Shown in pieces: positions 1 through 64,000 of a stretch of 64,000 bases of DNA. The DNA comes from Burkholderiales bacterium (lineage in GTDB: Bacteria > Pseudomonadota > Gammaproteobacteria > Burkholderiales > SG8-39): contig DASPMF010000296.1 of NCBI GenBank assembly GCA_035627155.1, positions 15,335 through 79,334 of the forward strand, read 5' to 3'. Each line of letters opens with the position of its first letter. Within the stretch, counting starts at the first letter, position 1. The position numbers and the translations under genes were made by a program. Below the pieces are notes generated by a model, which was given only the letters and a program-made list of their open reading frames with translations, searched no databases and was not told where the DNA came from.

Positions 1-383
1 GTCCACATCCCGGGGCGCGGCCACTGCACGAGCAGCGCCTTGCGAAAGGCCTGGCCGCTCGAGGAGAAGAGCGTGTCCGAGATCTGCTTGACGCTCGAGT
101 AGATCGAGTTCACCACCGGAATGCGGTGCAGGATCTCGTGCCACAGCTCCACGAGCTGCGCGCCGAAGAAGTTGCGGGCGAAGACGCCGGTCGCGAACAC
201 GATGGCGATGGTCAGGATCGCCCCGAGCCCCGGCACATGCATGCCGAGCCAGTTCTCGGTTCGAAGGCTCTGCGGCAGGAGCAACAGCGACTGGTCGAGG
301 GTGTCGACGATGAGCTTCAGGACCCACAGCGTGATGACGAGCGGGATCCAGATGAGCAAGCCGGTAATGAGGTACTTCTTCAC
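1..383 (-). CDS. DUF502-type integral membrane protein (5' part only; gene runs off the left edge)
   Basis: Not in the ORF track because no stop lies in the window. The reverse strand from GTG at 383 reads VKKYLITGLLIWIPLVITLWVLKLIVDTLDQSLLLLPQSL...HEILHRIPVVNSIYSSVKQISDTLF. I associate this N-terminal pattern with DUF502 proteins. An AGGAA lies 5 nt upstream of the GTG. Confidence 0.75.
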   Translation of the reverse strand, partial: MKKYLITGLLIWIPLVITLWVLKLIVDTLDQSLLLLPQSLRTENWLGMHVPGLGAILTIAIVFATGVFARNFFGAQLVELWHEILHRIPVVNSIYSSVKQISDTLFSSSGQAFRKALLVQWPRPGMW

Positions 384-397
384 GCGTTCCTGAAATG

Positions 398-420
398 AAA
401 AAGCCCGGCTCGCGCCGGGC
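398..420 (-). terminator. Hairpin plus U-tract after the zinc-ribbon gene
   Basis: The reverse strand has GCCCGGC-GCGA-GCCGGGC followed by UUUUUC. It lies 18 nt after the stop at 439 and about 14 nt before the DUF502 start. Confidence 0.5.
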
Positions 421-438
421 CGTCAATCCCTTTGCGCC

Positions 439-759
439 TCAGGCAGCCGCCTTCGGCTTCGTTTCGGTCTTCGACTCGGTCTTGGCCTCGGATTTCGACT
501 CCGGCTTGCTTTCGGCCTTGCCTTCGCTCTTTGCCTCCGCCTTAGCTTCGGCGGGCTTGTCGGCCTTCCGCGCCCCGGTCGACTTGAAATCAGTGGCGTA
601 CCAGCCGCTGCCTTTCAGTTGGAATCCGGCCGCGCTCAGGAGCTTGCGGTAGGAAGCCTTGCCGCAGGAAGGGCAAGCCGCGAGCGGCGCCTCGGACACC
701 TTCTGCAAGTGTTCCTCCTGGTGTCCGCACGCTTCGCAACGGTATTCGTAAATCGGCAC
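439..759 (-). CDS. FmdB-family zinc-ribbon protein with Lys/Glu/Ser-rich tail
   Basis: ORF 439..888 trimmed to the in-frame GTG at 759. This gives (M)PIYEYRCEACGHQEEHLQKVSEAPLAACPSCGK, with CxxC...CxxC. The upstream part of the ORF is Arg-rich junk and overlaps ssb. Confidence 0.85.
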   Translation of the reverse strand: MPIYEYRCEACGHQEEHLQKVSEAPLAACPSCGKASYRKLLSAAGFQLKGSGWYATDFKSTGARKADKPAEAKAEAKSEGKAESKPESKSEAKTESKTETKPKAAA

Positions 760-781
760 GGCGCGGATTATATCCCTGATT

Positions 782-1264
782 TCAGAACGGAATATCGTCT
801 TCCATGTCGTCGAACTTGCCGGCGGGCTTCTTCGCCGCCGCCTTGTCTGCGGCGGGCGCCGCAGCGCGCGCGCCGCCCGGCGAGGCACCTTCGGCGCGGC
901 CGGCGTAGTCCTCGCGCGGCGCTCCGCCGCCTTCGCGGCGGCCGAGCATCTGCATCACGTCGCCCCGGATCTCGGTGGAGTAGTGCGTCTGGCCGTCCTT
1001 CTCGTACTTGCGGGTGCGCAGGCTGCCTTCGATGTAGACCTGGCTGCCTTTCTTGAGGTACTCGCCCGCGATCTCGGCGAGGCGGCTGAAGAAGACCACC
1101 CGGTGCCACTCGGTTTGCTCCTTCATCTCGCCGCTCGCCTTGTCCTTCCACTTGTCCGTGGTCGCGACGCGGATGTTGGTGACCGGCTCGCCCGACGGCA
1201 TGTAGCGCGTCTCCGGGTCAGCCCCGAGGTTTCCTACGATGATGACCTTGTTTACCGACGCCAT
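782..1264 (-). CDS. ssb: Single-stranded DNA-binding protein
   Basis: The protein starts [37 protein letters not shown]...EWHRVVFF (OB fold). It has a Gly/Ala-rich linker and an acidic C-terminal DDMEDDIPF tip. Confidence 0.97.
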
Positions 1265-1285
1265 ATCAGTCCTCCCCTTTCAAGC

Positions 1286-2470
1286 TCACAACGCCGCATT
1301 GGAAAGTCCGTTGACCGGCCTGGGCACGGGCCGCATGCCGGCCGCAACGACAAGCCACAGCGCCGAGAGCGCCGCACAGGCGAAGAATACTCCGGCGGGT
1401 CCGTAGTGCCGCGCCGTCCAGCCGCCGATCCAGCCGCCGAAGAAAACACCCAGCGTCTGGGTCGTGTTGTAGACGCCGATCGCCACGCCGCGGCCCTGCG
1501 CGGGCGCAAGGCGCGATACGAGGGAAGGCAGCATCGCCTCCAGCAGGTTGAAGGCGACGAAAAAGCCGAGCATCAGGGCGGCGATGGCGGCGATGCCGCC
1601 CTGCAGGGCGCCGAGCGCGGCTTCCACGGCGACGAGGAGGGCGACGGCGCCGAGCAGCACCGGCTTCGGGCGGTTGCGCCGGTCGGCGTAGAGCACCGCG
1701 GGCACCATGAGGGCGAACGAAAGGAGGACGACCGGGAGGTACACCTTCCAGTGTTCCGAAAGCGCGAGGCCCTCCTGCACGAGCAGCGGCGGCACGACCA
1801 CGAACATCGCGTACAGCACGATGTGCAGGATGAAGATGCCGGCATTGAGGCGCAGCAGCTCGGGGTCGAAGAGCCCCGCTCGACTGCTGGCCTCGCTCGG
1901 CCGCTCGACCGGTCCGGGGTCCGGGACCTGGGTCTTCACCACCCACATCGCGACAAAGGACAGCAGGCCCGTGAGCGCGAAGAGGCCGCCCATGCCGATG
2001 GAGCGGTAGAGGAGCGGTGCGCCGACGAGCGAGAGCGCGAACATCAGGCCGATGGTCGAGCCGATCATCGCCATCACCTTCGTGCGGTGCTGCGGCCGCG
2101 TGAGGTCCGCGGCGAGCGCCATCGCGACCGACGAGATGGCGCCGGCGCCCTGCAGCACGCGCGCCGCGATCGCCGTCCAGATGTCCTCCGCAATCACGCC
2201 GAGGAAGCTGCCGGCGGCAAAGATGAGCAGGCCGGCGTAGAGCACGGGCTTGCGACCCCATCGGTCCGACGCCATGCCGAACGGAATCTGCAGGATGCCC
2301 TGCGCGAGGCCGTACGCGCCGAGCGCGATGCCGACCAGCGTGAGGTCGTCTCCGCCGCGCATGTTCACCGCGTGCACGGCGAACACGGGGAGAATGAAGA
2401 AGAGGCCGAGCATGCGCAGCCCGTACACGCCGGCGAGGCTCGCGCCGGCGCGAATCTCTTCGCGGGTCAT
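1286..2470 (-). CDS. MFS transporter
   Basis: ORF 1286..2680 trimmed to the ATG at 2470 ([30 protein letters not shown]). It has a multi-TM hydrophobic pattern and the MFS loop motif [11 protein letters not shown]. It sits 21 nt upstream of ssb and is divergent from uvrA. Confidence 0.9.
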
Positions 2471-2549
2471 GCGTTCGGTCGACACGGGCGGGTGTATCGG
2501 AGGGAAAGCGAAGCGCGATATAGTACTTGGTTTCCCTGCGAAATTCCCA

Positions 2550-5489
2550 ATGGATTGCCTGCGCATCCGCGGCGCGCGGACGCACAACCTCAAGGACGTC
2601 TCGCTCGAGCTGCCGCGCGAGAAGCTCGTCGTGATCACCGGCCTCTCGGGTTCCGGCAAGAGCTCGCTCGCCTTCGACACGCTGTACGCCGAGGGGCAGC
2701 GCCGCTACGTGGAGTCGCTCTCCGCGTACGCGCGGCAGTTCCTGCAGCTCATGGAAAAGCCGGACGTCGACCTGATCGAAGGCCTGTCGCCGGCGATCGC
2801 GATCGAGCAGAAGGCGGCGAGCCACAACCCGCGGTCCACGGTCGGCACGGTCACCGAGATCCACGACTACCTGCGGCTGCTCTTCGCGCGCGTCGGAACG
2901 CCGTACTGCCCGGACCACAACCTTCCCCTGCAGGCGCAGACGGTGGCGCAGATGGTCGACCACTGCCTGGCGCTGCCGGAAGACACGCGCGTGCTGGTGC
3001 TCGCTCCGGTGGTCGCCGGGCGCAAGGGCGAGCAGGCGAACCTGCTCGACGAGCTGCGCGCGCAGGGCTTCACGCGCGTGCGCATCGACGGCAAGGTGCA
3101 CGAGCTCGACGGCGCGCCGCGCCTCGCGAAGAACCAGAAGCATTCGGTCGATGTCGTAGTGGACCGGCTGCGCGTGCGCGCGGAAGCGAAGCAGCGCCTC
3201 GCGGAGTCGCTCGAGACCGCACTGCGGCATGCGGACGGCAAGGCGATCGTCGCCGAGGCGGAGCACGGCAAGGAGCATCTCTTCTCCTCGAAATTCGCCT
3301 GCCCGGCGTGCGACTACTCCATTCCCGAGCTCGAGCCGCGGCTCTTTTCGTTCAACAACCCGATGGGCGCCTGCCCGCGCTGCGACGGCCTTGGTGCGAT
3401 CGACTTCTTCGATCCGCGACGCGTGGTGGCGCATCCGAACCTCAGCCTCGCAAGCGGGGCGATCCGGGGATGGGACCGGCGCAACCAGTTCTACTACGCG
3501 ATGCTCCAGTCGCTCGCGCGCCACTACAAGTTCGACATCGAGCAGCCCTGGGAAATGCTTCCGGACGAGGTGCAGGAGCGCGTGCTGCAGGGCTCGGGCA
3601 AGGAGAAGATCGCCTTCCACTACCATGCCGAGCGCGGCCGCGGCGCCGTGAAGGTGCATCCGTTCGAGGGCGTGATACCCAACCTGGAGCGACGCTATCG
3701 CGAGACCGATTCCATCGTCGTTCGCGAGGAGCTCGCCAAGTACCGGAACACGCGCGCCTGTCCCGAGTGCAACGGCACGCGCCTGCGCCGCGAAGCGCGG
3801 CACGTGCGCCTTGCCGAGCGCACCCTCTACGAGGTGTCCGCCCTGCCGCTCAGGAAGACGCTCGAGTTCTTCCGCGGCCTGGCGCTCGAGGGCGCGAAGC
3901 GGCAGATCGCCGAACGCATCGTGCGCGAGATTGCGAACCGCCTGGAGTTCCTGGTCAACGTGGGGCTCGACTATCTTGCGCTCGATCGCTCGGCGGAAAC
4001 CCTTTCCGGCGGCGAGGCGCAGCGCATCCGCCTCGCCAGCCAGATCGGTTCCGGCCTGACCGGCGTGATGTACGTGCTCGACGAGCCTTCCATCGGGCTC
4101 CACCAGCGCGACAACGCGCGCCTGATCGAGACGCTGCAGCGCCTGCGCGACCTTGGCAACTCGGTGATCGTGGTCGAGCATGACGAGGACGCGATCCGCT
4201 CCGCGGACTGGGTGGTGGACATGGGCCCCGGCGCGGGGGAGTCCGGCGGCCGCGTGGTCTCCGAAGGCACGCCGGCGATGATCATCGCGGACGCGGCGTC
4301 GCTGACCGGCCGCTACCTTTCCGGGGCGCTGACGATCCCGCTGCCCGAGCGCCGGCGACGGCCCGAGAGCGAGCGCAAGCTGTTCGTGGAGAAGGCGCGC
4401 GGCAACAACCTGAAAGGGGTGGATTTGGAACTGCCCCTCGGGCTGTTCGTCTGCGTGACGGGCGTTTCGGGCTCGGGCAAGTCGACCCTGATCAACGACA
4501 CGCTCTCGGCCGCCGCGGCGCGCCATTTGTACGGCTCTTCGCTCGAGCCTGCGCCGCACGACGCCATCCGCGGCCTGGAGCAGCTCGACAAGGTCGTCAG
4601 CGTGGACCAGAGCCCGATCGGTCGCACGCCGCGCTCGAATCCGGCGACCTACACCGGCCTCTTCACGCCGATCCGGGAGCTCTTCGCCGGCGTGCCCGAG
4701 GCGCGCGGGCGCGGCTACGACGCCGGTCGCTTTTCGTTCAACGTGAAGGGCGGCCGCTGCGAAGCCTGCCAAGGCGACGGCGTCACGAAGGTGGAGATGC
4801 ATTTCCTGGCCGACGTCTACGTGGCCTGCGACGTGTGCAACGGCCGTCGCTACAACCGCGAGACCCTCGAGATCCGCTACCGCGGCCGCACCATCCACGA
4901 GGTGCTCGAGATGACCGTCGCCGAGGCGGCGGAGTTCTTTTCCGCGGTGCCGGTGATCGCGCGCAAGCTGCAGACCCTCACCGACGTGGGGCTGGGCTAC
5001 GTGCGGCTCGGCCAGTCGGCCACGACGCTTTCGGGCGGGGAGGCGCAGCGCGTCAAGCTTTCGCTCGAGCTTTCCAAGCGCGATACGGGCCGCACGCTGT
5101 ACATCCTCGACGAGCCGACCACCGGCCTGCATTTCCACGACATCCGCCTGCTGCTGGAGGTCCTGCACCGGCTGCGCGACGCCGGCAACACGGTCGTGGT
5201 CATCGAGCACAACCTGGACGTCATCAAGACCGCGGACTGGGTGGTCGACATGGGGCCGGAAGGCGGGGACGGCGGGGGGCGGATCGTCGTGGCCGGGACA
5301 CCGGAACAGGTGGCAGCAAGCCCCGGCAGCCATACCGGGGCCTACCTGCGCCGAGCGCTCGGCTTGCCGAATACGAACGTTCGTGCTATTTTGCCGGCCG
5401 ATGGTCAAAGCCCAACGGATCCAGGCAGCACCGCCCAGCGCAACCAAGGGCGAGCGCACGCGCGCGGCCATTCTCGACGCCGCCCTTAG
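2550..5489 (+). CDS. uvrA: Excinuclease ABC subunit A
   Basis: ORF 2250..5489 trimmed to the in-frame ATG at 2550 ([65 protein letters not shown]). There are two ABC modules (GLSGSGKS and GVSGSGKST, with LSGGEAQR twice) and Cys clusters CPxC/CxxC. The C-terminus extends about 40 aa beyond the usual ...SHTGxYL end. Confidence 0.97.
5374..5388. promoter_or_regulatory. Candidate TetR operator 1 (CGAACGTTCGTGCTA; core palindrome ACGAACGTTCGT)
   Basis: A perfect 12-bp palindrome lies at 5373-5384, 13 nt upstream of the tetR ATG. The same 15-mer recurs in inverted orientation at 6079-6093. Confidence 0.45.
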
Positions 5490-6030
5490 GCTGGTCAGCA
5501 AATCGGGCCTCGACGGGCTCACCATCGGCTCGTTGGCCGACGCGACCGGCATGTCGAAGTCGGGCCTCTTCGCGCATTTCGGCTCCCGGGAAGACTTGCT
5601 GCTGTCCGTGCTCAACCACGGTCAGCAGGAATTCATCGAGGTCGTCCTCAACCCGGCGCTCAAGAAGCCGCGCGGCATCCCGCGCCTGCGGGCAATGTTC
5701 GTGAACTGGCTGGACTGGACGGAGTCGGCCGAGCTCCCGGGGGGCTGTCCCATGATCGGCGGCGCTACGGAATTCGACGACAAGCCCGGACCGGTCCGCG
5801 ACATGCTCGCCGCCGGACAGCGCGCCTGGATCGATACGCTGCAGCGTGCCGTTCGCCAGGCACGCGAGGAAAGCCAGCTGCGCGCCGATGCCGACCCGGA
5901 GCAGATCGCCTTCGAGGTGTTCGGCATCGCGCTCGTCGTCCACCATCACCGTCGCCTGCTCGGCTACCAGAAATCCCGGGAGCGGGCGCTCACCGCACTC
6001 GACGCGCTGCTCGCGCGTCACGCCGCCTAA
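5401..6030 (+). CDS. TetR/AcrR family transcriptional regulator
   Basis: The N-terminal HTH reads [53 protein letters not shown] chose the ATG at 5401 as the start; the ORF track begins at GTG 5383. Confidence 0.9.
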
Positions 6031-6049
6031 CCGTAGAAGGAGCCCTGCC

Positions 6050-6952
6050 ATGCCGCCCACCTCCGCCCTGCCGCAAATTAGCACGAACGTTCGCTTTGCC
6101 GCGTCCGCCCTGCTCTTTCCAGAGCTCGCGGGCGCGCTGGCGGAGCGCCTCTTCCTCACCCCGCCGCGCGCAGATTTCCAGGAGACGGCGCTCGACCTGC
6201 TCGACGCGCGCGCGAGCTTCATCTCGCATAAGGCGCGGCGCATCGCCACGTGGGAATGGGGGTGGAAGTCGCGCGAGGCGCCGGCGGTGCTCCTCGCACA
6301 CGGCTGGGGCGGTCAGACCGCGCAGTTGCGCGGCTTCGTCTTTCCGCTGCTCGCCGCGGGTTTCCGCGTGATCGGCTTCGATCAGCCGGCCCACGGGCTG
6401 TCCGAGGGTCGCCTCACCGGCCTGCCGGATTTCGCCGAAGTGCTTGCGGAAGTGGCCGGCCTGCATGGCCAGCCGGAGTACGTGGTCGCGCACTCGGTCG
6501 GAGCGGCCGCAGCCGCGTTTGCCATGTCGCGCGGCCTCGCGTTCCGCCGCGCCGTGCTCGTGAGCCCGCCAGCCGACGTCGTAGGCTACTCGCGGCGCTT
6601 CGCACGCTGGCACTGGATTCCGGAGCCCGTGCGCGGCTCCATGCAGACCGCGATCGAGGAGCGCTACGGCGTGCGCTGGGACGAGCTCGAGATCGAGCGC
6701 ATGGCGCCGCGGCTTTCCGGCTCGGCCCTCGTGATCCACGACCGCGAAGACCGCATCGTGCCGGCGCGCCAGGGTATCCGCTTCGCGCGCGCCTGGCGCG
6801 GCGCGAGACTGCTCCTCACGCAGGGCCTCGGCCACGGCCGCATCCTGCGCGATCCGCAGGTGACGCGCGCCGCGGCCGATTTCATCGCCGGGCGCTCGCA
6901 GGTGGCGAGCGTCGCTGCGCCAGCCGTTCCGCATCCCGCGCCGGCGTACTGA
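6050..6952 (+). CDS. Alpha/beta hydrolase
   Basis: ORF 5846..6952 trimmed to the ATG at 6050, which has GAAGGAG 7 nt upstream. Motifs are LLAHGWGG (oxyanion region), the VAHSVGA nucleophile elbow (G/A-H-S-x-G) and a C-terminal GLGHGRIL. Confidence 0.85.
   Translation: MPPTSALPQISTNVRFAASALLFPELAGALAERLFLTPPRADFQETALDLLDARASFISHKARRIATWEWGWKSREAPAVLLAHGWGGQTAQLRGFVFPLLAAGFRVIGFDQPAHGLSEGRLTGLPDFAEVLAEVAGLHGQPEYVVAHSVGAAAAAFAMSRGLAFRRAVLVSPPADVVGYSRRFARWHWIPEPVRGSMQTAIEERYGVRWDELEIERMAPRLSGSALVIHDREDRIVPARQGIRFARAWRGARLLLTQGLGHGRILRDPQVTRAAADFIAGRSQVASVAAPAVPHPAPAY
6079..6093. promoter_or_regulatory. Candidate TetR operator 2 (TAGCACGAACGTTCG, the inverted copy of site 1)
   Basis: This is the exact reverse complement of the 15-mer at 5374-5388. 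It contains the 10-bp palindrome CGAACGTTCG. It lies 29-43 nt inside the downstream hydrolase CDS. Confidence 0.4.
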
Positions 6953-6953
6953 C

Positions 6954-7424
6954 ATGACGTTCACCGATCCCAAGGCGCTCGCCGAAGCCGGCCGCACGAT
7001 GAGCGGAGTGGAGTTCCTGCGCGCCATGATCGAAGGCCGGCTGCCGCCCCCGCCCATCGCACAGCTGCTGGATTTCCGGCTGGTCGAGATCGACAACGGC
7101 CACGCGGTCTTCGAATGCGTGCCGGCCGCGAAGCACTACAACCCGATCGGCGTGGTGCACGGCGGTCTCGCCATGACGCTGCTCGACTCCTGCATGGGGT
7201 GCGCCGTGCAGACGACCCTGCCCGCCGGCACCGGCTACACGACGCTCGAGGCGAAGACCAACCTCGTGCGCGCGATCACCTCGGATACGGGCCCGTTGCG
7301 CGCCATCGGCAAAGTCGTTCACGCCGGCAAGCGCATCGCGACCGCGGAAGGCCGGCTGGTGGACGCGGCCGGCAAGCTCTACGCGCACGCGACGACCACC
7401 TGCATCGTCCTGAGCGGAAACTGA
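6954..7424 (+). CDS. PaaI-family (hotdog) thioesterase
   Basis: The protein reads ...FRLVEIDNGHAVFECVPAAKHYNPIGVVHGGLAMTLLDSCMGCAV...GKRIATAEGRLVD.., the typical PaaI/4HBT signature. It starts 1 nt after the preceding stop. Confidence 0.9.
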   Translation: MTFTDPKALAEAGRTMSGVEFLRAMIEGRLPPPPIAQLLDFRLVEIDNGHAVFECVPAAKHYNPIGVVHGGLAMTLLDSCMGCAVQTTLPAGTGYTTLEAKTNLVRAITSDTGPLRAIGKVVHAGKRIATAEGRLVDAAGKLYAHATTTCIVLSGN

Positions 7425-7453
7425 GTGGAAAATGAGCGCATCCTGAGGGTGTC

Positions 7454-8271
7454 GTGAACGAGACGCTTCGCACGGCGGACGGCGCGGCGATCGTCGCGCG
7501 CTTCTTCCGCCCCGCTGGCGCCCCCCGCGGCGCCGTCCTGATCGTTCCGGCGATGGGCACGCCGCAGGACTACTACCGCGCTTTCGCGCAATGGCTTGCC
7601 GTGCAGGGCTACCTCGCCGCAACGTTCGACTACCGCGGCACGGGCTGTCGCGCCCGGGCAGCCTGCGCGGCTTCAAGGCCGACCTGTTCGACTGGGCCGA
7701 GCGCGACTGCGGCGCGATGCTCGATGCGCTCGAGGTGCGCGCCGCCGGAGCGCCGCTTTACTGGATCGGGCACAGCCTCGGCGGCCAGATCCTGGCGCTC
7801 GTGCCCAACGCCGCCAAAGTCCGCAAGGTGATCACCGTCGCCACCGGCAGCGGCTACTGGCTGCAGAACGTTCCCCGGCTGCGGCTCAAGGTGTGGTGGC
7901 TCTGGTTCGTCGTCGTACCGCTCGCGCTGCGCCTGTGCGGCTACTTCCCGGGACGCTCGCTGCGCAAGGTCGGCGACCTCCCGCAAGGCGTGATGGCGCA
8001 GTGGCGACGCTGGTGCCTGGACCGCGAGTACGCCGTCGGCGCCGAAGGCGACGCGTTGCGCGCCCGGTTCGCGGCCGTGCGCACGCCGATCGTGTCGCTC
8101 TCGTTCTCCGACGACGAAATGATGTCGCTCGCCAACACGCAATCGATCCACGGCTATTTCTCGAACGCGCCGCGCGACATCGGCGTGGCGCGGATCGGCC
8201 ACTTCGGCTTCTTCCGCCCGCGCTTCGAGGAGCTGCTCTGGCGGAACGTGCTCCTTCCGGAGCTCAGCTAG
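7454..8271 (+). pseudogene. Alpha/beta hydrolase (COG4757-like) interrupted by a 1-nt frameshift near 7642-7645
   Basis: The frame of GTG 7454 (GAGGG RBS) gives MNETLRTADGAAIVARFFRPAGAPRGAVLIVPAMGTPQDYYRAFAQWLAVQGYLAATFDYRGTG and then degenerates. The adjacent frame (ORF 7591..8271) continues sensibly as LSRPGSLRGFKADLFDWAERDCGAMLDALE...YWIGHSLGGQILAL... One extra G in acgggctg would restore ...FDYRGTGLSRPGSL... Confidence 0.75.
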
Positions 8272-9985
8272 CCGGCCGCAACGCCCGCTGCTCCCACGCG
8301 AGGCGCCGGACGTGGAATTCGGCCAGGCTCGCACGGTGGCCGATGGACACGAGCGTGGTTTCGGGCAGCTTTTCCCGCAACAGGCGATAGAGCGCCGCCT
8401 GCGCATCCTCCGGCAGCGAGGCCGTCGCCTCGTCGAGGAACAGCCAGTCGGGCCGGTTGAGCAGGGCGCGCGCGAACGCAAGGCGCTGCTGCTCGCCCCC
8501 AGAAAGCACCTGGCTCCAGTTCTCGGCGCGATCCAGGTCGTCCGCCTTGTGCGAAAGGCCAACCGAAGCGAGCGCATCTCGCACGTCGGGGTCCGGAAAT
8601 TCCGATTCCCGCGCCGGGTACGCGACCGCGTGGCGCAGCGTTCCGAGCGGCAGATACGGCTTTTGCGGCAGGAAGAGCGCGCGCGCGCCCTTCGGCATGC
8701 GGATGCGCCCCTTCCAGTAGGGCCAGATGCCGGCCAGCGACCGGAACAACGTCGACTTGCCGGCGCCCGAAGGGCCGGTCAGCAGGACGTTCTCCCGGGG
8801 CCGGAGCTCGACGTCGGTCGGCTGCAGGAGCGTCGCGCCTTGGGGCAGCGCGATCTCGAGCCGCTCCAGCGCAATCGCGTCGCCTGCGGACTCCGCATGC
8901 TCGCCGTCGAGCTGCTCCGCTTCGGCCTTGACCCGCTCGATCGACTCGCTGAAGCCGATCAACCGGTCCACCGTCGCCCTCCACTGGGCGAAGGTCGTGT
9001 AGGCGCCGATGAACCACGACAGCGCGCCCTGCACCTGGCCGAAGGCCGAGGCGGTCTGGAAGATCACACCGAGGGTGATGGTCCCGGCAAAGAAGCGCGG
9101 CGCGACCACGATGTAGGGAAAGATGATCGCCAGCTGCGCGTAGAACGACGTGAACCAGGTGAGCTGCTTCTGCTTCAGCATGAGCGCCCACCAGTTCGCG
9201 ATCACCGGCGCGAAGCGCTGGTGCAGCGCGGCCTTTTCCTGCCCCTCGCCGCGGTACAGGCTGATGCCCTCGCTGTTCTCCCGCACGCGCACCAGACCGA
9301 AGCGGAAGTCGGCCTCGTAGCGCTGCTGGTTGTAGTCCAGGCTGATGAGGCGGCGTCCGATCACGTGGGTGAGCGCGGTGCCGACCACGGCGTAGCCGAG
9401 CGCCACCCAGACGAGGTAGCCGGAGACCGACACGCCGCCGATGCGGATGACCTCCGAGAGCTGCCAGAGGATGCCGATGAACACCACCAGGGTGGCGGCA
9501 GCCGAGAGGAAGCCGACGAACAGGGAGAGCGTCAGGTCGCAGAAGAGGCGCAGGTCTTCCGCGATGCGCTGGTCCGGGTTGTCGGTGCCGCGGTCGAGCA
9601 GCTGCATGCGGTAGTGGGCCCGGTCCCCGAGCCAGTCGTCGAGGAAGCGCCCGGTGAGCCAGGTGCGCCATTCGATCAGCAGCATCTGCTGGAAATACAG
9701 CCGGTACACCGCGGTGATGATGTACATGAGCGCGAGCAGACCGAACATGCCCAGCTGGCGGAAGAACTCCTGCTCGTCGCGGTTCTCGAACGTGTTGTAG
9801 AAGTCGCGGTTCCACGAGTTGAACTGCAACTCCATCCACACGAGCGTCATTGCCAGCCCTACGACGGTCGCGAGCAGCGTCAGGCCCTTGGCGCGCTGCT
9901 CCGAGACCCAGTAGGGCTTCGCCAGCGCCCAGAATGCTTTCAGGAACCGCGCCTTGCCGCGCGTCTCGCTTCGCCGTTCGACCAT
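8264..9985 (-). CDS. Fused ABC transporter permease/ATPase (YddA / ABCD-like, COG4178 type)
   Basis: A 573-aa ORF. The N-terminal TM domain carries the EAA-free ABCD-like pattern (NSWNRDFYNTFENRD, RTWLTGRFLDDWL, NPDQRIAEDL). The C-terminal NBD has GPSGAGKST, LSGGEQQRLAFAR and WLFLDEATS. Confidence 0.92.
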   Translation of the reverse strand: MVERRSETRGKARFLKAFWALAKPYWVSEQRAKGLTLLATVVGLAMTLVWMELQFNSWNRDFYNTFENRDEQEFFRQLGMFGLLALMYIITAVYRLYFQQMLLIEWRTWLTGRFLDDWLGDRAHYRMQLLDRGTDNPDQRIAEDLRLFCDLTLSLFVGFLSAAATLVVFIGILWQLSEVIRIGGVSVSGYLVWVALGYAVVGTALTHVIGRRLISLDYNQQRYEADFRFGLVRVRENSEGISLYRGEGQEKAALHQRFAPVIANWWALMLKQKQLTWFTSFYAQLAIIFPYIVVAPRFFAGTITLGVIFQTASAFGQVQGALSWFIGAYTTFAQWRATVDRLIGFSESIERVKAEAEQLDGEHAESAGDAIALERLEIALPQGATLLQPTDVELRPRENVLLTGPSGAGKSTLFRSLAGIWPYWKGRIRMPKGARALFLPQKPYLPLGTLRHAVAYPARESEFPDPDVRDALASVGLSHKADDLDRAENWSQVLSGGEQQRLAFARALLNRPDWLFLDEATASLPEDAQAALYRLLREKLPETTLVSIGHRASLAEFHVRRLAWEQRALRPAS

Positions 9986-10051
9986 GGGAGCTCACCGGAA
10001 TGGAAGGCAAATCAGTTTACAGACCCGCCCCTAAGGGGTAAGAATCCTCCC

Positions 10052-10714
10052 ATGTCGTCCGGCCGTGTTTACCGCTTCGGACCCGCCGATGACCGGACGA
10101 AGCGCCTGTTCGTCTTCCTGCACGGCTGCGGCGCGACGGCCCAGTCCATGATCCCCATCGCCTTCAAATTCCAGGCGCGCTTCCCGAGCGCCGCGCTGGT
10201 CGTGCCGAGCGGCTTCGACCCGGACGCGCGCGGCGGCGTGGCGCAGGACTGGTATCCAACCCAGGGCCTGCACGCCGACAACCACCGCGAGCGCGTCGCC
10301 GCGGTGCTGCCCGACGTGGAGGACCTGATCCGCCGCGAGCAGACCAACTTCGGCGTCCCGTCGAGCCGCACGGTTCTCATCGGCTTCTCGCAGGGCGGCA
10401 CCGTGGCGCTGGAGGTCGTGAAGACCGCGGGAATCGCGGGCGCGGTGGTCGCGTTCTCGTCGCGCTTCGCGCGCCTGCCGAGCAAGGGCGCCAAGATCGC
10501 CTCGCGCATCCACCTCGTGCACGGCGAGTTCGATTCCGTGGTGTCGCGCGTCTACGCCGAGCGCGCCGCGCGCGTCCTCGCCGGCCTGCACGTGCCGGTC
10601 ACGCTCGATATCGTCGAGCACCTCGGGCACTCGCTCACCTATCACGCGATCAGCCTCGGCTCGCTGCGCCTGCTGCAGGGCATCTTCGAGCGGCGCCGCG
10701 CCACCCTGCACTAG
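10052..10714 (+). CDS. Phospholipase/carboxylesterase-family serine hydrolase
   Basis: Only the last 220 codons of ORF 8312..10714 are used, from the in-frame ATG at 10052. Motifs are LFVFLHGCGA, the GFSQGG nucleophile elbow and HLVHGEFD. The upstream part of that ORF is antisense to the ABC gene. Confidence 0.85.
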   Translation: MSSGRVYRFGPADDRTKRLFVFLHGCGATAQSMIPIAFKFQARFPSAALVVPSGFDPDARGGVAQDWYPTQGLHADNHRERVAAVLPDVEDLIRREQTNFGVPSSRTVLIGFSQGGTVALEVVKTAGIAGAVVAFSSRFARLPSKGAKIASRIHLVHGEFDSVVSRVYAERAARVLAGLHVPVTLDIVEHLGHSLTYHAISLGSLRLLQGIFERRRATLH

Positions 10715-10715
10715 C

Positions 10716-11069
10716 TTGGAGCAAGGCCTCATCCTCTTCGCCCACGGGTCGAAGGATCCGGCGTGGCGGCGCCCCTTCGAGGCGATCGCGGCGCGCGTGC
10801 GCGAGGCGCTCCCCGGCACGCGGGTCGACATCGCGTATCTCGAGCACGGACCCACGCTGCTCGAAGTCCTTTCGAGCTCGCCGCATGCGCGATCGGTGCG
10901 CGTGGTGCCGCTTTTCCTCGGCGCAGGCGGCCATGTCCGTGACGACGTGCCGCGGCTCGTCGAGGCGGCGAGAAAGGCGCACCCGCATCTGAACATCGCG
11001 CTCGACCCGGCGATCGGAGACGAGCCTGCGCTGATCGATGCGATCGCCGCCGTTATTTGCCGGCGCTGA
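10716..11069 (+). CDS. CbiX/SirB N-terminal-domain protein (small sirohydrochlorin chelatase-like)
   Basis: A TTG start lies 1 nt after the preceding stop. The protein reads ...GLILFAHGSKDPAWRRPFEAIAARV...VVPLFLGAGGHVRDDVP. Confidence 0.8.
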   Translation: MEQGLILFAHGSKDPAWRRPFEAIAARVREALPGTRVDIAYLEHGPTLLEVLSSSPHARSVRVVPLFLGAGGHVRDDVPRLVEAARKAHPHLNIALDPAIGDEPALIDAIAAVICRR

Positions 11070-12024
11070 GCCGCTCGACCATGGCCAGCACCGCGCGGAT
11101 CTGCGGCGCCTGCTGCGTGTGGTACAGCGGGCCCGTGTAGCCCCACCAGTCCCAGCACGCGCGCGGGTTGAACCAGCGTGCGGTGGTCTGCGGATAGAGG
11201 ACCAGCAGGCGGTTTGTCTCGGCCCAGCGGTTGTAGCCCGCCTGGCGCACGAAACGCTCGCCGACCGCCTCGGCGTTCTGCCGACAGCCATGGAATGCCA
11301 CGTGCACCCGGCATCCGCCGGCCTCGCAGTCTCTCGGGATATAGACATAGGCGGACGCCGCCATGCCGATCGATGCGCCGCCGAACCGGGATTGGTCGAA
11401 CGCGAGCAGTCGTCCGTCCGCCGCGCCGCGTGGATTCAACGGGCCGAGGAGGTGCGCCAGCAGCGCGCCAGCGGCGTCGTAGTCGCAGTCGTTGAGATAC
11501 GGCGCCTCCGTGCGCTCGCACGTTACGCCGGCGTCATCGGTCACCATGCCATGCCCGGCCGGCTTGTCCGCGACGAGCACGGGTTGCGCCTTGAACGCCT
11601 CGTAGAAACGGGCGAGCGCCGAGACCACTTCGGGATGCACGGTGCGATCGTTGCGCCCGCTGAACAGCCAGACCCTGGCGCCCGCCAGGTGGGCCACCGG
11701 GTCGATGGTCGCGGAATTGGCGGCCGCTCGGGCCGCTTGCTGCAGCAAAGCCAGCGAAGGCAGCGGACTCCACGCGCCGGGCGTCGTGCAGTTGTAGTAC
11801 GCCGCGGCGAAGCTGCCCTGCGCGCAGTAGTAGGGCCCCGCGCCGAGCGCGCCCACGCCTTTCACCCGCGCAGAATGGGCGACATGGACCTGCACGGCCA
11901 TGTAACCGCCGGAGGAAACGCCTGACACGGTAAAAGGGCCTGCTTCGGCCCGCAACGCCGGCAGCGGCTCGGCCGCCTGCGCAAGCGCCGCGCAACAGGC
12001 GCCCAGCCAGGCGAGCACCCGCAC
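11053..12024 (-). CDS. Secreted PHB-depolymerase-family esterase
   Basis: ORF 11053..12498 trimmed to the GTG at 12024, giving the signal peptide (M)RVLAWLGACCAALAQAAEP. The lipase box is GVSSGG. The remainder is Cys-rich, ending ...RACWDWWGY, as in extracellular PHB depolymerase/esterase families. The start lies 8 nt after the acetoacetyl-CoA synthetase stop. Confidence 0.8.
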   Translation of the reverse strand: MRVLAWLGACCAALAQAAEPLPALRAEAGPFTVSGVSSGGYMAVQVHVAHSARVKGVGALGAGPYYCAQGSFAAAYYNCTTPGAWSPLPSLALLQQAARAAANSATIDPVAHLAGARVWLFSGRNDRTVHPEVVSALARFYEAFKAQPVLVADKPAGHGMVTDDAGVTCERTEAPYLNDCDYDAAGALLAHLLGPLNPRGAADGRLLAFDQSRFGGASIGMAASAYVYIPRDCEAGGCRVHVAFHGCRQNAEAVGERFVRQAGYNRWAETNRLLVLYPQTTARWFNPRACWDWWGYTGPLYHTQQAPQIRAVLAMVERLSAGK

Positions 12025-12032
12025 GGCGGCGC

Positions 12033-14003
<1,971 letters not shown>

Positions 14004-14084
14004 GCCGGTTCCTGATCCGATTTGACTGCGTGGCGACCGATGTCCGGGCGAATTCTGGCACTATCGCCTCCCGCGGAGGAAACG

Positions 14085-14957
14085 ATGGACGATCTGGATT
14101 TCAGCAAGCCCGCGCGCCCGCGGCCCGCCCAGCCGGCTGCGCCGGCGCCCAAGCCCGTCTACAACGCGGCCATGGCCCTTGAGTTCTTCCGCGCCGGGGG
14201 AAAGGCCGAGGCGGTCGCGGCGGGGACGAAGTTCTTCGAGGAAGACCAGCGCGCCGGGTTCTTCGACCGCGACAAGATGTACCTCCTGCTCGAAGGCGAC
14301 GTCGGGCTGAGCGTGCGCGGCAAGCCGGTCGGATCGGTGAAGATCGGCGAGATCTTCGGCGAGATGGCGGCGATCAGCGATTCGGCGCGCACGGCGACCG
14401 CGCTCGCCCGGACGACGTGCCGCGTGATCGCGCTCGACGACAAGGCGTTCCGCAAGGCGCTCGAGCAGAAGCCCGAGTTCGCGCTGATGCTGATGGGCAT
14501 GATGATCGAGCGCCTGCGCGCGATGCTTGCGCGCCAGATCGGCGACGGCCTGAGCGAAGAGGCGGTTGCGGAGTCGCGCATCCTCGACAAGGACATGCTG
14601 CAGGCGCTCGCGAAGGGGCTCGGGCACGAAGCGCTCGCGCGCCACGGCGCCGGCACGACGCTGTTTCGCGAAGGCACGGCCGGCGTGCTGGCCTACGTGG
14701 TCCTCGAGGGTCGCGTCGCGGTGACCATCCAGGGGAAGCTCGTGCAACGCGTCGGACCCGGCGGCGTGTTCGGCGAGGTGGCGCTGGTGGACCAGGCCAC
14801 GCGGGCCGCGACGGCGACCACCGAGACCGACTGCGCGCTGATCGCGATCAACCGGGCGGTGTTCATCAAGCTCGTCAAGGGAAACCCGGATTTCGGCGCG
14901 GCGCTCCTCGGCGCGCTCGCGCAGCGCGTGCGCTTCGTCTCGAGCCGGGTGCGCTAG
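14085..14957 (+). CDS. Tandem cyclic-nucleotide-binding-domain protein with no recognisable output domain
   Basis: ORF 14022..14957 trimmed to the ATG at 14085, which has GGAGGA upstream. There are two CAP-effector-like repeats, each with the GEIFGEMA / GGVFGEVAL ...RTATA / RAATA phosphate-binding-cassette pattern. The N-terminal ~35 aa are Pro/Ala-rich. Confidence 0.8.
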   Translation: MDDLDFSKPARPRPAQPAAPAPKPVYNAAMALEFFRAGGKAEAVAAGTKFFEEDQRAGFFDRDKMYLLLEGDVGLSVRGKPVGSVKIGEIFGEMAAISDSARTATALARTTCRVIALDDKAFRKALEQKPEFALMLMGMMIERLRAMLARQIGDGLSEEAVAESRILDKDMLQALAKGLGHEALARHGAGTTLFREGTAGVLAYVVLEGRVAVTIQGKLVQRVGPGGVFGEVALVDQATRAATATTETDCALIAINRAVFIKLVKGNPDFGAALLGALAQRVRFVSSRVR

Positions 14958-14979
14958 CGGTCTCAAGTAACATCGTGGC

Positions 14980-16320
14980 GTGAGCCACGTCTTCCACCGC
15001 GACCCGCGCGCGCAGTATCCCGTGGCCGCGCGCGGCGAGGGGGCGTACCTCATCGACGCGGAAGGGCGGCGCTACCTGGACGCCTCCGGCGGCGCGGCCG
15101 TCTCGTGCCTCGGCCATTCGGACCGCGCGGTGATCGACGCGGTGCGCCGCCAGCTCGAGCGCCTGCCCTACGCCCACACGTCCTTTTTCACCAACGAGCC
15201 GATGGAGGCGCTCGCCGACGCGCTGGTGCGCACGGCGCCGGCGCCGCTCGAAAAGGTGTTCTTCGTTTCCGGCGGATCCGAGGCGATGGAGGCGGCGCTC
15301 AAGCTCGCGCGCCAGTACCACGTCGAGACCGGCCAGCCGCAGCGCACCCGCGTCATCGCGCGGCGGCAGTCCTACCACGGCAACACGCTCGGCGCGCTCG
15401 CGGTCGGCGGCAACGCGGCGCGCCGCAAGCTGTTCGAGCCGCTCCTCGCCGACGTGGCGCACGTGTCGCCGTGCTACGCGTATCGCGGCAAGGCGCCGGG
15501 GGAGAGCGATGAAGCCTATGCAGCGCGCCTGGCGAGCGAGCTCGAGGCCGAGATCGACCGCATCGGACCGCGGAACGTCATGGCCTTCGTCGCCGAGACG
15601 GTGGGCGGCGCAACGCTCGGCGCGGTGCCGGCGGTGGCGGGCTACTTCCGGCGGGTACGCGAGCTCTGCGACCGGCACGGCATCCTGCTCATCCTTGATG
15701 AAGTCATGTGCGGCATGGGGCGCTGCGGTTCGCTCTGGGCGTTCGAGGACGAAGGCATCGTGCCGGACCTCGTCACGATCGCGAAGGGCCTCGGCGCCGG
15801 CTTCCAGCCGGTGGGCGCGCTAGTCGTCTCGCGCAAGGTCTCCGGCGCCATCCTGGCCGGCAGCGGTTCGTTCCAGCACGGCCATACGTACATCGGGCAC
15901 GCGGCGGCCTGCGCGGGCGCGCTGGCGGTGCAGAGGCGGCTGCACGACGATGGCCTGCTCGCACGCGTCGCGCCGCTCGGACGAGCGCTCGAGGCGCGCC
16001 TGCGGAGCGCCTTCGGCGATGATCCGCGCGTCGGCGACATCCGCGGCCGCGGTCTTTTCTGGGCCCTCGAGCTCGTCGAGGACCGCGCATCGAAGAAGCC
16101 GTTCGACCCGGGCTTGCGCCTGCACGCGCGGATCAAGCGCGCCGCCCTGCAGGCCGGGCTGCTTTGCTATCCCATGGGCGGCACGGTGGACGGGACGCAA
16201 GGCGACCATGTGCTCCTCGCCCCGCCCTTCATCGTCGAGGAGCCGCAGCTCGACGAGCTGGTCGACAAGCTCGCCCGCGCGCTGAATGTTGCCGCGCGGG
16301 CGGAAGTTTCGATAACCTAG
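14980..16320 (+). CDS. Class-III (omega-type) PLP aminotransferase
   Basis: The protein reads ...GEGAYLIDAEGRRYLDASGGAAVSCLGH..., FFVSGGSEAMEAALKLAR and LILDEVMCGMGRCGSLWAFE...DLVTIAKGLGAG (Schiff-base Lys). It uses a GTG start. Confidence 0.9.
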   Translation: MSHVFHRDPRAQYPVAARGEGAYLIDAEGRRYLDASGGAAVSCLGHSDRAVIDAVRRQLERLPYAHTSFFTNEPMEALADALVRTAPAPLEKVFFVSGGSEAMEAALKLARQYHVETGQPQRTRVIARRQSYHGNTLGALAVGGNAARRKLFEPLLADVAHVSPCYAYRGKAPGESDEAYAARLASELEAEIDRIGPRNVMAFVAETVGGATLGAVPAVAGYFRRVRELCDRHGILLILDEVMCGMGRCGSLWAFEDEGIVPDLVTIAKGLGAGFQPVGALVVSRKVSGAILAGSGSFQHGHTYIGHAAACAGALAVQRRLHDDGLLARVAPLGRALEARLRSAFGDDPRVGDIRGRGLFWALELVEDRASKKPFDPGLRLHARIKRAALQAGLLCYPMGGTVDGTQGDHVLLAPPFIVEEPQLDELVDKLARALNVAARAEVSIT

Positions 16321-16352
16321 CGCCCTGTAACTCTTACAACCAGGAGCTTTTC

Positions 16353-17258
16353 ATGAAGCGCACCTTTGCCCTGCTCGCCGCTGCAGCCGCGGCCGTGTCG
16401 CTCGCCCTGCCCGCCTCGGCGCAGGAAGGCACGCTCAAGAAGATCAAGGATTCCGGCTCGATCACCATCGGCCACCGGGACGCCTCCCTGCCTTTCTCGT
16501 ACTACGACGACAAGCAGCAGCCGATCGGCTATGCGATGGACCTGTGCCACCGCATCGTCGAGGCGGTGAAGACCGAGCTCAAGATGCCGAAGATCGACGT
16601 GAAGTACCAGCTCGTCACGTCGGCCAACCGCATCCCGCTGATGGCGAACGGCACCATCGACCTCGAATGCGGCTCGACCACGAACAACATCGCGCGGCAG
16701 GAGCAGGTCTGGTTCACCATCACCCACTTCGTCACCGCGAACCGGTGGGTCGCCAAGAAGTCCTCGAACGTCAAGTCGCTGCAGGACCTCAAGGGCAAGA
16801 CGATCGTCTCGACGGCGGGCACGACGAACATCAAGCAGATCACCGAGATCAACGCGCAGCAGAACCTCGGCATGAACATCATCTCGGCGAACGGCCACCC
16901 GGAAGCGTTCCAGATGGTGGAGACGGGCCGCGCGGTGGCGTTCGTGATGGACGACATCCTGCTTGCCGGCCTTGCCGCGCAGTCGCGCAACCCGAAGGAC
17001 TACGAGATCTCGGCGCAGGCGCTTTCCGTCGAGCCCTACGGCATCATGGTGCGCAAGGACGACAAGGCGTTCAAGGCGGTGGTCGACAAGGCCATGACCC
17101 AGATCTACAAGTCGGGCCAGATCAACGCGATCTACTCGAAGTGGTTCCAGAAGCCGGTCCCGCCGAAGAACATCAACCTGAACCTGCCGATGAGCGACTC
17201 GTTCAAGAAGGTGGTCGCCAATCCGACGGACTCGGGAGATCCCAAGGCCTACCAGTAA
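16353..17258 (+). CDS. gltI: Glutamate/aspartate ABC transporter periplasmic binding protein
   Basis: ORF 16164..17258 trimmed to the ATG at 16353, giving the signal peptide MKRTFALLAAAAAAVSLALPASA. It resembles E. coli GltI closely as I recall it (VGHRDASLPFSYYDD, ECGSTTNN, GRAVAFVMDDILLAG, KWFQKPVPPKN). Confidence 0.92.
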   Translation: MKRTFALLAAAAAAVSLALPASAQEGTLKKIKDSGSITIGHRDASLPFSYYDDKQQPIGYAMDLCHRIVEAVKTELKMPKIDVKYQLVTSANRIPLMANGTIDLECGSTTNNIARQEQVWFTITHFVTANRWVAKKSSNVKSLQDLKGKTIVSTAGTTNIKQITEINAQQNLGMNIISANGHPEAFQMVETGRAVAFVMDDILLAGLAAQSRNPKDYEISAQALSVEPYGIMVRKDDKAFKAVVDKAMTQIYKSGQINAIYSKWFQKPVPPKNINLNLPMSDSFKKVVANPTDSGDPKAYQ

Positions 17259-17274
17259 CCTGATCTGACCGACG

Positions 17275-17305
17275 AACGGGGAACTCAGGTTCCCCGTTTT
17301 TCTTT
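17275..17305 (+). terminator. Intra-operon hairpin plus T-tract between gltI and gltJ
   Basis: AACGGGGAAC-TCAG-GTTCCCCGTT is a perfect 10-bp stem followed by TTTCTTTG. It lies 17 nt after the gltI stop and about 17 nt before the gltJ GTG. Confidence 0.7.
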
Positions 17306-17321
17306 GTAGGGAGAAAGGCCG

Positions 17322-18077
17322 GTGAACTACAACTGGAACTGGGGCATCCTGCTGTCCCCCGAGCCGGGCGGCACCGGGACGTACCTGGAATACCTCATCG
17401 TCGGCCTGGGGTGGACGCTCGTGACCGCGCTCGCGGCGTGGGTGATCGCCCTCCTGATCGGCTCCATCGTCGGCACGCTGCGCACCACGCCGCACCCGTG
17501 GGTCGTGCGGGTGGGCAACGGGTACGTGGAGCTCTTCCGCAACATCCCGCTCATCGTGCAGATGTTCCTGTGGTTCTTCGTCGTGCCGGAGCTCCTGCCC
17601 AAGGCGCTCGGCGACTGGATCAAGCAGGTGCCGCCGCCCTGGGGCTCCTACATCCCGGCGGTGCTGTGTCTGGGCCTGTTCACGTCGGTGCGGGTCGCCG
17701 AGCAGGTCAAGGCGGGGATCCAGTCGCTCTCGCGCGGCCAGGGCATGGCGGGCACCGCGCTCGGCCTGACGCTCGGCCAGACCTACCGCTTCGTGCTGCT
17801 GCCGATGGCGTTCCGCATCGTGCTGCCGCCGCTGACGTCCGAATTCATGAACGTGATCAAGAATTCCTCGGTCGCGCTGACCATCGGGCTGCTCGAGCTC
17901 ACCGGCCGCGCCCGGGCGATGCAGGAGTTCAGCTTCAAGGTGTTCGAGGCGTTCGCCGCGGCCACCGTCATCTACCTCCTGACCAACCTGGTGGTGGTCT
18001 ACGGAATGCGGGCGCTCGAGCGCAAGGTTCGCGTGCCGGGCCTGATCAGCGCATCCCCCAGCGCGGGAGGTCACTGA
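17322..18077 (+). CDS. gltJ: Glutamate/aspartate ABC transporter permease
   Basis: GTG start with GGGAGAAAGG upstream. The polar amino-acid permease pattern includes ELFRNIPLIVQMFLWFF and the EAA-type loop SLSRGQGMAGTALGLTLGQTYRFVLLPMAFR. Confidence 0.92.
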   Translation: MNYNWNWGILLSPEPGGTGTYLEYLIVGLGWTLVTALAAWVIALLIGSIVGTLRTTPHPWVVRVGNGYVELFRNIPLIVQMFLWFFVVPELLPKALGDWIKQVPPPWGSYIPAVLCLGLFTSVRVAEQVKAGIQSLSRGQGMAGTALGLTLGQTYRFVLLPMAFRIVLPPLTSEFMNVIKNSSVALTIGLLELTGRARAMQEFSFKVFEAFAAATVIYLLTNLVVVYGMRALERKVRVPGLISASPSAGGH

Positions 18078-18079
18078 GC

Positions 18080-18769
18080 ATGGGCGGCTTCGACTTCGAC
18101 GTCATCGAGCGCTCGTTCGTCTACCTGTTCCGCGACGGGATGACCTTCACGCTCACGCTCACGGCGCTCGCCATGGCGGGGGGCATCGTATTCGGCACGC
18201 TGCTCGCGATGATGCGCCTGTCGAAGTTCCGCGTCCTCTCCATGGTCGCCGGCGGCTACGTCAACCTGATGCGCTCGCTGCCGCTGGTGCTGGTCATCTT
18301 CTGGTTCTTCTTCCTCGTGCCCTACATCTACGGCGCGCTCCTTGGCGAAGGACGGCCGATCGCGATCGGGGCGTTTTACTCCGCGCTCATCACCTTCACG
18401 ATGTTCGAGGCGGCCTACTACTGCGAGATCATGCGCGCCGGAATCCAGTCGATCGCGCGCGGGCAGGTGTGGGCGGGCTACGCGCTCGGCCTCAACTACT
18501 GGCAGACGATGGGCAAGATCGTCCTGCCCCAGGCGTTCCGCAACATGCTTCCGGTGCTGCTCACGCAGACCATCATCCTGTTCCAGGACACCTCGCTGGT
18601 GTACGTCATTTCCGCCACGGACTTCCTCGGCGCGGCGGCCAAGGTCGCCAACCGCGACTACCGCCTGGTCGAGATGTATACCTTCGTCGCGGTGGTGTAC
18701 TTCGTCATTTCCTTCACGCTGTCCTCGATGGTGAGGAAGCTGCAGAACCGCATCGCCATCGTCCGCTAG
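18080..18769 (+). CDS. gltK: Glutamate/aspartate ABC transporter permease
   Basis: Uses the in-frame ATG at 18080 inside ORF 17411..18769. The protein reads MGGFDFDVIERSFVYLFRDGM... with the EAA loop SIARGQVWAGYALGLNYWQTMGKIVLPQAFR. Confidence 0.92.
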   Translation: MGGFDFDVIERSFVYLFRDGMTFTLTLTALAMAGGIVFGTLLAMMRLSKFRVLSMVAGGYVNLMRSLPLVLVIFWFFFLVPYIYGALLGEGRPIAIGAFYSALITFTMFEAAYYCEIMRAGIQSIARGQVWAGYALGLNYWQTMGKIVLPQAFRNMLPVLLTQTIILFQDTSLVYVISATDFLGAAAKVANRDYRLVEMYTFVAVVYFVISFTLSSMVRKLQNRIAIVR

Positions 18770-18789
18770 CCTCGCGCAGAGAGACCTCC

Positions 18790-19518
<729 letters not shown>

Positions 19519-19527
19519 GAGCACGCC

Positions 19528-20391
19528 ATGACGACGGTCGCCTTCATCGGCCTCGGCGCGATGGGTTCGCGCATGGCCGCAAACCTCGCCGCGGCCGGAT
19601 TCAGGCTCCAGGTATGGAACCGAGATAGCTCGAAGACCGCGCCGCTGGTGCGCGCGGGCGCGCTCGGCGCGAAGTCGCCCGCCGAGGCGGCGCGCGGCGC
19701 CGCGTTCGTCGTTTCGATCGTCGCCGACGACGCCGCGACGCGCGCCGTGATGCTTGGCGAGGCCGGCGTGTTCGCCGGCGCCGCCCCCGGAACCGTCGTC
19801 CTCGACTCGAGCACCAACACGCCGGCGATGGCGCGCGAGGCCTGCGCCGCGGCGTCGGCGCGCGGGATCGCCTACCTCGACGCGCCGGTTTCCGGCAGCC
19901 TGGCGCAGGCGCAGGGCAAGGAGCTCGTCTTCATGGTCGGCGGCGAGCGCGAAGCCTTCGATCGCGCCGCGCCGCTCTTCTCCGCCATGGGACGCATGAC
20001 GCGCCACATCGGAGCAAGCGGCGCCGGCGCCACCATCAAGCTCGTGAACAACATGCTCTCGGCCAGCCTCACCGCGGCGGTGGCTGAGGCTGCGCAGGTG
20101 ATCGAGGCGGCGGGGATCGATGCCGCAATGGCGATGGAAATCCTGGACCAGGGCGCCGCGAGCTCGCGCGTGCTCAAGGGCAAGATGCCGAAGATGCTCA
20201 GCCGCGACTTCGCGCCCCAGTTCCAGCTCGCCCTGATGGAGAAGGACGTGCGCTACTTCCTCCAGCTCGCGCAAAGCGTGCGGCGCCCGGCGCCGATCGC
20301 CTCGCTGGTGCGGAGGCAGTACGAAGCCGCGGCCAACGCCGGCCACGGCAAGCTCGACTCGGCGGCCGTCTTCCTCGCCGCCGAAAAATAG
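19528..20391 (+). CDS. NAD(P)-dependent oxidoreductase, 3-hydroxyisobutyrate/6-phosphogluconate dehydrogenase family
   Basis: AGGAG RBS upstream. The Rossmann motif is VAFIGLGAMGSRMAANL, followed by ...DAPVSGS...GAGATIKLVNN. Confidence 0.9.
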   Translation: MTTVAFIGLGAMGSRMAANLAAAGFRLQVWNRDSSKTAPLVRAGALGAKSPAEAARGAAFVVSIVADDAATRAVMLGEAGVFAGAAPGTVVLDSSTNTPAMAREACAAASARGIAYLDAPVSGSLAQAQGKELVFMVGGEREAFDRAAPLFSAMGRMTRHIGASGAGATIKLVNNMLSASLTAAVAEAAQVIEAAGIDAAMAMEILDQGAASSRVLKGKMPKMLSRDFAPQFQLALMEKDVRYFLQLAQSVRRPAPIASLVRRQYEAAANAGHGKLDSAAVFLAAEK

Positions 20392-20406
20392 GGACGGACC
20401 CTATTT
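20386..20406. terminator. Possible bidirectional hairpin between convergent genes
   Basis: AAATAGGG-ACGGA-CCCTATTT is an 8-bp stem spanning both stop codons (TAG at 20389-91 on plus; TAG at 20401-03 on minus). It is flanked by A- and T-runs. The stem is weak and AT-rich. Confidence 0.35.
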
Positions 20407-20895
20407 CTTTTCCACCCGCCGGAGCATTTCGGGCGGGATGACGAAGTGCGGGTGGCGCTTGCGGAAGGCGACCAGTGCGGCGTCGGCTTCTTCGTGGCGC
20501 CCCTCGGCGCGCAGCCGGGCGATGCGCTCGAGCCATTGGTCCGGCGACTCCGCCTTCGCCGCCGCGCGGTCCCGCATCGCGCGCGCCGGGGCCTCGGCCT
20601 GGGCGAATGCTTCTTCCTTTCTTTCCGCCTCCGCGGCCGCGACCGGCGGCGGGGAAGACACAGGGTCCTGCCTTGCCGCGACGTAAGGTGCCGGTTGCTC
20701 GCGCTCGATCTGCACCGTGACGGCGACGGCAAGAACCAGCAGCGCCGCCGCTGCCGCCGGGAAATACCAGCCCCGAGGTCCACGCGCCGCCCGTGCGCGC
20801 GCCCGGATCACATCGTCCAAGGGCGCCGGGGGCTCTTCGCGGGCCAGCTCACGGTAGCGCCGGGACACAGCCTGCTCGACGTCGTGCTCAGTCAT
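20401..20895 (-). CDS. Putative single-pass membrane anti-sigma factor (non-ZAS)
   Basis: An 8-nt overlap (ATGACTGA) links it to the upstream ECF sigma gene. It has one TM segment (WYFPAAAAALLVLAVAVTV) and no HxxxCxxC motif. The call rests on position only. Confidence 0.55.
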   Translation of the reverse strand: MTEHDVEQAVSRRYRELAREEPPAPLDDVIRARARAARGPRGWYFPAAAAALLVLAVAVTVQIEREQPAPYVAARQDPVSSPPPVAAAEAERKEEAFAQAEAPARAMRDRAAAKAESPDQWLERIARLRAEGRHEEADAALVAFRKRHPHFVIPPEMLRRVEKK

Positions 20896-21439
20896 CGCGC
20901 GCCTCGTCCCAGACTGCGGCCTGAAGCTTGGCGTACGCGTACCGTAGCCGGCTCTTCACCGCCTCGGGAGCCGAGCCGGTCGCGGCCGCAATCTCGGGGG
21001 TGGTCATGCCCGCCTCCTCGTGAAGCAGGAAGGCTTCCCGCTGTGCGTGCGGCAGGGCCTCGATCGCCTTCGAAAGCCGTCGGAGCGCCTGCCGGCCCTC
21101 CGCCCTGCGGTCCGGCGCTGCTTCGGCACCCGCGGGAAGCTGCTCCGCCTCCTCTGCGGGCGCGGCCACGAGCTCCTTGCGGCGCCAATGGTCGACCAGG
21201 CGGTTGTGGGCGATGGTGTAGAGCCACGTCGTGAACTTCGCCCTGGGTGAATAGCCCAGCCGCGCCTCGATCACCCGGATCCAGATGTCCTGGTAGAGCT
21301 CCTCGGCGATCGCAGCCGACTTCACGCCGCGCAGCACATACCGGTAGAGCGGGCCGCGGTGGCGGGCATAGAGCACGTCGAACGCCGCCGCATCGCCGTC
21401 GCGGTAGGCCGCCATCAGCCCTTCGTCCGTCGCTTCCAT
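20888..21439 (-). CDS. ECF-type RNA polymerase sigma-70 factor
   Basis: Region 2 reads ...LMAAYRDGDAAAFDVLYARHRGPLYRYVLR...ELYQDIWIRV...FTTWLYTIAHNRLVDHWRR. Region 4 reads LPHAQREAFLLHEEAGMTTPEIAAATGSAPEAVKSRLRYA. Confidence 0.92.
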   Translation of the reverse strand: MEATDEGLMAAYRDGDAAAFDVLYARHRGPLYRYVLRGVKSAAIAEELYQDIWIRVIEARLGYSPRAKFTTWLYTIAHNRLVDHWRRKELVAAPAEEAEQLPAGAEAAPDRRAEGRQALRRLSKAIEALPHAQREAFLLHEEAGMTTPEIAAATGSAPEAVKSRLRYAYAKLQAAVWDEARDD

Positions 21440-21544
21440 GCGTCATGAGTGTAAGCGTGTAAACGAACCGGCGCGGCGAAAGGGTCGCGGGGATCACTTG
21501 TCACGCCGCTCGCGTAGAATTCGCCGCTTCCTGCGATCGGCGCC

Positions 21545-21931
21545 ATGAAAAAACCCTTCCCCGTCCCCGTCCGTGCGAAGTACTCCTGCCTGAAGTGCCC
21601 AGGCTACTGCTGCAGCTATCCGGAAATCGAGGTCACCCCGCGCGACATCGAGCGGCTCGCGAAGCACTTCGCGATCCCGTACGGCGAGGCGGAGGAGCGC
21701 CTCACCAAGTACGACCCGAAGGAGAAGGTGCGGCTGCTGCGCCACCAGAAGGACGAGCACTTCGCCACCGTGTGCGTGATGTTCGACCGCAAGGCGCGCC
21801 GCTGCACCGTCTACGAAGCGCGCCCGAAGGTGTGCCGCGACTATCCGGACAGCCCGCGCTGCGGCTACTACGAGTTCCTGAAGTTCGAGCGCGCCCACCA
21901 GGACGACCCGGACTTCGTCGCCCTCACCTAG
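21545..21931 (+). CDS. YkgJ-family cysteine-cluster protein (UPF0153)
   Basis: The Cys pattern is YSCLKCPGYCCSY ... TVCVMFD...RRCTVYEARPKVCRDYP...RCGYY. Confidence 0.85.
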   Translation: MKKPFPVPVRAKYSCLKCPGYCCSYPEIEVTPRDIERLAKHFAIPYGEAEERLTKYDPKEKVRLLRHQKDEHFATVCVMFDRKARRCTVYEARPKVCRDYPDSPRCGYYEFLKFERAHQDDPDFVALT

Positions 21932-21934
21932 GTT

Positions 21935-23614
21935 TCACCCTTTCAGCGCCTTCTCGCGGATCGCGCTGAGCGTCGTCGACGGCGTGATGGCGTCCGGATC
22001 GATGCGCAGCTCGATCAGCGCAGGCTTGCCCGACTGGGTGGCACGCTCGAAGGCGGCCGGGAAGTCCTGCGTGCGCTCGACGCATTCTCCGTGGGCGCCG
22101 AACGCGCGCGCATAGGCGGGGAAGTCCGGATTGCGCAGCGTCGTGCCGTGCACGCGGCCCGGGTACTCCCGCTCCTGGTGCATGCGGATCGTGCCGTAAA
22201 GGCCGTTGTTGACCACGAGCGCGACGAAGTTCGCCCCGTACTGCACGGCGGTCGCCAGCTCCTGGCCGTTCATGAGGAAGTCGCCGTCGCCGCAGATCGC
22301 CACCACGGTGCGGCCCGGCGCCGCCAGCTTCGCCGCCACGCCGGCGGGATAGCCGTAGCCCATCGAGCCGGCGGTCGAGCCGAGCTGGGTGCGGAAATCC
22401 TTGTACTGGAAATGCCGGTGCAGCCAGCTCGCGAAATTGCCCGCGCCGCCGGCGACGATCGCATCGGCGGGCAGATGGTCGCTCAGCCAGCGGATGATCT
22501 CGCCGTACTGCACGTTGCCCGGCATGGGGCGCGGCTTGTTCCACTCGACGTAGTCGGCGTGCGCCTCGTCCGCCTGCTGCCTCCAGGCCGGATTGGCCTT
22601 CAGCGCCATCCGCGACAGGCATTCGACCAGCTGCGGATAGCCCGAGTTGATGGCCAGCGCCGGCCGGTACACGCGACCGAGCTCCTCCGCGCCCGCGTGC
22701 ACGTGCACGAGCTGCTGGCGGGGCTGCGGCGCCTCGATGAGCGTGTAGCCGCCGGTCGTCATCTCGCCCAGGCGGGCGCCGATGACGAGCAGCACGTCGG
22801 CATTGCGCACCCGCTCGGCCAGCTTCGGATTGATGCCGATGCCGACGTCGCCGGCGTAGCAGGGGCTGCGGTTGTCGAAGAGGTCCTGGCAGCGGAACGA
22901 GTTGCCGACCGGCAGGCCGTGCTGCTCCGCCCAGGCCTGCAGCGCGCGGGTCGCCGCCCGCGTCCAGCCTCCGCCTCCCACAATGACGAAGGGATTCTTC
23001 GCGCCCTCGAGCAAGGTCTTCAGGCCGGCCAGCTCGCTCGCGGACGGAGCGGGGCGCACGACGTGATGCCGGTCCAGGTCGGCCACGGCGGCTTCGGAGA
23101 AGAGCATGTCCTCGGGCAGCGCGAGCACGACCGGGCCCGGCCTGCCGGCCATCGCGGTATGGAAGGCGTGGCTCACGTATTCCGGAATGCGCTCCACGCG
23201 ATCGACCTGGCCGACCCACTTTGCGAGCTGGCCGTACATGCGGCGATAGTCGATCTCCTGGAACGCCTCGCGGTCCGCCATGTCGTTGCCCACCTGGCCG
23301 ATGAGCATCACCATCGGCGTGGAATCCTGGAACCCGGTGTGCACGCCGATCGAGCCGTTGGTCGCGCCGGGTCCCCGGGTGACGAGCAGCACGCCCGGCT
23401 CGCCGGTCAGCTTGCCGTACGCCTCCGCCATGTAGGACGCCCCGCCCTCCTGGCGCGTGATGACGAGCTGCAGCCGCTCGCGCGCGTCGTAAAGCCCGTC
23501 GAGGAGCGGCAGGTAGCTCTCGCCGGGGACGCCGAAGGCCATCTTCACGCCTTGCGCGACCAGCGCGTCGGCGAGGATCTTCCCGCCGTGGCGGGTCTTG
23601 AGGTCTGATTTCAT
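21935..23614 (-). CDS. Thiamine-diphosphate-dependent enzyme (acetolactate synthase large-subunit-like)
   Basis: The N-terminal Pyr domain reads GVKMAFGVPGESYLPLLDGL...TRQEGGASYMAEAYGK...RGPGATN. The C-terminal TPP motif is GDGDFLMNGQELATAV...NNGLYG. Confidence 0.9.
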   Translation of the reverse strand: MKSDLKTRHGGKILADALVAQGVKMAFGVPGESYLPLLDGLYDARERLQLVITRQEGGASYMAEAYGKLTGEPGVLLVTRGPGATNGSIGVHTGFQDSTPMVMLIGQVGNDMADREAFQEIDYRRMYGQLAKWVGQVDRVERIPEYVSHAFHTAMAGRPGPVVLALPEDMLFSEAAVADLDRHHVVRPAPSASELAGLKTLLEGAKNPFVIVGGGGWTRAATRALQAWAEQHGLPVGNSFRCQDLFDNRSPCYAGDVGIGINPKLAERVRNADVLLVIGARLGEMTTGGYTLIEAPQPRQQLVHVHAGAEELGRVYRPALAINSGYPQLVECLSRMALKANPAWRQQADEAHADYVEWNKPRPMPGNVQYGEIIRWLSDHLPADAIVAGGAGNFASWLHRHFQYKDFRTQLGSTAGSMGYGYPAGVAAKLAAPGRTVVAICGDGDFLMNGQELATAVQYGANFVALVVNNGLYGTIRMHQEREYPGRVHGTTLRNPDFPAYARAFGAHGECVERTQDFPAAFERATQSGKPALIELRIDPDAITPSTTLSAIREKALKG

Positions 23615-24561
23615 CGGTTCACCTGTCCGAGGGCGCCGCGCAACGCCGCGCAGCAGTCGTGCACGGCTTCGTTCGCGGTATCGAGTACGCCGCCGAACAG
23701 GATGAAGCCGTGCACCATGTCATCGTACTCGCGCAGCGCGACCGCGACGCCGGCCGCTTTCAGCCGCTCCGCGTACGCGCGGCCCTCGTCGCGAAGGGGA
23801 TCGAAGCCGGCGGTGACGACGTACGCCGGCGGCAGGTCGCGGTGGCTCGCCGCCAGGAGCGGCGAGGCCCGCCAGTCGGTCCAGTCCTCGCGGCGCGGCA
23901 GGTACGCGCCGCGGAAGAACGCGATGGATTCGCGCGTCAGCAGATAGCCCTCTGCGTTCTCTTCATGCGACGGAAATCCGCATCGCTGGTCGCTCGCCGG
24001 ATAGATGAGCAACTGGAAGGCGAGGCGCGGGCCGCCGTGGTCCCGCGCGTGAAGGCAGACGACGGCGGCCAGGTTGCCGCCCGCGCTGTCGCCGCCCACC
24101 GCCACCCTCTCCGGGTCTATGCGCAGAGACGATGCGCTCGAGCACAAGTCGCGCGTCGCCGCGATGCAATCCTCCACCGCGGCGGGAAAGGGGTATTCAG
24201 GAGCCAGGCGGTAGTCGACCGAGAACACCGCGCAACGAGCGCCGTTGGCGAGCTGGCGGCAGAGCGCATCGTGCGTATCCAGGTCGCCGATCGTCCAGCC
24301 GCCGCCGTGGTAGTACACGAGCGCGGGCAGCACCGCATCCTTCGCCTCGCCGGCCGGGCGGTACGCGCGTACCGCAACCCCGCCGGCCAGGATGAGCCGC
24401 GCCTCGGAAACTTCCTCGGGCTTCGGCGAGAGCGCCGCGCGCGTGTCGCGGTAGATGCGGCGCGCGACGAAGGGCTGCACCGCGTGGTAGGGCGGCAGCG
24501 GCGAGCGCGCCGCCCGGTAGAGAAGCTGCGCGACCTGCGGATGAGGCGCTCTGCGGCTCAC
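23611..24561 (-). CDS. Alpha/beta hydrolase, hormone-sensitive-lipase (family IV esterase) type
   Basis: ORF 23611..24738 trimmed to the GTG at 24561, which overlaps the NIPSNAP stop (GTGA). Motifs are YYHGGGWTIGD (HGGG oxyanion), GDSAGGNLA, and DPLRDEG...H at the end. Confidence 0.85.
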   Translation of the reverse strand: MSRRAPHPQVAQLLYRAARSPLPPYHAVQPFVARRIYRDTRAALSPKPEEVSEARLILAGGVAVRAYRPAGEAKDAVLPALVYYHGGGWTIGDLDTHDALCRQLANGARCAVFSVDYRLAPEYPFPAAVEDCIAATRDLCSSASSLRIDPERVAVGGDSAGGNLAAVVCLHARDHGGPRLAFQLLIYPASDQRCGFPSHEENAEGYLLTRESIAFFRGAYLPRREDWTDWRASPLLAASHRDLPPAYVVTAGFDPLRDEGRAYAERLKAAGVAVALREYDDMVHGFILFGGVLDTANEAVHDCCAALRGALGQVNR

Positions 24562-24899
24562 TTTGCCGCGGCCAGCATCTTCTTCAAACGCTCGACGAAG
24601 AACGGCGCGCATTTCATGATGCGCGTGTCCTGCGACAGGATGAGCGGACGGATCTTGGGCAGGTAGGCCTGCCACCCCGGATCGGCCGACAGCGCGCCCC
24701 GGCAGCGGTCGCGCTGGTTGAGGTCCTCGTAGGCCCACAGGTGGACGATCAGGTTCTGCGGCCCGACCTCGGTGACGTAGTAGCCGACCATGTGGGGCAG
24801 GTGCCGGAGCTGCACCGGCATGCCTTCGGCCTCGTACAGCTTGAGGTACTCCGGGGCCTTTCCGACCTGGAGCGTATACATGCGCTCTTCGACGTACAT
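24558..24899 (-). CDS. NIPSNAP-family protein
   Basis: A 113-aa protein reading MYVEERMYTLQVGKAPEYLKLYEAEGMPVQLRHLPHMVGYYVTEVGPQNLIVHLWAYEDLNQRDRCR, a dimeric alpha-beta-barrel-like NIPSNAP pattern. The family call is from memory. Confidence 0.75.
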   Translation of the reverse strand: MYVEERMYTLQVGKAPEYLKLYEAEGMPVQLRHLPHMVGYYVTEVGPQNLIVHLWAYEDLNQRDRCRGALSADPGWQAYLPKIRPLILSQDTRIMKCAPFFVERLKKMLAAAK

Positions 24900-24952
24900 G
24901 GGATGCCTTTCCGCGGGGTGCGCGGGATTATAAGGGTCGCTATAGTCGCGCC

Positions 24953-25423
24953 ATGGACGACATCAACAGCCTGCGCCGCATCCTGAGCGAGAACCGCGTC
25001 ATCGCGGTGGTCGGCCTTTCGGCGGACTGGTACCGCCCCAGCTACTTCGCCGCGAAGTACATGATGGAGCACGGCTACCGCGTGATCCCGGTCAATCCGA
25101 AGTACCCCGAGATCCTCGGACAGAAGTGCTACGCGCGCCTCGAGGACGTCCCCGAGAAGGTCGGGATCGTGGACGTCTTCCGCAGGAGCGCCGACGTGCC
25201 GCCCATCGCGCAGTCCGCCATCCGGATCGGCGCGCGCGTGCTCTGGCAGCAGCTCGGCGTGCGCAACGAAGTCGCGCATGCCGCGGCGCAGGCGGCCGGC
25301 CTGGACAGCGTCATGGACCGCTGCGTGAAGATCGAGCATGGGCGCCTCTTCGGCGGGCTCAACTGGGTGGGCGTGAATACGCGCGTGATCTCGGCCAAGC
25401 GGCCCCGCTGGCTGGCGTACTGA
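24953..25423 (+). CDS. CoA-binding domain protein (YccU/YneT-like)
   Basis: The protein reads RVIAVVGLSADWYRPSYFAAKYMMEHGYRVIPVNPKY...GQKCYARLEDVP...VDVFRR. Confidence 0.88.
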   Translation: MDDINSLRRILSENRVIAVVGLSADWYRPSYFAAKYMMEHGYRVIPVNPKYPEILGQKCYARLEDVPEKVGIVDVFRRSADVPPIAQSAIRIGARVLWQQLGVRNEVAHAAAQAAGLDSVMDRCVKIEHGRLFGGLNWVGVNTRVISAKRPRWLAY

Positions 25424-25437
25424 GGTAAGCTTTTCCC

Positions 25438-26244
25438 ATGGGGACAGATCGGGGAGCGGCGGGCATGCTGAGAATGTTCGAGGGGCGGTTCGGCCGGGTG
25501 GTGCTCGAGGAGCTGGCAGCAGGAGCACCGGTGCGCGCGGGAGAGGATCCGGCCATCGTGATGGTGCGCGGCACGGGCGAAATCCGCTTCCTCAATCCCG
25601 GCGAGTCCTGCACCGACGCCTACGGGGAGCGCGCCGTGGTGTTCCACGCGTCCAGCGCCTGGCTAGCGCAGGGCTTCCCGGCCGTATTCGCCGCGAACGG
25701 CGCCAAGGCTTTTCCGCAGCCGAGCGAGCCGCTCACCCCGAGGATCCGCCAGCTCGCCGAGGCGCTTTCGGTCGAGATGCTGAACGACCGCTTCATGTCC
25801 GCCGAGCGCCTCGAGTTCATGCTCGGGGAACTGGTGATTTCCATCCTCGATGCCTACCACGCCCGCCAGCACGCGGCGGCGACCTGGCGCGGCTCGCGGC
25901 TGGAGGACAGCCGCATCCGGCGCGCCGTGGCGCTTCTTCGCGAACGGCCCAGCAAGGAGATGAACATCGACGACCTGGCGAGCCAGGTCGGCCTCTCCCG
26001 CTCGCGCTTCTACGATCTCTTCCAGCTGTGCACCGGCTTCTCGCCGCGGGCCTACCTCGACCTGCTGTGCGTCGAGACCGCGATCACCCGCCTGGCAAGC
26101 GGCGAAGGGCGCATTTCCGACGTGTCTGCCGAGCTCGGCTTCTCCGCGCAGAGCAACTTCACGCGCTTTTTCCTGCAGCACGTCGGCGTGCCGCCCTCCG
26201 AGTACCGTCGCAGCTCCACCCGGAAAGAGCCGCCGCGCGGGTAA
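25438..26244 (+). CDS. AraC-family transcriptional regulator
   Basis: The C-terminal double HTH reads IDDLASQVGLSRSRFYDLFQLCTGFSPRAYLDLLCVETAITRL...ISDVSAELGFSAQSNFTRFFLQHVGVPPSEYRR. The start is uncertain, as several in-frame Met lie within the first 14 codons. Confidence 0.85.
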   Translation: MGTDRGAAGMLRMFEGRFGRVVLEELAAGAPVRAGEDPAIVMVRGTGEIRFLNPGESCTDAYGERAVVFHASSAWLAQGFPAVFAANGAKAFPQPSEPLTPRIRQLAEALSVEMLNDRFMSAERLEFMLGELVISILDAYHARQHAAATWRGSRLEDSRIRRAVALLRERPSKEMNIDDLASQVGLSRSRFYDLFQLCTGFSPRAYLDLLCVETAITRLASGEGRISDVSAELGFSAQSNFTRFFLQHVGVPPSEYRRSSTRKEPPRG

Positions 26245-26261
26245 GCGGGGCGGGCGGGTCC

Positions 26262-27551
26262 ATGGCTGACCGCAAGTTCGGCATCGAGACGCTGTGCCTG
26301 CACGCCGGCCAGATCCCGGACGCGGCGACCGGCGCCCGGGCGGCGCCGATCTACCAGACGACTTCGTTCGTCTTCGATTCGGCCGATCACGCGGCCAGCC
26401 TGTTCAACCTGCAGACGTTCGGCAACGTCTATTCGCGCATCTCGAATCCGACCGTTGCGGTGTTCGAGGAGCGCATGGCCGCGATCGAGGGCGGCCGCTC
26501 GGCGCTCGCCTCCTCGACCGGGCAGTCGGCGGAGGCTACCGCCATCCTCACGCTGTGCAAGGCCGGCGACCACATCGTCTCCGCCTCGACGCTCTACGGC
26601 GGCACGCACACGCTGCTGCAGGTGAACCTGCAGAAGCTCGGCATCGAGACCACCTTCGTCCATCCCGACGAGCCGGAGAACTTCAGGAAGGCGATCCGCG
26701 GAAACACCAAGCTGCTGTACGCGGAAACGCTCGGCAACCCGCTCATCAACATCGTGGACATCGAGGCGATCGCCAAGATCGCCCACGAAGCGCAGATTCC
26801 GCTGGTCGTGGACAACACGGTTCCCTCCCCGTACCTGCTGCGGCCGATCGAATGGGGCGCCGACGTGGTCATCCACTCGGCCACCAAGTACATCGGCGGC
26901 CACGGCACGACGATGGGGGGCGTGATCGTCGAATCCGGCAAGTTCGACTGGGGAAACGGCAAGTTCCCGGAGTTCACCACGCCCTCGCCCGGCTACCACG
27001 GCGTGATCTTCCACGAGACGTTCGGCGACTTCGGCTACACCATGAAGGCGCGCATGGAGATCATGCGCACGTTCGGTCCCGCGCTCTCGCCGATGAACGC
27101 CTGGCTCCTGCTGCAGGGCCTCGAGTCGCTGCATGTGCGGATGGAGCGCCATTGCGCGAATGCGCTGGCGGTTGCTTCGTACCTGAGGGACCACCCCCGG
27201 GTGGAGTGGGTGAACTATCCGGGCCTGCCGGGGAGCAAGTACTACGCCCTCGCGCGGAAGTACCTTCCGAAGGGCGCGTCGGGCCTGCTCAATTTTGGTG
27301 TCAAGGGCGGCGCGAAGGCCGGGGAGCGGTTCATCGAGGCGTCCCAGTTCATGAGCCACCTTGCGAACATCGGCGACGCCAAGACGCTGATCATCCATCC
27401 CGCGTCCACGACGCACCGGCAGATGAGCGACGAAGAGCAGCTCAAGGCCGGCGTGACGCCGGACATGATCCGCATGTCGGTCGGGCTCGAGACCCTCGAC
27501 GACATCCTCTGGGACATCGACCAGGCACTCCAGGAGTCCGCGAAAGCATGA
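26262..27551 (+). CDS. metY: O-acetylhomoserine aminocarboxypropyltransferase (sulfhydrylase)
   Basis: Uses the in-frame ATG at 26262 in ORF 26028..27551. The protein reads MADRKFGIETLCLHAGQIPDAATGARAAPIYQTTSFVFDS..., with PLP Lys in HSATKYIGGHG and ...HPASTTHRQ. Confidence 0.95.
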   Translation: MADRKFGIETLCLHAGQIPDAATGARAAPIYQTTSFVFDSADHAASLFNLQTFGNVYSRISNPTVAVFEERMAAIEGGRSALASSTGQSAEATAILTLCKAGDHIVSASTLYGGTHTLLQVNLQKLGIETTFVHPDEPENFRKAIRGNTKLLYAETLGNPLINIVDIEAIAKIAHEAQIPLVVDNTVPSPYLLRPIEWGADVVIHSATKYIGGHGTTMGGVIVESGKFDWGNGKFPEFTTPSPGYHGVIFHETFGDFGYTMKARMEIMRTFGPALSPMNAWLLLQGLESLHVRMERHCANALAVASYLRDHPRVEWVNYPGLPGSKYYALARKYLPKGASGLLNFGVKGGAKAGERFIEASQFMSHLANIGDAKTLIIHPASTTHRQMSDEEQLKAGVTPDMIRMSVGLETLDDILWDIDQALQESAKA

Positions 27552-28612
27552 TCAGCTACCAGATCGTCGAGCATGGCCGTCCCCTGCAGAAAGTCATCTC
27601 CGAGACGCCGCGGCCGAAGGGCAGCGAGGTTCTCGTCCGCGTGACGCGCTCCGGCGTATGCCATTCGGACGTGCACATCTGGGACGGATACTTCGACTGG
27701 GGCGGCGGCAAGCGCTTCTACGTGAAGGAGCGCGGCTGCGTGCCGCCCTTCACGATGGGTCACGAGCCCTTCGGCGTCGTGGAGGCGGTCGGCCCCCGCG
27801 TGCCCAAGGGAAAAGGCGGCGTGAAGGTCGGGCAGAAGCGGCTCGTCTATCCCTGGATCGGCTGCGGCAAGTGCGCGGTGTGCAAGGGCGGCCAGGACAA
27901 CTACTGCATCTCGGGCTCGCGCTACCTCGGCGTCAACCGCGCCGGTGCCTATGCCACGCACGTGCTCGTCCCGGACGCAAAGTACCTCCTCGACACGAGC
28001 GGCCTCGACGACGCCTTTGCATCCACGCTCGCTTGCTCCGCGGTCACGGTGTACAGCGCGCTCAACAAGCTGCCTGCGCTGGGGCCGAAGGACCGGATCG
28101 CCGTGCTGGGTTGCGGTGGCCTCGGCCTGATCGCCGTATCGGTGCTCCGCGCCAAGGGGACGCGCAACATCGTCGCCTGCGACATCGACGATGCAAAGCT
28201 CGACGCAGCCCGGAAGCTTGGCGCCAGGGAAACCGTCAACACGCGAGCGCCCGACGCGCCGCAGAAACTGCAAGGGATCGCGGCCGCGGCCGATTTCGTC
28301 GGCAGTCCCGCCACCGCCGCTCTCGGGCTCGCCGCGCTGCGCAAAGGCGGCCGCTATGTGATCTGCGGCCTGTTCGGCGGCGAGCTCACGCACCCGCTGC
28401 CGCCGATCGCCCAGCGCGCCATCGGCATCGTCGGCTCCTACGTCGGCAGCCTGCAGGAACTGAAGGAAGTCGTGGCGCTGGCGAGGAAGGGGAAGATCAA
28501 GCCGACACCGGTGCAGGTGCGCCCTGCCGACCAGGCGAGCGCAGCGCTGGAAGAACTGAAGGAAGGCCGGGTGGTCGGGCGCGTGGTCCTGGACTTCGAG
28601 CGCGCTAGTTGA
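27548..28612 (+). CDS. Zinc-type alcohol dehydrogenase / MDR-family oxidoreductase
   Basis: The ATG overlaps the metY stop (ATGA). Motifs are SGVCHSDVH, GHEPFGVV, the CGKCAVCKGGQDNYC structural-Zn loop and the LGCGGLG Rossmann motif. Confidence 0.9.
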   Translation: MISYQIVEHGRPLQKVISETPRPKGSEVLVRVTRSGVCHSDVHIWDGYFDWGGGKRFYVKERGCVPPFTMGHEPFGVVEAVGPRVPKGKGGVKVGQKRLVYPWIGCGKCAVCKGGQDNYCISGSRYLGVNRAGAYATHVLVPDAKYLLDTSGLDDAFASTLACSAVTVYSALNKLPALGPKDRIAVLGCGGLGLIAVSVLRAKGTRNIVACDIDDAKLDAARKLGARETVNTRAPDAPQKLQGIAAAADFVGSPATAALGLAALRKGGRYVICGLFGGELTHPLPPIAQRAIGIVGSYVGSLQELKEVVALARKGKIKPTPVQVRPADQASAALEELKEGRVVGRVVLDFERAS

Positions 28613-30482
28613 GCTTGTAGGACACGAGCTCGATTTCGTAGTCGGCGGCCTGCGTGTTGCCGCTCTGCGTGCGCAGACGAGACTTCACGAAGCGCTTGGC
28701 CTTTTCGGCGTACCAGAACGTTGCCACGCGGACCAGACGGGTGTTCCACTGCCGCGGCCCCTGGAGCTCGACCTCGACCTTGACCGTCTCGAAGGTGCCG
28801 GCGCGGGTCCGCACCGTCTCGCGTCCATCCGCCTTCACGCTGTAGGTGCAGTCGAGAAAGCGCGCGCAAAACGCGTCGTTCGCGGCCACGAGCTCCCGTA
28901 TGCGCAGCTGGTCCGCCGCCTCGTCGAAGCTGAGCAGGTAAGGGGCGAAGTGCCAGACCGGGTACTGGATATGCAGCTCGGGCTGCGCCGAGTGCGCCCG
29001 GGACATCGGGTTGCCATAGCGCGTGAGCTCGTCGGTATCCAGGATGCCCTCCGGCGACACCGCGTTCACGGTCACCCTGGCTGTTCGCTTGTCCCGTCCG
29101 AAGGAATCCTTGTACTCGTACGTCCAGGTGTCCCCGACCTTCGGATAGCGCGGGTTGTCGACGCCCATCGCCACCGGGGTCGGCGCGACGCTCGCCACCT
29201 CCGCGCTCATGGGGGCCGGCGGCGCTTCGGATTGCGGCGGTTCCACTGTCGTCACGGGCGCAGGGGAAGGCGCCGCAGCCACAGGCTGGGCGACCGGCGT
29301 CGCGGCCACGGGGGCCGGGGTGGCGCGAATGCGCGCGAGGGCGGCGAAAGTCCCCTGGGGGTACTGGGAAAGGTAGGCCTTGTAGTCCTCGGGATTGGTG
29401 CTGTTCTTGATCGACTCCCAGAACACGACTTCGCGGTCGACCGCCGGAACGACCGGCGCCGCGGCCACCGGCGCGGGAGCAGGCGGCGGCGCGGGCGGCG
29501 GCTTGCCGGTCGCCTCGGCGCGGCGGCGCATCTCCGCTTCCAGCTCGGCGCGCTGCTTCGCGAGCATCTCCTGGATCATCTTCTGCATCTGCGCCTGCTG
29601 GGCGACCAGCTTGTCCTGCTCGCGTCGAACGGCTTCGGCCACCGCCTTCTCCAGCTGCGCCTGCTGCGCTTCGGCGGAGAGCGACGGATCCGGCGCGATG
29701 AAGAAGAAATCCCCCTTGAGCGAGGAGCTCTCCCAGGGGATCTGCCGGTCCCCGGTGTCGCGGCCCACGCCGCGCCGCACTTCCTTGAAGACCTGCTCGA
29801 TCGGCAGGCCGGCGCGGGTGATGTTCGCGAGCAGGTGCTTGGTGTACAGGCCGTTCTCGCCATCCCCGTCGGACGCCACGGACCCTGGCGCGGTCGCGAA
29901 GGCGACCAGCGTTCCGGAGGGCGCGTCCATCTGCGCGAGGCCCTGCGCGCCAGAACGGAAGGAGCGCGTGAAGGGATTGTTGCGGCAGGCGTCCAGGATG
30001 ATGAGATTCAGCGCGTTCTTGGCGCTGTCCATCTTGGCGAGGATAAAGTTCGCATCGAGCGCCCCGTCCTCCACTTCGTCTTCGCGCTCGATGTCCGCGT
30101 TGACCGGGATGAGGAAGTTGCGACCGCGAACCTGCATGCCGTGGCCGGCGTAGTAGAACAGGCCTACCCCGCCGGCCATCAGCTCGTCGCCGAAGGCACG
30201 GACCGCGCGGCGCATGGCAGTCAGCGTCGCGTCTTCGATCATCGTCACCTTGAATCCGGTTGCCGCGAGCGCCTTGGAAATGGCGCGAGCGTCGTTCACC
30301 GGATTCCGGAGCGGGGAGGTCTTGTAGGCGGAGTTGCCGATGACCAGGGCCACCCTGCGCTCGCCCGCCGGCGCAGGCGCGGACGGCTGGATCAGCAGCT
30401 GGCGATCCTGCGCGAACGCGGACGCGGCGAGCGCCATCGCCGCCAGCAGGATGATCCGGATTGCGTGCTGCGCCTTCCCCAA
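28605..30482 (-). CDS. Exported caspase-family (peptidase C14, orthocaspase-like) multidomain protein
   Basis: The signal peptide is MGKAQHAIRIILLAAMALAASAFA. The C14 core reads RVALVIGNSAYK...FYYAGHGMQV (His)...LILDACRNNP (Cys). It is followed by a Q/E/A-rich coiled-coil, Pro/Ala linkers and an unassigned C-terminal domain of about 200 aa. Confidence 0.85.
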   Translation of the reverse strand: MGKAQHAIRIILLAAMALAASAFAQDRQLLIQPSAPAPAGERRVALVIGNSAYKTSPLRNPVNDARAISKALAATGFKVTMIEDATLTAMRRAVRAFGDELMAGGVGLFYYAGHGMQVRGRNFLIPVNADIEREDEVEDGALDANFILAKMDSAKNALNLIILDACRNNPFTRSFRSGAQGLAQMDAPSGTLVAFATAPGSVASDGDGENGLYTKHLLANITRAGLPIEQVFKEVRRGVGRDTGDRQIPWESSSLKGDFFFIAPDPSLSAEAQQAQLEKAVAEAVRREQDKLVAQQAQMQKMIQEMLAKQRAELEAEMRRRAEATGKPPPAPPPAPAPVAAAPVVPAVDREVVFWESIKNSTNPEDYKAYLSQYPQGTFAALARIRATPAPVAATPVAQPVAAAPSPAPVTTVEPPQSEAPPAPMSAEVASVAPTPVAMGVDNPRYPKVGDTWTYEYKDSFGRDKRTARVTVNAVSPEGILDTDELTRYGNPMSRAHSAQPELHIQYPVWHFAPYLLSFDEAADQLRIRELVAANDAFCARFLDCTYSVKADGRETVRTRAGTFETVKVEVELQGPRQWNTRLVRVATFWYAEKAKRFVKSRLRTQSGNTQAADYEIELVSYKLN

Positions 30483-30557
30483 AGCGCCCTCCCGGCCGCT
30501 AGTTTAGCGGCGAAACGCGGGAGGCAGAACGCAGGGCGCACCTACAATTACGGGAAT

Positions 30558-32147
30558 ATGACGACACCCTTCTCGTGGCAGAACCCCTATGCCTGGCCGC
30601 GCAAGCCGGTGCTCGCGGCCAACGCCGTGGCGACTTCGCAGCCCCTCGCCGCCCAGGCGGGGCTGGAGATGCTCGCGCAGGGCGGCAACGCGGTGGACGC
30701 GATCCTGGCCACGGCGATCACCCTCACGATCGTGGAGCCGGTCTCCAACGGCATCGGCTCCGATGCCTACGCCATCCTGTGGGACGGCCGCCAGCTGCAC
30801 GGCCTCAACGCCTCCGGCCGCTCGCCGGCCGCGTGGACGCCGGAGTACTTTGCCGGGAAAAGCGCCATGCCGACGCGCGGCTGGGACAGCGTGACGGTGC
30901 CGGGATGCGTATCGGCCTGGAAGGACCTCCATGGCCGCTTCGGCAAGCTGCCCTTCGATCGGCTGTTCCAGCGGGCGATCCGGTACGGTCGCGAGGGGTT
31001 CCTCGTATCGCCCACCGTGGCGATGCAGTGGGAGCGGCAGGTCGAGGAGCTGAAGGTGCAGCCCGGCTTCGCCGAGGCCTTCATGCCCGCTGGCCGGCCG
31101 CCCCATCCCGGGGAGCGTTTCCGCTTCCCCGCCGCGGCCGACGTCCTGGAGCAGGTGGCGCGCTCGGGCGGCGAGGCGTTCTATCGCGGCGCAATCGCGG
31201 AGAAGATCGAGGCGCATTCGCGCAAGCACGGCGGCGTCATGCGGGCATCCGACCTTGCCGCGCACAAGAATGACTGGGTGACGCCGCTGCGCATGGACTA
31301 CCGCGGCTACACGCTGCACGAAATCCCGCCGAACGGCCAGGGCATCGTGGCCCTGATGGTCCTCGGAATGCTCGAGCATTTCGACGTACGCGCATTGGCC
31401 GTCGACGGCGTGGAAAGCGTGCACTTGCAAATCGAGGCCACGAAGCTCGCCTTTGCGGATGCCTGGCGCTACGTCGCCGACTCGGACTACATGAAGGACG
31501 TGCCGCCGCAGGCGCTGATCGACAAGGACTACCTGAAGTCGCGCGCGCGGCTGATCGACCTCAAGCGGGCGCAGGACTTCGGCCCGGGCAAGCCGCCGCA
31601 GGGCGGCACGGTTTACCTCACGGCCGCCGACAGCTCCGGCATGATGGTTTCGTTCATCCAATCAAATTACATGGGCTTCGGCTCGGGTGTGGTCGCCGAC
31701 GGCGTGTCGATGCAGAACCGCGGCGCCACCTTCGTGCTCGGCGAGGGACATCCCAACCGCGTCGGGCCGCGCAAGCGTCCGTACCAGACCATCATCCCCG
31801 CCTTCGTGACCAAGGATGGCGCGCCGGTGATGAGCTTCGGCGTCATGGGGGGAACGATGCAGCCGCAAGGCCATGCGCAGGTGATGGTGCGCATCGCCGA
31901 CTACGGCCAGAGCCCGCAGGCCGCGTGCGACGGCCCGCGCTTCCGCTTCGTGCAGAAGATGGACGTGAGCGTCGAGGAAGGCGGCTTCGCCCCGGCCACC
32001 CTGGAAGGCCTCCAGGCACGCGGCCACCGCATCGTCACGATCGACGACTACAACCAGTTCGGCAGCGCGCAGCTGCTCTGGAAGCTCGACGGCGGCTACT
32101 TCGCGGCCAGCGACCCGCGACGCGACGGCGCGGCCGTCGGCTTCTGA
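30558..32147 (+). CDS. ggt: Gamma-glutamyltransferase-family protein with no signal peptide (YwrD-like class)
   Basis: Uses the in-frame ATG at 30558 in ORF 28950..32147. The protein reads ...AVATSQPLAAQAGLEMLAQGGNAVDA..., with the autoprocessing/nucleophile region PQGGTVYLTAADSSG and ...GVMGGTMQPQGH. The N-terminus MTTPFSWQNPYAWPRKP is not signal-like. Confidence 0.9.
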   Translation: MTTPFSWQNPYAWPRKPVLAANAVATSQPLAAQAGLEMLAQGGNAVDAILATAITLTIVEPVSNGIGSDAYAILWDGRQLHGLNASGRSPAAWTPEYFAGKSAMPTRGWDSVTVPGCVSAWKDLHGRFGKLPFDRLFQRAIRYGREGFLVSPTVAMQWERQVEELKVQPGFAEAFMPAGRPPHPGERFRFPAAADVLEQVARSGGEAFYRGAIAEKIEAHSRKHGGVMRASDLAAHKNDWVTPLRMDYRGYTLHEIPPNGQGIVALMVLGMLEHFDVRALAVDGVESVHLQIEATKLAFADAWRYVADSDYMKDVPPQALIDKDYLKSRARLIDLKRAQDFGPGKPPQGGTVYLTAADSSGMMVSFIQSNYMGFGSGVVADGVSMQNRGATFVLGEGHPNRVGPRKRPYQTIIPAFVTKDGAPVMSFGVMGGTMQPQGHAQVMVRIADYGQSPQAACDGPRFRFVQKMDVSVEEGGFAPATLEGLQARGHRIVTIDDYNQFGSAQLLWKLDGGYFAASDPRRDGAAVGF

Positions 32148-32764
32148 TGCTGACGATCTGGGGCCGGGCGAACTCGGTCAACGTCAAGAAGGCGCTCTGG
32201 GCCGCCGAGGAGCTGGGACTGCAGTACGAGCGCATCGACGCGGGACTGCAATACGGGATCAACAAGACGCCGGAATACCTGGCGATGAATCCGACCGGCC
32301 TGGTGCCGACGATGCGCGATGGCGATTTCGTCCTCTGGGAATCGCACACCATCGTGCGCTACCTGTGCGCGAAGCACGCCACCGGCACGCTCTGCCCGGC
32401 GGACCCGCGCGAGCGCGCCGACGCGGAACGCTGGATGGACTGGGCGTTCACCTTCCAAGGCACGATGCGTAACGTGTTCTGGGGGCTCATCCGCACGCCG
32501 CCGGAGAAGCGCGACCCCAAGGCGATCGAGGAAGGCCGCCAGCGCAGCGCGGAGCTCCTCGCCATTCCCGAGCGCGTGCTTGCCGGCCGGCGCTACATCA
32601 CCGGCGAGCGCTTCACCATGGGAGACATCCCCCTCGGCTGCGAAGTGCAGCGCTGGATGCGCGTGCCGATCGACAGGCCGCGCTTCCCGAACCTCGAGGC
32701 CTGGTTCGAGCGCCTGCGCGAGCGCGCGCCGTTCGGAAAATGGGTCGACGTACCGCTAACGTGA
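32147..32764 (+). CDS. Glutathione S-transferase
   Basis: The ATG abuts the ggt stop (TGATG). The protein reads MLTIWGRANSVNVKKALWAAEELGL...NPTGLVPTMRDGDFVLWESHTIVRYL, a thioredoxin-like N-domain, followed by a helical C-domain. Confidence 0.9.
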   Translation: MLTIWGRANSVNVKKALWAAEELGLQYERIDAGLQYGINKTPEYLAMNPTGLVPTMRDGDFVLWESHTIVRYLCAKHATGTLCPADPRERADAERWMDWAFTFQGTMRNVFWGLIRTPPEKRDPKAIEEGRQRSAELLAIPERVLAGRRYITGERFTMGDIPLGCEVQRWMRVPIDRPRFPNLEAWFERLRERAPFGKWVDVPLT

Positions 32765-33754
32765 GGCGGCCGGTCCGGGCGGCTTGACGCGAAGCGCGTC
32801 GGAGCGCGCGAAATCGCGCGCCCTGGCATAGAACGCTTCCAGGCTGCCGCTTTCGCGCAGCACCTGCTCGAGCTGCGGAACCAGCTCGTTGTACAGCGCG
32901 ATGGCGACGAGAAAACCGTTGCTCGCCTGCGCCGGGACGCGCTGCGGGTGCTCGGCGCGCAGGCGAGCGAACTCGGCCTCCTTGGCCGCGCGCAGCGCTT
33001 CCGGCGAGGCGCCGCTCGCGTACACCGCCGCGAGGCGCGCACGGGCCGCCTTCACGCTGGCGGCGAGCGCCTTGCGCCGCGCCTGCGCCGTGCGAAAGGC
33101 TTCGAGCTCCTGGGGACGTCCCTCGGCCACCAGCCAGCGCTTGACGCCCTCCTCCTCCACTACCACTGCGAAGGACTCGTTGAACGTGGTATTGCCCTTC
33201 GCGTACACGACCTGGTGCGCAAGCTCGTGGAAAATGAGGCGCGCCAGCTGCCCGTCGGAGTAGCGGATGAAAGTCGAGAGCAGCGGGTCGTCGAACCACC
33301 CGAGGGTCGAGTACGCCGGCACGCCGCCGACGTAGACATCCAGCCCCTGCGCCTTGAGCTTTTCCGCATGCCGGCGCGCGTCCGCTTCCGAGAAGAAGCC
33401 GCGATACGCCACGCAGCCGGTCACCGGGAAGCATTCCCGATGCGGCTCGACGGAAAATTCCGCCGCCGCGAACACGTTGTATACGACGTAGGAACGCCCG
33501 ATGTCGGCATACGAGAGGTAGCTGCCATTGTCGGGAAGGCCGAGCGAGTGCGACGCGAAGGCCCGGATGCGCTGCGCCACTTCCAGCCGCTGGCGCAGGT
33601 CGGGGGGCGTGGCGGGATCGGCGAGCAGCGCATCGATCGGGCGTGCAGCCGCCATCACCCCCAGGTGGCCGCCGATCGCCTGGCGGTAGTAGCCGATCGT
33701 GTCGCAGCCGCCCAGCAACGCGGTGCAAGCCAGCGCCAGGAAGACGCGCGTCAT
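32756..33754 (-). CDS. Lipoprotein, predicted zinc aminopeptidase (PF10023-like)
   Basis: ORF 32756..33850 trimmed to the ATG at 33754, which overlaps the upstream stop (ATGA). The lipobox is ALLGGC. The HELAHQ (HExxH) motif sits in ...LARLIFHELAHQVVYAKGNTTFNESFA. Confidence 0.8.
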   Translation of the reverse strand: MTRVFLALACTALLGGCDTIGYYRQAIGGHLGVMAAARPIDALLADPATPPDLRQRLEVAQRIRAFASHSLGLPDNGSYLSYADIGRSYVVYNVFAAAEFSVEPHRECFPVTGCVAYRGFFSEADARRHAEKLKAQGLDVYVGGVPAYSTLGWFDDPLLSTFIRYSDGQLARLIFHELAHQVVYAKGNTTFNESFAVVVEEEGVKRWLVAEGRPQELEAFRTAQARRKALAASVKAARARLAAVYASGASPEALRAAKEAEFARLRAEHPQRVPAQASNGFLVAIALYNELVPQLEQVLRESGSLEAFYARARDFARSDALRVKPPGPAASR

Positions 33755-34359
33755 TCGAACCGCCCGTTTTCGAGGAACCCGCATGCGAGGCGCGCGACCC
33801 TGCCGGAAACGACGAGCGCGCTGTGGCCGAGCGGCACCAGCGTGCGGCACGCCATGCCTTCCACTTCGGTTTCGGTTACGCAGACCACGCCGTCATTCTG
33901 TCCCGGCAGGCGGCCGAAGGCGCGTCCCAGGCCGAGCGGCGCAGTGCCCGCGATCACGCCGAGCGGCTCGCTGCGCTGCCAGCTCGCCCGCCGCTCGTTC
34001 CACAGCGCAGCGCTCGCGCCCATCATCCAGGCGCCCCACCGCGCGGCCCCGAAGCGCCGCCCGGCGAAGCAGCCGCGCACCGGCGAGCCGAGCAGCAGCG
34101 CCGACGACACCGCCAGGCCCGGGTGCCGGTTCAGCGTCTCGAGGATGAGCAGCCCGCCGAGGCTGTGGCCGACGAAATGCGGCCGCGGTATCGCGGAAGC
34201 GAAGCGCGCCAGGCGCTCCACGTTCGGCTCCAAAGGGCTGCGGCCGTGGTAGGCGAAGACATGGGTGGCATAGCCGGCGGCGCCAAGCCGTCCGGCGAGG
34301 AACAGCATTGCGGCGGCCGGCACCCAGAGGCCGGGGACGAGGACGACGTGCTGCTTCAC
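33751..34359 (-). CDS. Small alpha/beta hydrolase (lipase-box GHSLGG)
   Basis: The GTG start overlaps the upstream stop (GTGA). The protein reads MKQHVVLVPGLW...HFVGHSLGGLLI... Confidence 0.8.
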   Translation of the reverse strand: MKQHVVLVPGLWVPAAAMLFLAGRLGAAGYATHVFAYHGRSPLEPNVERLARFASAIPRPHFVGHSLGGLLILETLNRHPGLAVSSALLLGSPVRGCFAGRRFGAARWGAWMMGASAALWNERRASWQRSEPLGVIAGTAPLGLGRAFGRLPGQNDGVVCVTETEVEGMACRTLVPLGHSALVVSGRVARLACGFLENGRFE

Positions 34360-34799
34360 CGCGCTGCCGGACCCTCCGCGGCCGCGGAATCGGCGCGCGC
34401 AAAGATTGCGCTCGCGCGCACGATGCGGCGCCCGGCGGCGACGAGGTAGCAGTTCGCAAAGGCCAGACGCGCGCCCATGCGCTGGATCTCGACTTCCGAC
34501 TGGATCCAGTCGCCGACGCGCGCCGCGCCCGCGTAGTCGACCGCCAGGTGCGCCGTCACGAAGGAGACTTTGCCCCCCATCTTCGCGTGCATCGCGTAGC
34601 CGAGCGAAAGGTCGGCGAGCGTCGCGAGCACGCCGCCGTGGCAGATGCCGCGCGAGTTCGTGTGCTTCGCCTCTAGGCGCAGGCCGATCGAGAGCTCCCG
34701 CCCCTTCGCCGCCTTGCGGGCATAGAGCGGCCCGACCAGAGCATTGAACGGGCTCAAGCCGGTGAGGGCGCGGAAGCCCGCCGGCGTGCGCGCCTTCAT
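34356..34799 (-). CDS. PaaI-family (hotdog) thioesterase
   Basis: The tail of ORF 34356..35231, from the ATG at 34799, which overlaps the CitE-like stop (ATGA). The protein reads ...HTNSRGICHGGVLATLADLSLGYA...MGARLAFANCYL. Confidence 0.85.
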   Translation of the reverse strand: MKARTPAGFRALTGLSPFNALVGPLYARKAAKGRELSIGLRLEAKHTNSRGICHGGVLATLADLSLGYAMHAKMGGKVSFVTAHLAVDYAGAARVGDWIQSEVEIQRMGARLAFANCYLVAAGRRIVRASAIFARADSAAAEGPAAR

Positions 34800-35683
34800 G
34801 CCTTCTTTACCGCGTCGAGAAGGGCGCGCGCCCGGTGGACGATCGGGTAATCGACCATCTGCCCGTCGACCTGGATCGCCGCCGCCCCGCGCGCTTCGGC
34901 CTCGGCAAACGCGGCGACGATGCGCTCGGCCTGGGCAAGCTCTTCGGGCGTCGGCATGTACGCGGCGTTCACCGGGTCGATCTGGTCCGGATGGATGCAC
35001 AAACGCCCCTGGAACCCGCCGCGGCGACTGCGCTCGAGCGCGCGGCGGAAGCCTTCCGGCTCCTTGAGGTGGAACCACGGACTGTCGAGCGGGTTCTCGA
35101 GGCCCGCCGCGCGCGAGATCATCACGAGCCGCGCGCGCGCCTCGGCGAGCTCGGGCTCGTCCATCGAGACCGAAAGTCCGACGTCGTTCGCGAAATCCCC
35201 CGCGCCGAAGGCCACGCGCTTCACGCGCCACGGCACCGGTTTGTAGGTCCGGAGGCTACCCGCCTGCACGATGCGCTCGATGCGCTGCACGCCGGCGCCC
35301 GTCTCGAGCTGTGGAATGAGGTCGAGCGTGCCTTCGGCGATGCCCCGCTCGCGCTCCAGGTTCGCAAGCAGCCAGTCGACCGCATGCAGCTCCGCGGCGC
35401 TCTCCACCTTCGGCAGCACGACGCCGTCCACGCCGGGATGGATGGTCTCGACGAGGTCGGCGTAGCAGAACGGCGTCGACGCGGCGTTCACGCGCACGTA
35501 AACCCGCGGCTTGCGCGGCCTGCGCACGGCCTCGGCGATCAGCTTGCGCGTGCCCGGCTTGTCCGACGGCGCAACGGAGTCTTCCAGGTCGAGGATGACA
35601 GCATCAGCCGCAAGGGTGAGCGCTTTCTCCACGCGGCGCGCCACGTTGCCGGGCGCGAAGAGGAACGATCGATTCAGTGGCAT
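34796..35683 (-). CDS. HpcH/HpaI aldolase / citrate-lyase beta-subunit-like (CitE-like) acyl-CoA lyase
   Basis: GGAG RBS upstream. The protein reads MPLNRSFLFAPGN...ADAVILDLEDSVAPSDK...RVN...GVVLPKVESAAEL, a CitE / malyl- or citramalyl-CoA lyase signature. Confidence 0.9.
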   Translation of the reverse strand: MPLNRSFLFAPGNVARRVEKALTLAADAVILDLEDSVAPSDKPGTRKLIAEAVRRPRKPRVYVRVNAASTPFCYADLVETIHPGVDGVVLPKVESAAELHAVDWLLANLERERGIAEGTLDLIPQLETGAGVQRIERIVQAGSLRTYKPVPWRVKRVAFGAGDFANDVGLSVSMDEPELAEARARLVMISRAAGLENPLDSPWFHLKEPEGFRRALERSRRGGFQGRLCIHPDQIDPVNAAYMPTPEELAQAERIVAAFAEAEARGAAAIQVDGQMVDYPIVHRARALLDAVKKA

Positions 35684-35696
35684 GCAGACATCTCCT

Positions 35697-36875
35697 TTAC
35701 TTCAGCTCGCGCCGGTCGCCCCAGGCCGGGTACGGCAGCTGATATCGGGCGGTGGCCGCCGCTTGCGGCCAGACGATTTCGTGGCGGCCGAGGAGCACCT
35801 GCACCACGAGCGGATGCAGCCCAAGCTGCTCTCCGGTCTTCGGATCGACGCGGTACTCGCCCAGCACCGTGCCGGTGCGAAGGCCTGCGAGGGCCTCGCG
35901 CAGCTTCTCGGAATCGACGCTCCCCGCCCGTCGCAGCGCTTCCGCCAGCACCTGGCCGGCGGCGTAGCCCTCGGCGCCCGCTGGGCCCGGGTCACGCTTC
36001 CACTTCGAGCGGAAAGCCCGCACGAAAGCCGGGTTGCCGGCATACGGGGCCTGCGTGTGGTAGGCCGTTTCACCGAGCGTGAACTCGGCGTCCTGGCCGA
36101 GGAACGCCAGGAGGCGCGCATCGGCCGCGCCGCGAACGAAGAAAAGCCGCGGCGCGTAGTCCAGCTTGCGGAAGGTCTTCGCCATCTCGGCTGCGTCGCC
36201 CGCCTCGCCGAAGGCGATCCAGGCTTCGGCGCCGGCGGCCTTCGCCGCGTCCACCTGGAGCGCGAAGTCCTGGATGCCGCCGCCGTAGGGCAGCACCGTC
36301 GGCGCGGCGATGCCGGCTCGCGCGGCCGATGCGTGCGCGGCGGCCGCCATCTCCGTGGAGGCGGGATCGTCGCGGGCGAGAATGATCGCGCGTCGCAGGC
36401 CGGCCGCACGCGCGAGCTCGAGCACCTGCGCACCGTACGCGTTGTACGGAACCGCGGTCTGGAACACGTAGCGCGGCGAGCGCTTGTGAACGGCGCGGGA
36501 CCATCCCGCGCCGTTGATGAGCACGCGACGCGCGGATTCGGCTTCCGCGGCCGCAACCAGCGTCGCGGCGGTGCCGTAAGGACCGATGAGCGCATCGGCG
36601 TTCTCGCGGATCAGCTGCGCGTAGAGCATGCCGGCGCGCGCAGCTTCCGAGCGATCGTCGAGCAGGCGCAGCTCGACGCGCCGGCCCGCCAGGCCGCCCG
36701 CAGCGTTCAGTTCCTCCTGCCAGAGCTGCAGGCCGCGCGCATAGTCGGCGGCGAGGTCGGCGTGCGCGCCCGTTTGAGAGACCGCGGCGCCGACGACGAA
36801 CGCGGGCTGGGCCTGCGCCCCGGCGGCGCACAGCAGCGCAAGGATTAGGAAGCGCCTAGTAGTCGATCCGGTCAT
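35697..36875 (-). CDS. Periplasmic binding protein, Leu/Ile/Val-binding (type I) family; no cognate permease nearby
   Basis: The signal peptide is MTGSTTRRFLILALLCAAGAQA. The protein reads ...VGAAVSQTGAHADLAADYARGLQLW..IGPYGTAAT.. The start overlaps the MaoC stop by 20 nt. Confidence 0.88.
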   Translation of the reverse strand: MTGSTTRRFLILALLCAAGAQAQPAFVVGAAVSQTGAHADLAADYARGLQLWQEELNAAGGLAGRRVELRLLDDRSEAARAGMLYAQLIRENADALIGPYGTAATLVAAAEAESARRVLINGAGWSRAVHKRSPRYVFQTAVPYNAYGAQVLELARAAGLRRAIILARDDPASTEMAAAAHASAARAGIAAPTVLPYGGGIQDFALQVDAAKAAGAEAWIAFGEAGDAAEMAKTFRKLDYAPRLFFVRGAADARLLAFLGQDAEFTLGETAYHTQAPYAGNPAFVRAFRSKWKRDPGPAGAEGYAAGQVLAEALRRAGSVDSEKLREALAGLRTGTVLGEYRVDPKTGEQLGLHPLVVQVLLGRHEIVWPQAAATARYQLPYPAWGDRRELK

Positions 36876-37374
36876 CGACGGCGTGGCCGCGCATCGGAAT
36901 GAGCGCGGAACGCTCGAAAGTCATGAACACCGTCCCGTCCGCCTTCTTGCCCGTGGTGCGCACCGTGACGATGCCGTGGTGCGGCCGCGATGCGGATTCC
37001 CGCTTGCCGATGACTTCGGACTCCGCGTAGATCGTGTCCCCGGCGAACACCGGAGCGGTCAGGCGGATCTTGTCCCAGCCGAGGTTCGCGACGGTCTTCT
37101 GGCTCACGTCCGACACGCTCATCCCCGTGACGATGGCGAGCGTCAGGCAGGAGTTCACGAGCGGCTTGCCGAAGTCCGTGGCGGCGCCGTACGCGGCGTC
37201 GATGTGCAGGGGGTGCTGGTTCATCGTCAGGAGCGAGAACCAGCTGTTGTCCGCCTCGCTGAGCGTGCGCCCGGGACGGTGCTCGTAGACGTCCCCGACC
37301 TCGAAGTCTTCGAAATAGCGGCCCGCCGACTCGCGAAAGCGCTTCGGCCCGACTTCCTTTGCGCGGCTTACCAT
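36856..37374 (-). CDS. MaoC-like (R)-specific enoyl/dicarboxyl-CoA hydratase
   Basis: The protein reads ...GRYFEDFEVGDVYEHRPGRTLSEADNSWFSLLTMNQHPLHID..., a hotdog hydratase motif. Confidence 0.9.
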   Translation of the reverse strand: MVSRAKEVGPKRFRESAGRYFEDFEVGDVYEHRPGRTLSEADNSWFSLLTMNQHPLHIDAAYGAATDFGKPLVNSCLTLAIVTGMSVSDVSQKTVANLGWDKIRLTAPVFAGDTIYAESEVIGKRESASRPHHGIVTVRTTGKKADGTVFMTFERSALIPMRGHAVDDRIDY

Positions 37375-37385
37375 AAGAGAATCCT

Positions 37386-38789
37386 GTGAGGATGACTCAA
37401 CAGACTGCGGCCTCGGCCCTTCAGTCCCGGCTGGCCGCCATTGTAGGCGCTGGCAACGTCCTCACGGACCCGGCGGACACGAAACCGTACCTCACCGACT
37501 GGCGCCGGCTCTATACCGGCGTCGCGGAATGCATCGTGCGCGCCGCAACGACCGAGCAGGTTGCGAGCGTCGTAAGCCTCTGTCGCGACGAGCGCGTGTG
37601 CATCGTTCCGCAGGGCGGCAACACCGGGTTGTCCGGCGCGTCGGTGCCGGCCGGCGCCGGGCGGCAGATCGTGCTGTCCCTGTCTCGAATGAACCGCATC
37701 CGCGGCATCGATCCGCTGAACGACACGATCACCGTCGAGGCGGGATGCGTACTGGCTGCGATCCAGGCCGCGGCCGAAGAGGCCGGCCGGCATTTCCCCC
37801 TCTCCCTTGCGGCGGAAGGGAGCTGCCAGATCGGCGGCAACCTGTCGACCAACGCGGGCGGCGTGAACGTCCTTCGCTACGGCATGGCGCGCGAGCAGGT
37901 CCTCGGGCTCGAGGTCGTCCTGCCCGACGGTCGGGTCTGGGACGGCCTGCGGGGCCTGCGCAAGGACAACACGGGCTATGACCTGAAGCAGCTGTTCGTC
38001 GGCGCCGAAGGCACGCTGGGCATCATCACCGCGGCGGTGCTCAAGCTGCGCCCACGACCCAGCGCAAGCGCAACGGCCTGGCTCGGCATCGCGACCCCGC
38101 GTGCGGCCGTGGAACTGCTCGGCCTCCTGCGCGAGCGGCTGGGCGAGCGCATCAGCGCGTTCGAGCTCCTGTCGCGCGCATGCCTGGACGCGGTGCTGAA
38201 GCACATGCCGGACACGCGCGACCCGCTGCCCGCGCCACATCCCTGGTACGTACTGGTCGAGGTCGCCGACACGGCCGAGGCGGCGGTCCTGCGCGAACAG
38301 GCGGAACAGGCGCTCCTCGACTGCACCGAGCGCGGCACCCTGCGCGATGCGGTCCTCGCGCAAAGCGACAACCAGGCACGCGAGCTCTGGCGCATCCGCG
38401 AGACCATTCCGGAGGCGCAGTTCACGAACGTGAAGCATGACGTGTCGGTGGCGGTGTCCAGTATTCCCGAGCTCGTCGAGCGCGCCGAGGAGGCGTTGCG
38501 GCGGGCTTTCCCGCAGGTGCAGCCCTACATCTTCGGGCACGTCGGCGACGGCAACCTCCACTACAACGTCGGGCCGGAGTCGCTCGTTCCGCAGCGACCG
38601 GCGGTGAACCGCATCGTCTATGACGCAGTGGCGGCGCTGGGCGGCTCGATCTCCGCCGAACACGGCCTCGGGCAGCTCAAGCGCGAAGAAATCCTGCGGC
38701 ACAAGAGCGACGTGGAGCTGGACCTCATGCGCGCCGTGAAGCGCGCGCTCGACCCGGAAGGGCTGATGAATCCCGGAAAGGTCCTCTAG
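37386..38789 (+). CDS. FAD-linked oxidase (GlcD / D-2-hydroxyacid dehydrogenase-like)
   Basis: The FAD_binding_4 pattern is CIVPQGGNTGLSGASVP...LSLSRMNRI...GGNLSTNAGG. The C-terminus reads ...SISAEHGLGQLK. The start is GTG 37386 or ATG 37392. Confidence 0.92.
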   Translation: MRMTQQTAASALQSRLAAIVGAGNVLTDPADTKPYLTDWRRLYTGVAECIVRAATTEQVASVVSLCRDERVCIVPQGGNTGLSGASVPAGAGRQIVLSLSRMNRIRGIDPLNDTITVEAGCVLAAIQAAAEEAGRHFPLSLAAEGSCQIGGNLSTNAGGVNVLRYGMAREQVLGLEVVLPDGRVWDGLRGLRKDNTGYDLKQLFVGAEGTLGIITAAVLKLRPRPSASATAWLGIATPRAAVELLGLLRERLGERISAFELLSRACLDAVLKHMPDTRDPLPAPHPWYVLVEVADTAEAAVLREQAEQALLDCTERGTLRDAVLAQSDNQARELWRIRETIPEAQFTNVKHDVSVAVSSIPELVERAEEALRRAFPQVQPYIFGHVGDGNLHYNVGPESLVPQRPAVNRIVYDAVAALGGSISAEHGLGQLKREEILRHKSDVELDLMRAVKRALDPEGLMNPGKVL

Positions 38790-39565
38790 CGCTTCTCGAG
38801 CGCGAGCGGCGCGCCGGCGAACGTTCCGGTCATCGCCCGCGCCCCGACGCGTCCCCGGAAGCGCCCCGCCGGCGTGTCCCAGGTAATGTCCTCGCCGGAA
38901 AGCCGCGCGCCCGTTACTGCGACCGGCCGCCCGTCGCGCCGGGCCTCGACTTCGATCTGCTGGAAGTTCTGGTGCACGACAACGTCCCACCCGCTCCCGG
39001 TCCAGCGCCCCCGCGCCTTTGCGGGCACCACCCAGAGGTGGATGGTGCTGTGGTCCCCCTGGCGCTCATGGCGCTGCGCGAGGCGCAGCGTGTGCGTCCG
39101 GTCGGGCGGCCAGCCGACCATCGCGAACGCATGCGAGACAATGCGCGTTCCGGGGCGCAGGTCGTCCAGGAGCTTGGGCTGCAAGCGGTTGATGAGCGCC
39201 GGCAGCAGGTACACCGTCACGACGCTTGCCTGCGAAAAATCTTCCCGCAGCACGTCCGCATGGACGAACCGCACGCGGTCCACGACGCCCGCGGCGCGTG
39301 CATTGCGGTTCGATTCCTCCACCAGCGCCGCATCGATCTCGATGCCCAGTCCGCGCGCGCCGAACTCGGCGGCCGCCGTAATCGGAATGCGGCCGTCGCC
39401 GGAACCGAGGTCCACGACGAGATCCGAGGGACCCGTGCCTGCAAAGCGAAGCATGCTGACGACGACGTCGGCGGGCGTCGTGACGAACGGCGCAGTTTGT
39501 TCCCCCTCCTGCGCGAGCGCCGCGCCGGTCAACAGCCAGAGGGCGACGAAAAAACAGCGCTTCAT
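38786..39565 (-). CDS. Class I SAM-dependent methyltransferase with N-terminal signal-peptide-like segment
   Basis: The tail of ORF 38786..40117, from the ATG at 39565, which overlaps the TlpA stop (ATGA). The N-terminus is MKRCFFVALWLLTGAALAQE. SAM motif I is LVVDLGSGDGRI, followed by ...GLGIEID...FVHADV. There is a C-terminal extension of about 110 aa. Confidence 0.8.
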   Translation of the reverse strand: MKRCFFVALWLLTGAALAQEGEQTAPFVTTPADVVVSMLRFAGTGPSDLVVDLGSGDGRIPITAAAEFGARGLGIEIDAALVEESNRNARAAGVVDRVRFVHADVLREDFSQASVVTVYLLPALINRLQPKLLDDLRPGTRIVSHAFAMVGWPPDRTHTLRLAQRHERQGDHSTIHLWVVPAKARGRWTGSGWDVVVHQNFQQIEVEARRDGRPVAVTGARLSGEDITWDTPAGRFRGRVGARAMTGTFAGAPLALEKR

Positions 39566-40074
39566 CGCGCAGCGCGCGTATCGGACGGGACGAGCAGGCT
39601 TTCGATCTGCGCGCGAACGGCCGCGCTCGACCAGTCGAGCTCCCCGAAATGGCGGTAGCGCATCCGGCCGTCCGGGGCGACGACGAAGGTTGCGGGAAGG
39701 ACCCTCGCCCCCCAGGCGCGGGTCACCGTGGTATCCCGGTCGAGCAGGATCGTGAACCGCACCGGAAGGCTCGCGGCATATTCGCGCGCCACCCGCTCGC
39801 TTTCTCCCACGTTGACGGCAAGGATGGCGAACGGCCGGCCCGCCATCTGGGCGCGCAAGCGCTCGATGCTCGGCATTTCCGCACGGCAGGGCCCGCACCA
39901 AGTGGCCCAGAAGTTCACCAGGACGACCTGGCCTTTGTAGTCCTGGAGGCGGTGCACGTTGCCCTCCAGGTCTTTCAGCTCCAGCGGGGGCGGCACGCCG
40001 CCCGACGGCTGGAGCGGCTGCGCGACGGCGACCGACGCGGCAAGCAGGAAGATGGCGAGGGCAGCGCGAGCCAC
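39562..40074 (-). CDS. TlpA-family periplasmic thiol:disulfide oxidoreductase
   Basis: GTG start. The signal peptide is (M)ARAALAIFLLAASVAVA. The thioredoxin motif is VNFWATWCGPCRAEMP. Confidence 0.9.
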   Translation of the reverse strand: MARAALAIFLLAASVAVAQPLQPSGGVPPPLELKDLEGNVHRLQDYKGQVVLVNFWATWCGPCRAEMPSIERLRAQMAGRPFAILAVNVGESERVAREYAASLPVRFTILLDRDTTVTRAWGARVLPATFVVAPDGRMRYRHFGELDWSSAAVRAQIESLLVPSDTRAAR

Positions 40075-40115
40075 GCATCGAATGTACCGGAAAACAACTC
40101 CTATAATCCGCGCGC

Positions 40116-40697
40116 ATGACGCTGCCCGAATTCCTCAGGCTCGCGCCACGCGGCGACCTGTGGATCTTCGGCTACGGCTCGCTCATGTGGTCGCCCGGCT
40201 TTCGCTGCAGCGAGAAGTCGCCGGCGAAGGTGCACGGCTATCACCGCTCGCTGTGCGTGTACTCGCACCGCTATCGCGGCACGAAAGCACGCCCGGGCCT
40301 CGTCATGGGCCTTTGCCGCGGCGGCTCGTGCTGGGGCATGGCCTTCCGCATCGCCGCGCACCAGGCGCCTCGCGTCCTCGCCAACCTGTGGCGGCGGGAG
40401 ATGCGCAACCGCGTGTATGAAGCGCGCTTCGTCCCGGCGCGCATCCGCGGCGGCCGGCGCGTGCAGGCGCTCGCCTTCGTCGCGGATCCGATCCATGCCC
40501 AGTTTGCCGGCGACCTGAGCCTGCGCAGGACCGCCGAGCTCGTGCTGCAGGGGCGCGGCGAGCGCGGGCGGAACCTCGACTACGTCAGCTCCACGATCGC
40601 GCACATGCACGAGCTCGGGTTGCGCGACCCCCACCTCGATCGCATCCTGCTGGCGGTGCTTTCTCTCCAGGCCCGGCGGCGGGCGAAAGGCGCCTAG
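40116..40697 (+). CDS. chaC: ChaC-family gamma-glutamylcyclotransferase
   Basis: The protein reads LWIFGYGSLMWSPGF...VHGYHRSLCVYS...RGTKARPGLVMGL, the ChaC signature. Confidence 0.88.
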   Translation: MTLPEFLRLAPRGDLWIFGYGSLMWSPGFRCSEKSPAKVHGYHRSLCVYSHRYRGTKARPGLVMGLCRGGSCWGMAFRIAAHQAPRVLANLWRREMRNRVYEARFVPARIRGGRRVQALAFVADPIHAQFAGDLSLRRTAELVLQGRGERGRNLDYVSSTIAHMHELGLRDPHLDRILLAVLSLQARRRAKGA

Positions 40698-41839
40698 CCG
40701 CGCGCCTTCGCGACTGCAGCGGCCATGCGCTGGAGCGCATCCCCCAGGCGGCTTCGCTGCGTACCGAAGTTGAGCCGCACAAATCGCGGCGCGCCGAACT
40801 GCGCACCCGGGGAAAGGGCGAGGCCATGGGAAAGGAAATGCTGCGCAGGGTCCTCGACCGCCAAGGGCGTGCAATCGATCCATGCGAGGTAGGTCGCTTC
40901 GACGTGCGCAGCGCCGAGACCCATGGCTTGCAGTGCCTGCTCGACCGCGTCGCGGTTGGTGCGCAAGTAGGCGACCTGTGCGGCGAGCCAGTCATCGGCC
41001 TCGCGGTAGGCGGCGAGCGCGGCCACATAGCCGAAAACGGAAGGGCCGGGGAGCGCGTGCGCCTGCAGGTCGGCCGAGAATGCGCGCCGCAGCGCCGGAT
41101 CCTCGATGATCGCCCACGCGCAGCCCGCGGCCGGGAAGTTGAAGGCCTTGTTGGGCGACATGAGCGTGACGGTGCGCCGGCAGACCGAAGGATCGAGGCT
41201 GGCGATCGGCACGTGCCGCCGGCCCGGCTCGAGGACCAGGTCGCAGTGGATCTCATCGGAGATGATCAGCGCATCGCCGGATGCGCTCGCGAGGTCCGTG
41301 AGCTCCTGCCGCGTGAACACCGTGCCGCCGGGATTCTGCGGATTGCAAAGGAAGAAAAGCCGCGTGCGGGGTCCGACGGCCGCCCGGAACGCGTCGAGGT
41401 CGTACACCCAGCGGCCGCGATCGAGGACGAGCGGCACGTCGGTTCGGCGTCGCGGCGCAAGCTCGGGGGCGCGCGTCAGGTGGTGGTAAACGGGCGTGGG
41501 CACGACGACGTGGTCGTCGGCGCTGCTCAGCGTTCGCGCCGCATGGTGCAGCCCAGGCACCACGCCGGGCAGGAAAACAATCCACTCCGGCTCGATGCGC
41601 CACCCATAGAGCCGCGCCGCGCGCTCCACGATTGCCTCGCGGAGCTGCGGCGGCGCGCCTGTGTAACCCAGGACGCCGTGCTCCACGCGCGCAAGCAGCG
41701 CCTGCAGGACGCTCGGCGGGGCCCTGAAGTCCGTGTCGGCCACCCAGAGCGGAATGACGTCGGTGCCGGCATGCCGGTCCCATCGCATGCTCCACGTTCC
41801 AGCACGGTCGACGCGGACATCGAAATCGAAGGCGCTCAA
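40694..41839 (-). CDS. MalY/PatB-type PLP C-S lyase (cystathionine beta-lyase-like aminotransferase)
   Basis: The protein reads ...FDFDVRVDRAGTWSMRWD..., LCNPQNPGG, and PLP Lys in MSPNKAFNFPA. I chose the TTG at 41839 as the start, because it overlaps the MBL stop as TTGA. The ORF track allows GTG at 41875. Confidence 0.85.
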   Translation of the reverse strand: MSAFDFDVRVDRAGTWSMRWDRHAGTDVIPLWVADTDFRAPPSVLQALLARVEHGVLGYTGAPPQLREAIVERAARLYGWRIEPEWIVFLPGVVPGLHHAARTLSSADDHVVVPTPVYHHLTRAPELAPRRRTDVPLVLDRGRWVYDLDAFRAAVGPRTRLFFLCNPQNPGGTVFTRQELTDLASASGDALIISDEIHCDLVLEPGRRHVPIASLDPSVCRRTVTLMSPNKAFNFPAAGCAWAIIEDPALRRAFSADLQAHALPGPSVFGYVAALAAYREADDWLAAQVAYLRTNRDAVEQALQAMGLGAAHVEATYLAWIDCTPLAVEDPAQHFLSHGLALSPGAQFGAPRFVRLNFGTQRSRLGDALQRMAAAVAKARG

Positions 41840-42609
41840 TCGAGCCTCGCGGCCATCCCTTGAAGGCCGTCGCACGCCGGGTATCTTTCCAGGACGAGCG
41901 GATCATGGCCGGGAATGATGTGCGCCGGCGAATCCGCCAGGGCGCGTACCTTCTCGTAGCCGGCAAGCATGTCGGGAACCGACCACACGATCGGATAGGG
42001 CCGCGCCTGCTCGATGTTGGCGTAGAAGTGGCTAGCGTCCGAGGCGAGCACCAGCCAGCCGCGACGGGTGCGTACCCGGACGACCTGCAGGCCCATCGTA
42101 TGTCCGCCAATCAGGTGCACGGAAATACCCGGAAAGAGTTCCGCATCGCCGTCCTGAAAGCGCACCCGGCCCGCGTACGCGCGTCGCACCAGGCCGACGA
42201 CGTCCTCGACGTCGAAGGCGCCGCGGTGGCGCGACTCGGCCATTCCGCGACCCGTCGCGAAGCGCATCTCGAGATCCTGCAGGTGGAACGTTGCCGCAGG
42301 GAAAAGCTCGAAGTTGCCGACGTGGTCGTAGTGCAGGTGCGTGATGATGACGTCGCGAACCGTCTCCGGCCGGGCGCCGAGCGCGCGCAGCCCGTCGCCC
42401 GGGCAGCGCAGGTGCTCGCGCCGGCGCCGCTTCGCCACCGCTGCGGAAAACCCGGTGTCCACCGCGATGTCACCGGAGGGCCCGCGCACCAGCCAGACGA
42501 AATAGTCGAGGGGCATCGGGCCGTCGTGCGGGTCGCCGTGCAGGAAGTTCTCCGCCGCACGTCGCTCGTGCCGAGCGTACTTGATCGCGTAGACCTCGTG
42601 CACGCTCAC
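41836..42609 (-). CDS. MBL-fold metallo-hydrolase (N-acyl-homoserine-lactonase-like subfamily)
   Basis: The GTG start overlaps the tyrS stop (GTGA). The HxHxDH motif is [11 protein letters not shown], followed by ...HLIGGHTMG...PGHD. Confidence 0.88.
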
Positions 42610-43805
42610 GCGATGCGGATCCGCGCCATCTTCCTCTTGCCCGCCTGCAGCACGAAGGACGCCCCCGCCGCCAACCGCAGCGCGCGGTCCGACACCACGT
42701 TGCCGTCCATCTTCACCCCGCCCTGCTCGATGAGGCGTTGCGCCTCCGAGGTGCTGGGCACGAGGCCCGCCTGCTTGAGGGCCTGGGTGATCGGCAGCCC
42801 GCCCGGGGGCGCCTGCAGGTTGAATTCAGGCAGATCCTCGGGAATCTGGCCGTGGCGGAAGCGCTGCTCGAACGCGGTTTCGGCGCTCTCGGCGGCAGCC
42901 GCGCCGTGGAAGCGGGCGACGATCTCCTTGGCGAAGAGCACCTTGACCTCGCGCGGGTTGCGGCCGCCTTCCACCTCCTCCTTCCACTTGCGCACCGCGG
43001 CGAGGGGCTGGAAGGACAACAGCTCGACGTAGCGCCACATCAGCGCATCCGAGATGGACATCAGCTTGCCGAACATCTCCCGGGGCGCTTCCGCGATCCC
43101 GACGTAGTTCCCCAGCGACTTGGACATCTTGTCGCGGCCATCGAGGCCCTCGAGGAGCGGCATGGTCAGGATGCACTGCGGCTCCTGGCCGAAATCCTTC
43201 TGCAGCTCGCGTCCCACCAGCAGGTTGAACTTCTGGTCGGTACCGCCAAGCTCGACGTCGGCCTTCATCGCGACCGAGTCGTAGCCCTGCATCAGCGGGT
43301 AGAGAAGCTCGTGCACGGCGATGGGCTGGTTGCTGCGGAAGCGCTTGCTGAAATCGTCGCGCTCGAGGAGGCGCGCCACCGTGTAGCGCGAGGCGAGCCG
43401 GATCATGCCCTCCGCGCCGAGCTTGTCCGACCACTCCGAGTTGAAGAGGATGTCGGTCTTCTCCGGATCGAGGATCCTGAAGACCTGCTCCCGGTAGGTC
43501 TGCGCGTTCTTCAGGATCTCCTCGCGCGTCAGCGGCGGGCGCGTCTGGTTCTTCCCTGTCGGGTCGCCGATCATCCCGGTGAAATCGCCGATCAGGAACT
43601 GGACCTGGTGGCCGAGCTCCTGGAAGTGGCGCAGCTTGTTGATGACGACCGTATGACCCAGGTGCAAGTCGGGCGCCGTCGGGTCGAGCCCGAGCTTGAT
43701 GCGCAGCTTGCGCCCCGTCGCCAGCTTGCGAGCGAGCTCCTCCGCGACGATCAGCTCGTCGCAGCCCCGACGAATGGTCTCAATGGCCTGTTGGATGGAA
43801 GACAT
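42606..43805 (-). CDS. tyrS: Tyrosine-tRNA ligase (type 2, TyrZ-like)
   Basis: ORF 42606..43856 trimmed to the ATG at 43805 ([19 protein letters not shown]). HIGH appears as LHLGHTV, and KMSKS is present. There is a C-terminal S4 domain. Confidence 0.96.
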
Positions 43806-43874
43806 TGTTGGTTTGAAGGCCGCGCCTTCTTTGCTAGACTGCGGCCGAACGATCACCCAAGATTCTGAAAATCA

Positions 43875-45143
43875 ATGAATTTTAGCGGAAGCACCGGACC
43901 CCGGCGGCTGCTCGTCAAGGCGGTGGCCGTGCTCGTGCTCGCCGCATCCGGCGTGGTCGCCTTCGCCACCATCGCCCCGGACCCGCACGCCGAGCTCGCG
44001 CAGATCACGCGCGCTTCGGTGGAACCGATTCCCATTCATCCGGACCAGGTTCTGGAAACGCCCGAGGCCTATGTCGCCGAGGAGCGCTACCAGCGCGGCG
44101 ATACGCTTGCGGCGTTCCTCGCGCGCCTTGGCATCGCGGAACCGGAAGCGGCGAAGCTCGCGCGCCTGCGGGCCGTGCAGCAGCTGCGCCCCGGGACGTT
44201 CGTGCGGGCCGAGATCGGCGACGACGGCCTTCCGCGCACGGTGAGCTTCCTCACAGGGCGCGACAGCCTGATGCAGATCGTCGCGCAAGGCGAGGGACCG
44301 GCCCTGGAATACCACGCCGGCGAGGTCGCCTCTCCGCTGCAGCAGCGGGTCGCCATGAAATCGGGGACGATCCGCTCGTCGCTCTTCGCCGCGACGGATG
44401 CCGCGGGCATTCCCGATGCGGTCGGGATGCAGATCGCCGACATTTTCGGTGGCGACGTGGACTTTCACCGTGACCTCCGCAAGGGAGACCGCTTCGCGGT
44501 CGTGTACGAGGAGCACCATTTCGCCGGCACGCCGGTGCGCGCCGGCCGCGTTCTCGCCGCCGAGTTCACGAACAACGGCCGCACGTTCCGGGCGGTCCTC
44601 TACGGCAAGAGCTACTACACACCCGAAGGGAAGAACCTCCGCAAGGCGTTCCTGCGCTCGCCGCTCGAGTTTTCCCGCGTTTCGTCCGGCTTCGGCATGC
44701 GGCGCCATCCGATCGCGCATTCCTGGCGCGCGCACAAGGGCATCGACTACGCAGCGCCGATGGGCACGAGGGTACGCGCGGTGGGCGATGGCATCGTCGA
44801 ATTCGCGGGCAAGAAGGGCGGCTACGGCAACGTGGTGATCCTGCGCCACCACGGCCAGTACGCCACGCTTTACGCGCACCTCAGCCGCATCGACGTCAAG
44901 CGCGGCGAGCGGGTCATGCAGAACGATTCCATCGGCAGCGTGGGGCGCACCGGCTGGGCGACGGGCCCGCATCTGCACTATGAGTTCCGCGTTGCCGGCG
45001 AGGCGCGCAATCCCTTCTCCATCGCGATGCCCGCGGCGCTCCCCGTGCCGCCGCAGGAGATGGCGCTCTTCCGCGAGCACGCCGAACCGCTTGCCGCGCG
45101 GCTCGAGCTGCTCGCGAACAGCAACCTGGCGCTGCTCGAGTAA
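43875..45143 (+). CDS. M23-family peptidoglycan DD-metalloendopeptidase (MepM-like)
   Basis: N-terminal TM anchor. The M23 core reads HKGIDYAAPMGTRVRAVGDGIV...GNVVILRH...TLYAHLS...TGPHLHYEF. It is divergent from tyrS. Confidence 0.9.
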   Translation: MNFSGSTGPRRLLVKAVAVLVLAASGVVAFATIAPDPHAELAQITRASVEPIPIHPDQVLETPEAYVAEERYQRGDTLAAFLARLGIAEPEAAKLARLRAVQQLRPGTFVRAEIGDDGLPRTVSFLTGRDSLMQIVAQGEGPALEYHAGEVASPLQQRVAMKSGTIRSSLFAATDAAGIPDAVGMQIADIFGGDVDFHRDLRKGDRFAVVYEEHHFAGTPVRAGRVLAAEFTNNGRTFRAVLYGKSYYTPEGKNLRKAFLRSPLEFSRVSSGFGMRRHPIAHSWRAHKGIDYAAPMGTRVRAVGDGIVEFAGKKGGYGNVVILRHHGQYATLYAHLSRIDVKRGERVMQNDSIGSVGRTGWATGPHLHYEFRVAGEARNPFSIAMPAALPVPPQEMALFREHAEPLAARLELLANSNLALLE

Positions 45144-46346
45144 TCAGCGGTACAGCAGGAACGGCTCGCGCTCGGCGCGCCAGCTCTCTTCATCCGCTTT
45201 CGCCATGCGCTCGAGATCGGCCGGCGTGGCGTGCGCGTCGTCCACCCATTCCCGCAAGAGCGGGCCGCCGTTGATGAGGTCGATGGCCAGTCGGTCATGC
45301 TCGTACTCGTAGGGGAAATCGCGCCAGAGCGCGTAGTCCGGACGCAGCCGCCTGAGCGCCTTGAATGCGAGCGCCACGAGGCGCCAGGGCCGGAACCGCT
45401 CGTGCAGGTAGCCCCGGTCATCGACGTGGATCTGCAGCCCGCCGCAAAGCTTTCCGGCGTGCTTGTGGAACGTCGGCTCGAACCAGCATTCGCGCAGGCC
45501 GCATCCGTGCAGCCAGTCGGGCGCCTGGGCACGCATTTCCCGCAGCAGCGCCCGCGGATCGATGTCCGGCGCGCCGAAGAGCTCCAGCGGCCGGGTCGTC
45601 CCGCGCCCTTCCGAAAGCGTCGTCCCCTCCAGCATCACGGTGCCGGCATAGCAGCGCGCCATCGACACATTCGGTGCATTCGGACTGGGGTTGACCCATG
45701 ACCGGTCCGCCGGCCAGCCGTACCCCGGGGCGGCGGCAGGGTTCCACCCTTCCATCGGGATCGCACGCCAATCGACGTCCAGCTTCAGGGTCCTGACGAA
45801 CCAGTCCGCGAGCTCGGCCATGGTGAGGCCGTGCCGCATGGGCAACGGCCCGGCACCCACGAAGCTTTCCCAGCCACCACGCAGGCGCATTCCCTCCGCC
45901 GGACGGCCCGCAGGATTCGGACGGTCGAGGACCCATACCGCCTTGCCATGAGCCGCCGCCGCCTCCAGCACATAGCGCAAGGTGGTGATGAAGGTGTAGA
46001 TGCGGCAGCCGAGGTCCTGCAGGTCAACCAGCAGGACGTCGAAGGACTCCAGCATCTGCGCCGTCGGCCGGCGCACTTCTCCGTACAGGCTGAAGACCGG
46101 GATGCGATGGTCCGGATCCAGGAAATCGGGTGACTCCACCATGTTGTCCTGCTTGTCGCCGCGCAAGCCGTGCTGCGGCCCGAAGGCCGCGCTCAGACGC
46201 ACACCGGGCAGCGCGGCAAGCGCATCCAGCGAGTGCTCGAGCCCGTTCGTCACCGAAGCGGGGTGGGCGAGCAGCGCAACACGCTTTCCGGCGAGCGGAC
46301 GCTGCAAGGCGGGATCGGACACCAGCCGGTCAATCCCGAATTTCAT
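45144..46346 (-). CDS. DUF1343-family protein (NamZ-like exo-beta-N-acetylmuramidase family)
   Basis: The protein reads [32 protein letters not shown]...FGPQHGLRGD...DLQDLGCRIYTFITTL...RPNP. The family call is from motif memory. Confidence 0.88.
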   Translation of the reverse strand: MKFGIDRLVSDPALQRPLAGKRVALLAHPASVTNGLEHSLDALAALPGVRLSAAFGPQHGLRGDKQDNMVESPDFLDPDHRIPVFSLYGEVRRPTAQMLESFDVLLVDLQDLGCRIYTFITTLRYVLEAAAAHGKAVWVLDRPNPAGRPAEGMRLRGGWESFVGAGPLPMRHGLTMAELADWFVRTLKLDVDWRAIPMEGWNPAAAPGYGWPADRSWVNPSPNAPNVSMARCYAGTVMLEGTTLSEGRGTTRPLELFGAPDIDPRALLREMRAQAPDWLHGCGLRECWFEPTFHKHAGKLCGGLQIHVDDRGYLHERFRPWRLVALAFKALRRLRPDYALWRDFPYEYEHDRLAIDLINGGPLLREWVDDAHATPADLERMAKADEESWRAEREPFLLYR

Positions 46347-46854
46347 CGAGCCTCATTGCAAATGCATCCGGGTGGTGGAAATCGGGCTTGCCCGGCGCGT
46401 GACGCAACGCCCAGTACGCAAGCCCGCCGGCCTCCTCGATTACGGCCGACAACGCGAGGACAGCATCTTCCGGTGCGGGGATCTCGCATTCAAGTACCCA
46501 GTCGCCGGCGAGGGTGGACGTCCTTACCTGCAACGGCTCCTCGAGCTTGGTACGCCCCGAGCGATACGCATCGAAGCGATAGGCGGCGTACTCCCCGGAG
46601 GGGGAGAAGTTGAACTCGTGGTACGACGGTCCTTGTGCCCGGGTGAACGCCTCGAAGCAGGTACCCTGCCACAGGTCGTCCGCGAAGGTGGGCGGACGGA
46701 GCGCCGGAATGCGCACCTTGGCGAGATCGCCCTGTAGGCGGTAGGCAAGCGCAAGCCGACCCGCGGGCCTGCGCTCGATGCGGACTTCGATGCGCTCGAC
46801 CGCCCGGCAGGGCGAGTCGGGATGGGGAACTAGACGGAGAACGACGAACCGCAA
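46330..46854 (-). CDS. Hypothetical protein (possibly a DOMON/CBM9-like beta-sandwich; unverified)
   Basis: A 174-aa ORF with a TTG start that overlaps the erpA 3' end by 25 nt and the DUF1343 start by 17 nt. The composition looks protein-like ([19 protein letters not shown]). No catalytic motif was recognised. Confidence 0.55.
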
Positions 46855-47180
46855 CCGCAGGTGCTCTGCGCGTTGGGGTTCTTGATGACGAACTGCGCGC
46901 CCTCGAGGCCTTCCTGATAGTCGATCTCGGCGCCCGTCAGGTACTGGTAGCTCATCGGGTCGATGAGCAACCGCACGCCGTTCTTCTCCATCACGGCGTC
47001 GTCCTCGTTCTGCACTTCGTCGAACGTGAAGCCGTACTGGAATCCGGAGCAGCCGCCGCCGGTGACGAAGACCCGCAGCTTGAGATCGGGGTTGCCTTCT
47101 TCCTCGATGAGGGACTTCACTTTGTTGGCCGCGCTGTCGGAGAAGACCAGCGGAACCGGCATTTCGGTGACTGCATTCAT
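46830..47180 (-). CDS. erpA: Iron-sulfur cluster insertion protein ErpA
   Basis: The protein reads ...[23 protein letters not shown]... and ends CGCGSSFSV. Confidence 0.95.
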
Positions 47181-47212
47181 TCGTTTCGCTCCTGAGTCGA
47201 TCGGGCCCGGCG

Positions 47213-47611
47213 TCAGCCGCCCGAAGCCAGCTTCAGTTCCACGCCCTTCGCTTCCGCCGCGCGGTGCACCAGGCGGCCTTCCACCACCGCGCCCTGCTGG
47301 ATCTCGATGCTCTTGTAGTGCACGTCACCTTTGACCCGGGAGCTCGCCTGGAGTTCGAGGGTCTCGGTCGCGTGCACGGGACCGTTGATGGTGCCGTTCA
47401 CGACGATGTGGGCCGCCTGCACCTCGCCATCGATCCTCGCTTCCGAAGAAACGACCAGCGTGCCGGGCTGGTCGGCGACGCAGGCGACGTTGCCGCGGAC
47501 CATGCCGTCGACGCGAAGGCCGCCGGTGAAGATCACGTTGCCCTCGATGCGAGTCGTGGTACCTATGAGGCTGTCGATCCGGTTCTGCGGCTTGCTCGTC
47601 TTGTTGAACAT
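47213..47611 (-). CDS. Bactofilin (polymer-forming cytoskeletal protein)
   Basis: The protein reads [29 protein letters not shown]...[20 protein letters not shown]...[22 protein letters not shown], a beta-helical DUF583 repeat pattern. Confidence 0.9.
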
Positions 47612-47622
47612 CGTTCCCCTCC

Positions 47623-48378
47623 CTATCCGAGCGTGACCGAGTGCGTCGCCCGCGGCTGCGCCGCATTCCCTTCGTAGACGCGCACCTGCACGCTTTCGAC
47701 TTTCGCTTTCGGACTTACCCGGAAGGTCCCTTCGACCCTCTGGAAGTACTTGAATCCAAGCTTGAAAGCGCCTGCGCCGAGATCGCCCGGCTCAGGGAAG
47801 CTCATGATAGCACTGCGTCCCCCTTCCGTCAGGTTGACGGCGAGCTCGAGCCGTCCATGGAACTCGCGCTGCTGGCGCGTCGTCGGCGTAAGCAGAAGGA
47901 CGCGGTAGCGGTATTCCCCCGGCAACACGTCGGCCTCGACCTTGAAGCGGTGCACGGTAACCGTACTCACGTTGCGGGCTTCCGACGACAGCATGCTTTC
48001 GAAGGTCGCGAGCTCCTCTTTCAGCCGCGCGTTGTCCTTTTCCAGCACGCGGATCTGCTGCGCAAGGCTTTGCTGCGCGGAGCGCTCGATGGAAAGCCGG
48101 CTGTCCGCTGCGTCCGCAGTGGAACGCACGCGCGCGAGCTCGGTGCGGGCCTCTTCGAGCTGCGCGCGCACTACGCCGAGTTCCTGCTGCACCTCGCTGC
48201 GGTCGAACCCGGCGAACTGACGGCCGGCGTCGTAGATCCAGGCCGCCGACGCCGCCGAGATTCCGAGCAGCACGGCCACGCCAATCCACCGCCAGTACCA
48301 CGGAATGTGCGAGTGCACCGCAACCCGCGGCGCGGCGATGCCAAAGCGCTGACGCAGCTTCCAGAGCTTCCCGGCCAT
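47623..48378 (-). CDS. Membrane-anchored coiled-coil protein adjacent to bactofilin (DUF6776-like; family name from memory)
   Basis: It has one TM segment (WYWRWIGVAVLLGISAASAAWIY) and a coiled-coil (ELGVVRAQLEEARTELARVR...LEKDNARLKEELATFE). A beta-rich C-terminal domain follows. Confidence 0.7.
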   Translation of the reverse strand: MAGKLWKLRQRFGIAAPRVAVHSHIPWYWRWIGVAVLLGISAASAAWIYDAGRQFAGFDRSEVQQELGVVRAQLEEARTELARVRSTADAADSRLSIERSAQQSLAQQIRVLEKDNARLKEELATFESMLSSEARNVSTVTVHRFKVEADVLPGEYRYRVLLLTPTTRQQREFHGRLELAVNLTEGGRSAIMSFPEPGDLGAGAFKLGFKYFQRVEGTFRVSPKAKVESVQVRVYEGNAAQPRATHSVTLG

Positions 48379-48381
48379 TCT

Positions 48382-49419
48382 CTAAGGCACCACCGGAACG
48401 TGTTCGAGGCCGGTCGTCTCGGGCAAGCCGAACATGAGGTTCATGTTCTGCACGGCCTGGCCCGAGGCACCCTTCACCAGGTTGTCGATCACCGACAGGA
48501 CGACGAGCGTGTCGGAGCGGCTGCTCTCCGGAGGCCGGTGCACCGCGATCCGGCATGAATTGGCGGCCCGGACGGAACGCGTATCGGGATGGCTGCCGGC
48601 CGGCATGACATCGACGAACGGTTCATTCGCGTAGCGCTTCTCGAAGAGCGCCTGGAAATCGAGGTCCTTCCGGACGCGGGCATAGGCCGTGACATGGATG
48701 CCGCGGATGACCGGCAACAGGTGCGGCGTAAAGACGAGCCCGACGTCCTTCCTCGCAATGCGGGCGAGCTGCTCGCGAATCTCCGGCCAGTGCCGGTGCC
48801 CGGGAACGTTGTACGCGGCGAAGTTGTCCGAAGCCTCGGAGAAGGAAAGGTTCAGCTCGGCCTTGCGGCCCGCGCCGCTCACTCCGGATTTTGCGTCGGC
48901 GATCAGGTGCTCACCATCGACGCAATCGGCTTCGAGCAGCGGCAGGAACGCGAGCTGGGTGGCGGTCGGGTAGCACCCCGGGTTCGCCACCAGCCGTGCC
49001 GCGCGGATCCGCTCGCGGTTGATCTCGCAAAGCCCGTACACCGCCTCGCGCAGCAATTGCGGCGCGGTGTGCTTCATCTTGTACCAGCGCTCGAACTCCG
49101 CGAGATCCTGGAGCCGAAAATCAGCCGAGAGGTCGATGACCTTCGCGCCCGCCTCCAAGAGCGCCGGCGCTTCCGCCATGGCCACGCCGTGCGGGGTGGC
49201 GAAGAACACGACGTCGCAGCCGGCAAGGACCTTGGGGTTCGGCTCGGAGAACGCGAGGTCCACCTTGCGGCGCAGGCTCGGGAACATGGCCGCGACCGGC
49301 GTGCCGGCTTCCTTCCGGGAGGTGATGGCGCGCAGTTCCGTCCGCGGATGGGCCGCGAGCAGCCGCAGGAGCTCAACCCCCGTGTACCCCGTTCCACCGA
49401 CGATACCGACCTTGATCAC
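48382..49419 (-). CDS. argC: N-acetyl-gamma-glutamyl-phosphate reductase
   Basis: ORF 48382..49557 trimmed to the GTG at 49419, which has GGAGG upstream. The protein reads (M)[20 protein letters not shown]..., with active-site NPGCYPT and ...[20 protein letters not shown]. Confidence 0.95.
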
Positions 49420-49427
49420 CGAACCTC

Positions 49428-49458
49428 CAAAAAGCAAAAGCCGCCTCGCGGCGGCTTT
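49428..49458 (-). terminator. Hairpin plus U-tract after rpsI
   Basis: The reverse strand has AAAGCCGCC-GCGA-GGCGGCUUU followed by UGCUUUUU. It lies 26 nt after the rpsI stop and ends at the argC RBS. Confidence 0.6.
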
Positions 49459-49483
49459 CGAATCTGAATGCGTGAACCTTCGC

Positions 49484-49876
49484 TCAGCGTTTCGAGAACT
49501 GCTTGCGCCGCCTCGCCTTGTGCAGTCCGACCTTCTTTCGCTCCACCTCTCGCGCATCGCGCGTCACCAGTCCGGCCGAGCTGAGCGAGGGTTTCAGGGC
49601 GGCATCATACTCGATGAGCGCGCGCGAGATTCCGTGGCGCACCGCGCCGGCCTGGCCGCTTTCGCCGCCGCCGTACACGTTCACGAGGATGTCGAACGCG
49701 GTCAGGTTGTTGGTGAGCTCGAGCGGCTGGCGAACCACCATGCGTCCGGTCTCGCGGCCGAAGAAGCTGTCCACCGGCTTGCCGTTCACCACGAATTGGC
49801 CCTTGCCCGGCTTGAGGAAGACGCGCGCGACGGCGCTCTTGCGCCGCCCCGTGCCGTAGTAATAGTCGCCGACCAT
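49484..49876 (-). CDS. rpsI: 30S ribosomal protein S9
   Basis: The protein reads ...[21 protein letters not shown]... and ends [11 protein letters not shown]. Confidence 0.98.
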
Positions 49877-50304
49877 CAGATCTCCAGTGCTTTGGGTTGT
49901 TGCGCGGCGTGCGGGTGCTTGTCGCCGGCGTAAACCTTGAGCTTGCGCAACATCGCGTAGCCGAGCGGGCCCTTCGGAAGCATGCCCTTGACCGCCTTCT
50001 CGAGCACGCGCTCCGGCTTGGCGGCATGCGCCTTGGCGAACGTCGTCGACTTGAGGCCGCCGGGGAATCCGGTGTGGCGGTAGTACATCTTGCGCTCGGC
50101 CTTGCGGCCGGTGACGCGAAGCTTCGACGCGTTGACGACGACGACATAGTCGCCGGTATCTACGTGCGGGGTGTACTCCGGCTTATGCTTGCCGCGCAAG
50201 CGCGCCGCGATCTGGACTGCAAGGCGCCCAAGCACCTTGCCTTGCGCGTCGACGACGACCCAGCCTTGCTGGATTTCGCCGGCCTTCGCCGTGTACGTTG
50301 TCAT
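49876..50304 (-). CDS. rplM: 50S ribosomal protein L13
   Basis: The protein reads ...[45 protein letters not shown]...[12 protein letters not shown]. Confidence 0.98.
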
Positions 50305-50374
50305 GTCAGGATCTTCTAAGTGCGCGAAAAGGCGCGAATTCTACCGAAAAAACGGGGTTGAAGAGACGCGCGCC

Positions 50375-50403
50375 ATTATGATGCAAACCTTGCTGCATTG
50401 CAA
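50375..50403 (-). promoter_or_regulatory. Candidate sigma-70 promoter for rplM-rpsI
   Basis: The reverse strand has TTGCAA, a 17-nt spacer and CATAAT, about 70 nt upstream of the rplM ATG in the only AT-richer spacer here. This is a pattern match only. Confidence 0.3.
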
Positions 50404-50438
50404 CTAAACTGTGCGCGCATAGAGTAAGAGGGCTTTGA

Positions 50439-50855
50439 ATGGATTGCACAATTCGCTGGACCAGCGGAATGACCTTCTTGGCCGAGACCGGTAGCGGGCA
50501 TGTGCTCGCCATGGACGGCGCCCCGGAGGGCGGTGGTCGCAACCTGGCCCCCCGGCCCATGGAGGTAGTGCTTGCCGGGACCGGCGGTTGTACGGCCTAT
50601 GACGTTGTCGTCATCCTCAAGAAGAGCGGACAGGAGGTGACCGGCTGCGAAGTAAAGCTGACCTCGGTGCGCGCAGAAACCGATCCGAAGGTGTTCACCA
50701 GGATTCACATGCACTTCATCGTGCGGGGCAAGGCGCTCAAGCGCAATCTGGTTGAGCACGCGATTCGCCTGTCGCACGAAAAATACTGCTCGGCATCGAT
50801 CATGCTCGCGAAGACGGCCGAGATCACCAAGGACTTCGAGATCGTCGAAGCCTAG
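50439..50855 (+). CDS. OsmC-family peroxiredoxin-like protein
   Basis: The protein reads ...APRPMEVVLAGTGGCTAYDVVVILKK...HEKYCSASIML, with the two conserved Cys. Confidence 0.9.
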   Translation: MDCTIRWTSGMTFLAETGSGHVLAMDGAPEGGGRNLAPRPMEVVLAGTGGCTAYDVVVILKKSGQEVTGCEVKLTSVRAETDPKVFTRIHMHFIVRGKALKRNLVEHAIRLSHEKYCSASIMLAKTAEITKDFEIVEA

Positions 50856-51536
50856 CTACCTGCGCTGGCGGGTGGCCTGCATTGCCTGGAATTCGGCGAA
50901 CCACTCGTCCGCGTAGTCGCAGGTGCGGTAGGCGTCGAAGTACGGACCGCCGAGCGTGTAGTGCACGATCTTCGCCGAGGGCGAATAGTCGTACTCGCCG
51001 ACGAGCCAGTTCCACTCCAGCGGCAGTGCCCCGATGGCCTCGTCCCCGATCCAGTGGAACCGGTGCAGGTCGAGCCCCGAGGCAGTATTGACGTACTCCG
51101 GCGCTAGCGCGGCGCAGCGTTCGTTGTTCATTGCCATCAGGCTCGACCAGTTCTTGCGCGGGTATTTGGTCTGCACCTGGTCCAGGAACTTGCGTTCGGT
51201 CTTCGGCACGTAGTCGTGCTTGCACACCAGTACCGCCTTGTCCTTCTGGCGATCGATCTCTTCCTGGAGCCCTGCGATGTCGACGCGGCACAGCATGTCG
51301 CAGTCCATGAAGACGGACCACCCGCGAAATTCGGACAGGGCCGGGACGAGGAAGCGCGTCAGGCTGAATTCGGTGGATTCCGTCGGCCCGCGCGGCCGCG
51401 TGTAGAGACCCTTGAGCTGCGTCTGCATGAGGGGGGCGATGCTCACCGGTACGGAGGCGCGGCGCAGGATCGAATGCGCGAGCGTGTAGAACGCCGCCGA
51501 CTCGAAGGGGTCGTAGCCGATGAAGACGCGCAGCAC
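50856..51536 (-). CDS. Small GT8-like (GT-A, DXD) glycosyltransferase
   Basis: ORF 50856..51779 trimmed to the GTG at 51536, 2 nt after the coq7 stop. The protein reads (M)LRVFIGYDPFESAAFYTLAHSIL..., with DXD in VFMDCDML and ...IVHYTLGGPYF, resembling GT8 motifs. Confidence 0.7.
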   Translation of the reverse strand: MLRVFIGYDPFESAAFYTLAHSILRRASVPVSIAPLMQTQLKGLYTRPRGPTESTEFSLTRFLVPALSEFRGWSVFMDCDMLCRVDIAGLQEEIDRQKDKAVLVCKHDYVPKTERKFLDQVQTKYPRKNWSSLMAMNNERCAALAPEYVNTASGLDLHRFHWIGDEAIGALPLEWNWLVGEYDYSPSAKIVHYTLGGPYFDAYRTCDYADEWFAEFQAMQATRQRR

Positions 51537-51538
51537 GG

Positions 51539-52165
51539 CTAGATCCGGTACGACACCGTCGTCATCACCTTCGAGGCGACGCGCATGGCGGCCTTCACCG
51601 TCTCGGGGAGCTCGGCGGCGCCGAGGCGTAGCGCGGTCTCGCGATGACGTGCTTCGTCGGCCCGCATCGCCTCGATCAGGCGGCGTGTGCGTGCGTCGTT
51701 CGCGGAAAGCTGCCCAAGGTGTCCGGTCAGGTGCTCCTCGACCTGCCGTTCGGTTTCGGCGAGGAAAGCGAGATTCCAACGGTCACCGATCGCTCCGGCC
51801 ACGGCGCCGAAAACCAGGGACCCGCCGTACCACAAGGGATTGAGGAGGCTCTCGCGTCCGCCGAGTTCCGCGATCCGCGCCGCACACCAGGCCAGGTGAT
51901 CCCGCTCTTCTTCGGACGCCTCGAGCAGCGTTGAACGGGTGCCCGGGTCGCGCGCGGTCAGGGCCTGACCTTCGTAGAGCGCCTGGGCGCATACCTCGCC
52001 GACGTGGTTGACGCGCATCAGCGCGGCGCCAAGGCGGCGTTCCTCTGTAGAAAGACTCGTGTCCGACACCTCGGCAGCCGGTGAAGGGCGCCGCGCCGGG
52101 GCGACGCCAGCAAGGGTTCGCAGCGCCCGGTCAAAGCTCCCGATCAGCTCGTCAGCCAGCGGCAT
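51539..52165 (-). CDS. coq7: 2-polyprenyl-3-methyl-6-methoxy-1,4-benzoquinone monooxygenase (di-iron Coq7)
   Basis: The protein reads LMRVNHVGEVCAQALYEGQ..., with EERDHLAW, ETERQVEEHL and DEARHRE (ExxH di-iron ligand repeats). Confidence 0.93.
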   Translation of the reverse strand: MPLADELIGSFDRALRTLAGVAPARRPSPAAEVSDTSLSTEERRLGAALMRVNHVGEVCAQALYEGQALTARDPGTRSTLLEASEEERDHLAWCAARIAELGGRESLLNPLWYGGSLVFGAVAGAIGDRWNLAFLAETERQVEEHLTGHLGQLSANDARTRRLIEAMRADEARHRETALRLGAAELPETVKAAMRVASKVMTTVSYRI

Positions 52166-52179
52166 GCGCAGAGGCTAGC

Positions 52180-52207
52180 AAAAAAAACGGGCGCCCGAAG
52201 GCGCCCG
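52180..52207 (-). terminator. Strong intrinsic terminator after the porin gene
   Basis: The reverse strand has CGGGCGCC-UUCG-GGCGCCCG followed by eight U. It lies 30 nt after the porin stop and 15 nt before the coq7 ATG. Confidence 0.85.
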
Positions 52208-52237
52208 TCCAGTGCTTCTTCTTCTGGTGCTTTTTTC

Positions 52238-53398
52238 TTAGAACGAGTGGCGAACCGTCAACGCGAGCAGACGGCCATCTTCACCATTCGTCATGGTCGA
52301 GCTCGTGCTGCCCAGCCCGCCCGTGTTGGTGAAGAAGTTGTACGCGGCGTTCGTGTCGTTGTTGATGCGAGCGTAGGTCAGGCCGACCGACGTGCGCTTC
52401 GACAGCAGGTACGAGTACGCGATCGCGAACATGTTCGCGCCGCTCTCGTTCCCGGTGATGTCGTCATCACCAGCACGGGTGTAGTGGCCAGCGAGGTGGT
52501 GCGGGCCAGCCGTCCAGCTGACGGGAACCGTCCAGGCGCGGCGATCTTGCGTCTTCGCGCCGGTGAGCGGGTTCTCGACTTCGGACTGGTTGATGCCCAG
52601 GCCCACCTTGATCGCGCCAAAGCGCATGAAGCCGTAGAACGAGTTGCTTTCCTGATCCGCGCTACCCGCGCTCGGCGTGCCGGCCGCGACCACACCGGTG
52701 GTGGCGTTCAGCGTGAACGTGCCAGCGGCGCTCGGGGCGTCCGCCTTGCGACGCCAGTGGCTCCAGCCCACCTGCCAGTTGCTCGTCGTGTAGGACGGGT
52801 TGAAGTTCCAAGCATTTCCCTTGCGCTGGGTGCTCGACAGATCCGCTTCGTCGCCCGTGGCGTTCGTGGAATAGGCCGCCGTGAAGGCGAAACCGCTCCA
52901 GTTCGGGGAGTCGTACCGGATCACGTTCGAGGTACGCGTCGCACCGGCAATCGCCTGGCCGTTTTCCGTGAAGTCCATGAGGGACACGGAGGCGGCCATC
53001 AGCGCGCCCGCGAGGGCGGCCGTGTCGTCCGGCTGCTTGCCATAGTGCAGGTCGTGGCGACCGAGGGTGATCGTGCCGAGCGACGTGCTGCGGATACCGA
53101 CCCAGGTGTTGCCCGACTCGGCGAAGTTGCCGCCGGCGTCGTCGAGTTGCGGACGCGCATCCAGTTGCGCGATGCCGGAGAGCCCGCCGCCGAGGTCTTC
53201 GGTGATGCCGAAGATCATGCGGGACGAGTTATCCGTAACGCGGGTTTCGCTCTTGTTGCCAGCACGGGTGCTGTTCGAGACGCGGTAATTGTCGATACCG
53301 ACCTTGAATACGCCGGAGATCGTCACGGCCGATTGCGCCATCGCAAGCGGCGACGCGAGCGCGCCGGCTACTGCCACTGCCAGGAGTTTCTTCTGCAT
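52238..53398 (-). CDS. Outer-membrane general porin (betaproteobacterial OmpC/Omp32-like)
   Basis: ORF 52238..53449 trimmed to the ATG at 53398, giving the signal peptide MQKKLLAVAVAGALASPLAMA. It shows an alternating beta-strand pattern and ends C-terminally ...LALTVRHSF. Confidence 0.92.
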   Translation of the reverse strand: MQKKLLAVAVAGALASPLAMAQSAVTISGVFKVGIDNYRVSNSTRAGNKSETRVTDNSSRMIFGITEDLGGGLSGIAQLDARPQLDDAGGNFAESGNTWVGIRSTSLGTITLGRHDLHYGKQPDDTAALAGALMAASVSLMDFTENGQAIAGATRTSNVIRYDSPNWSGFAFTAAYSTNATGDEADLSSTQRKGNAWNFNPSYTTSNWQVGWSHWRRKADAPSAAGTFTLNATTGVVAAGTPSAGSADQESNSFYGFMRFGAIKVGLGINQSEVENPLTGAKTQDRRAWTVPVSWTAGPHHLAGHYTRAGDDDITGNESGANMFAIAYSYLLSKRTSVGLTYARINNDTNAAYNFFTNTGGLGSTSSTMTNGEDGRLLALTVRHSF

Positions 53399-53600
53399 AA
53401 ATGCTCCCCTCTGTTGTCGATTTCGGCGGCGCTTGCGCGCCGCCCCCAACCCCGAAGTCCTTTAGGGTTTGCGCCATTTTGCGGATGGCGTGGCGCCGGA
53501 GCAACGAAATGAAGGGTTCGCGGGGCACAGTTTCCGCCGCTGTTGTTTCGTCGCAACAGGGATGCTGCGTCGCCGCGCGACGACCTAAGTCATTGTTTTA

Positions 53601-54374
53601 CTACGCGAACAGGGCCCGCAGCGCGTCTCCGGGGTCCTTCGCGCGCATGAAAGCCTCCCCGACGAGGAACGCTTCCACGCCCGCCGAGCGCATGCGCTGG
53701 ACGTCCTCCCTAAGCGCGATGCCGCTCTCCGTCACGACGATTCGCTCTGCAGGAACGCGTGGCAGCAATTCCAGCGTGGTTTCAAGGCGCGTCTCGAAGG
53801 TGCGCAGGTTGCGGTTATTGATGCCGAGCAGCGGTGTCTTCAATGCAAGCGCGAGACCCAGCTCGCGCGCGTCGTGTACCTCGACGAGTACCGCCATGCC
53901 CTGCTCGAATGCGCACGCCTCCAGCTCCGCCATCTGCGACGGAGCAAGGCACGCGGCGATGAGGAGGATGCAATCCGCGCCCATCGCGCGCGCTTCGTAC
54001 ACCTGGTAGGGGTCGATCACGAAGTCCTTGCGCAGCACGGGCATCGTGCAGGCGGCGCGCGCGGCGAAGAGGTGCGACGGGGCGCCCTGGAAGAACCGCG
54101 CGTCGGTCAGCACCGAGAGGCAGGCGGCGCCGCCGCGCTCATAGCTTCGCGCGATGGACGCCGGATCGAAGTCGCTCCGCAGCACGCCCTTGGACGGACT
54201 CGCGCGCTTGACCTCCGCGATGACCGCGGGCCGCTTGCCGAGCACCGCCGCCACGAAATCGCGAGCAGGCCCAGCCGCGCGCGCCTCGGCCTGGAGGCGG
54301 GTAAGCGGCACGCTGGCGCGCGCAGCAGCGACTTCCGCGCGCTTTGCGTCGACGATCGTATCGAGGATCGTCAC
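53601..54374 (-). CDS. trpC: Indole-3-glycerol-phosphate synthase
   Basis: The tail of ORF 53601..55910, from the GTG at 54374, which overlaps the trpD stop (GTGA). The protein reads [13 protein letters not shown]...[13 protein letters not shown]...LRKDF...VEVH...GINNRNL. Confidence 0.95.
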
Positions 54375-55398
54375 TTCAGCGACTGGGTGAACGCGACGAA
54401 GCCGTCGAGCTTGCGTTTGGCCTCGCCACTCTCCACGGCCTGGAGGGCGCGCTCGATGCCGCCCTTCAGCGAACCGGCCAGCCCGGAAACATAGATGGCG
54501 GCACCCGCGTTGAGGGCCGCGATGCTGCGGGCCGGTCCCGGCTGGTTGGCAAGCACGCCGAGGATCATGTCGCGCGACTCCTCCGGACCGTGCACTTCGA
54601 TCCCGCGCCGGTCGTAGAGCTCGAGCCCGAAATCGGAGGGATGGATGCGGTATTCCTCCACCGCCCCGTTGACCAGCTCGCCAACCAGCGTTTCGCCCGA
54701 GATCGAGATTTCGTCCAGGCCGTCCAGACCGTGGACCACCATGACGTGCCGCGATCCGAGCCGCTGCAGCACGCGCACCTGGATGCCCACCAGGTCGGTA
54801 TGGAAGACGCCCATGACCTGATTCCTGGCCCCGGCCGGATTCGTGAGCGGGCCGAGGATGTTGAAGATCGTGCGCACCCCGAGCTCCTTGCGCACCGGCG
54901 CGGCGAACTTCATCGCCTGGTGATGGGCGGGGGCGAACATGAACCCCAGGCCGATGCGCTCGATGCATTGGCCGGTCTGCAACGGCGAGAGGTTGATATT
55001 GGCGCCCAGGCTCTCGAGCACCTCCGCGCTTCCCGAAGAGGAGGAGACGGAGCGTCCCATGTGCTTCGCAACGCGCGCACCGGCAGCCGCGGCGATGAAT
55101 GCGGCGCAGGTCGATATGTTGAACGTATGCGCCGAATCGCCGCCGGTGCCGCAGGTATCGACGAGGTGCTTGTCGTCCTTGACCTCCACGTGGGTCGCAA
55201 GCTCGCGCATCACTTGCGCCGCGGCGGCGATCTCTCCGATCGTCTCCTTCTTGACGCGCAGCCCGGTAATGAACCCGGCGATCTGCGCGGGGGTCAGCTC
55301 GCCGCGCATGATCTGCCGCATGATGTGGAGCATCTCGTCGTGGAATACTTCGCGGTGCTCGACGGTGCGCTGGATCGCCTCGGCGATGGTGATCGGTT

Positions 55399-55402
<4 letters not shown>
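54371..55402 (-). CDS. trpD: Anthranilate phosphoribosyltransferase
   Basis: The protein reads ...[19 protein letters not shown]...GNPAG-like region...NAGAAIY. Confidence 0.96.
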
Positions 55403-55970
<568 letters not shown>

Positions 55971-55974
<4 letters not shown>

Positions 55975-57482
55975 GCGGCCGCCTTACGCGGCGGCTGCTC
56001 CGCCGACGCGATTTCCGCCGCCCGCAGGAGGGCGCGCGCCTTGTGCTGCGTTTCACGCCATTCGGCCAGCGGGTCGGAATCCGCGACGACGCCGGCAGCC
56101 GCCTGCACGTGCAGCATGCCGTTGCGTACGACCGCCGTGCGGATGCCGATCGCGACGTCCATGTCGCCATTGAAGCCGAGATAGCCCACCGCTCCGCTGT
56201 AGATGCCGCGCTTGACCGGCTCGAGCTCGTCGATGATCTGCATGGCGCGTACCTTGGGCGCGCCCGTCACGGTGCCCGCCGGGAAGCTGGCCTTCAGGAC
56301 GTCGATCGCATCCAGCCCGGTACGGATGCGGCCCTCCACGTTGGACACGATGTGCATCACGTGCGAATAGCGCTCGACGACCATCTGCTCGGTGACCTTG
56401 ACGCTTCCCGCGCTTGCGATCCGGCCGACGTCGTTGCGGCCCAGATCGATCAGCATCACGTGCTCGGCACGCTCCTTTGGATCGGCCAGGAGCTCCTCCG
56501 CGCGCGCAGCGTCCTCCGCCGGCGTCGTCCCGCGCGGCCGTGTCCCGGCGATTGGTCGCAGCGTGACCGTGCCGCCGGAAAGCCGGACGAGAATCTCCGG
56601 CGAGGCGCCGACGACGTGATGGTCGTCGAAATCGAAATAGAACATGTATGGCGACGGATTGAGCCCGCGCAGCGCGCGGTACAGCGCGAGCGGCGAGGCG
56701 TCCAGCGCGCGCGAGGTCCGCTGCGAGACCTGGACCTGCATGCAATCCCCCGCGAGGATGTATTCCTTGGCGCGCTTCACCGCGTCCACGAAGCCGGCTT
56801 CGGTGAAGCTGCACTGCAAAGGCGCCTGCGAAGCAGCAACCGACGAAGGGAAGAGCGCCAGCGGATCGGCGACGGGCGCCGCCAGCCGCGAGAGCAGCTG
56901 GCCGAGCCGCGCCTGCGCGCGCTCGAACGCGCCCGGCTCGCGGGGGTCTGCGTAGACGACCACATAGAGCTTGCCGAGCACGTTGTCCACGACGGCCAGC
57001 TCGTCGGAGACCAGCAGCAGCGCGTCGGGCGTGCCGATCACGTCCGGCTTTGCGCCGGCGAGCGCCCGCGGCTCGATGTGCCGCACGGTGTCGTAGCCGA
57101 AATAGCCCACGAGGCCGCCGCCGAAGCGCACGCTCGCGGGCGCCGGGGCGACACGATGCCGGGCGAGCCATTCCCGCGCATAGCGGAACGGGTCGCCGTG
57201 CGCCACTTCCTCCAGGCATACATCCGTGCCGCGGGCGTCGCGCAGCAGGCGGCGCAGCGAGCCGCCGCGCGCTTCGACGCGCTCGGCGCAGGCGAGGCCG
57301 ATGAACGAATAGCGACCGAAGCGCTCTCCCCCGACGACCGATTCGAGCAGGTAGGAAAAAGGTCCGCCGGCCAGCTTGAGGTACACCGCGAGCGGCGTGT
57401 AGAGGTCCGCGCGCGCTTCGGCGATCACCGGCACGCGGGTAAAGCCCTGCGCGGCGAGCGCCTTGAATTCGAGGTCGGTCAT
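55971..57482 (-). CDS. trpE: Anthranilate synthase component I
   Basis: 503 aa, reading ...[17 protein letters not shown]...GTRPRG...NDVGRI...[15 protein letters not shown]...[10 protein letters not shown]. Confidence 0.96.
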
Positions 57483-57665
57483 GTCGTCGCTTCCACTGCA
57501 GACTGCGATGGGACGGGAACTACGCTTGCGGCATCAGGAGAGCGCGCCGCCGAGCCGCCCGGGGCGCGCGAGGATCTAGCGGCGCCAGGGGCGCCAGCTG
57601 CGCCAGGAGAGGACTGCTGCGGAAGAGGTGGAATTCACGACGGCGCAGAATATAGCACGCCGCAT
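57483..57665 (-). promoter_or_regulatory. Candidate trp leader region (leader peptide ORF 57576..57638, or ..57665, plus GC hairpin)
   Basis: On the reverse strand, GTG at 57638 gives VNSTSSAAVLSWRSWRPWRR-stop. An in-frame ATG at 57665 overlaps the rpe stop. A hairpin of about 10 bp, GCGCGCCCCG...CGG(C)GGCGCGC, follows the stop codon. Confidence 0.55.
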
Positions 57666-58324
57666 CAGGCGAGCTGCGAGCGCATCTCGCGGATCACCGC
57701 GGCGTAGTCCGCCGCCCCGAAGATGGCCGACCCGGCAACGAACGTATCGGCGCCTGCGCGCGCTACCTCGGCGATGTTTTGGGCCTTGATGCCGCCGTCC
57801 ACTTCCAGCCAGATGTCCTTGCCGGTCGCGGCGATGCGCTTGCGCGCCTCGGAGATCTTCGGCAGGACGCCGGGGATGAATTGCTGGCCACCGAACCCCG
57901 GATTCACCGACATGAGCAGCACGAGATCGAGCTTCTCGATCGTGTAGTCGAGGTAGTCGAGCGGCGTGGCGGGGTTGAACACCAGGCCGGCCTTGCAGCC
58001 GTGCTCCCGGATGAGCTCGATCGTCCGGTCCACGTGCTCCGACGCTTCAGGATGGAAGCTGATGATGTCGGCGCCGGCCTTGGCGAAGTCGGGAATGATG
58101 CGATCCACCGGCCGGACCATCAGGTGTACGTCGAGCGGCAGCTTCACATGGGGCCGGAGCGCAGCGCATACGAGCGGGCCGACGGTCAGGTTCGGAACGT
58201 AATGGTTGTCCATCACGTCGAAGTGGATGACGTCCGCACCGGCGGCGGCCACGGCGCGCACCTCTTCCCCAAGCCGGGAGAAGTCGGCGGAAAGGATGCT
58301 TGGCGCAATCCGGGATCTGCCCAT
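57665..58324 (-). CDS. rpe: Ribulose-phosphate 3-epimerase
   Basis: The protein reads ...[17 protein letters not shown]...[15 protein letters not shown]...VNPGFGGQ. Confidence 0.96.
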
Positions 58325-60185
58325 GTCATGGCATTCTATCGCCCGCCTCAGGCGCGCACATGTGGAGAGTCGTTTGACGAGGGAAGACGCAGAAGCGAAG
58401 CATGAATTGGCCGACTCGCTGCGTCGAACCGGCAGATTCGCCGAAGCCCTGGAGCTCTACCGGTTCCTGCTTTCCGGGAACCCGCAGGACGCTCGCGCGC
58501 ATGCCGGATTCGTGCATTCGCTACGCGCTTCTGGACAAGTGCGAGACGCGGCTGTGGCGGGCGAGCGTGCGGTTACCGCAGCGCCCTCCTATGCCCCGGC
58601 ATGGTTCCATTTCGGCGCGGCGCTTGCCCTGTGCGGCCGTTCCGACGAGGCGCTGGCCGCATACGAGCGTTGCATCGGCATGGATGCCCGCTATGCCGAG
58701 GCCTGGAGCAATCTCGGCGCATTGCTCGGCGCGCGCGGCGACGTCAAGGGCGAGATCGAGGCTTACCGTCGGGCGATCGAGGCGAGGCCCGACCTCGCGC
58801 CGATCTGGATCAACATCGCCAGCGCCCTCTACGCCTCCGGAGAATTGGTGGAGGCCGAACGTTCCTGTCGCCGCGCGCTGGAGCTCGAGCCGCGCGCGGC
58901 CGGGGCGTGGGTCAACCTCGGCAATGTTCTGAAGGATCGCGGGCGGCGGCCCGAGGCCCTCCAGGCTTTCGCCGAAGCGATCGAGTGCGAACCGGGCTTG
59001 CCCGAAGCGTGGCTCGGCCAGGGCATCGTGCAGCACGAGAATGGCGACCACGCAAGCGCCGTGGCGTCGCTCCAGCGTTCCTGCCTTCTCAATCCCAAGC
59101 TCGTCGAGGCGCACGTGAACCTTGGACGCGTGCTGAGCTACCTTGGCGAGCAGGGATCCGCGATTGAGTCCTTCCGGCGCGCGCTCGCCATCGACCGGGA
59201 TCATGCCGAGGCATCATGGTCCCTGTCCTTGCTCCTGCTCGCCGCAGGCCGGCTGGAGGAAGGCTGGCGCCTCTATGAGAGCCGCTGGCGCCGGCGCTCG
59301 GCCGCATCGCCGCGCTTTCCGCTGCCGAGGGCGGCACCTCGCTTCGAGCGCGGCGAATCCGTGCTCGTATGGGGCGAGCAGGGCGTCGGGGACGAATTAC
59401 TGCACGCGCCACTCGCACGGGAACTGACCGCCCTCGGAGTCCATGTCACCCTGGAGTGCGACCCTCGGCTCGTCACGCTCCTCAAGCGCTCCCTTGGCCG
59501 AGTCGCGGTCGTACCGCGGACCGATCCGCCTTCCGTCCAGGCCGGCGCCTTTGACCACGCCGTGCCGGCCGCGAGCCTGGGAAGCGTCCGGCGCCCGTCG
59601 TTTGAGCATTTTCCCGCCGATGGAAGCTGGCTCAAGCCGGATCCTGCGCGCACGGACGCGATCGCTACGTGCCTGAAGCGCAGCGGGCACCGTCGGACGG
59701 TGGGGATTTCCTGGAGAAGCCGCAATCCGGACATCGGCAAGACGAAATCGGTGCCCCTCGAACTGTGGCGGCCCGTGCTGCAAATGACCGACTTCGACTT
59801 CGTGAGCCTGCAATACGGCACCACCGACGCGGAGCTCGCGCAGATCGAATCGATCCTCCCCGGACGGGTGTCCGCGCTCGAGGGTCTCGACCTCACCAAC
59901 GATCTGGAGGATCTGGCGGCCCTTGCCGCCAACTGCGACCTCGTGCTCACGGTCAGCAACGTGACCGCCCATTTTGCCGGTGCGCTCGGCCGGCCGACAT
60001 GGGTCATGGTTCCCGCGGGGAGGAGCCGGCACTGGTACTGGTTCGCCGGCCGACGCGACAATCCATGGTACCCAAGCATGCGCCTGTTCGCGCAGACCCG
60101 GGTCGACGAATGGCCGCCCGTCATCGAGGACGTCCGTGCCGCCCTCGCCAGCTGGGGCGTGGCACACAATAGAATTCAGCCATGA
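58323..60185 (+). CDS. TPR-repeat protein fused to a GT9 (heptosyltransferase-like) glycosyltransferase domain
   Basis: ORF 58206..60185. The first start not inside rpe is ATG 58323; in-frame alternatives are GTG 58362 and TTG 58374. There are about 8 TPR units ([36 protein letters not shown]...). The C-terminal half has [14 protein letters not shown], ...TVGISWRS.. and ...[23 protein letters not shown], typical of GT9. Confidence 0.85.
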
Positions 60186-60562
60186 CCAACCCACCTTCCC
60201 CGATCCGGGTCAGCGCGGCGGTGCAGTTCCTGCCGGACCAGTCCGACGAAGCGGCGAGCCGCTACGTATTCGCCTATACGATCAACATCGTCAACGGCGG
60301 ATCCATCGCGGCGCAACTGATCAGCCGCCACTGGATCATCACGGATGCCCAAGGCCTGGTGCAGGAAGTGCGGGGATTGGGCGTGGTCGGCTCACAACCG
60401 CTCCTGCAGCCTGGCGAAAGCTTCGAGTACACCAGCGGCGCGGCCATCGCCACGCCGGTCGGCACCATGCGCGGGAGCTACCAGATGCTGGGATCGGACG
60501 GGACGCGGTTCGAAGCGCCCATACCGGAGTTCACGCTGTCCGTGCCGCGCGTCCTTCACTAA
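60182..60562 (+). CDS. apaG: ApaG (DUF525) protein
   Basis: The ATG overlaps the preceding stop (ATGA). The protein reads ...YVFAYTINIVNGGSIAAQLISRHWIITDAQG...GVVGSQPLLQPGESFEYTSG. Confidence 0.95.
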   Translation: MTNPPSPIRVSAAVQFLPDQSDEAASRYVFAYTINIVNGGSIAAQLISRHWIITDAQGLVQEVRGLGVVGSQPLLQPGESFEYTSGAAIATPVGTMRGSYQMLGSDGTRFEAPIPEFTLSVPRVLH

Positions 60563-60607
60563 GGCTTGTCGTCCGGCTTTTTCTTCTTCGGCCAGGTCCA
60601 CCAGACG

Positions 60608-61843
60608 ATGAACGCGGCGAGGCCGAGCGCGAAGACCATTTCCAGGATCACGACCCACATCGCGTGGATTCTACTGGCGGCCTGCGCGCAGACCCCGCCG
60701 GCTCCGGAGCACGCTGGCGGCGCGCACGCGATGTCGTGCCCGGCTGCGCCGCCGTGCCCGCGTTGCCCGGTATGCCCGCCCGGCAAGCCGGCGCCGGAAA
60801 CCGCGCGCTACGTGCCGGCAACGTTCGAGGTTCTTCCAGGCTGGTCGAACGCCTCCCTTGAACCCGCCTTGCGGGCTTTTCTCGGCAGCTGCCCGCGACC
60901 CGGCGCGCTCGCCTACGCATGCGCGATGGCGCGAACCATTCCGCCGGGCGACGAAAGCGCCGCCCGTCAATTCTTCGAGTCGGCCTTCAGGCCTTACGCG
61001 CTCTTCACCGGCGAAGGCATCGACACCGGCTTGATCACCGGCTACTACGAGCCGATCATCGAAGGGAGCCGGGCACCGACGGCACGGCATCGCTATCCGA
61101 TCTTTGGCGTGCCGGAAGACCTGGTCGTCGTCGATCTCGCCTCCATCAACCCGGACGTGCGCAACATGCGCCTGCGCGGGCGCCTGGAAGGCCGGCGACT
61201 GGTGCCCTACGCCTCGCGCGCCGAGATCGATGCGAAGGGCGCCGCCTTCCCGGCCCCGGTGGTTGCGTGGGCATCCGATCCGGTGGAGCTTTTCTTCCTC
61301 CAGATCCAGGGCTCCGGCCAGGTTCGCCTTCCCGACGGGGAGCGCATGCGCGTCGGGTATGCCGACCAGAACGGGCACCCGTTCCGCTCGTTGGGGCGCC
61401 ACCTCGTCGAGCGCGGCGAGCTCGCGCTCGACCAGGCCTCGATGCAAGGCATCAAGGCTTGGGCGAGCGCCAATCCGGCGAAGCTCCAGGAAGCGCTCAA
61501 CCAGAACCCGAGCTACGTGTTCTTCCGGGAGCTGCCCGCGTCAGGTGCGCCGCTCGGCGCGCTCGGCGTGCCGCTCGCGCCGGGCTACAGCATCGCGGTC
61601 GACCGCCGCTTCGTTCCGTTGGGGGCGCCGGTCTACCTCTCGACGACCTACCCGCTTTCGGAAGTTCCGCTCGAACGACTGATGGCGGCACAGGACACCG
61701 GCGGGGCGATCCGTGGCGTGGTTCGCGCGGATTTCTTCTGGGGCACAGGCCCCGAGGCCGGCGAGGCCGCGGGCCGCATGCGCCAGCAAGGACGCCTGTG
61801 GCTGCTCTGGCCGCGCGACGAGCCGCTTCCGCGCGGGGAGTGA
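60608..61843 (+). CDS. mltA: Membrane-bound lytic murein transglycosylase A (lipoprotein)
   Basis: ORF 60566..61843. I chose the ATG at 60608, giving MNAARPSAKTISRITTHIAWILLAAC with the lipobox LLAAC. The MltA and 3D-domain motifs are ...GYYEPIIEGS..., FFLQIQGSG and DTGGAIRG. Confidence 0.88.
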   Translation: MNAARPSAKTISRITTHIAWILLAACAQTPPAPEHAGGAHAMSCPAAPPCPRCPVCPPGKPAPETARYVPATFEVLPGWSNASLEPALRAFLGSCPRPGALAYACAMARTIPPGDESAARQFFESAFRPYALFTGEGIDTGLITGYYEPIIEGSRAPTARHRYPIFGVPEDLVVVDLASINPDVRNMRLRGRLEGRRLVPYASRAEIDAKGAAFPAPVVAWASDPVELFFLQIQGSGQVRLPDGERMRVGYADQNGHPFRSLGRHLVERGELALDQASMQGIKAWASANPAKLQEALNQNPSYVFFRELPASGAPLGALGVPLAPGYSIAVDRRFVPLGAPVYLSTTYPLSEVPLERLMAAQDTGGAIRGVVRADFFWGTGPEAGEAAGRMRQQGRLWLLWPRDEPLPRGE

Positions 61844-64000
61844 TGGACGAGCAACTGCGGTCCGCGCTGCGCGAAGCGGTTTCCCTCCATCAGTCGGGGC
61901 GGTTCGAGGAGGCGGCAGAACGCTATCGCAACGTGCTCGAAGCCGACCCGGAGAACCCTTTCGCGTTGCAGCTCCTCGGCACGTTGCAAGCGCAACAAGG
62001 CCGCTACGACGACGCCGTCGAGCTCTTCGACCGGGCGATCGCCCGCAAGCCCGACTATCCGGATGCACACAACAACCGGGGCAGCGCATTGAAAGCGCTC
62101 GGTCGGGTGGGGGAAGCGCTCCAGAGCGTCGAGCGGGCGCTCGCGCTCGATCCGGCTTATGCGGACGCACACAACAACCGGGGCGCACTGCTCCACGAGC
62201 TCGGTCGACCCGGCGAGGCGATCGCCAGCTTCGATCGCGCCCTGCAACTCCAGCCGCGCTTCACGCAGGCGCTATCCAACCGCGCGGACGCGCTCCGGGC
62301 GGCCGGGCGACGGGAGGAGGCCCTGGCGGCGTACGAGGAAGCCATCGCGCTCGAGCCCGGCAAGGCCGAGCTCCACTACAACCGGGGCAACGTCCTCGCG
62401 GCGCTCGAGCGGAGCGAAGAGGCACTCGAGAGCTACGACCGCGCCATCGCCGTCGCCCCTCGCCATGCATCGGCGCACAATAACCGCGGCGTGGTGCTCG
62501 CGAAGCTCAGAAGATTCGACGAGGCGCTCGGGAGCTACGATATCGCGCTGCAGTGCCTGCCGGCATTTTCCAAGGCGCACAACAACCGGGGAAACGCGCT
62601 TCGAGACCTGCGCCGCCTGCAGGAGGCGCTCGCGAGCTATGAGCGTGCGCTGCAGCTGCAACCGGACTACGCCGACGCGCACTACAACCGCGGCCTGCTC
62701 TTCGAAGAGCTGAAGCGGCTCGATGAGGCGGTCGAGAGCTATGGGCGGGCGCTGCAGCTTGCGCCGGACTACCCCTACCTGCGCGGAACCTGGTTGCTGG
62801 CCAGGATGCAGGTCTGCGACTGGACGGACTATGACGTCGAGCTCCGACGACTGGCGGACGGCGTTCGCTCCGGGGCCAAGGCGGGCCCGCCCTTTCCCGT
62901 CATGACGCTCATCGACGACCCGGCGCTCCAGCGCCTCGCCTCCGAGACCTGGGTGCAGGACAAGCATCCCGGCAGCGCGTCGCTCGGCGACATTGCGAGG
63001 CGTGCGCCCTCCCGGAGGATCCGCCTCGGCTACTACTCCGCCGACTTCCACGAGCACGCCTCGACCTATCTCATGGCGGAGATGTTCGAGAAGCACGATC
63101 CGGCGCGCTTCGAGCTCGTCGCGTTTTCCTTCGGGCCAGAGAAAGTCGATTCGATGCGAAGGCGCGTAGCCGCTGCGTTCGATGAGTTCATCGACGTGCA
63201 GGCCCGCTCGGAGCGGGAAATCGCCGCCCTCTCGCGGCAGAAGCAGATCGACATTGCAGTGGACCTGAAGGGATTCACGCGCGACAGCCGCGGCGCCATC
63301 TTTTCCTACCGGGCGGCGCCCATCCAGGTCGCCTACATGGGGTTCCCGTCGAGCTCGGGCGCGCCGTACATCGACTATCTCGTCGCCGACGATACGGTGA
63401 TTCCGCCTGAATCACGGCAAAGCTACCTCGAGAACATCGTATGGCTGCCGGGCAGCTACATGGTCAACGACAGCCAGCGGCGGATCGCCGAAGCGACGCC
63501 TTCGCGAGCGGAGCTTGGCCTGCCGCCGGGCGGGTTCGTCTTCTGCTCCTTCAACAACAGCTTCAAGATCACGCCGGGCGTGCTTGACAGTTGGACGCGC
63601 ATCCTGCGCGCGGTGGAGGGCAGCGTGCTGTGGCTGCTGGAGGACAATCCATGGGCGGCGCGCAACCTTCGCAGCGAAGCGGAGCGCCGTGGCGTGCGCG
63701 GCAACCGGATCGTCTTCGCGCCCCGGCTTCCGCTGGCCGAGCACCTGGCGCGCCATCGCGCGGCGGACCTGTTCCTCGATACGCTGCCATGCAACGCGCA
63801 CACGACGGCGAGCGATGCCCTCTGGGCCGGGCTTCCCGTGCTGACCCGCAAAGGCAAGTCCTTCGCGGGCCGGATCGCGGCCAGCGTTGTCTACGCCGTC
63901 GATCTTCCGGAACTGGTCGTCGATTCGGAGCAAGCGTACGAGGCCCGCGCCATCGAGCTCGCCCGTTCGCCGGCGCGGTTGCGCGAATTAAAGGCCCGGC
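61844..64000 (+). CDS. TPR-repeat protein fused to a GT41 (O-GlcNAc transferase / SPINDLY-family, COG3914-like) domain; 3' end beyond the window
   Basis: Not in the ORF track because there is no stop in the window. The ATG at 61844 directly follows the mltA TGA. My translation reads MDEQLRSALREAVSLHQSGRFEEAAERYRNVLEADPEN..., with about 9 TPR units of recurring AHNNRG. It continues ...RIRLGYYSADFHEHASTYLMAEMFEKHD..., GFVFCSFNNSFKITP and ADLFLDTLPCNAHTTASDALWAGLPVLT. Confidence 0.88.

Follow-up and report, generated by a model that had tools for sequence, protein, structure and literature searches.

A conserved Trp-codon leader ORF upstream of trpEGDC that may control trpE through its ribosome-binding site in Betaproteobacteria

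The spacer between rpe and trpE in the window, i.e. the whole 64-kb stretch of DNA analyzed here (68% GC; WIN where it is treated as a locus), carries a short ORF that, as a claim taken alone, is very probably a Trp-responsive leader. With moderate confidence, we lean towards a fuller reading in which this leader senses Trp for the trpEGDC operon and exerts its control by translational sequestration of trpE, with Rho possibly adding to the sequestration. The ORF lies on the same strand as trpEGDC and immediately upstream of trpE, the first trp gene of the operon, within a spacer of 182 nt. The features and their coordinates are collected in Table 1.

Table 1. Features of the rpe–trpE region, with positions counted from the first letter of the window
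Feature	Position	Strand	Details and basis
trpL-like leader ORF, 20 codons, VNSTSSAAVLSWRSWRPWRR	57576..57638	-	GTG start, TAG stop; sequence
GTG start of leader ORF	57638-57636	-	Sequence
Leader stop TAG	57578-57576	-	93 nt upstream of trpE ATG 57482
Trp codons W12, W15, W18, each in a UGGCGC unit	57585..57605	-	57605-03, 57596-94, 57587-85
GC hairpin GCGCGCCCCGGG-CGG-CUCGG(C)GGCGCGC	57542..57569	-	12 pairs, one bulge; 5' arm begins 6 nt after leader stop
Small hairpin between W15 and W18 units (AGC-U-GGCGCC / GGCGCC-GCU)	57578..57599	-	RNAalifold consensus
GCGGCUCGG segment of GC hairpin	57558-57550	-	Pairs with region 4 in alternative 3:4 helix
Region 4, CUGAuGCCGC(A)	57527..57537	-	Alternative partner of GCGGCUCGG; holds conserved GCCGCA/CCGCAG motif
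Putative extended -10 element TGcTATATT	57649..57657	-	Ends 10 nt before GTG; aligned-position conservation
In-frame ATG in TGATG overlap	57663..57665	-	Optional start, 29-aa form on read-through transcripts; sequence
P1 5' strand (anti-RBS)	57614..57641	-	GUCGU 57641-37; UUCCAC 57633-28 or CUUCCGC 57625-19; GCAG 57617-14
trpE initiation region, P1 3' strand	57483..57504	-	CUGC 57501-498; SD-like GUGGAAG 57496-90; ACGAC 57487-83
rpe (ribulose-phosphate 3-epimerase)	57665..58324	-	Upstream gene; NCBIfam TIGR01163, E = 5e-96
rpe stop TGA	57667-57665	-	Overlaps ATG 57665-57663
trpEGDC operon, controlled unit	53601..57482	-	trpE/trpG/trpD by NCBIfam; trpC by Pfam IGPS
trpE	55971-57482	-	NCBIfam; ATG at 57482
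trpG	55399-55974	-	NCBIfam
trpD	54371-55402	-	NCBIfam
trpC	53601 to about 54370	-	Pfam IGPS

The original prediction placed in this spacer a minus-strand ORF with a GTG start, 3 Trp codons, and a stop 93 nt before the trpE ATG, and we find each of these exactly where it was described. The Trp codons are clustered near the ORF end (W12, W15, and W18 of 20 codons), and the threefold UGGCGC unit around them, also part of that description, is present. This repeat, in which TGGCGC recurs every 9 nt for a total of 3 copies, has no second occurrence in the window; allowing up to 2 mismatches, the pattern has 3 matches in the window against 0.14 expected. Across all six frames of the 64 kb there are 35 clusters of at least 3 in-frame TGG codons within 9 codons, from which ~0.05 would be expected on one strand of the 182-nt spacer, and because there are 35 such clusters in the window the Trp-codon cluster taken alone is weak evidence for a leader. 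Searches of the window with Pfam and NCBIfam models match neither the 20- nor the 29-aa form of the peptide at E ≤ 10, and an Rfam search of positions 57000–58200 at the same threshold returns nothing relevant (only a chance sX6 match, E = 0.24); an Rfam search of 12 relatives at gathering score also gives no match. The spacer sequence by itself is only suggestive, and the weight comes from conservation.

A short ORF ending in a W-R/W-P-W-R motif is found upstream of trpE at 107 of 152 related trpE loci, which fall into four motif classes, and the Trp codons keep their frame and position across all four. The type present in the window, WRxWR, accounts for 19 loci, with orthologous ORFs of this ending in L001, L081, L083, L084, and L086, as well as in 13 more loci. 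These five named loci are the closest leader-bearing relatives, and all five (5/5) have 2–3 Trp codons in a WRxWR(R) tail. Retention of the Trp codons in relatives, the point on which the original prediction had staked itself, is thus clear from the 107 loci. One of the four motif classes is the Pseudomonas ARWRWR class, represented in P. aeruginosa by trpL1 (RWRWRA); in strain PA14, replacing the Trp codons of trpL1 removes the miaA-dependent derepression of trpE (PMC13434334). We regard the leader as very probably a real Trp sensor because its Trp codons are conserved and the Pseudomonas member has been experimentally tested. Two close relatives, L082 and L085, have no leader at all, and genome and metagenome scans yield no relative above 78% TrpE identity. 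The gene upstream of the leader is gph in some relatives, or the upstream region is intergenic, instead of rpe.

The first ~10 codons of the leader are complementary to the Shine–Dalgarno (SD)/AUG region of trpE, forming a predicted helix that we call P1. A pairing between the leader start and the trpE ribosome-binding site (RBS) was absent from the original prediction. The 5' strand of P1 is defined from minimum free energy (MFE) and duplex predictions together with an own-versus-other co-variation test across relatives; the helix is present in the MFE structures of WIN, L001, L081, and L084, and partly in that of L086. Leaders pair with their own trpE site at a mean of -27.7 kcal/mol versus -21.4 with the sites of other loci (0/100,000 permutations), and the difference persists when both start codons are excluded (own -18.4 versus other -14.3; 0/100,000) and among 15 representatives below 60% identity (0/200,000). 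Control duplexes—i.e. the W-region with the RBS, and region 4 with the RBS—are flat in the same test. The co-variation is specific to the WIN-type group, where terminators are lacking; it is not significant in Pseudomonas-type (2930/20,000) or Comamonadaceae-type leaders.

For WIN alone, P1 is interrupted (5 + 6–7 + 4 bp) and modestly above shuffles (P about 0.04), and the predicted openness of the trpE site under equilibrium folding goes only from 0.31 to 0.45. The position of the anti-RBS relative to the Trp codons also varies among loci. In WIN, the best anti-SD segment spans ORF nt 12–23, at the footprint edge of a ribosome stalled at W12 (nt 34). L081 has 12 nt perfectly complementary to the trpE SD region, the last of which fall in the first Trp codon, and L084 and L086 are similar. 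At most other WIN-type loci, the anti-RBS lies in codons 1–5, outside the footprint of a single ribosome at the Trp codons.

Under the sequestration reading, the first ribosome would begin on the GUG at a time when RNA polymerase still has ~150 nt to transcribe before the trpE start. With ample charged tRNA-Trp, this ribosome would reach the UAG, keep the GC hairpin from forming, and depart, after which the bare leader would fold back on the newly made trpE RBS (GUCGU:ACGAC plus CUUCCGC/UUCCAC:GUGGAAG), blocking both trpE initiation and further leader initiation; the untranslated C-rich RNA would then perhaps be cut short by Rho. When charged tRNA-Trp is scarce, the ribosome would stall at W12, W15, or W18, its footprint, perhaps with that of a queued second ribosome, would cover the anti-RBS, and the GC hairpin would form downstream; the trpE site would then remain accessible, allowing translation of the operon. 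The queued ribosome is speculative, and would be needed where the anti-RBS lies in codons 1–5, because in many WIN-type relatives that segment is outside the single-ribosome footprint. A transcript-level output is also conceivable by analogy, since trpE mRNA levels change in Pseudomonas (PMC13434334). The sequestration model does not account for the role of the GC hairpin or of the conserved CCGCAG motif.

Rho could instead provide the primary output, with the naked C-rich RNA from the leader stop to trpE loading the factor once the leader has been fully translated and released, and transcription stopping before or early in trpE unless a stalled ribosome or the hairpin denies access; P1 would then merely reinforce the effect by keeping trpE untranslated. 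No intrinsic terminator is found, and the leader RNA has an excess of C over G of +8 to +15% between -160 and -60, versus -0.3 ± 6.6% in the trpEGD coding sequence, with conserved C-rich motifs (CCGCAG and AGUUCCCC) that come after the hairpin. Rho termination controlled by a leader ORF is known from E. coli tnaC, Salmonella mgtA, and E. coli topAI/toiL. However, the C-rich stretch covers only about 60 nt, part of which is structured, and Rho by itself gives no reason for the leader 5' end to co-vary with the trpE RBS. We consider Rho unlikely as the primary output, and Rho attenuation and P1 sequestration are compatible rather than mutually exclusive.

In classical transcription attenuation, the hairpin at 57569–57542 would be a Rho-independent terminator that acts after full translation of the leader, and in the stalled state the UGGCGC units would pair with its 5' arm. 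The hairpin was correctly predicted right after the leader stop with one bulge, and it is strong, with 12 pairs and -21.7 kcal/mol as an isolated 28-nt segment (-23.1 when the 48 nt following the stop are folded). All members of the 6-member clade retain it, and two of the sequences carry a change on both sides of one pair. Additional points in favor of a terminator are that the W18 unit can pair with the hairpin 5' arm, that 73% of Alcaligenaceae-type relatives (e.g. L016, L026, L049) have a GC hairpin followed by a U-run, and that other bacteria are known to terminate at weak U-tracts with the help of NusA/NusG. The tail of the hairpin, UCUCCUGAU, has only 3 U in 8 and no run, which bears out the poor U-tract noted originally, and a scan between the leader and trpE gives 0 terminator-like sites. 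Among relatives, a U-rich tail follows the hairpin in 0/6 members of the closest clade, and at least 5 U in the 8 nt after any hairpin are found at 11% of WIN-type loci only, the other 89% being without a canonical terminator.

The predicted polarity of the hairpin also runs against a terminator. When folding is constrained by a ribosome at the stop, the hairpin has P = 0.00, because its 5' arm begins 6 nt after that stop, and a 3:4-like helix forms instead; with a ribosome stalled at W15 or W18, the hairpin has P = 0.99, the reverse of what termination requires. In these models, the GC hairpin would thus behave as a stall-state, antiterminator-like "2:3" structure. Competition between the UGGCGC units and the 5' arm, as originally proposed, is seen in the constrained folds, yet the pairing covers only ~5 bp versus the 12 bp of the hairpin. 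Hairpin position varies among relatives; specifically, in L005, L121, and L144 it begins 11–15 nt after the stop, where it would form irrespective of the ribosome. Taken together, classical attenuation appears quite improbable to us: of the trp attenuator first proposed for this spacer, the Trp-sensing leader ORF with its conserved Trp codons is supported, and the intrinsic-terminator hairpin is not.

The alternative 3:4 helix (GCGGCUCGG with CUGAuGCCGC) is paired in 79% of cells versus 34–41% in slid controls, and is conserved but shows no co-variation. The small hairpin between W15 and W18 is paired in 96% of cells across 6 sequences in the RNAalifold consensus, again with no co-variation, its columns being invariant; according to the model, it can form only when no ribosome sits on the Trp codons. 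Folding of the whole spacer is not better than that of shuffles (z = +0.77), single-sequence folding being uninformative at 68% GC, and the co-variation score inside the 6-member clade is reached by 68 of 500 shuffles, which is too thin for significance.

Two further candidates were rejected. One is a "relay" model, in which the post-hairpin region and the trpE RBS are rivals for pairing with the leader 5' segment, and which the duplex tests do not support: region 0 with region 4 gives 125/20,000, probably as a result of P1 spilling into that region, and own-versus-other duplex energies of the W-region with region 4 are flat, as they are for both RBS pairings. The other is a 4-bp pairing of GCCGC with the SD GCGG suggested by RNAalifold, for which the duplex test of region 4 with the RBS gives no support.

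The leader ORF probably has its own promoter, which would sit inside the last codons of rpe. The aligned position is occupied by the motif TG.TATAGT in 18 of 24 WIN-type loci, and the gap from the TGnTATAGT box to the GTG is 8–10 nt in 6/6 clade members. Because this extended -10 element lies so close to the GTG, the ORF is likely to be nearly leaderless, with a putative transcription start, placed from the -10/GTG spacing, that would leave a 5' UTR of about 1–4 nt. At the aligned site, L144 carries a complete sigma-70 promoter (TGGACA-18-TATAGT), and a TGGACA-18-TAGAGT match (9/12) in L008 is offset by 2 nt from the TATAGA element of that locus. A consensus scan of the whole window returns 0 promoters and 0 terminators, and misses the leader promoter because there is no -35 match.

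These data bear on the proposal that the functional leader is a 29-codon form, starting at ATG 57665 by reinitiation after rpe, with no separate promoter and with trp control dependent on rpe translation. The TGATG overlap that led the original prediction to suggest coupling to rpe is real, and no stop interrupts the frame between ATG 57665 and TAG 57576. There is also no terminator between rpe and the leader, so that read-through transcripts are likely, and in L081 the leader GTG appears, by eye, to overlap the TGA at which the extended rpe frame ends. However, an in-frame ATG at this position is found in none of the relatives compared, whereas the GTG is conserved 8–10 nt past the TGnTATAGT box, and the same -10 box precedes the leader where the upstream gene is gph or the region intergenic. 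Translational coupling to rpe is not supported by this comparison, and we consider the 29-codon form very unlikely.

A chance origin, in which in-frame TGG codons and a hairpin arose by accident in a GC-rich spacer and have no regulatory role, is at the sequence level effectively refuted by conservation and carries almost no probability: W-clusters are common in the window, the spacer folds no better than shuffles, and two close relatives lack the leader, but the W codons occupy the same frame and position in four motif classes, the exact triple repeat is unique in the window, and the Pseudomonas homologue is experimentally supported.

Control by a Trp leader peptide is a textbook case, and one more instance would be routine annotation. 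What deserves attention is the comparison across loci, which yields a group of betaproteobacterial trpE leaders without a terminator, with a co-varying pairing between leader start and trpE RBS, and with a transcript that is probably leaderless; no Rfam, Pfam, or NCBIfam model matched the leaders searched (the window, and for Rfam also the 12 relatives). We suggest, tentatively and with somewhat less than even confidence, that a mostly uncultured betaproteobacterial lineage uses a near-leaderless GUG sensor ORF with no terminator drive, in which P1 locks both start sites unless a stalled ribosome or a two-ribosome queue holds it open. If true, one and the same Trp-codon sensor would have switched, within the Proteobacteria, from acting on transcription to acting on translation, in parallel to the mycobacterial Cys attenuators. 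It would also place a translational switch based on ribosome occupancy on a classic "transcription attenuation" operon, and would define an RNA family for annotation pipelines. The finding bears on no long-standing open question, and we regard its importance as moderate.

Among known systems, E. coli trpL (Rfam RF00513 Trp_leader, Pfam Leader_Trp) is similar in having a short Trp-clustered ORF directly before trpE, with Arg after Trp. The E. coli leader peptide ends in ...WWRTS. The window leader is also predicted to share the alternative pairings that depend on ribosome position, with the segment right after the stop acting as "region 2". Unlike E. coli, the window leader has no 3:4 terminator with a U-run, and it matches neither Rfam at E ≤ 10 nor the Pfam/NCBIfam peptide models. 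No pairing between leader start and trpE RBS is known from E. coli. In Sinorhizobium meliloti, trpL is leaderless and lies upstream of trpE(G), and a canonical SL3 terminator with a U-stretch releases a 110-nt sRNA (rnTrpL) that acts in trans (PMC6614838). The window leader, which is putatively leaderless, has three Trp codons, as trpL does, and differs in that no SL3-type terminator is found in the window. The B. subtilis trp operon has a TRAP-dependent hairpin that sequesters the trpE SD (Babitzke laboratory). Here, too, an upstream leader segment is predicted to pair with the trpE SD under Trp excess and turn translation off; by contrast, the B. subtilis sensor is the TRAP protein on (G/U)AG repeats, with no translating ribosome and no leader peptide.

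Another close system is that of Pseudomonas trpL1, with which we group the attenuation of P. putida trpE/trpGDC. Both leaders lie between rpe (sometimes gph) and trpE, share a repeated UGG-CGN core (RWRWRA versus WRSWRPWRR here), and lack a strong U-tract past the hairpin (5 or more U in 8 nt at 0/25 Pseudomonas loci). The Pseudomonas leader differs in being 14 aa long, with an ATG behind a 5' UTR and 2 Trp codons, and in its nonsignificant leader:RBS co-variation, and common descent cannot be shown from sequences this short and divergent. For the output, the mycobacterial leaderless poly-Cys sORFs offer a precedent, in which stalled ribosomes block structures that sequester a downstream RBS (Canestrari et al., 10.1101/834739). 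The differences are that these sense Cys rather than Trp, in Actinobacteria rather than Betaproteobacteria, that here the leader's own start codon is part of the anti-RBS, a segment that in many relatives lies far upstream of the stall site, and that the window has an extra GC hairpin after the stop. What the two have in common is a leaderless (here putatively so) short ORF with an AUG or GUG start and regulatory codons, no terminator, and, as predicted here, a duplex that sequesters the RBS.

Leader frames with Trp codons are widespread among the relatives of the window locus. Collections of genomes and metagenomes supplied 160 loci encoding TrpE relatives, of which 152 have enough upstream sequence; in 127 of these, a short frame that ends with two or more Trp codons lies just 5' of trpE. 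The closest TrpE relatives (73-78% identity) are from Nitrosomonadales/Burkholderiales-type MAGs and from soil or sediment metagenomes. Four clear leader classes take in 107 of the 127 loci: the window's type (WIN-type, …W-R-x-W-R…; 19 loci, e.g. L001 …SAVLSWRRWRSWRS, L081 …SLRWPSWRPWRR, L083 …SSPWRSWRRWRR, and L086 …LLSWRSWRRWRR), a Comamonadaceae-type (MFIHH…GAWPWR; 52 loci, e.g. L018, L021, and L030, some 120-150 nt 5' of trpE), an Alcaligenaceae-type (…AYWRWWR…; 11 loci), and a Pseudomonas-type (MKVIKALARWRWRA; 25 loci). The P. aeruginosa member of this last class, trpL1 (RWRWRA), is translated, and changes to its Trp codons abolish miaA-dependent derepression of trpE (PMC13434334). The original prediction had named loss of the Trp codons in relatives as evidence against it; they are conserved and, given the trpL1 experiment, the element is very likely a genuine Trp-responsive leader ORF. 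The leader is dispensable, as two loci with a TrpE 76% identical to that of the window (L082 and L085, region 90-160 in the latter) have none whatever; in L082 (250-330), the end of rpe (GTGGTATAG) is followed at once by the trpE ATG. It was therefore lost, or never gained, inside the clade.

In the window, rpe, trpE, trpG, trpD, and trpC form one minus-strand row (NCBIfam and Pfam), and no gph lies between rpe and trpE. Two long minus-strand ORFs upstream of rpe (58521-59204 and 59273-60169) have no Pfam/NCBIfam match. All sequence statements of the original prediction are right on the minus strand, among them the overlap of an in-frame ATG (57665) with the stop codon of rpe.

Features of the trp leader region (whole-stretch positions; columns are feature, position, strand, and basis)
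rpe stop TGA	57667-57665	minus	sequence
TGcTATATT box	57657-57649	minus	sequence
Leader ORF, 20 codons, VNSTSSAAVLSWRSWRPWRR	GTG at 57638	minus	sequence
Trp codons, each within a UGGCGC unit	57605-03, 57596-94, 57587-85	minus
Leader stop TAG	57578-57576	minus
GC hairpin, 12 pairs, starts six nt past leader stop, tail UCUCCUGAU	57569-57542	minus
Motif after hairpin	57527-57532
trpE start	57482	minus
P1, GUCGU with ACGAC	57641-37 with 57487-83
P1, UUCCAC, or else CUUCCGC, with SD-like GUGGAAG	57633-28, or else 57625-19, with 57496-90
P1, GCAG with CUGC	57617-14 with 57501-498

Taken alone, the window sequence departs only weakly from chance. The exact TGGCGC-N3-TGGCGC-N3-TGGCGC repeat is unique in the window, where 3 matches with up to 2 mismatches compare with 0.14 expected. 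Three in-frame TGG in nine codons form 35 clusters over the six frames of the window (68% GC), and ~0.05 are expected for a spacer-sized stretch on one strand. The rpe-trpE spacer folds no better than its dinucleotide shuffles (z = +0.77), and the leader peptide matches no model in Pfam or NCBIfam. Rfam at E ≤ 10 yields nothing at the leader; a weak match to the sRNA sX6, antisense inside trpE (57235-57270, plus strand; E = 0.24, 15 bits where the gathering score is 40), most likely reflects chance similarity of a GC-rich hairpin.

The GTG start is conserved, and the ATG at 57665 is conserved in none of the relatives. An extended -10 box, TG-n-TATAGT (TGcTATATT in the window), is shared by 18 of 24 WIN-type loci at the corresponding alignment position and is kept whatever the upstream gene, i.e. 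rpe, gph, or other. In L083, L084, and L086, the box falls in the last codons of rpe and its TATAGT includes the rpe stop TAG; in L003, L006, L007, L088, L090, and L092 it falls within the gph 3' end, where it encodes D-A-I-V. Where the upstream region is intergenic, scanning for consensus promoters locates a full TGGACA-18-TATAGT promoter at the exact box position (L144) and a TGGACA-18-TAGAGT match (9/12) 2 nt off the TATAGA element (L008). Because only 8-10 nt separate the end of the box from the GTG in the six closest sequences, the leader would have a 5' UTR of ~1-4 nt and the ORF would be nearly leaderless, for which S. meliloti trpL provides a precedent (PMC6614838). Coupling of the leader to rpe, raised as a possibility at the outset, is probably wrong.

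A feature absent from the original prediction is a long-range helix, P1, in which the start of the leader ORF pairs with the trpE translation-initiation region and closes the whole leader (MFE structures of the window, L001, L081, and L084, and partly L086). Its architecture is common to the relatives but the sequences differ, with GGUCGUGAUCCACGGAA pairing with UUCCGUGGAGUCGUCAUGACC in L092, CAGUCGUGCUGCACGAAUUUG with CAAAUUUCGUGGAGCAGCACCAUGACUG in L144, UCAUCAUGGCACCGCGCGG with CCGUGUGGUGACCCAUGA in L024, and a perfect 12-nt complement in L081 (AUCUCUCCGCUG with CAGCGGAGAGAU). We compared the pairing energy of leaders with their own trpE site and with the sites of other loci, using permutations. 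Own pairs reach -27.7 kcal/mol vs -21.4 for others, with 0 of 100,000 permutations as low. The same is seen after removal of both start codons (-18.4 vs -14.3; 0/100,000), among 15 representatives below 60% identity (0/200,000), and in a very divergent set of six (p about 0.01); control region pairs are flat. This co-variation is specific to the WIN-type group (Comamonadaceae-type p = 0.19, Pseudomonas-type 0.15, and Alcaligenaceae-type 0.02). In the window alone, P1 is interrupted and gains modestly over shuffles (p about 0.04).

Based on co-variation and geometry, we tentatively favor sequestration of the trpE RBS as the main output, giving it close to an even chance. The first ribosome would load on the GUG before the trpE site is transcribed. 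With ample Trp-tRNA, it would complete the leader at the UAG and depart, and the freed 5' segment would pair with the emerging trpE SD/AUG, shutting both start sites. With scarce Trp-tRNA, it would stall at one of the three Trp codons (W12, W15, or W18). In L081, L084, and L086, and marginally in the window, the footprint of the stalled ribosome would cover the anti-SD segment or reach its edge; other relatives have this segment in codons 1-5, and a second, queued ribosome would be needed. The first Trp codon falls at codon 8-13, leaving room for roughly one more footprint on the 5' side. Equilibrium folding of the complete window leader shifts the predicted openness of the trpE site only from 0.31 to 0.45, so thermodynamics does not carry the argument, which depends on co-variation and geometry. 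The untranslated C-rich RNA could bring added Rho-dependent polarity, and C minus G in the leader RNA is +8 to +15% vs -0.3 ± 6.6% in coding sequence; that Rho itself is the main output seems unlikely.

The GC hairpin, originally proposed as the terminator, is probably not one. It is stable (-21.7 kcal/mol isolated, and -23.1 for the 48 nt 3' of the stop), but a scan found no terminator-like sites, and U-rich tails, i.e. at least 5 U in the 8 nt 3' of a stable hairpin, occur in 0 of 6 clade members and 11% of WIN-type loci, vs 73% of Alcaligenaceae-type and 0% of Pseudomonas-type loci. Comamonadaceae-type leaders have neither such tails (15%) nor leader:RBS co-variation. The hairpin 5' arm also begins within the footprint of the terminating ribosome. 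When the window leader is folded by partition function under ribosome constraints, the hairpin has a probability of 0.72 if the RNA is ribosome-free. A ribosome stalled at W12 lowers this to 0.10, as the W18 unit is then free to pair with the 5' arm, and one stalled at W15 or W18 raises it to 0.99. With the ribosome on the stop it falls to 0.00, the 3' half pairing instead with CUGAuGCCGC (57537-57528), and this alternative 3:4 helix is not followed by U residues either. In these models the hairpin behaves like the 2:3, or stall-state, element of a classical attenuator, not like its terminator; noncanonical intrinsic termination there as the main output is quite improbable, more so than Rho.

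The clade retains the hairpin, and two of its sequences differ on both sides of one pair; neither the hairpin nor the 3:4 helix is significant among the six sequences. In more distant WIN-type loci the hairpin begins 11-15 nt past the stop and is predicted to form wherever the ribosome stands, so its role differs between loci. A second, nearly perfect palindromic hairpin is built from the W15 and W18 units (57578-57599, minus strand; GGCGCC-CCU-GGCGCC) and, by analogy with the E. coli trpL 1:2 element, could be a polymerase pause hairpin; its sequence does not vary among the six clade members, and invariant columns yield no structural evidence. Most WIN-type leaders also carry a conserved motif, (A/C)CCGCAG or GCCGCA, 1-10 nt 3' of the hairpin, including L005, L008, L095, L144, L001, and L002, right after post-stop hairpins. 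In L049 (Alcaligenaceae-type; about 2920-2935), this motif coincides in part with the 5' arm of a genuine terminator. Own-versus-other duplex tests of the motif against the trpE RBS are flat.

As a trp attenuator candidate, the element keeps its location and Trp-sensing identity, and probably neither its terminator nor its link to rpe. This leader class may have been predicted earlier in comparative work on betaproteobacterial trp leaders; the literature searches run here returned no description of a leader-start:trpE-RBS helix. The element is of an ordinary kind; its output stage is unusual and can be tested. It works like classical trpL but lacks the U-tract terminator and, with no match to a curated model, is therefore not a plain member of that family. 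Essentially the mechanism proposed here has been shown for the leaderless poly-Cys sORFs of mycobacteria (10.1101/834739), and it also recalls the actinobacterial LEU element, for which a base stem to the SD has been predicted (PMC1262725).
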